From: Nitrospirota bacterium | GTDB taxonomy: Bacteria > Nitrospirota > UBA9217 | Reading direction: 5' to 3' | Length of the DNA stretch: 20,537 bases | NCBI GenBank assembly: GCA_963796285.1 | Contig: CAWCKW010000008.1 | Location: 1-20,537 of the forward strand | Shown here: piece after piece, positions 1 to 20,537 of the stretch | Layout: the number at the start of each line of letters is the position of its first letter | How positions within the stretch are numbered: the stretch's first letter is position 1 | Notes under the pieces: model-generated | What the model was told of the DNA's origin: nothing | The model's input: only the letters and a program-made list of their open reading frames with translations | Databases searched by the model: none | Program-made: the position numbers and the translations under genes

Positions 1-2187
1 GATAGCCTTAACCGGGGCGAATTGCGGCAGAGCCGATGCCATGTCGTTTATCAGGTCATCAAACGACTGTCGACCACTGGCTTCCGGCCTCCCGGCCGCT
101 TTCATTATATCTTTGATCCATTTCCAGCTTTCCTGAATGTCGCCGTGCGGTTTGAATACCTGAAAGAACCGCTGGGCACGTCCTTCATTGTTCACGAGTG
201 TGCCATCGGATTCGGCGAACGTGCCGGCTGGAAGAGCTATATCTGCTCTTGATGAAGTGGAATTGATGAGATGGTCAATTACGATGACGTTCTTCATATG
301 GTTCAGGAGGGCATCAACGGATTTTTGATCAGTTCTTCGGTAAAGGTCATTCTCAAGGATGATGATAGTGTCGACATTGTTTATACCCTCATCCCGGCCC
401 TCTTCTGCTTGGGGAGAGGGGGCTTTCAGTAATTCGTTCAGATTCTTCCCGTCCATCATTCCTAACCCGAGGCTGTTGCATTCAGGAACCGCGTAGCAGA
501 GTTCTGCTGGTTTGCCGCTTTCGCAGAGTGCCCAAGCGATGTTCGCAGCGGCCTGGATGATGGATTCGTTGGCCATGCTGGTGCCTGAGATGATGAGCGG
601 TTGCCTGGCGCTTTTCAGTGCTTCTGCGATCTCGCTGGCCAGAGGCGTCATATCGACGTTCCCCCTCACCTCGGTCCTCTCCCCGGCAGGGAGAGGGGGT
701 AAATCCGGGGCATCGGGGTTCAACTCATGGGCAATGGCATAGCCGAGTCTGGCGATATCATCGGGTGTCGCATGATATGTTCTCGTCGCAAGTGCATCGA
801 GCTTGGTGCTTACGATGGTCGCGAGATAGAGCGGCCCGGTCTCATTTTGAATGGCATTGCGAATGGCGTTGTCGTCCCACTCCGGGATGCGCATCGCGGC
901 TGATTTTTCCTTGGGTTTGTTCCGCATTGCCTGACGAAGTGCGAGGTCAAGCAGGGGAGCGGTGTTCGAGACGTCCTCGCCGAGGACCAGTACGGCGTCA
1001 GCCAGCTGAACATCGTGAAGCGAGGGAGTGCGCGCTGGGCCTTTCCGCAGAGTGTCGATGATGACGGAGACAAGTTTGTGGTCCGGTCCCGACATGCCGG
1101 AGTAGAAATTTTCGGGCCCGACAGCGTGCGGAGCGCGAAGTTTGATTCCAGCGATGCGCGGGGAGAGCCGATGCCGATGACGCCTTTGCTCCTGGAAAGG
1201 ACATCAGTAATGCGTTGCAGCACAAGTGCCTTGTCTGTCGGTTCCAGCCCCCCCTCACCCTGGCCCTCTCCCGCAAGGGGCGAGGGGTTAATAGAAGCCC
1301 CTCCCTTAACGGGAGGGGTGGAGGAGGGTGATTTTTCCAGTGGTTTCCTAATTCTCTTCTCGCTGTTCACGAATTCATAGCCGAACCGGCCTCGGTCGCA
1401 GAGGAAATAGCCATTCACTTCACTGTTGTACCGGTTCAGTATTCTGCCGAGCGTGCCGTACCGTTCGCCGGGGATGGTGTTGCAGCCCAGGCCGCAATGT
1501 ACGCAGATCGATGGCGCGGTCTGGAGGTCCCACTTGCGCGTGTAATGTCTGTTTGAACGTCTTATCCGTGAATACGCCGGTCGGGCAGATCTCGACGAGG
1601 TTGCCGCTGAACTCGCTTTCGAGCACGCCGTCCTCATGCCGGCCGAAATAGACATGGTCGTGCGACGCGAAGACATCGAAATCCCGGCCGCCCGCGTAGT
1701 CGCGGTAGAACCGGACGCAGCGGTAGCAGTGGATGCAGCGGTTCATCTCATGATTGATGAAGGGCCCGAGGTCCTGGTTCCGGTGCGTGCGTTTCTTGAA
1801 CCGGGTCCTCCGGTAGACGTGGCCGGTCATGACCGTCATATCCTGCAGATGGCATTCGCCGCCCTCGTCGCAGACCGGGCAGTCGTGCGGATGGTTCAGC
1901 ATCAGCCACTCGATAACGCTCGCGCGGAATTTCTTGGCCTCGGGATCGTCGATGGAGATGCGCGTGCCTTCGGCCGCCGGGGTCATGCAGGACATCACGA
2001 TCCTGCCGCGCGTGTCCTTCTCGTCCTTGAACTGCTTTACCGCGCACTGGCGGCAGGCGCCCACGGAATTCATGGCCGGGTGCCAGCAGAAATAGGGTAC
2101 GTCGAAGCCCAGGGAGAGACAGGCCTGGAGCAGGTTCTGGCCTTCCTTGACTTGGTAGGGTTTATTGTCGATGAAGATAGTGACCAT
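1..2187 (-). CDS. nuoG: NADH-quinone oxidoreductase subunit G; 3' end outside the window; several frameshifts
   Basis: N-terminus has [42 protein letters not shown] and ICPTG. Other frames continue with [11 protein letters not shown]...[10 protein letters not shown]. Manual translation of 740->1 gives an open frame with ...[28 protein letters not shown] at 2187. Confidence 0.93.
385..422. repeat. REP-like palindromic repeat (CCCTCA-type) inside nuoG
   Basis: ACCCTCATCCCGGCCCTCTTCTGCTTGGGGAGAGGGGG is a degenerate copy of the repeat at 4512-4548. It reads [12 protein letters not shown] in the NuoG frame. Confidence 0.75.
661..699. repeat. REP-like palindromic repeat (CCCTCA-type) inside nuoG
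   Basis: CCCCCTCACCTCGGTCCTCTCCCCGGCAGGGAGAGGGGG with stem CCTCTCCC/GGGAGAGG. It reads [13 protein letters not shown] in the NuoG frame. Confidence 0.85.
1248..1331. repeat. Inverted doublet of the REP-like repeat inside nuoG
   Basis: CCCCCTCACCCTGGCCCTCTCCCGCAAGGGGCGAGGGG (to 1287) plus an inverted copy CCCCTCCCTTAACGGGAGGGGTGGAGGAGGGTGA (1298-1331). It reads [28 protein letters not shown] in the NuoG frame. Confidence 0.88.
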
Positions 2188-2200
2188 ATAATGCAATATT

Positions 2201-2280
2201 TAGAAAGGATAACTGGACAAAGATCGGATTAAGAGAATTCTTGAGGCCTGTCTATCCTTTGAATCCTGTAATCCTGTCTA
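2201..2280. repeat. Imperfect inverted repeat (GACAGGAT/ATCCTGTC type) at the nuoF-nuoG junction
   Basis: Left arm TAGAAAGGATAACTGGA versus reverse complement of the right arm TAGACAGGATTACAGGA. A related degenerate unit (ATCCTACTATCCTGTC) lies upstream of surE. Confidence 0.55.
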
Positions 2281-3558
2281 AGGTTTTGCTTCCACGGGCA
2301 TTTCTTCTCCCGTATGTGCTTCTCAAAATCCTCCCTGAAATACTTGATCGCACTCTGGAGCGGCTCAACCGCGCCGGGCGCGAGGGCACAGTAGGTGTTG
2401 CCCGGGCCGAGAGTTTGCACTGCTGCGCCAGGATGTCGATATCGCCGGCTCTCACCTCTGCCTTCTTCGATCGCATGGAGAATCTTCTCGATCCAGGGCA
2501 GGCCTTCGCGGCAGGGCGTGCACCAGCCGCAGGACTCCCGTGCAAAAAAGACTTCAGAGGTTATGCACGAACCCGACAGGACAGGTCTTGTCATCGAGCA
2601 TGATCATGGTGCCGGTGCCCAGGCGGCTTCCGGCTTTCATGACCGAGTCGAAGTCCATCTTTACATCGAGATGGTCTGCAACAAGGAAGTCGGTTGACGC
2701 ACCGCCGGGGATCACGCCGCGGAATTGATAGCCGTCCCGCATGCCTCCCGCGTGCTCCTCCAGCAGTTCGCGGACTGGTGACGCCCATGGGCAGTTCCCA
2801 TGCTCCCGGCTTCTTCACCCTGCCGCTTACGCCGTACAGCTTGGTCCCGCCGTCGGGGCTCTTGCTCAGACCCTTGAACCAGTCAGCGCCGTTGTTCACG
2901 ATATGCGGCATGTTCGCGATCGTCTCGGCATTGTTCACGATCGTCGGCCTGCCGAAGAGGCCGCAGACCTGGGGGAAGGGCGGCTTCGCTCTCGGCGTGG
3001 CGCGTTTCCCTTCAAGGGCGTTCAAAAGCGCGGTCTCTTCGCCGCAGATGTAGCGGCCTGCGCTCCCATGGATGCGGAGGTCGAGGTTGAACCCGGAACC
3101 AAGGATATTCTTGCCGAGATAGTTGTGCTCATATGCTTCGGCAATGGCCGCTTCCAGCCGACTTTACCGCCAGCTTGTATGCCCAGCGGATGAAGATAAA
3201 GGCCTGCTCGTGCTTCAATGGCATAGGCGCTGATGATCACGCCCTCGATGATCTGGTGCGGGTCGCCTTCGAGAAGCAGGCGATCCTTGAACGTGCCCGG
3301 CTCCATCTCGTCGGCATTCACGACGAGATATTTGGCGCGGCGCGTTTTCTCCCATGGGAACAAAGCTCCATTTCGCGCCTGTGGGGAAGCCGGCGCCGCC
3401 GCGGCCGCGCAGGTTCGACGCCTTGACGATGTTCTGCACGTCCTGGGGCGACATGGCGAGCGCTTTGCGCACTGACTGGTACCGCCTGCCTTCTCGTAAT
3501 CTTTCAGAGAGAGCGGTTCCTGGCCAGGGCGGATGTTTTTTGTGAGCGGTCGTTCCAT
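2229..3558 (-). CDS. nuoF: NADH-quinone oxidoreductase subunit F (frameshifted as sequenced)
   Basis: Fragments across frames: [91 protein letters not shown] at 3558. The exact stop is uncertain. Confidence 0.92.
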
Positions 3559-3643
3559 AGTAAAATCGTTAAAGTCAGATTCAAGGTTCAGACTAAAGTG
3601 CTGCAGATCAAGATTTTCATAGCCTTTGTCAGTGAATCTGTTT

Positions 3644-4106
3644 CTACTTGTATTTTTCAGTATCTCATCCATCATCTCCGGTGTCACGGGCCCGTACAGG
3701 TCCTCATCCACCATCATGGCCGGGGCGCGGTCGCAGGCGCCGAGGCAGGAGATGGGGAGCAGGGTGAAACGCTTGTCCTCTGTCGTTTCCCCGAAGCGAT
3801 ACCGAGTTTCGTCTTCAGAAGGTCCAGCAGCGGATTGTATCCCATGACCCAGCAGCTGATGCTGTCGCAGACCAGGATCACATGCCTTCCCACCGGCTTC
3901 CGGAAAATGAAGCTGTAGAACGTGGCAACGGCGTCGAGTTCGTCGGGCGTCATGTCGAGCATGCTCGCAACGTCCTTGAGGCTCTCATCGGAGACCCAGC
4001 CGCGGTGATGCTGAACGATGTTGAGCGCGTCGATGGACGCGGACTGCTTCGTGACGCAGTGAGCCAGTTCGGCGTTGATTTCCTGTTTTTCTTGTTCGGT
4101 GAGCAT
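3644..4106 (-). CDS. nuoE: NADH-quinone oxidoreductase subunit E (frameshifted as sequenced)
   Basis: [27 protein letters not shown], then [16 protein letters not shown] in a shifted frame. Probable end KKYK-TAG at 3644 if one A is missing from a homopolymer run. Confidence 0.9.
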
Positions 4107-4117
4107 AATGTAATTAA

Positions 4118-4548
4118 CCTCCTCTCCCCAGGGGGAGAGGATTGAGGTGAGGGGGTAATTGTCTTACTCTGTTGCTCTTATAATGATTTCACAAACACTC
4201 TCAGTATTCATTAAAATGTCCCTATCGCTGAAACGATAATATCGTATGCCTTGTACTTCCAAAGCTTTTTCGGATCTAACTTGTATCTTTTGTTACTCCT
4301 TCATCGGCATAGTGCTGACCGCCGTCTGCTTCAACGGCGATCTTGCATCAGGTGCATAGAAGTCCAGGATATACTTGTCTATAGAAAACTGTATTCTGAA
4401 TTTAATCCGAGCCACTCGCCGATCACGTAAGAGCCACCAAAGTTTTCTTTCCGCGTCAGTCAGATTTCTTCGAAGCTTTCTGCTTCTAGGAATATTGGGT
4501 CGTTTCAACTTCCCCCCTCACCCCATCCCTCTCCCCGCAGGGAGAGGG
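4118..4548. mobile_element. Repeat-flanked DUF559 nuclease cassette inserted between nuoCD and nuoE
   Basis: An AT-rich gene bounded by two oppositely oriented hairpin repeats: CCTCTCCCCAGGGGGAGAGGATTGAGGTGAGGGGG (4121-4155) and CCCCCCTCACCCCATCCCTCTCCCCGCAGGGAGAGGG (4512-4548). Mobility is inferred, not shown. Confidence 0.6.
4164..4508 (-). pseudogene. DUF559 / Vsr-like endonuclease with about 2 frameshifts (decay or sequencing error)
   Basis: RKLRRNLTDAERKLWWLLR, KFRIQ, YILDFY. A shifted frame gives AVEADGGQHY, then LEVQGIRYYRFSDRDILMNTESVCEII to TAA at 4164. Confidence 0.8.
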
Positions 4549-4558
4549 AAATTTCTAA

Positions 4559-6314
4559 TCATCTGTCCAGGTCCGCCAATATAAAATCAATGCTCCCGAG
4601 GATCGCCAGAAGGTCGGCGATCATCAGTCCTTTGCTGATCTTCGGCACCATCTGCAGATGCGGGAACGAAGGCGTCCGGATGCGCGTCCGGTAGGACATG
4701 GTGCTGCCGTCGCTGATCAGATAGTAGCCGTTGTTGCCTTTGGTCGCCTCGATGCCCATGAACGCCTCGCCGGCGGGATCACCGGCCCCAGCTTACGCCG
4801 AGGAAATGGGTGATGAGCGTCTCGATGTCGTGCATGGTGCGTTCCTTGCGGGGAGGGGTCGTGAGCGGATGGTCGGACTTGTAGGGCCTGCGGGCATGTT
4901 GTTCACGCACTGTTCGATGATGCGCAGGCTCTGGCGCATCTCCTCGACGCGGACCACGCCGCGGTCGTAACAGTCGCCATGGGCTGCCGTGGGAATATCG
5001 AACTCGAAGTTCTCATAGCCGGAATAGGGCCGTTTCTTTCTGAAGTCCCAGTCGAATCCGCAGGCGCGGAGCCCGGACCGGTCACGCCCCATTCAATGGC
5101 CTCGTCCATCGTGTAGATCCCGACGCCTTTGGTGCGGGCCTTGAAGATGCTGTTCTGCATCACGATCGTGTCGTATTCCTTGAGCCGCGGAGGCAGGTAG
5201 GTGAGAAAATCGCGCACGAGCCGGTCCCATCCCTTCGGCAGGTCCTGGCCACGCCGCCGATCCGGAACCATGCGGGATGCATGCGGCCGCCGCAGACCGC
5301 CTCGACGATGTCGAAGATGCGCTCGCGGTCCGTGAACATGTAGAACACCGGCGAGAGCGCGCCCACGTCCTGGGCAAAGGTGCCGTACCAGACGAGATGG
5401 CTCGCGATGCGGAAAAGCTCCGCCATCATGACGCGGATGGTCTTGGCCCGGTCAGGCACCTCGATGCCCGCGAGCTTCTCCACGGCAAGGCAGTAGGCCA
5501 TGTTGTTCATCACGCCGCCCAGGTAGTCGACGCGGTCGGTGTAGGGAATGTAGGTGTGCCAGGACTGGCGCTCGGCCATCTTTTCGGCGCCGCGGTGGTG
5601 ATAGCCGATGTCGAGCACGGAGTCCTTGATCTCCTCGCCGTCGAGCTGCAGGATGAAGCGGATCAGGCCATGGGTGCCGGGGTGCTGGGGACCGAGGTTC
5701 AGGAACATGAAGTCCGTGTCTTCCGTCTCGCGCTTCATGCCCCAGTCTTCGGGCCTGAACTTGAGCGCCGTCTGTTCGGCCTCTTCTTTTTCATCAGGCA
5801 GCTGGAACGGGCCCATCTCGGTGGCGCGCGCAGGATGGTCCTTGCGCAGGGGATGGCCTTTCCAGGTCGGCGGCATCAGGATCCTTTTCAGATGCGGGTG
5901 GCCGTCGAACTTGATGCCGAACATGTCCCAGACCTCGCGCTCGTACCAGTTGGCTGACTGCCAGAGATTGGTGATCGTCGGAAGGGCGGCGGATTGCTCC
6001 GGTGAGCGGGACCTTGATGCGGATGTCCTCGTTCCGGTCAAAGGAAAGGAGATGGTACACGACCGTGAAGTCGCTCTCCGGCTGGTCCTGGCGATGATTG
6101 CGCACGCGCTCGTCGATGGCCGTGAGGTCGTAGAGCATCTTATAGGGACGGTCGATGGCTGTCTTGAGATGGCGCAGAACATCGTGACCTTGTCGCGCGA
6201 CACCCAGAGCGTGGGGATGTCGTCGCGCGTGGGCTGTACCGCGAGAATGGAGTCGCCGAAGGCGGTTTTGAGGTCATCGATGATGGGATTGTTTGGGGCA
6301 TAGAGTGAATGCAA
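4559..6314 (-). CDS. nuoCD: NADH-quinone oxidoreductase fused subunit C/D (frameshifted as sequenced)
   Basis: [64 protein letters not shown]-terminal DFILADLDR. The C and D motifs are in one open frame. Start uncertain. Confidence 0.93.
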
Positions 6315-6403
6315 ATGTCAAATTACAAAGCTCAGAGCTTAAAGGAATGTTAAAACATCAATGTTTAATTTGATAATTTTGAGTCTGTATTTAATATCCT
6401 TTT

Positions 6404-6478
6404 TCGTCATGCCGGACTTGATCCGGCATCCAGCGGTTTTATGAAAAGACTGGATTCCTGCCGCCGCAGGAATGACGA
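6404..6478. repeat. REP-like GTCAT...ATGAC double-hairpin element
   Basis: Termini TCGTCAT/ATGACGA. Internal hairpins ATGCCGGA-CTTGA-TCCGGCAT (6409-6429) and ATTCCTGC-CGCC-GCAGGAAT (6454-6473), joined via ATCCAG/CTGGAT. Confidence 0.85.
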
Positions 6479-6561
6479 GCTTAAGAGAAATAGCAATGAA
6501 AATCAAACTATATTTTATAGTTTGATTTGTACTTTGGATTTTGAAATTTGAGCTTATTCCC

Positions 6562-7175
6562 CTACACTTCATCAGGCGATCTCAGGATAGTGGCCTTTTG
6601 CCGCTCTTCCCGCTTCAGGTCCCGCATGCACGGTTTCTCCGGCCGCACGATGCCCTGCGGCCCGGCGACCCAGCTCAGGGGCCTGCGTTCCTTGCCGACC
6701 TGTCACGCAGCATCAGCAGGCCTTCCATGAAGGCCTCGGGCCGGGGAGGGCAGCCGGGCACATACACGTCAACGGGCATGAACTTGTCCACGCCCTGGAC
6801 CACGCTGTAGATGTCGTACATGCCGCCGGAGTTGGCGCAGGAACCCATGGAGATGACCCATCGCGGCGCCATCATCTGTTCATAGAGCCGCTTGATGACC
6901 GGCGCCACCTTGATGAACACCGTACCGGCGACGATCATCATGTCCGCTTCTCGCGGCGTGCCGCGGATCACCTCGGCGCCGAAGCGCGCGATATCGTATT
7001 TGCTCGTCAGACTCGTGGCCATTTCAACATAGCAGCAGGAGAGGCCGAAGTTGAACGGCCAGATGGAGTTCTTCCTCCCCCAGGCGAGCATGTCCTGCAG
7101 CGTCGTGAGGATCACGCTTTGGCGCATCGCGTCTTCCGCGGAATCGTGGTCAGGTCTGGTGAAAGAGTAGTTCAT
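6562..7175 (-). CDS. nuoB: NADH-quinone oxidoreductase subunit B (one frameshift near 6700)
   Basis: [37 protein letters not shown]. The tail [10 protein letters not shown]...LRSPDEV-TAG is in a shifted frame. Confidence 0.95.
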
Positions 7176-7253
7176 GAAGCCTTTCGGAAAGTTCAAATGT
7201 CAGGATTCAAAGTTCAAATCAATCCTTAACCAAAAAATTAAATTTCACGCTTT

Positions 7254-7679
7254 TTATTTTTTTATTTCAACTTGATCTTTGAACTTTGAAATCGATTTTG
7301 CAAATGTTCCCCACTCCAGTGCGCCGATCCGCCAGAGATAGACGAGCGTGGCAGTCAGGACACCGATGAAGACCAGCATCTCCCCATAGCCCAACCATCC
7401 ATTCTCCCTGATGGACACTGCCCAGGCAAAGATGAACACGGCCTCGAGATCGAAGATGACGAAGAACATGGCGATGAGGTAGAATTTGATGTCAAAGCGC
7501 ACCCGTGCCGTGCCGGTGGACACGATCCCCGACTCATAGGGCTCATCGGTCTGTTTTTCCCGGTGCCGTTCGCCGAGGAGCGAGGAGAGGACGATGATGA
7601 TCGATACGAGGACGATGACTGCGAGGAAATACACGCCGAGCGGCCAGAGCGCGGTTGTGTCTGCTGTTGGTTGCGTCAT
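7254..7679 (-). CDS. nuoA: NADH-quinone oxidoreductase subunit A
   Basis: PYESGI, KFYLIAMFFVIFDLEAVFIFAWA, three hydrophobic segments, GALEW. ATG at 7679. Confidence 0.95.
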   Translation of the reverse strand: MTQPTADTTALWPLGVYFLAVIVLVSIIIVLSSLLGERHREKQTDEPYESGIVSTGTARVRFDIKFYLIAMFFVIFDLEAVFIFAWAVSIRENGWLGYGEMLVFIGVLTATLVYLWRIGALEWGTFAKSISKFKDQVEIKK

Positions 7680-7685
7680 GTGCAA

Positions 7686-7713
7686 AGAATAGCACAGAGG
7701 GGGATAAAGTCAA
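7686..7713 (-). promoter_or_regulatory. sigma70-type promoter of the nuo operon
   Basis: Minus strand TTGACT-16 nt-TATTCT with an extended -10 TG, 6 nt before the nuoA ATG. Confidence 0.6.
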
Positions 7714-7816
7714 GCAGGAGATGACTGCAAACAGGTGACACTGCTCGACGCTGGAATATAGGATGCGCATGCGGGGCAAGTCATACGTGGTGCTTCATTT
7801 GTTATCAGCGGGGAAC

Positions 7817-7844
7817 AAAAAAAAGCGGGGCATCTCTGCCCCGC
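7817..7844 (-). terminator. Intrinsic terminator after the octaheme cytochrome
   Basis: Minus strand GCGGGGCA-GAGA-TGCCCCGC followed by T8. Confidence 0.9.
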
Positions 7845-7854
7845 CACAGTGTTT

Positions 7855-9201
7855 CTATTTTGCGGTTGTACCGCCATACCGCTCATTGTAGAACTTCTGG
7901 ATCTTTTCAAGCTGCTCTTTGGTCATGCCCTTGGTATACCACTCGTGCCTGACATCGGTCTCGAGGTATTTTTTCACGATCTCGCTATAGAGCTCCGGAC
8001 CGGCAACGTTCTTTACCTCGGGCAGGAATTCGGTATAGAAGTTCTTGGCCACATCATAGATACCATGCCACCACGCATAATCGGGGCCGGACATGGCCGC
8101 GCCGTGCCGTGCTCTTCTGCCTTCATGGTGCCACAGCTCCCAGTATATCCAGTCCAGCTTGTCGTCGAAATTCGCCTTTGTAAGCTTGCCCTTGTCCATC
8201 AGTTCCTGCCTGATCGCGGTCGCGGGTTTTGCGAATTTGTCGTCATACAGATTGACAAGATTATCGAACTGTTTATAGAACCCTTCCACGAAGGGCGTTG
8301 AATGGCAGCTGCTGCAGACGTTCTGCATGGCAGCGCGCTTTTTATCCGCGTTCTCCATCTTCTTCGAAATGGGCGGCCGAAGCGTCCAGCTGATCCGGGC
8401 GCCTACGTCATGGGTCACTGCCTGTGTCGGCGTGGCGCTCATATGGCAGGTGGCGCAGGTGGGGGCGGCGGAATAATCCTGTCCAACGACCCACTTGTCC
8501 TTGTGCATGTTCATCCGTTCCTTGTTGGCCTCATACAGGATCCCGTGTTTTGATTCCTGGTATACTTCCATCTGCGGATGGTCAGGGCCGAGATGGCATT
8601 TACCGCAGGTCTGGGGCTCCCGCGCCTGCGCCTTTGAGAAACTGTGGCGCGCATGGCAGGCCGAGCAGGACCCCTTGGAGCCGTCAGGGTTTATTCGGCC
8701 GATGCCCGTGTTCGGCCAGCTGTTGGTATCGAGCTTGCCATTTGCAAGGACCTTGACAATGCCGCCATGGCACTGCAGACAGCCGACCGCAACGGCCTCC
8801 TGTCCACCCACGACCTCGCCGAGATAGTTGTCCGCGGAATTGAGGATGTCCCCGGCTTTGGCATGGTGGCTCTCGGTCATCTCCTTTTCTTCCTTAGCGT
8901 GGCATTTGCCGCAGTCCTTGGGAGTGACGAGGATCGCGATCGTATATCCATTGTGCTCCATGGCATCAGGATCGGACTTCTCCGCCTTGTGGCAGGTGTA
9001 GCAGTCTACGCCTTTTGCCGCGTGGGTGCTCAGCTTCCATTCCGTGACAAAGGCTGGTGACTGTGCCTCGTGGCAACCTATGCAGGCCTGACCTTCTTTT
9101 GATACTTTTAGCTTTGCCGCTTCGCCCGACCCGGCATGGAACGTCATGACCATGCTGAGCACCACTGATAGAACAATGATCGATACCTGGTTCCTTTTCA
9201 T
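7855..9201 (-). CDS. Exported octaheme cytochrome c, hydroxylamine oxidoreductase (HAO)-like family
   Basis: Signal peptide and eight CxxCH motifs (CIGCH, CYTCH, CGKCH, CLQCH, CSACH, CGKCH, CATCH, CSSCH). HAO-family segments CHLGPDHPQxEVYxESKHG, APTCATCHM and GPDYAWWHG. Confidence 0.85.
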   Translation of the reverse strand: MKRNQVSIIVLSVVLSMVMTFHAGSGEAAKLKVSKEGQACIGCHEAQSPAFVTEWKLSTHAAKGVDCYTCHKAEKSDPDAMEHNGYTIAILVTPKDCGKCHAKEEKEMTESHHAKAGDILNSADNYLGEVVGGQEAVAVGCLQCHGGIVKVLANGKLDTNSWPNTGIGRINPDGSKGSCSACHARHSFSKAQAREPQTCGKCHLGPDHPQMEVYQESKHGILYEANKERMNMHKDKWVVGQDYSAAPTCATCHMSATPTQAVTHDVGARISWTLRPPISKKMENADKKRAAMQNVCSSCHSTPFVEGFYKQFDNLVNLYDDKFAKPATAIRQELMDKGKLTKANFDDKLDWIYWELWHHEGRRARHGAAMSGPDYAWWHGIYDVAKNFYTEFLPEVKNVAGPELYSEIVKKYLETDVRHEWYTKGMTKEQLEKIQKFYNERYGGTTAK

Positions 9202-9666
9202 ACATTGACCCTCCTTTTCCTTGTTTATCTATTTTGATCAGCCCGGTGGCTTGCTCACTGTTCTTTAAATGACAATACGCTGTAGTGAGGAATCATGTTA
9301 TAATGTGGTTATTATTGTCTCTTTTGCCCGGAGGCTGAATTGGTACGTAATTGAAGGCCCCTCGTTATAGGGTGGCTTGGCTGAAAAATGAATAACAATC
9401 GCAATGGGAACGCACCTTATTGCACAAACGAACAGAAAAGTCATCATACCTCACGCCTCAGTATGTGCAGTGTGTTCCGGTATGCGAAGAATCGTAACAA
9501 ATCAAGTGTAGCATAAATTTTTTTATGTTATTTGAAATCACCAGTCAAGCCATTCTGGAAATGAAGACCTTTTTTATTAGCATAAAACGCATGCCGATGG
9601 CTATGATATGCATCATAGGTCCTGACCCTGGGCGCCTGATGTGGTTGGACAAGCGTGGATTTTGCC

Positions 9667-9695
9667 TTGACTTTGAAGTGCTTATGCACTATATT
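9667..9695 (+). promoter_or_regulatory. sigma70-type promoter of ihfA
   Basis: TTGACT-17 nt-TATATT, with RBS GAGGAGG downstream. Confidence 0.6.
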
Positions 9696-9717
9696 ATGCT
9701 CCGTAGAGGAGGTCTGT

Positions 9718-10014
9718 ATGACCAAAGCAGATATCATCTCAGAAGTTTTTGACAAGGTTGGCTTGCCGAAGCAGGAAGCGGAAGAATTGGTGGAGATGAT
9801 TCTGGATATGATCAAGCTGGTCCTGAAAGAGGGCGAGACGGTGAAACTTTCGGGATTCGGCAACTTCGTGGTCCGGAAGAAGAACTCGAGAAAAGGCCGT
9901 AATCCGAAGACAGGCCAAGAGATCGAGATCACGCCACGGAGCGTCGTTAGCTTCAGACCCAGCATGATTTTCAAAGAGCATGTCATCGAATCCCCAACAA
10001 CAACAGTCGAGTAA
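9718..10014 (+). CDS. ihfA: Integration host factor subunit alpha
   Basis: MTKADI, VKLSGFGNFVVRKKNSRKGRNPKTG, VVSFRPS. ATG 9718 follows GAGGAGG. Followed by merR and tRNA-Pro, the usual ihfA context. Confidence 0.9.
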   Translation: MTKADIISEVFDKVGLPKQEAEELVEMILDMIKLVLKEGETVKLSGFGNFVVRKKNSRKGRNPKTGQEIEITPRSVVSFRPSMIFKEHVIESPTTTVE

Positions 10015-10312
10015 GCTCTTTTACCGGATCGGTGAGGTCAGCCGCTTGTCCGGGCTGGAACAGTACGTACTGCGCTACTGGGAAAGCGAGTTCCCTCAAC
10101 TCAAACCGAACAAGGGTAAATCGGGACAACGCCTCTATAGTAAAAAAGATTTAGACACTGTTCTCCAGATAAAGCAATTACTCTATAAAGACGGGTACAC
10201 GATCTCCGGCGCACGGAAAAAAATGAACGGCAAAGGGGACCGGGAGGTCCTTGAGTCGGTTATTGAGACGGCCAAGACGGAGCTGAAGGAGATACTGGAA
10301 ATTTTAAAATAG
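9980..10312 (+). CDS. MerR-family transcriptional regulator
   Basis: FYRIGEVSRL...YVLRYWESEFPQLKP...GQRLY...LLYKDGYTISGA. Confidence 0.9.
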   Translation: MSSNPQQQQSSKLFYRIGEVSRLSGLEQYVLRYWESEFPQLKPNKGKSGQRLYSKKDLDTVLQIKQLLYKDGYTISGARKKMNGKGDREVLESVIETAKTELKEILEILK

Positions 10313-10383
10313 ATTTTTCAAGTCAAGGCTCAAAGTGCAAATGAGATAGTTGGATTTTGTCATTTAGATTTTGATTCATATAT

Positions 10384-10460
10384 CGGGGCGTGGCGCAGCC
10401 TGGTAGCGTACTCGCTTGGGGTGCGAGTGGTCGGCCGTTCAAATCGGCTCGCCCCGACCA
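10384..10460 (+). tRNA. tRNA-Pro(GGG)
   Basis: Acceptor stem CGGGGCG/CGCCCCG plus ACCA. D arm GCGCAGCCTGGTAGCGT, anticodon arm CTCGC-TTGGGGT-GCGAG, T loop GTTCAAATC. Confidence 0.97.
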
Positions 10461-10467
10461 ATTGTTG

Positions 10468-10499
10468 AAAGGCCCGGAAAACCTCCGGGCCTTTTTTTT
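10468..10499 (+). terminator. Intrinsic terminator after tRNA-Pro
   Basis: AAAGGCCCGGA-AAACC-TCCGGGCC followed by T8. Confidence 0.9.
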
Positions 10500-10608
10500 A
10501 CTCAACCAGGGAAGCGGGAAGTTCTGTTTGGCAATATTTGCCGGATCCAGTCGGATGTCAACACCGGACCGTCCTGTCAATCCTACTATCCTGTCAGAGG
10601 TATGATCC

Positions 10609-11397
10609 ATGATCCTCGTAACGAATGACGACGGCGTATACTCCCCCGGCATCCAGGTCCTCGCCAAGCATTTGCGGGAACTCGACACCGTGGTGATCGT
10701 TGCCCCTGACCGGGAACGGAGCGCGGCGGGCCATTCGATGACGCTCCACCGGCCGCTCCTGATCGAAGAGATCAAGGAGTCGATGTACAGCGTCAATGGT
10801 ACGACAACGGACTGCGTGAACATGGCGGTCAAGGGTTTGCTCAAAGAAACGCCGCGGCTCGTGGTCTCCGGCATCAACAAGGGGCCGAACCTTGGGGACG
10901 ATGTGACCTATTCGGGGACTGTTGCGGGGGCCATCGAAGGCATCCTGCTGGGGATCCCTTCCCTGGCCATTTCACTCAACGGGCGCGAGAATTTCCGTTT
11001 TGCCGAGGCAGCGGAGGTGGCCCTCTGTACTGCCCGGCGGATGCTTGAACAGGGGATGCCCGCAGGCACGCTCCTCAATATCAATGTTCCGAACCTTCCG
11101 CTCTCCGAGGTGGTGGGGACGCGCATTACCCGGCTCGGCAAACGCATTTATCACCAGATGACCGTGGAACGCATTGACCCGAGAGGAAAGAAATACTATT
11201 GGATCGGGGGCGGCGAGCCGGATTGGGAGCGGGAGGAGGGCACGGACTTCGACGCTGTTGACCGCAAGATGGTCTCGATCACGCCAATTCATCTCGACAT
11301 GACGGACTACGCTTCGTTCGACAGGATGAAATCCATGGAATCAATGTCCTATGCACAGCCGTTGAATCCGCAAGGAGCACTGAGTGATCAACCTTGA
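10609..11397 (+). CDS. surE: 5'/3'-nucleotidase SurE
   Basis: [54 protein letters not shown]. Confidence 0.96.
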
Positions 11398-12028
11398 AAA
11401 GGAGCGCAGCAGGATGGTGGACGAGCAGATCGTCTACCGGGGGGTAAAAGATGAGCGTGTTCTCGCGGCCATGCGCAAAATACCCCGCCATGAGTTCCTG
11501 CCCGAGGCCATCCGCGGCATGGCATACACTGACAATGCCCTCCCGCTGGGCGAAAGCCAGACAATGTCCCAGCCCTATATGGTCGCGCTCATGACCGAGT
11601 TACTTGGCCTCAAGGGCCCGGAACGGGTACTCGAGATCGGGACGGGATCAGGCTATCAGGCCGCGGTACTTGCCGAGTTGTGCGAAAAGGTCTACACGGT
11701 GGAGCGCATAAAGTCCCTGGCTGACAAGGCCCGGGCAACACTCGACCGGCTGGGATATAAAAGTGTTGCGATAAAAATTTACGACGGCACCTACGGCTGG
11801 AAGGAGATGGCGCCCTTTGACGCGATCATGGTGACCGCGGGCTCACCCGATATACCGGCGCCTCTTGTGGAACAGCTCAAAGAGGGCGGCAGGATGGTGA
11901 TCCCGGTGGGGGAGCGGTATGGACAGGAACTTTTCACGGTAGTCAAGACCGCGGAAGGCATGGTCACCTCACGGAGCATCCCGTGCGTGTTCGTTCCACT
12001 GATCGGCAACCACGGGTGGAAAGAGTAG
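11384..12028 (+). CDS. pcm: Protein-L-isoaspartate O-methyltransferase
   Basis: [42 protein letters not shown]. Adjacent to surE. Confidence 0.96.
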
Positions 12029-12077
12029 GTCCCGTCACGGTACTGCGGTCTTCTTCGTCCGGTTTTTCCTGAGAAAC

Positions 12078-12631
12078 TCATACGCCCAAGGACAATGCCA
12101 GCGCAATAACGTCCCCAGAAGCGCGCCCACCAGAACATCCGTCGGATAATGGACCCCCAGATACATCCTGGAGAACGCGATCAGCAATGCAAGAACAAGC
12201 GGATACGTCCTCCACGCATTTGCAATATAATCCCGGGTCAGGTAAAAGAGCGGTATTGCAAAGGCAAATGAGCTTATCGCATGGCCGGACGGCATGGAGT
12301 ATGATTTCGGGCATGCGATAATGAGCCGGATCCCCTCAATCGCCCTGCACGGCCTTTCACGGGCAACAGCGTTCTTCAACACATCCTCCGCCCATTCCGC
12401 GAGAAAGACAGCGCAGCAGGATATCGCGATGGTCCAGAGCGCCGCTGTCAGATATCCTTTCCCCTCAGAATTTACCTGCGTACGACCTCTTACGAACATA
12501 TAGAGCAGAAAGGGGAGGACCAGGAGATAGCCCTGATAGGAGAGTGCCGGCATCAAAATATCGAACAGAGGATTTTCAGTGCCGTGATTGATCAGGAGAA
12601 GCAGCTGTGTGTCCAGGGATTGGATAGTCAT
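12078..12631 (-). CDS. PAP2-family membrane phosphatase (probable frameshift near 12110)
   Basis: KNAVARERP, SMPSGH, SRMYLGVHYPTDV. The hydrophobic tail VIALALSLGV-stop (12078) is in another frame. As sequenced, the ORF runs to 12035. Confidence 0.88.
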
Positions 12632-12643
12632 GGGTAGGCATCG

Positions 12644-12982
12644 CTACGAACTTTTCGCGCAGCACTTGATGATATTCGTATCGCTCACCTCAATGAGCCC
12701 GCGTTCGACGACGGAACCGATCTCTGCCAGGATGATATTGATCATTTCCTCTGAATCCACAATTTCGATTTTGACCGGGAGCGTGGTGGAGAGCTCCAGG
12801 ATCTTGGCGGTATGGAGTTTGCCATGGCTCCCGTAACCTGCAACACCACGGAACACGCTGGCCCCGGCTATTTTCCTTTGCGCCAGAATGTCCAAAATCG
12901 CTTCATACACGGGCTTGCCGTGGAGCTTATCGGTTTCATCGATGTAGATCGTCAGCTTTTTTGCCGGGCCGGTTTTGAGCAT
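12644..12982 (-). CDS. DUF190-family (PII-like fold) protein
   Basis: LTIYIDETD...GKPVYEAI...GASVFRGVAGYG...LSTTLPVKIEIVDSEE. AAGGAG RBS before ATG 12982. This family is a common crcB neighbour. Confidence 0.88.
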   Translation of the reverse strand: MLKTGPAKKLTIYIDETDKLHGKPVYEAILDILAQRKIAGASVFRGVAGYGSHGKLHTAKILELSTTLPVKIEIVDSEEMINIILAEIGSVVERGLIEVSDTNIIKCCAKSS

Positions 12983-13028
12983 GAAATACTCCTTACTTAA
13001 AGTATGATGAGCTATAAAGTCATAATCC

Positions 13029-13106
13029 ACCGCGGAGGCGCTGAGACGCTGAGAAATACATATTAACAATAAAAAGATTTTCTCTGCGTCTCTGCGTCTC
13101 GGCGGT
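13029..13106. repeat. Intergenic inverted repeat (GAGACGCAGAG type)
   Basis: 28-nt arms ACCGCGGAGGCGCTGAGACGCTGAGAAA and TTTCTCTGCGTCTCTGCGTCTCGGCGGT, 24/28 complementary, with an AT-rich spacer. Confidence 0.85.
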
Positions 13107-13132
13107 TAAATTAGAATTGTCGCATTCATCAA

Positions 13133-13507
13133 TTATATGCTTTTCGCGATCACCTCACCGAGCTTCAATGCGATAAACCCGGCGGAGACGCTCAACACGA
13201 CATTTAATCCCGCGATCAGCCATTCGCTGTCTTTCAGGAGCGCGCCGGTTTCGTACTCGAAGGTGGAGAAGGTGGTATACGCGCCGAGAAATCCCACGAC
13301 GAGCAGCAATCGCCATTGCGGGTTCACCATGAACCGTTCGGTGAAGAGTGACATGAGCAGGCCGATGAGGAAGCTGCCGCTCACGTTGATCACGAATGTG
13401 CCGAGGGGAAAGCTGCGGCCCCACCGCTGGCCGATCCAGAGGGCGACCCCGTACCGCGTGATCGCGCCGAGGAATCCGCCTATGCCTATGATGAAGATAT
13501 TTGCCAT
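13133..13507 (-). CDS. crcB: Fluoride efflux channel Fluc/CrcB
   Basis: GGFLGAITRY, FPLGTFVINVSGSFLIG, GFLGAYTTFSTF. ATG at 13507. Confidence 0.96.
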   Translation of the reverse strand: MANIFIIGIGGFLGAITRYGVALWIGQRWGRSFPLGTFVINVSGSFLIGLLMSLFTERFMVNPQWRLLLVVGFLGAYTTFSTFEYETGALLKDSEWLIAGLNVVLSVSAGFIALKLGEVIAKSI

Positions 13508-13779
13508 CGTTTTCCTGTCCCTGAATGTTCCATTCATAGCAGAAGGCACGCCTCAAGTCAATGAAAATGGTCATGCTTTCCAAAGCTGGAGCTTGCCCTC
13601 GAATTCATAATCGGGGGGGTATGACGAAATAACGAGCAATTAGGGACTCTGTCCGGGAGGCGTTGTATCCAGGGGCAAGGAACAGCGCGGCAATGATGAC
13701 AGTGGCAGGCTAGGAACATATCATTACCAAAGCGCAACTTAGAGCCGTCAGTCCTGCTGATTTATCGGCCAACGGGTGC

Positions 13780-13809
13780 TTGACTTTGGTGCGTGTTGAA
13801 TGCTATTAT
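13780..13809 (+). promoter_or_regulatory. Candidate promoter of aspS
   Basis: TTGACT-18 nt-TATTAT with an extended -10 TG. Confidence 0.5.
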
Positions 13810-13848
13810 CCAGCCTGTTTTGCATCATTTCGAGAGGGGTAGGGTCAC

Positions 13849-15621
<1,773 letters not shown>

Positions 15622-15636
15622 TAACAGCGGAATTCA

Positions 15637-15722
15637 GGAGGCGGGAGTCAGAATCCAGGATAGGATCGTTATAGGTCGTAACGCGTTTTTCTCCTGATTC
15701 CTGGATACTGGCACCTGTCTCC
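15637..15722. repeat. Intergenic imperfect inverted repeat (GGAGTCAGAA type)
   Basis: Arms GGAGGCGGGAGTCAGAATCCAGGA and TCCTGGATACTGGCACCTGTCTCC. 19/24 Watson-Crick pairs plus 3 G-U pairs. Confidence 0.7.
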
Positions 15723-15741
15723 GATTCTTTTTGAGGTTCTC

Positions 15742-15909
15742 ATGAAATGCAAGTCCTGCGGCAAGGAAGTCGAACTTCGGATCGGCTGACGCACCATCAC
15801 CTTTCGCTGCACGGTGTGCGGCAAGGATTTTTCGATCAAGGAATATTCGGACCAGGTCGATGATGAGACGTGGGAAAAGATCTCCCGCCGCCCCTGCAAC
15901 CGCGCGTGA
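15742..15909 (+). CDS. Small dual-CxxC selenoprotein, 55 aa (UGA at 15787-15789 read as Sec)
   Basis: GAGG RBS, then MKCKSCGKEVELRIG-U-RTITFRCTVCGKDFSIKEYSDQVDDETWEKISRRPCNRA. A SECIS-like hairpin follows the UGA. Absent from the ORF track. Confidence 0.8.
15800..15826 (+). promoter_or_regulatory. Candidate SECIS element of the small CxxC gene
   Basis: CCTT-TC-GCTGCAC-GGT-GTGCGGC-AAGG. Apical G is 24 nt after the UGA. Confidence 0.7.
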
Positions 15910-16011
15910 AGCCCGGTTTCCACCGATGAGTCGTATCACTCCACTCCCGCCGTTGTTCTTTTTTTTAGAATAATTACGCAGGCTCGCCTGTATGACAAAA
16001 TTAACTTTATG

Positions 16012-16054
16012 TTGACAATTACATAAAAATATAATAATATTTGCATATATTATT
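16012..16054 (+). promoter_or_regulatory. arsR promoter with overlapping operator palindrome
   Basis: TTGACA-17 nt-TAATAT. The 22-bp palindrome AATAATATTTG/CATATATTATT (16033-16054, one mismatch) covers the -10 box. Confidence 0.7.
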
Positions 16055-16069
16055 TCGGAGGTAGCATTT

Positions 16070-16411
16070 ATGATCCCCCTGGACAAGCGCATAGATATGC
16101 TCAAGGTTATTGCCCATCCCATTCGAATCAAAATCCTCGAAGATTTGACGCTCGGAGTGAAGTGTGTGAGCGACTTCGAAGAATCCCTCGACATTAGCCA
16201 GCCTAACGTATCACAACATTTGACCCTTCTTCGGACGAATGGAATTGTAGATTTCTTCGTTGACGGCAGGCTCAAGTGCTACTTTCTGAAAGAACCCCTT
16301 ATCCCCGACCTCCTCGAAGTTCTCAAAAAACAGTATGAAGAAGATATCCCGGCTCCTGCTTGCTGTCCGGTAACGAAAAGAGGGACCTACCCCGGTGAAA
16401 GGAGACGTTAA
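16070..16411 (+). CDS. ArsR/SmtB-family transcriptional regulator, Cys-rich
   Basis: LKVIAHPIRIKIL, KCVSD, ISQPNVSQHLTLLR, C-terminal ACCP. GGAGG RBS. Confidence 0.92.
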   Translation: MIPLDKRIDMLKVIAHPIRIKILEDLTLGVKCVSDFEESLDISQPNVSQHLTLLRTNGIVDFFVDGRLKCYFLKEPLIPDLLEVLKKQYEEDIPAPACCPVTKRGTYPGERRR

Positions 16412-16533
16412 TCTGAATGAAGAAAGACTCTCAAACTTGCAATACCGGGTCGACAGATGTCTGTCGCCTGACGGGGCTCTTCATCAAAGAAAGCGACAGG
16501 GTTTGACATTTTAATTTCATTGAGGAGGCCTCT

Positions 16534-16878
16534 ATGCAAAAAGAGATTGTAATGTTTCTTTCCACGACTCCCTACACCTTTGAGAACACGCATACTATTT
16601 TCAAACTAGCGGAGTCTGCTCTGAAGAAGGGGCACCGGGCCAGACTTATTGCCTCGGGCGATGGAGTCTTCTCGATTGTGAAGGGACAGGTACCTCAGGC
16701 GCTTTCCGAGCTGGTAGACCTTGTGGGAAAAGGTCTCAAGGTCGATATCTGAACAGGCTGCATGAAAAGCCGCGGTCTTGCGGCTGACGATTCCATTGAG
16801 GGTGGTGAGATGAGCTCGTTGAAGGGGCTTTTCAATGTTGTGCAGACAAAGCCTATATTCTTAAATTTCGGCATATAA
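16534..16878 (+). CDS. DsrE/TusD-like sulfur-relay selenoprotein, 114 aa, U73-x-x-C76
   Basis: DsrE-type N-terminus (TTPY, SGDGV). The frame continues past TGA 16750-16752 as VDI-U-TGCMKSRGLAADDSIEGGEMSSLKGLFNVVQTKPIFLNFGI-TAA. It ends 10 nt before the next ATG. Confidence 0.88.
16768..16785 (+). promoter_or_regulatory. Candidate SECIS element of the DsrE-like gene
   Basis: AGCCGC-GGTCTT-GCGGCT. Apical G is 22 nt after the UGA. Confidence 0.75.
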
Positions 16879-16888
16879 GGGGGCGATT

Positions 16889-17242
16889 ATGGGGAGCATA
16901 AGCATAATTCTAAGAAGGCCGCCGTACGGGACCGTCGATGCCTCGGAGGCGATCCGCCATGCTCTCGGGGGAGCGACCAATGATATGGAAATAAAGTTGC
17001 TCCTTGTTGACGGGGGGGTCCATGCGGCGAGAAAAGGACAGGATGTATCTGAGACGAAATATTTGAATGCAGGAGACGGTATTCAGGATTGCATTGACAT
17101 GGGAGTTGCGGTCTATGCAGATGAAGCTTCATTGAAAAGGGAACAGATCGGCAATGACTGCATCATCGAGGGCGTAACGGTTACGAATGGCCCAGAAATC
17201 GCAGCTATGATCGGCAAAACAGATACAACGATTGTTTTTTAA
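16889..17242 (+). CDS. DsrF/TusC-like protein
   Basis: ILRRPPYGT...SEAIR, LLVDGGVHAARKGQ, VYADEASLKRE, ending TTIVF. Confidence 0.8.
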   Translation: MGSISIILRRPPYGTVDASEAIRHALGGATNDMEIKLLLVDGGVHAARKGQDVSETKYLNAGDGIQDCIDMGVAVYADEASLKREQIGNDCIIEGVTVTNGPEIAAMIGKTDTTIVF

Positions 17243-17253
17243 AGGAGACTATC

Positions 17254-17535
17254 ATGCTTGTGATCATCAAAAGCGCACCGGATACGACTGATGGGGCACG
17301 AGGCTTGACCCTTGCGAAGGAAGGCGGGGCCGATCTTATCCTGCTGCAAAACGGGGTCTATTTCGCGCAAAAGGAACGGCTTGGGTCTTTCCCCGGCGCG
17401 GTGTATGTGCTGGATGACGACAAGAGGCTCCGGGGTATCAAGGATTCAGAAATAGATGCCCGAGCGAAAGCCATTGATTACGACAAGCTGACAGACATTA
17501 TTACGGGAGGCGATAAGGTGGTCGGATTGTTCTAA
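17254..17535 (+). CDS. DsrH/TusB-like protein
   Basis: MLVIIKSAP, LILLQNGVY, VYVLDDDKRLRGI, IDYDKL; 93 aa. Confidence 0.85.
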   Translation: MLVIIKSAPDTTDGARGLTLAKEGGADLILLQNGVYFAQKERLGSFPGAVYVLDDDKRLRGIKDSEIDARAKAIDYDKLTDIITGGDKVVGLF

Positions 17536-17560
17536 ATCATGAAGTACAAGGGGAGGACAT

Positions 17561-18751
17561 ATGGCAAGGATCGTTGTGTTAGGGGGATCGTTCGGGGGAT
17601 TGACAGCTGCCTTTGAACTCAAGCGGCTGCTCGGCAAACAGGCGGATGTTACCGTGGTGAGCGACGACGACCGGTTCGTGTTCCTGCCGTCGCTGCCGTG
17701 GCTGATCATGGGATGGAGGAAACCGGAGGACATCACGCTCAAGATTAGTGAAATTCTGAAGCCGAAGGGGATCGAGTTTGTTCATGATGCTGCAAAGCAG
17801 ATCGATGCTGATTCATCGAAGGTCATCACTGCGAAAGGAAAAGAGCTTTCCTATGATCATCTCGTCATATCAACAGGCCCTCATCTTGCCTTTGATGAGA
17901 TTCCCGGCCTCGGACCGGATAAAGGATATACAGCCTGTACCTTTACGCTCGACCACGCGATTAAGACAGGAGAAAAATGGAAGAGCCTGCTAGAAAAGCC
18001 CGGACCAATCGTTCTTGGCTCTTCACAGATGGTCTCCTGCTTTGGACCGTCCTATGAGCTCGCATTCGAGATGGACGCCGAACTGAGACGGAGAAAGATG
18101 CGGCACAAAGTCCCCATCATCTATCTCACATCGGAGCCCTATGTTGGGCACATGGGCGTCGGCGGGCTCGGCAATTCAAAAACCTTTATAGAGTACGAGT
18201 TCGCTGAGCGGGATATTAAACCAATAGTGAGCCAGGCTATCGAGGAAGTCACTCCGGGAGAGATCAAATTAAAAGACGGTACGAAGCTCCCGTTCAAGCT
18301 AGCCATGATCGCACCGCCGTTCAAGGGTGTGCCCGCAGTTGCGCCGCTTGGCAATCCAAGAGGCTTCATCCCGGTGGATAAGAACTACCGACACTCGAAG
18401 CATAAGAACATCTTTGCCATTGGTGTTGCGATAGCGATTGCGCCGCCTGAGGTTACGCCGGTGCCCACGGGAGTTCCGAAAACAGGATTCATGACCGTCA
18501 AGATGGCGAAGACCGCTGCAGCGACCATCGCATCTGATATTACCGGCAAGACACCGCCGCTCGCGGACGAACTCGGCGTCATCTGCCTCATGGACATGGG
18601 AAACACTGCTGCTTTCATGAAGGCGTACCCGGTTCTTCCTCCGAGACAAAGTACTTATACAAAGAAGGCGATCTGGGCGAAGTGGATGAAGGTCGGATTC
18701 GAAAAGTATTTCTTATGGAAAATGAAAAGCGGATTGAGCAATCTGCCATGA
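17561..18751 (+). CDS. sqr: Sulfide:quinone oxidoreductase-like flavoprotein
   Basis: VVLGGSFGG FAD-binding motif, FLPSLPW, SCFGPSYE, PPFKGV, VPKTGFM, VICLMDMG, C-terminal KVGFEKYFLWK. Confidence 0.85.
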   Translation: MARIVVLGGSFGGLTAAFELKRLLGKQADVTVVSDDDRFVFLPSLPWLIMGWRKPEDITLKISEILKPKGIEFVHDAAKQIDADSSKVITAKGKELSYDHLVISTGPHLAFDEIPGLGPDKGYTACTFTLDHAIKTGEKWKSLLEKPGPIVLGSSQMVSCFGPSYELAFEMDAELRRRKMRHKVPIIYLTSEPYVGHMGVGGLGNSKTFIEYEFAERDIKPIVSQAIEEVTPGEIKLKDGTKLPFKLAMIAPPFKGVPAVAPLGNPRGFIPVDKNYRHSKHKNIFAIGVAIAIAPPEVTPVPTGVPKTGFMTVKMAKTAAATIASDITGKTPPLADELGVICLMDMGNTAAFMKAYPVLPPRQSTYTKKAIWAKWMKVGFEKYFLWKMKSGLSNLP

Positions 18752-19019
18752 AAAAAAAGAGATACCGAAACTGCACGCTGTTTTTTGCGAGGGCTCTTCC
18801 ATTCCCACGCGGTTCGAGATCCTCAGTCACTATAGATCAGGTGCATTGACCGTCAACAAGATTACCGCGAATCTAGGTATTCCAACGCTAAGTTATCAAG
18901 ACGCGAAGAAGGGTTATGAGTTACTTCGTGTTTTGGTGTGGCCTGAGGCTAGCTATCTATGTTGCAAGTTTTACCCTCTCTGGTTATTGCGGACAGTCCA
19001 CCCTTGACTCAAGAATTTA

Positions 19020-19047
19020 TTGACATTTACTAAATAAATATTACAAT
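19020..19047 (+). promoter_or_regulatory. Candidate promoter of selD
   Basis: TTGACA-16 nt-TACAAT, 9 nt before the ATG at 19057. Confidence 0.55.
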
Positions 19048-19056
19048 TCAAATATT

Positions 19057-20103
19057 ATGGAAATCAAACTCACACAACTTTCAAGCTGCGCTGGTTGAGC
19101 GGCAAAGTTCAGCCCTGCTGAACTGTCCCAGGTACTGGGACAATTGCCGAAGATCATGGACCCGAATGTGCTTGTGGGCTATTCGAATGCAGACGATGCG
19201 GGTGTTTACCGCGTATCGGACGACCTTGCGATGGTCTTTACCGCTGATTTTTTCACTCCCATCGTCGATGACCCGTACTGGTTCGGTGCGATCGCGGCCG
19301 CAAACTCGCTGTCCGATGTCTACGCGATGGGCGGGAAGCCGCTCGTCTCCCTGAACATCGCATCGCTTCCCCCGGGCCCGGAGTTCGTCGAGATCAACAA
19401 ACGGATCATGCAGGGCGGCATCGACAAGATGACCGAGGCCGGGGTCGCCATCATCGGCGGTCATACGGTCAAGGACAAGGAGCCGAAATTCGGATATGCC
19501 GTGCTGGGTTCCATCCATCCCGATAAAATACTCGATAACGCAAAAGCGAGGCCGGGTGATGCCCTGATCCTGACCAAGATGATCGGCACCGGCGTGATCT
19601 CAACAGGGATCAAGTCCGGGAAATGCAGCGCAGCGACCGCGGACGCGTTCACCAAATCGATGGCAATGCTGAATAAACGTGCGGGCGAGATCATGCTCGA
19701 AGTGGGCGTCAGTACGGCCACGGACATCACGGGCTTCGGTCTGATCGGCCATTTGAACGAGGTGCTCACTGCGAGCAAATGCTCGGCCAGACTCCACGCG
19801 CGCCGCGTCCCTGTTTTCGAGGAGGCGGTAACGTTGGCAGAGAAGGGCGTGGTGCCGGGCGGCACGAAGGGCAATTTGCAGAACTATGATCCTTTTGTAG
19901 AGTGGAGCAGCGATGTTTCCATGACCGATCGTCTCCTGATGAACGACGCACAAACGTCAGGCGGTCTATTGATATTCGTGCCTCAGGTCAGAAAGAACAA
20001 GCTCATTATGGCCCTGCAGAAAGAGCATATCCTGGCGGCCCATATCGGCGATGTGCTCGAAGAAGATGAAAAAGGACCAAAGCGGATCTTCGTGGTGAAA
20101 TAA
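19057..20103 (+). CDS. selD: Selenide,water dikinase SelD, Sec-containing (U14), 348 aa
   Basis: MEIKLTQLSSCAG-U-AAKFSP is in frame with ORF 19144..20103 (DDAGVY, DFFTPIVDDPY, ANSLSDVYAMGG, GGHT, TDITGFGLIGH, DAQTSGGLL). TGA at 19096-19098. Confidence 0.95.
19106..19142 (+). promoter_or_regulatory. Tandem hairpins after the selD UGA; candidate SECIS
   Basis: AGTTCAGC-CCT-GCTGAACT (19106-19124) and TGTCCCAG-GTA-CTGGGACA (19124-19142), both perfect 8-bp stems. Confidence 0.65.
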
Positions 20104-20537
20104 ATGGACGCCACCTTTACGGTCTTTCTGGCACTGGTCGGCGCATCCGTCGGTTTTCTCTCGGGCCTGCTCGGGATAGGCGGAGGCATCGTCATGTTTC
20201 CGCTCTTGCTCTACGTGCCGCCGCTTCTGGGTTTCAACGGAATAGATGTTAAAAGCATCACCGGCCTCACGATGATCCAGGGCTTTTTCTCCGCGCTCAC
20301 GGCGATGTTCTACTACAAAAAGAACGCCCTGGTGAATAAATCACTGGTCCTTACGCTCGGCTTTTCCCTGTTTCTCTCGTCACTGATCGGAGCGCTGGTG
20401 TCGAAGAAGATACCGGACGGACCTCTGCTTATGGTCTTCGCGACGCTGGCATTGATCGCGGCGGCGATGATGCTCATTCCCCGAAGTTACCATCAGGACG
20501 AACTGACCGAGGAACACGTTGTTTTCCACAGGACCAC
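20104..20537 (+). CDS. TauE/SafE (TSUP) family transporter, 3' end outside the window
   Basis: The ATG directly follows the selD TAA. MDATFTVFLALVGASVGFLSGLLGIGGGIVMFPLL..., several hydrophobic segments, open to the window end. Confidence 0.88.
   Translation, partial: MDATFTVFLALVGASVGFLSGLLGIGGGIVMFPLLLYVPPLLGFNGIDVKSITGLTMIQGFFSALTAMFYYKKNALVNKSLVLTLGFSLFLSSLIGALVSKKIPDGPLLMVFATLALIAAAMMLIPRSYHQDELTEEHVVFHRT

Follow-up and report, generated by a model that had tools for sequence, protein, structure and literature searches.

The 4.8 kb that end the window (20,537 nucleotides of contig CAWCKW010000008.1 from a Nitrospirota bacterium) carry eight co-oriented genes on the + strand (15742-20537), and these constitute three units, aspS-CxxC(U), arsR-dsrE(U)FH-sqr and selD(U)-tauE, rather than one module. 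We consider it somewhat probable (about 0.6) that the arsR-dsrE(U)FH-sqr operon encodes a relay from sulfide to sulfane sulfur with a selenocysteine (Sec) nucleophile, with selD(U)-tauE being separate and the CxxC gene a bystander. Deletions would have brought the three units together inside a variable, ArsR-governed sulfur/selenoprotein island.

Gene content and selenocysteine codons

15742..15909, +, CxxC-U-CxxC small dual-CXXC selenoprotein, 55 aa (NF041197, 62.3 bits, cut-off 40)
16012..16046, +, arsR promoter (promoter match: TTGACA, 17 nt, TAATAT) with overlapping palindrome 16023-16046
16070..16411, +, arsR, ArsR/SmtB-family regulator, 113 aa (NF033788, 66.4 bits, cut-off 55)
16417..16506, +, remnant of a Cys-type DsrE-like gene, 29 codons (similarity to L014:6635-6952)
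16534..16878, +, dsrE, DsrE-like subunit, 114 aa, Sec73 (Pfam DsrE, 46 bits)
16889..17242, +, dsrF, DsrF/TusC-like subunit, 117 aa (Pfam DsrE, 53.9 bits)
17254..17535, +, dsrH, DsrH/TusB-like subunit, 93 aa (Pfam DsrH, 37.9 bits)
17561..18751, +, sqr, sulfide:quinone oxidoreductase (SQR), 396 aa (E 1.7e-99 to solved SQR 3hyv)
about 18748..19007, +, decayed second ArsR-type gene (similarity to L031:9152-9532)
19020..19047, +, strong sigma-70-like promoter before selD (11/12 matches)
19057..20103, +, selD, selenophosphate synthetase, 348 aa, Sec14 (TIGR00476, 356 bits, cut-off 125)
20104..20537, +, tauE, TauE/SafE (TSUP) permease, cut by the contig end (PF01925, 73 bits)

Profile and structure-sequence matches for all eight genes agreed with the identities proposed in a sequence-only reading of this DNA. 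As that reading had noted, the list of open reading frames (table 11) misses or truncates all three UGA-containing genes: DsrE is cut to 72 aa, SelD is begun at an internal TTG (position 19144) and the CxxC gene is missing. Neither dsrA nor dsrC gave a match on the window contig, both being located on contig C13 of the genome.

In-frame UGAs occur at 15787 (15787-15789, CxxC), 16750 (16750-16752, residue 73 of DsrE in the motif U-T-G-C) and 19096 (19096-19098, residue 14 of SelD). Judged by their homologues, all three are Sec codons, as had been claimed, and chance and sequencing error are rejected, because TGA is kept at the same site in sequences from independent assemblies: in 5/5 for CxxC, in 15/15 for SelD, and at the active-site position in 56/56 DsrE homologues of at least 41% identity. 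In alignments, the position of the DsrE UGA is occupied by a genuine Cys in the dsr-linked paralogue and four Cys-type DsrE homologues. Furthermore, selA, selB and tRNA-Sec, proposed earlier as a check on the host, are encoded in the genome. The hairpin described 3' of each UGA was present in all three genes (15806-15822 for CxxC, a SECIS hairpin at 16768-16785 for DsrE and a structured region at 19100-19149 for SelD); however, only that of selD was individually better than shuffled sequence (z -4.5), the other two giving z -0.55 and -1.14. Seven pairs of the DsrE hairpin are kept in 21 sequences, 2 of these pairs showing compensatory changes. In public databases, Sec-DsrE appears only as fragments ending at the UGA, mostly of 72 aa.

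The CxxC gene, found in 128/301 genomes of the phylum and nearly always with one TGA, had been counted as part of an ArsR module. Its conserved partner proved to be aspS, the gene immediately upstream in 23/30 loci, with arsR as a partner in 6/30. In this region, the CxxC-U-CxxC gene would be a bystander that accompanies aspS.

The arsR-dsrE(U)FH-sqr operon

Across a comparison set of 80 related loci, dsrE, dsrF and dsrH stand directly before sqr in 55 of the 70 loci for which 1.5 kb or more of upstream sequence was available, and an ArsR of the same type lies upstream in 53/65. By sequence, SQR is genuine: it matches 3hyv (E 1.7e-99) and 3sy4 (2e-97) over nearly full length, and its Cys residues in VSCFGP and ICLMD align with Cys residues of the solved enzymes. 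The three small subunits score under the NCBIfam TusD/C/B cut-offs (DsrF 35.4 bits on TIGR03010, cut-off 94; DsrH 40.3 bits on TIGR03011, cut-off 49.2) and have no sequence match among solved DsrEFH/TusBCD complexes, the best real match being YchN (E 0.015); therefore, that they may assemble into a DsrEFH complex is drawn from family membership and gene order. On C13, next to dsrC and dsrAB, the genome carries a second DsrE/F/H trio of Cys type, which makes the Sec trio a separate paralogue linked to SQR. In the proposed relay, SQR would oxidise sulfide and pass electrons to quinone, and the resulting sulfane sulfur would be taken up by a DsrEFH/TusBCD-like carrier with an acceptor Sec in place of Cys, so that the bound sulfur would be a Se-S adduct, which the DsrE(U)FH carrier would hand on to cytoplasmic acceptors.

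An imperfect 10-4-10 palindrome (16023-16046) overlaps the arsR promoter. A scan of the window gave this single match (2 mismatches), as against none in 100 shuffles, and the palindrome recurs within 5 mismatches before 49 of 60 arsR genes of the same type, compared with 2/1200 shuffled regions, indicating that it is probably the ArsR operator. ArsR would thus bind over its own promoter, and arsR-dsrE(U)FH-sqr is predicted to be an autoregulated operon. Among listed RNA runs, none was recorded as containing this DNA.

Cys32, Cys70, Cys98 and Cys99 of ArsR are invariant in 59/59 sequences. ArsR would release the operator upon modification of Cys32 and Cys98-Cys99, for which reactive sulfur is the most plausible, though conjectural, ligand. 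Counting against the sulfur relay, alignment with solved structures shows that ArsR does not have the alpha-2 Cys by which the persulfide sensors BigR and SqrR are defined, and its three-Cys pattern would be compatible with a metalloid or selenium ligand as well. Alternatively, this ArsR could respond to As(III), Sb(III) or tellurite/selenite via Cys32 and Cys98-Cys99, and the operon could detoxify thio-metalloid species; the neighbourhood of ars genes often contains ArsR-headed operons that include permeases and small thioredoxin-like proteins. The invariant Cys triad with its vicinal pair, as well as the alignment of Cys32 with a Cys of the solved ArsR 8qkf and not with that of BigR/SqrR, speak for such a response. 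However, neither the window nor the annotated flanks showed arsB/acr3, arsC or arsM, and the cargo genes all belong to sulfur-handling families, making this explanation very improbable.

Remnants in the window and the gene content of relatives point to a variable island. The remnant at 16417-16506 shares 16/26 residues with the C-terminus of L014:6635-6952, an intact Cys-type DsrE-like gene of 106 aa that is also found in L021, L032, L034, L041, L057, L062 and L064. The second remnant (about 18748-19007) has an ATG overlapping the sqr stop and a frame that breaks in an A8 run; its similarity ends after ~42 residues, 20/42 being identical to residues 14-55 of L031:9152-9532, and in L031 and L058 an intact gene of the ArsR type comes after sqr. 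In L055, the order is arsR, tauE2, a rhodanese-domain ORF and then sqr, with the rhodanese in the DsrEFH slot, while L049, L052 and L080 carry a Sec-containing rhodanese between arsR and dsrE with DsrEFH also present. The arsR operon of relatives also encodes a TsoC-like Sec protein (N-D-P-x-G-x-x-U) and an additional TauE, with up to three Sec genes per operon. This repertoire of rhodanese, TauE and TsoC-like proteins appears compatible with sulfane-sulfur trafficking. The dsrEFH-sqr cassette itself comes and goes: C1 and C9, strain variants from the same assembly, contain arsR-selD-tauE without it.

Linkage of selD-tauE to the cassette

The sequence-only reading took the eight genes as one ArsR-controlled module feeding selenium to SelD. 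This is not supported for the window, in which selD-tauE appears to be read from its own promoter without an ArsR operator, nor for C1 and C9, which do without dsrEFH-sqr. The selD promoter (19020-19047) matches at 11/12 positions, 9 nt, with no Shine-Dalgarno sequence, separate the end of its -10 element from the selD ATG, and no operator match was found at it. Its junction recurs in the independent assemblies L010 and L045, and across relatives 0/16 regions upstream of selD contain the operator within 5 mismatches.

The linkage of selD to the cassette is loose. When the 40 loci flanked by 7 kb or more on each side were considered, selD was within reach in 8 and absent from 32, so that dsrEFH-sqr is usually found without it. 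Where it is absent, 5/5 genomes checked keep their sole selD elsewhere, and this copy belongs to another lineage (44-52% identity) with no adjoining arsR or tauE. One selD per genome was found in 15/15 genomes checked, the island copy is the sole selD in 10/10 genomes carrying it, and the window type is the only one in its assembly. These results identify selD as a housekeeping gene, and selD(U)-tauE would supply a TSUP permease, presumably for an anion, along with the sole selenophosphate synthetase of the organism.

Nevertheless, 15 of the 80 loci have selD no more than 8 kb from sqr, far more than chance would give for a single-copy gene; these loci show at least five distinct arrangements, and in 7 loci selD abuts the dsrEFH-sqr block on either side. 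The claimed link between ArsR and selD does exist in relatives, since selD-tauE is directly preceded in C1, C9, L012 and L039 by an ArsR of this type (81-88% identity). Downstream, tauE follows selD in 13/15 related selD loci, and the other two (L012 and L062) end at or within about 0.7 kb past selD; in C1, full-length TauE (259 aa) is followed by unrelated beta-oxidation genes. A purely sulfur reading leaves unexplained both the retention of selD near sqr through rearrangements and the ArsR heading selD-tauE.

One explanation of this retention is that selD is kept in or by a selenoprotein-rich ArsR regulon (DsrE, plus the TsoC-like protein and rhodanese in relatives), so that selenophosphate supply rises upon induction of the selenoprotein genes while no selenium passes through DsrEFH. 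The arrangement in C1, C9, L012 and L039 reads as an arsR-selD-tauE operon; in L039 and L088, selD-tauE sits between arsR and dsrE, with dsrEFH-sqr following under an operator of its own. The number of Sec genes in relatives' operons and the status of the island selD as the only copy also fit. However, the window selD has escaped ArsR control and most cassette genomes have selD elsewhere, and we regard this explanation as unlikely, though the least so of the alternatives.

Alternatively, TauE could import selenium species, with SQR and the Sec-armed DsrEFH passing selenide or Se(0) to SelD, which would protect selenium assimilation in sulfidic water. SelD takes selenide directly, and therefore the oxidising SQR step would be unnecessary. 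The selD-tauE pair near sqr in varied order favors such a route, and YedF (above cut-off) and PF11823, the carriers commonly associated with SelD, were not found in the genome (96% complete). In 30 SelD loci from another phylum, a YedF-like TusA+DsrE fusion adjoins selD in 4 (TusA-domain ORF only in 2, PF11823 in 3, NifS-like in 3, TauE in 2), and YedF has been noted as a DsrE-type SelD neighbour (PMC5322559, available text), so that DsrE-type domains near SelD have precedent. Selenium has been described to reduce ubiquinone through mammalian SQOR (Lee 2024, as cited in the accessible part of the review PMC12549746), and the available text of PMC13188914 treats the question of which donor supplies selenium to SelD in vivo as unsettled. 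By contrast, the 32/40 loci without selD, the use of either of two SelD lineages by cassette genomes, the retention of selD without the cassette in C1 and C9 and the operator-free promoter in the window all argue against this route. Moreover, Sec-for-Cys swaps are described as common in sulfur-handling families of Sec-rich anaerobes (PMC1088965 and PMC13188914, in part), so Sec alone does not imply a selenium cargo. We thus judge a selenium relay improbable, and the sulfide-to-sulfane-sulfur relay is retained as the preferred reading.

Comparison with known systems

Like DsrEFH/TusBCD, the window trio consists of three adjacent small genes in the order E-F-H (Pfam DsrE, DsrE and DsrH) with a reactive residue at the carrier Cys position; it differs in that this residue is Sec and in scoring below the TusD/C/B cut-offs. 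Its partner is sqr, whereas that of type I is dsrAB/dsrC and that of type II, reported in 2026, is tusA/yeeE (PMC13293266, available text); it is the separate Cys-type trio of the genome that adjoins dsrC. The accessible text of this 2026 survey, which required all three genes to exceed 80 bits, contains no occurrence of the word selenocysteine, and a 72-aa DsrE fragment would probably fail such a threshold. A 'DsrE-like protein' selenoprotein family (PF02635, UxxC) has been known since the Sargasso Sea selenoproteome (PMC1088965; PMC13188914) and, compared by description only, shares the Pfam DsrE fold and the U-x-x-C motif, but is not described in the available parts of these sources as an E-F-H trio subunit or as SQR-linked. 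YedF, a TusA and DsrE-like fusion, resembles the window system in its DsrE-family protein, its C/U-x-x-C motif and a gene near selD (PMC5322559, in part), while the window system has three subunits, no fusion, no TusA domain and a loose selD linkage (8/40 loci).

The Tso 'three selenoprotein operon' with its ArsR-type TsoR (Haft and Tolstoy 2025, as cited in the available text of PMC13188914) was compared by means of NCBIfam models. It is likewise an ArsR-headed, selenoprotein-rich operon, and a Sec rhodanese as well as an N-D-P-x-G-x-x-U protein occur among relatives of the window. However, the window has no TsoA, TsoB or TsoC, its ArsR scores 32 bits against the TsoR cut-off of 115, and the TsoC-like protein of relatives reaches 33.8 bits (cut-off 45).

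With respect to gene order, the window system is repressor-headed and includes SQR, with TauE in the arsR operon of relatives. In the sulfide-responsive operons of CstR, BigR and SqrR, a small repressor heads SQR, sulfurtransferases and a TauE-type permease. By contrast, the window ArsR scores 49 bits on the BigR model (cut-off 155) and has no alpha-2 Cys, no persulfide dioxygenase is present in the window system, and Sec-DsrEFH replaces the rhodanese or TusA-type carrier. In agreement with the earlier suspicion, no description of the Sec-DsrEFH-SQR combination was found in the literature. Taken together, each family is known, whereas their combination is widespread and has been hidden by truncated annotation.

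Selenocysteine codons in an eight-gene cluster

Profile searches of the window placed eight genes, all on the + strand, between 15742 and the contig end, confirming the cluster observed in the sequence-only reading:

from 15742, + strand: CxxC gene, 55-aa dual-CXXC small selenoprotein (NF041197, 62.3 bits, cut-off 40)
+ strand: arsR, ArsR/SmtB regulator
+ strand: dsrE, dsrF and dsrH, DsrE-, DsrF- and DsrH-like genes
+ strand: sqr, SQR with a full-length match to solved sulfide:quinone reductases
+ strand: selD, SelD (TIGR00476, 356.4 bits against a cut-off of 125)
to the contig end, which cuts the gene, + strand: tauE, TauE/TSUP permease

Since beta-oxidation genes come next in the variant of this locus on contig C1, the cluster ends at tauE. 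The truncations ascribed to the ORF track were reproduced, as table 11 gives a DsrE of 72 aa, starts SelD from an internal TTG and misses the CxxC gene. Elsewhere in the window, a multihaem cytochrome gene lies at 7858-9201, and a DUF190 gene and a crcB (fluoride channel) gene at 12647-13549, just upstream of aspS. The nuoF-like and nuoC/D-like genes (2232-3717 and 4906-6314) are fragmented into several ORFs carrying Complex1_51K and Complex1_49kDa pieces, which suggests indel errors in the window contig, C8; dsrA on contig C13 is likewise in two pieces. The assembly comprises 13 contigs and 3.58 Mb, and is 96% complete and 5% contaminated; the window makes up all of C8.

Because the nuo genes of this contig contain many frameshift-type breaks, it is the conservation of TGA across assemblies, and not the window sequence alone, that excludes sequencing error at the three in-frame UGAs. 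In independent assemblies, TGA occupies the same codon in 5/5 CxxC homologues, in 15/15 SelD homologues and in all 56 DsrE homologues of at least 41% identity, while one further DsrE match (28% identity) has Cys at that position. The genome also encodes the decoding machinery, with selA and selB adjacent at C12:140804-144557 and tRNA-Sec genes found by ARAGORN, one of them 6 kb from selB. ARAGORN made three tRNA-SeC calls (C3:325141-325234, C12:134656-134754 and C12:1201220-1201310), only the second being near selAB. The three window UGAs (in CxxC, DsrE and SelD) are Sec codons, and this part of the sequence-only reading held. In the CxxC protein, U is residue 16 and lies centrally between two CXXC motifs, as in NF041197 members; in SelD, Sec sits in the N-terminal glycine-rich loop, with S-C-A-G-U conserved in 15/15 sequences.

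The DsrE site was followed further across 301 sampled genomes of the phylum, where 88 of the 92 matches with at least 40% identity that span the site carry one TGA and the remaining four a true Cys codon; the dsr-linked DsrE paralogue of the window genome also has a Cys codon there. Sec (UGA 16750) occupies the carrier-Cys position of DsrE, where the four Cys-type homologues, like the dsr-linked DsrE, have Cys. Two paralogue types, with the motifs D-I-U-T-G-C and Y-L-U-G-G-C, occur among the DsrE homologues.

An Rfam search returned no SECIS match (the sole match was a chance plant-miRNA, E 0.075), so the hairpins were assessed from folds and alignments, a bacterial SECIS being taken as a hairpin located about 15-20 nt downstream of the UGA that has a G in the apical loop and is conserved with covariation. 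The DsrE hairpin (16768-16785) has these properties: its 7 pairs span +19 to +36 after the UGA and close the loop G-G-U-C-U-U, and it is kept in 21 sequences with compensatory change at 2 pairs. In the type-B DsrE paralogue the hairpin is conserved, with no compensatory change. The CxxC and SelD hairpins come from single-sequence folds only; in such folds SelD (z -4.5) beats shuffled sequences, while CxxC (z -0.55) and DsrE (z -1.14) do not.

Gene order in related loci and strain variants

The sequence-only reading had proposed a single ArsR-controlled module passing Se to SelD through a Sec-armed DsrEFH. We placed the window proteins by tblastn on 80 loci from a search seeded with SQR (one genome per species, 64-97% identity). 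Directly upstream of sqr, dsrE, dsrF and dsrH are all present in 55 of the 70 loci that extend 1.5 kb or more in that direction, and an ArsR of at least 60% identity lies upstream in 53 of the 65 loci with at least 3 kb there. The single-module proposal was supported in part: selD does recur near sqr (15/80 loci), but most well-flanked loci are without it, selD being present in 8 of the 40 loci flanked by 7 kb or more on each side and in 6 of the 33 of these that also have dsrEFH. As for the CxxC gene, present in 128/301 phylum genomes (119 above cut-off), its neighbour is aspS in 23/30 loci and ArsR follows in 6/30; its conserved partner being aspS, we ruled it out as a module member. The region comprises three units rather than one.

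In 13 of the 15 selD loci tauE comes next after selD; in the remaining two, L012 and L062, the locus ends at selD or within about 0.7 kb past it. Where selD abuts sqr, it does so downstream in L010, L012, L035, L044 and L045 and upstream in L039 and L047, while the remaining eight loci place it 2-7 kb off. An MMPL-type transporter and a LolA-like protein intervene between sqr and selD in five of these eight, the MMPL/RND-like and LolA-like genes spanning L014:9538-13591, L031:9645-12754, L055:9417-12577, L058:9996-14502 and L062:9215-13847. In L031 and L058, sqr is followed by a second ArsR type, and L058 only has a DsrE_2 protein and a DUF1302-like outer-membrane protein. In one relative, a NifS-like class-V aminotransferase gene (L054:9220-10344) lies between sqr and selD; its product is possibly a cysteine desulfurase or a selenocysteine lyase. 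In the TauE gene after selD at L039:5882-6721, an in-frame TGA stands at the codon for residue 14, aligned with a Ser of the window protein; it may be Sec or an error.

Each of the 15 genomes checked has one selD. Ten of these have selD near sqr, in every case as the sole copy; in 5/5 genomes without it nearby the sole selD is elsewhere, 44-52% identical and with no arsR or tauE within 1.5 kb. That the island selD is an additional, specialised copy is thereby ruled out, and selD is a housekeeping gene.

Contigs C1 and C9 carry variants of the C8 stretch, 95% and 93% identical over about 10 kb, so that the assembly holds three variants of the locus (C1:85651-103373, C9:100-17742 and C8), probably from co-binned strains; selD of C9 is in three pieces. 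The order in C1 and C9 is aspS-CxxC-arsR-selD-tauE, with 44 to 49 nt from the end of arsR to selD and a Shine-Dalgarno sequence present, and the 2.65 kb of 16411-19056 that hold dsrEFH-sqr have no counterpart in C1, C9 or the rest of the assembly. Between C8 and C1, the selD-tauE part is 99.5% identical and the part to its left 86%, a step that could reflect recombination or an assembly join. Since L010 and L045, from other assemblies, share the sqr-selD junction, the window arrangement is real.

Of a Cys-type DsrE-like gene that encodes 106 aa and is whole in eight relatives, the arsR-dsrE gap retains a 29-codon remnant, and the decayed start of the second ArsR type lies directly 3' of sqr. 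Deletions would have placed the relay beside the housekeeping selD-tauE pair. In relatives, the arsR operon has extra genes encoding an N-D-P-x-G-x-x-U selenoprotein, which is TsoC-like (33.8 bits against a cut-off of 45), a second TauE, and a secreted rhodanese whose active-site loop contains Sec. The first appears as an N-D-P-M-G-K-R-U protein of about 89 aa right after arsR (L027:6682-6948, L013:4523 onward, L022:5835 onward and others). The rhodanese gene, encoding a signal peptide and an in-frame TGA in the loop I-U-M-F-D-K-R-S, lies between arsR and dsrE in L049 (6424-6876), L052 (6422-6871) and L080 (6371-6808), and in L055 a rhodanese-domain ORF substitutes for DsrEFH upstream of sqr.

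ArsR, its probable operator and a proposed selenium supply to SelD

An imperfect 10-4-10 palindrome (16023-16046) overlaps the arsR promoter (16012-16040); at 2 mismatches, it has one match in the window and none in 100 shuffles. With up to five mismatches to the consensus, it is found upstream of arsR of this type in 49/60 cases, against 2/1200 shuffled regions, and upstream of selD in 0/16. Upstream of dsrE it occurs in 2/56 cases: L039, where selD-tauE lies between arsR and dsrE, and L088, which begins within tauE and has arsR and selD off the locus. The window selD has a promoter of its own (19020-19047, 11/12). Its ATG follows the end of the -10 element by 9 nt with no Shine-Dalgarno sequence, an arrangement common to L010 and L045, which suggests that the selD message is leaderless or near-leaderless. 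In the surrounding island, ArsR-type control of selD would recur.

Cys 32, 70, 98 and 99 of ArsR are invariant in 59/59 sequences. A BigR/SqrR-type persulfide sensor pairs an alpha-2 sensing Cys with a C-terminal Cys; we rejected this identity because alignments with 3pqj and 6o8k place Glu in the alpha-2 column of the window protein, which scores 49.1 bits with the BigR model NF040642 (cut-off 155). Likewise, TsoR and the Tso operon were rejected at 32 bits against 115 (NF045707), with no TsoA, TsoB or TsoC in the window. Our working guess is that the window ArsR senses sulfur species through another set of Cys residues.

A more far-reaching reading is that ArsR, with three invariant Cys, senses reactive Se/S and governs a selenium-dependent regulon, and that the Sec DsrEFH, supplied by TauE-type permeases and by an SQR that uses selenide or mixed Se/S species, is the long-sought physiological Se donor to SelD in sulfidic anaerobes without YedF or PF11823. 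Neither YedF above cut-off nor PF11823 was found in this genome (96% complete assembly); a YedF-SelD link is described in PMC5322559. In a second phylum, where 141/151 genomes have SelD, the neighbours in 30 SelD loci include four YedF-like TusA+DsrE fusions, two TusA-only ORFs, three PF11823 genes, three NifS-like genes, five LysR regulators, one YedE-type gene and two TauE. We regard this more far-reaching reading as improbable.

The Sec-containing DsrEFH trio, SQR and known systems

In E-F-H order, the trio matches Pfam DsrE, DsrE and DsrH at 46.1, 53.9 and 37.9 bits, each exceeding its gathering score, and falls below the NCBIfam equivalog cut-offs (TIGR03012, TIGR03010, TIGR03011): DsrE has no match to these equivalogs, DsrF scores 35.4 against 94.15 and DsrH 40.3 against 49.2. 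The only real PDB match of DsrE(U) is YchN (E 0.015); top-ranked matches to designed pentatricopeptide repeats were discarded as low-complexity artefacts. Family membership and gene order point to a putative hetero-oligomer that would accept and pass on sulfane sulfur. SQR aligns with solved structures (3hyv, E 1.7e-99; 3sy4, E 2e-97) and keeps the redox Cys pair, its VSCFGP and ICLMD Cys aligning with Cys in each of the two chains. When the C-terminal membrane-binding helices were considered, the alignment reached residue 396 of 3hyv (430 residues), the point at which the window protein stops. The type III SQR selenoprotein subtype (NF049943) was rejected at 104.2 bits against a cut-off of 525, sqr having no in-frame UGA.

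Taken together, the best-supported reading is that the window cassette would be an accessory, autoregulated relay from sulfide to sulfane sulfur with Sec as the carrier residue. So read, it represents a route from sulfide to sulfane sulfur for organisms that are generally placed among the sulfate reducers or disproportionators. The natural Sec/Cys pair offers a way to test the contribution of selenium to persulfide transfer, and the recurring arsR-selD-tauE arrangement is a concrete candidate for selenium activation under regulation, open to testing.

The Sec-containing DsrE of the SQR-linked trio is widespread in the phylum (about 80/301 sampled genomes by hand count) and concealed by public annotation. 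Of 222 DsrE matches in the public protein collection, the best 120 all cover 61-63% of the query, residues 1-72, and most of these are exactly 72 aa, fragments ending at the UGA. The clade may be misjudged in surveys. Most Thermodesulfovibrionia are stated to 'possess dsrFH, but no dsrE' in PMC11033732, and truncation at the Sec codon plausibly lies behind this report.

Our literature search found no description of a Sec-DsrEFH-SQR operon, and Haft and Tolstoy 2025 may cover related neighbourhoods; in the BSepDB paper (PMC13326102) the terms DsrE, Nitrospir, Tso and operon do not occur. Tables of PMC1088965 and PMC13188914 include a 'DsrE-like' UxxC selenoprotein family, on record since 2005, and PMC13188914 also lists NF041197 and the Tso operon. 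The 2026 census of DsrEFH type II (PMC13293266), in its available text, describes trios of the Cys type accompanied by tusA and yeeE; the word 'selenocysteine' occurs 0 times.

Type I DsrEFH adjoins dsrAB/dsrC and type II adjoins tusA/yeeE, whereas the window trio adjoins arsR and sqr. The genes dsrA, dsrB and dsrC lie on contig C13, where a separate Cys-type DsrH/E/F trio adjoins dsrC; this makes the Sec trio a paralogue in its own right, linked to SQR. The kinds of genes involved are already known, and Sec-DsrEFH-SQR is a variant of them.

Follow-up and report, generated by a model that had tools for sequence, protein, structure and literature searches.

A single gene in the contig studied here, from the genome of a Nitrospirota bacterium, encodes a 114-residue DsrE/YchN-like protein, dsrE(U), and we hold with high confidence that its UGA codon 73 specifies selenocysteine (Sec), inserted by SelB and tRNA-Sec with the help of a hairpin downstream. 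In other words, the catalytic Cys of a small sulfur-carrier protein has very probably been replaced by Sec, with TGA read as Sec. The kind of protein is already known, because a UxxC DsrE-like family has been predicted since 2005, and to a specialist in selenoproteins the gene itself would come as no surprise, as the idea is 20 years old. What is new is the setting of the gene in an E-F-H triad with a sulfide:quinone reductase (SQR), the occurrence of a second type of Sec paralogue within the same order, and the truncation of all 120 listed database relatives at 72 residues. The features of the window, which is the whole 20,537-nucleotide stretch that was analysed, are listed in Table 1.

Table 1. 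Features at and around dsrE(U) in the window, with the evidence for each.
Feature	Position	Strand	Evidence
ArsR/SmtB-family regulator, weakly BigR-like	16070-16411	+	Pfam HTH_5 1.2e-10
Ribosome-binding site GAGGAGG of dsrE(U)	16522-16528	+	read from sequence
dsrE(U), 114-aa DsrE/YchN-like protein, U73-T-G-C76...R80-G81	16534-16878	+	Pfam DsrE, AF2, Foldseek, coding periodicity
In-frame TGA, predicted Sec (U73)	16750-16752	+	orthologues, Cys homologues, public contigs
SECIS-like hairpin, 6-bp stem and loop GGUCUU	16768-16785	+	frozen synonymous sites, covariation, RNAalifold
dsrF/tusC-like subunit, 117 aa	16889-17242	+	Pfam DsrE 2.6e-14
dsrH/tusB-like subunit, 93 aa, window copy without Cys	17254-17535	+	Pfam DsrH 2e-09
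Sulfide:quinone reductase homologue, 396 aa	17561-18751	+	PDB SQR chains 3hyv, 3sy4
selD with in-frame TGA (19096-19098; SSCAGUAAKF)	19057-20103	+	NCBIfam selD 356 bits
TauE/SafE-family membrane protein, cut by window end	20104-20535	+	Pfam TauE 3.9e-20

The reading frame and its TGA codon

The first-pass annotation of this DNA described a 72-aa open reading frame that ends in TGA just where the DsrE-family active-site motif begins, and proposed that read-through gives U-T-G-C-M-K-S-R-G and a 114-aa protein whose end adjoins the ribosome-binding site of a dsrF-like gene. Each part of this description holds. The table-11 reading frame stops at 16750-16752, and with TGA taken as U the frame, consisting of an ATG at 16534, 72 codons, the TGA and 41 further codons, runs to a TAA at 16876-16878, which lies 10 nt before the next ATG at 16889 with its ribosome-binding site GGGGG. 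The read-through product matches the Pfam DsrE model over residues 5-104 (6.7e-12; 46.1 bits against a cut-off of 22.7). An AF2 model of it forms a complete DsrE domain (pLDDT 95.7), to which the residues past U73 contribute two of the five strands and two helices, and it places U73 where a beta-strand ends and a helix begins, with the invariant Cys76 three residues further on. The top Foldseek matches of the model are TusD, YchN and DsrE.

When 40 homologues are aligned as a profile, U73 shares its column with the Cys of A. vinosum DsrE (VVCVAAAQRRG) and that of E. coli TusD (NICVAAALRRG). Of 39 full-length homologues, 38 carry Cys there, and the genome's own paralogue, which reads VCEACAEARG, has Cys at this position too. 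The earlier suggestion that Sec occupies the catalytic position is borne out by this alignment, as is the presence of Cys at the UGA column of homologues. Searched against the PDB, the family profile scores highest with YchN (1jx7, 7.5e-22), ahead of DsrE (1.7e-17) and TusD (4.2e-15); it replaced a search with the single sequence, which had returned spurious designed-PPR matches and YchN only weakly. The contrast drawn earlier between UxxC and the single Cys of DsrE and TusD stands in itself, but the second Cys is not peculiar to the Sec form: since CxxC is found in 29 of the 39 Cys homologues, the contrast is a trait of the whole YchN-like branch. The protein has the features of this branch, namely the CxxC...RG motif, with U for the first C, and YchN as its best profile match.

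TGA occupies codon 73 in all 51 orthologous sequences, comprising the window and 50 loci from different Nitrospirota genome records (70-95% identity), and all 47 matches that reach 40% identity in 64 genomes of the same order have it as well. Among the 50 sequences with the whole gene (L050, whose 5' end is cut, was excluded from this count), 45 have stops solely at codons 73 and 115, three have a one-codon deletion and a stop at 114, L011 has no stop at codon 115 and shifts frame near the gene end, and L046 has an early stop. Contigs from four public runs, each from a different study, cover the TGA as well, and no letter differs anywhere in 16693-16802. The orthologues and these contigs rule out a sequencing error, and the possibility that the codon is really TGC or TGT is answered by the agreement of the four runs and the 50 other genome records on TGA. 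Genome-wide reassignment of the codon is likewise ruled out, since TGA is the normal stop of four of the 17 window genes. As regards the assembly in general, its base quality is imperfect, since many frameshift-like breaks are seen at other places.

The frame after the TGA evolves like coding sequence under selection at the protein level. Over codons 74-114 of the 45 ungapped sequences, nucleotide diversity is 0.147, 0.061 and 0.463 at codon positions 1, 2 and 3; the corresponding values over codons 2-72 are 0.120, 0.074 and 0.585. The residues T74, G75 and C76 are invariant and their codons vary synonymously. Conservation past the UGA, as implied by the first-pass annotation, is therefore found over the 41 downstream codons, in which the coding periodicity is kept.

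The hairpin and the decoding of UGA

A hairpin begins 15 nt after the TGA. Its stem is formed by AGCCGC (16768-16773) and GCGGCU (16780-16785), and its loop is GGUCUU (16774-16779), or GUCU if a G.U pair closes the loop; the earlier description of a GGUCU loop was thus essentially right. The loop lies 21 nt from the UGA. Bacterial SECIS elements have been characterised as stem-loops a short distance past the UGA whose small apical loop includes a G (available text of PMC1088965), and 16768-16785 has this form.

Several comparative observations support the hairpin. Third-position diversity is 0.00-0.13 at codons 79-83, against 0.38-0.75 at codons 66-72 and 85-92. Pairing within the stem is kept in 91.5% of cells, compared with 27-45% in slid controls, and stem covariation is 0.184 as opposed to 0.090 in shuffles, a value matched by 0 of 500 shuffles. 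Compensatory changes occur at two stem pairs, and RNAalifold, unprompted, recovers the same helix. The case for the hairpin rests on these comparative data because its folding energy is insignificant in longer contexts: with 46 nt of context the z-score is -0.12, and with 61 nt, where the minimum-energy fold picks other pairs than the SECIS-like stem, it is -0.47. Only for the isolated 26-mer does it reach -2.47. Folding energy was accordingly dropped as evidence. The invariant core of the hairpin is just 4 bp, since of the two outer stem pairs one is open in 13 and the other in 9 of 45 distinct sequences. An Rfam scan at the gathering threshold returned tRNA-Pro as its sole match, which counts neither for nor against a SECIS.

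The genome encodes all of selA, selB, selC and selD. The selB and selA genes (369.6 and 595.4 bits) are adjacent to each other, the tRNA-Sec has the anticodon UCA, and selD lies in the window itself, where it is probably a separate transcription unit, as suggested by a promoter-like site at 19020-19047. Adjacency of selD to the triad was rejected as a general trait, as it is seen in only two of 50 loci (3-kb flanks). SelB and tRNA-Sec would decode UGA 73 under the direction of the hairpin 15 nt downstream, and Sec would take the place of the catalytic Cys and form UxxC with Cys76.

Two other readings of the codon have to be considered. Near-cognate read-through of UGA occurs in bacteria, and codon 73 might be recoded or read through as one of the standard amino acids Trp, Cys, Arg or Gly. 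We consider this very unlikely, given that the genome has the full Sec machinery, that a conserved hairpin lies at SECIS distance, and that the codon falls exactly on the catalytic Cys column, the hallmark of a Sec/Cys pair. That UGA is a true stop, leaving either a 72-aa fragment, perhaps accompanied by a 38-aa peptide made separately from the conserved ATG at codon 77, or a decaying gene, is hardly credible. Gene callers do end the protein at residue 72 in 120 of 120 type-1 relatives among the matches listed, one 38-aa product has been called from codon 77 (P0134), and 44 of 45 sequences contain ATG77. However, codons 74-76, which precede this ATG, encode invariant residues through synonymous changes, the 12 nt before it leave no room for a ribosome-binding site, the fragment would be without the active site, two of the five strands and two helices, and the arrangement has been kept across 50 genomes at 70-95% identity. 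Residues 66-114 gave no match among database proteins of 62-200 aa.

Gene neighborhood and relation to known systems

The gene order around dsrE(U) is conserved and consists of an ArsR-like regulator, dsrE(U), a dsrF-like gene, a dsrH-like gene and the SQR. It is probable that the ArsR/SmtB-family protein regulates the cluster. This protein scores 66.4 bits with NCBIfam HTH_metalloreg (cut-off 55) and 49.1 bits with BigR, under the cut-off of 155; its gene is preceded by a promoter-like site at 16012-16040 (consensus match only), and in 44 of 50 loci it shares the strand of dsrE(U) and lies upstream of it. The complete E-F-H triad reported in the first-pass annotation was recovered, as the F-like and H-like genes directly follow dsrE(U) and are found in 50 and 49 of the 50 loci, respectively, the one locus without the latter stopping at a contig end. 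In the alignment of the dsrF-like subunit the active-site column is without Cys, and Cys68 is invariant. Of the 50 loci, 34 have an SQR gene immediately after the triad and 16 lack one there. The SQR homologue of the window matches the PDB chains 3hyv (1.7e-99) and 3sy4 (2e-97), both over residues 3-391, and its Cys residues in VSCFGP and ICxxDxG align with Cys in 3hyv. No tusA or yeeE neighbor recurs within the 3 kb flanking each of the 50 loci (families in at least four loci), and the window ORFs scanned beside the cluster gave no TusA or YeeE family match. Recurrences in the flanks include an MMPL-type transporter (14 loci) and a DrsE_2-family protein (five loci), neither of which settles function; several recurrent flank clusters are antisense ORFs and were disregarded.

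The first-pass annotation was right in stating that DsrE-like selenoproteins had been predicted before. A DsrE-like UxxC family (PF02635) was predicted by Zhang, Fomenko and Gladyshev in 2005 (PMC1088965), one member was given for Desulfovibrio vulgaris in 2006 (PMC1794560), and the family still appears in reviews of 2022 and 2026 (PMC9312934, PMC13188914), according to the available text of these sources. dsrE(U) has the PF02635 domain and the UxxC motif that define the family, and can be set beside its published members, which are Sargasso Sea sequences, D. vulgaris and WP_014524487.1 in the text available, by description only. On this basis they share a Pfam DsrE domain, Sec in UxxC, Cys homologues and a small G-containing hairpin loop after the UGA. 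The available parts of this literature give no function or gene context, whereas dsrE(U) heads an E-F-H triad with an SQR.

With type I DsrEFH (A. vinosum, 2HY5) and TusBCD (E. coli, 2D1P) the window triad shares the adjacency of DsrE, DsrE/F and DsrH family genes, and with DsrE/TusD dsrE(U) shares the active Cys column (Cys78 column), the C-x6-RG context and the fold (TM 0.83-0.85). The differences are that DsrE and TusD have Cys rather than Sec, and Ala where dsrE(U) has its second Cys, and that the DsrH-like protein of the window is without Cys. Moreover, the dsrF-like and dsrH-like proteins score below the NCBIfam cut-offs for TusC (35.4 against 94.15 bits) and TusB (40.3 against 49.2 bits), no NCBIfam model matched dsrE(U), and in place of a link to dsrAB/dsrC or tusA/tusE the window triad has ArsR and SQR. 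Sec is chemically equivalent to Cys or better. YchN (E. coli, 1JX7), with a profile match of 80.4 bits, has the CxxC...RG motif in the form LCKTCTDGRG and a similar fold (Foldseek TM 0.86), but it carries Cys, not Sec, and is a stand-alone homo-oligomer of unknown function.

A type II DsrEFH of cable bacteria and sulfate reducers has been described by Plum-Jensen et al. 2026 (PMC13293266). According to the available text of that study, which surveyed 985 genomes, this DsrEFH-like heterotrimer occurs in organisms with reductive dsrAB, a setting shared by the window triad; its subtype 1 is found mostly in Nitrospirota, a single conserved Cys67 of the type II complex acts as the transfer residue, 0.7% of sequences being without the Cys, and the proteins are missed by sequence annotation and encoded in synteny with tusA and yeeE/yedE. 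In contrast, the window triad is detected by Pfam and is flanked by ArsR and SQR, with no tusA/yeeE synteny. YedF (TIGR03527) has a C-terminal DsrE-like domain with a CGxC motif and is tied to selD by comparative genomics (available text of PMC5322559), but it is a Cys-based fusion with a SirA/TusA-like domain, and has neither F and H partners nor an SQR.

Of the 64 genomes searched in the same order, 42 carry a DsrE-like gene whose catalytic column holds an in-frame TGA, 17 of them type 1, to which dsrE(U) belongs, and 25 type 2; the two types occur in different genomes, never together. The type-2 Sec paralogue (40-48% identity) has the motif U-G-G-C and a different hairpin at the same position. 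In a genome of the same genus (G043) the type-2 triad stands in the order selD-tauE-E2(U)-F-H-SQR, unlike that of the window, with the TauE/SafE gene again following selD. The genome from which the window derives encodes, in addition, a separate all-Cys H-E-F triad directly beside dsrC (contig C13), and its dsrA is present as two frame-shifted pieces with a third, weaker dsrA-model match beside them.

Possible roles of the Sec triad

Judging by the gene families and the gene order, the triad most likely assembles in the manner of TusBCD/DsrEFH. In such a complex U73 would take sulfane sulfur from SQR or polysulfide, giving a Se-S-S(H) adduct, from which the sulfur would be handed to a carrier, or which C76 would resolve, freeing sulfide and leaving a Se-S bond. 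Both steps would be fast owing to the low pKa and high nucleophilicity of Sec. We are evenly divided on this mechanism, which is suggested by the co-inheritance of the triad with SQR and ArsR, apart from the all-Cys, dsrC-linked triad. The selenenyl-sulfide chemistry of a U73/C76 redox pair put forward in the first-pass annotation, unlike the standard persulfide relay, is plausible. Only tentatively do we suggest that Sec-DsrEFH and SQR, under a thiol-sensing ArsR-type regulator, may constitute a selenium-dependent sulfur/selenium relay in many sulfate-reducing or sulfur-disproportionating Nitrospirota.

The triad could instead be a plain DsrEFH that, like types I and II, supplies the Dsr pathway with sulfur by way of DsrC, with Sec making it merely faster. 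The presence of dsrA pieces and dsrC in the genome, the alignment of the U column with the DsrE Cys and the in vitro sulfur transfer by DsrEFH-like complexes of sulfate reducers (available text of PMC13293266) agree with this; yet we find it unlikely, as the all-Cys H-E-F triad already stands beside dsrC, a different contig carries the Sec triad together with SQR and ArsR, the 3-kb flanks show no tusA or yeeE among the families that recur in four or more loci, and the DsrH-like protein of the window has no Cys. Alternatively, the triad and SQR might form a selenium-handling module, in which selenide or perselenide would be held on U73/C76 and delivered to, or buffered for, SelD. In the window selD(U) and tauE adjoin the cluster, the type-2 triad of the same genus also adjoins selD-tauE in a different order, and at one locus (L038) the triad is flanked by a class-V aminotransferase and a SLAC1/TehA-type channel. 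Cysteine desulfurases belong to the class-V aminotransferase family, as do selenocysteine lyases. YedF, which has a CGxC DsrE-like domain and is a candidate for a role in selenium metabolism (available text of PMC5322559), points in the same direction. Against such a role, which we consider unlikely, selD is rare in the 3-kb flanks (two of 50 loci) and has its own promoter-like site, the neighbor of the triad is closely related to genuine sulfide:quinone reductases, and an adjacency confined to one genus may stem from shared ancestry rather than function.

In the public protein databases searched, a widespread Nitrospirota branch of this family is cut short at the UGA. DsrEFH-type relays serve as genomic markers that separate sulfur oxidisers from sulfate reducers, and the study of 2026 widened DsrEFH to many sulfate reducers (PMC13293266), with 0 occurrences of 'selen' in its main text. 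Annotation of these genes as selenoproteins would correct marker-gene surveys and give the Nitrospirota selenoproteome a further, widespread member. If the relay reading is true, DsrEFH surveys would have missed the Sec triads because the E subunit was called as a 72-aa stump, and part of sulfide and sulfane-sulfur turnover, or of the selenide supply to SelD, would be selenium-dependent. The pair of Sec and Cys triads in one genome offers a natural test of what Sec contributes to a persulfide relay. At the type-2 locus L070, too, an SQR gene is found downstream of the triad.

A conserved in-frame TGA in dsrE(U)

Re-reading the sequence and translating it with TGA as U showed that the first-pass annotation had both placed and read dsrE(U), the gene for a DsrE/YchN-like protein with very probable selenocysteine (Sec) at residue 73, correctly. 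The residues around U73 are K-V-D-I-U-T-G-C-M-K-S-R-G-L, and a GGGGG ribosome-binding site precedes the dsrF-like gene that comes next.

Features of the Sec triad, its surroundings and its paralogues (locus counts refer to the 50 loci related to dsrE(U))
Feature	Position	Strand	Description
Promoter-like site before ArsR-type regulator	16012-16040		consensus match only
ArsR-family regulator	upstream of dsrE(U)		44/50 loci
Ribosome-binding site of dsrE(U)	16522-16528	+	GAGGAGG; sequence reading
dsrE(U)	16534-16878	+	ATG 16534; 72 codons, TGA, 41 codons, TAA 16876-16878; 114 aa with TGA as U
In-frame TGA, codon 73	16750-16752	+	ends 72-codon ORF
SECIS-like hairpin	16768-16785	+	stem AGCCGC (16768-16773)/GCGGCU (16780-16785), loop GGUCUU
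dsrF-like gene	16889-17242	+	Pfam DsrE; NCBIfam TusC under cut-off; 50/50 loci
dsrH-like gene			Pfam DsrH; NCBIfam TusB under cut-off; 49/50 loci, the remaining one stops at contig end
Sulfide:quinone reductase (SQR) homologue, 396 aa			3hyv matches residues 3-391 at 1.7e-99, with both aligned Cys conserved; 34/50 loci
Promoter-like site before selD	19020-19047		consensus match only
selD	19057-20103	+	own in-frame TGA at 19096-19098, SSCAGUAAKF; 2/50 loci
All-Cys triad, own genome	G000:C13:64038-66166 (L069 1033-2950)	-	dsrH-like, dsrE-like, dsrF-like beside dsrC
Type-2 dsrE-like gene E2	L070 (G043:C49:56500-63500) 2933-3289	+	I-U-G-G-C-L-N-F-R-R

Searching one genome per species, with identity measured over residues 1-114, we identified 50 related loci (70-95% identity), every one in Nitrospirota or Thermodesulfovibrionales records, and TGA occupies the same codon in all 51 sequences, window included. 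Stops are confined to codons 73 and 115 in 45 of the 50 sequences with the whole gene (locus L050, whose 5' end is cut, was left out); three have a one-codon deletion and stop at 114, L011 lacks the codon-115 stop and changes frame near the end, and L046 has an early stop. Contigs from four public runs (four studies) span the TGA with no differing letter in 16693-16802, and differ from the window outside that interval. The 51/51 conservation and these contigs rule out a sequencing error or accident. Four of 17 ordinary window genes end in TGA, so the codon has not been reassigned genome-wide.

Coding-type conservation continues through the 41 codons past the TGA: in the 45 ungapped sequences, diversity at codon positions 1/2/3 is 0.120/0.074/0.585 for codons 2-72 and 0.147/0.061/0.463 for codons 74-114. 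T74, G75 and C76 are invariant as residues, with 4, 4 and 2 codon variants, which excludes that translation restarts at codon 77, a conserved ATG. The AlphaFold2 model of the 114-aa protein (mean pLDDT 95.7) places U73 at the end of strand 69-73 and the start of helix 74-79, with two more strands (91-94, 108-112) and helix 96-103 following, so the 72-aa product would, on this model, be half a domain missing its active site. Its closest structural matches are TusD (2d1p_A), YchN (1jx7_A) and DsrE (2hy5_A), at TM 0.83-0.86.

Among 1.84 billion representative proteins scanned with HMMER, the full-length relatives reach at most 46% identity; 39 of them were aligned with the query. The U73 column holds Cys in 38 and Ser in one; the R80 column is Arg in 37 and the G81 column Gly in 35. 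The profile of this alignment matches YchN best (7.5e-22), with A. vinosum DsrE second (1.7e-17) and E. coli TusD third (4.2e-15), and sets U73 on the Cys of VVCVAAAQRRG (DsrE) and NICVAAALRRG (TusD), the C-x6-RG context that had been named for DsrE/TusD. The catalytic Cys of the DsrE column is given as Cys78 in PMC13293266. The proposed UxxC pair is present, but its second Cys is not peculiar to the Sec form: the C76 column is Cys in 29 of the 39 Cys homologues, making the two-residue site, CxxC or UxxC, a trait of the YchN-like branch.

Decoding of the TGA

The hairpin stem begins 15 nt, and its loop 21 nt, after the TGA; the loop presumably resembles the E. coli fdhF SECIS apex. Third-position diversity in codons 79-83 is 0.04, 0.13, 0.04, 0.04 and 0.00 (45 sequences), and 0.38-0.75 in the flanking codons 66-72 and 85-92. 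Of 45 sequences, 44 spell Gly81 as GGT, while each of the four Gly codons occurs at both Gly67 and Gly91. Aligning all 51 sequences gave 45 distinct rows, with 91.5% of cells paired; sliding the partners by 1-3 columns reduces this to 27-45%. The covariation score of 0.184, against 0.090 ± 0.013 in shuffles, was reached by none of 500. Pair 20:35 is compensatory (G-C in 21, C-G in 14, U-A in 1), pair 24:31 occurs as A-U, U-A and U-G, and RNAalifold predicted the same helix unprompted. Against the hairpin, the outer two stem positions fail to pair in 13 and 9 of the 45 distinct rows; its folding energy is no better than that of shuffles (z = -0.12 in a 46-nt and -0.47 in a 61-nt context). The alignment is evidence for a probable RNA constraint superimposed on the coding constraint.

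The own genome (13 contigs, 96.2% completeness, 5.0% contamination) encodes adjacent selB (369.6 bits) and selA (595.4 bits), both above curated cut-offs, and a tRNA-Sec with anticodon UCA. The window selD is itself a selenoprotein gene: its read-through protein begins MEIKLTQLSSCAGUAAKF, and table 11 gives just a 319-aa ORF from 19144. Two hairpins follow its TGA, either a SECIS candidate.

We conclude that dsrE(U) very probably encodes a true selenoprotein. The best 120 of 222 relatives in a 5.8-billion-protein collection each cover just 61-63% of dsrE(U), most being exactly 72 aa; no database protein of 62-200 aa matches residues 66-114, and one separate 38-aa gene call begins at codon 77. 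That DsrE-like selenoproteins had been predicted before is documented by a PF02635 family with UxxC first found in the Sargasso Sea (2 sequences; PMC1088965), an entry for D. vulgaris (PMC1794560) and reviews of 2022 and 2026 whose tables keep the family with its function not given (PMC9312934, PMC13188914). dsrE(U) is a new, widespread, unannotated member of this predicted family.

The Sec triad, its neighbours and its possible role

The complete E-F-H triad proposed from the sequence recurs across the 50 neighbourhoods. Identity ranges over 70-95% in the E subunit, the most conserved of the three, 47-93% in F and 40-100% in H. In the dsrF-like protein Cys68 is invariant and the active-site column lacks Cys; the D67-C68 pair, off that canonical column, is invariant in 17/17 sequences. 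The window dsrH-like protein has no Cys, and many orthologues have one or two. In L038 (1316-2557, -, and 4102-5718, +), from a MAG labelled Thermodesulfovibrio yellowstonii, the genes flanking the Sec triad and taking the place of SQR encode a DrsE_2 protein, an anion channel of SLAC1/TehA type and a class-V aminotransferase (cysteine desulfurase/selenocysteine lyase family).

We found no description of a Sec-bearing DsrEFH-type triad in literature searches on DsrEFH/TusD with selenocysteine or Nitrospirota DsrE selenoproteins, and none of Sec DsrE in a triad with SQR. The main text of PMC13293266 (2026), which describes DsrEFH type II, including a subtype 1 rich in Nitrospirota, and finds the Cys missing from 0.7% of sequences, does not contain 'selen'.

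The UxxC lies at a helix N-terminus in a DsrE fold, and the triad is co-inherited with SQR and the ArsR-type regulator. U73 might attack sulfane sulfur supplied by SQR or polysulfide; C76 could either resolve the adduct, giving a Se-S bond, or help while sulfur passes on. Sec would most likely speed existing chemistry rather than introduce a new one. The own genome also holds an all-Cys triad beside dsrC (165 bits), whose dsrE-like protein has the Cys form VCEACAEARG and is 29% identical to that of dsrE(U); one and the same cell thus carries the Sec triad and, as its paralogue, a dsr-linked Cys triad. That the Sec triad is a plain donor to DsrC appears unlikely, and a selenium-trafficking role slightly less likely still.

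Among 64 genomes of the order, all 47 matches that reach 40% identity hold exactly one TGA. Type 1, resembling the window gene, accounts for 18 rows in 17 genomes (66-99% identity), and the paralogous type 2 for 29 rows in 25 genomes (40-48%); the two types co-occur in none of the 64. In one type-2 locus, found in a genome of the window's genus, the gene order is selD(U)-tauE-E2-F-H-SQR-DrsE_2, and its hairpin, UUCGCC-GUGC-GGCGAA, 16 nt past the TGA of E2, differs from that of type 1.

A few kilobases from the all-Cys triad, also on contig C13, dsrA lies in two frame-shifted pieces, near a third, weaker dsrA-model match with one TGA inside. In the window, nuoG, nuoF, nuoE and nuoCD (1-6314, -) are each split into ORFs in several frames with partial domains. 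These breaks in nuo genes and dsrA look like assembly indel errors rather than biology. Adjacent to the nuo genes, 7855-9201 (-) encodes a multi-haem cytochrome c of 448 aa (Pfam Multi-haem_cyto, 1.7e-27).
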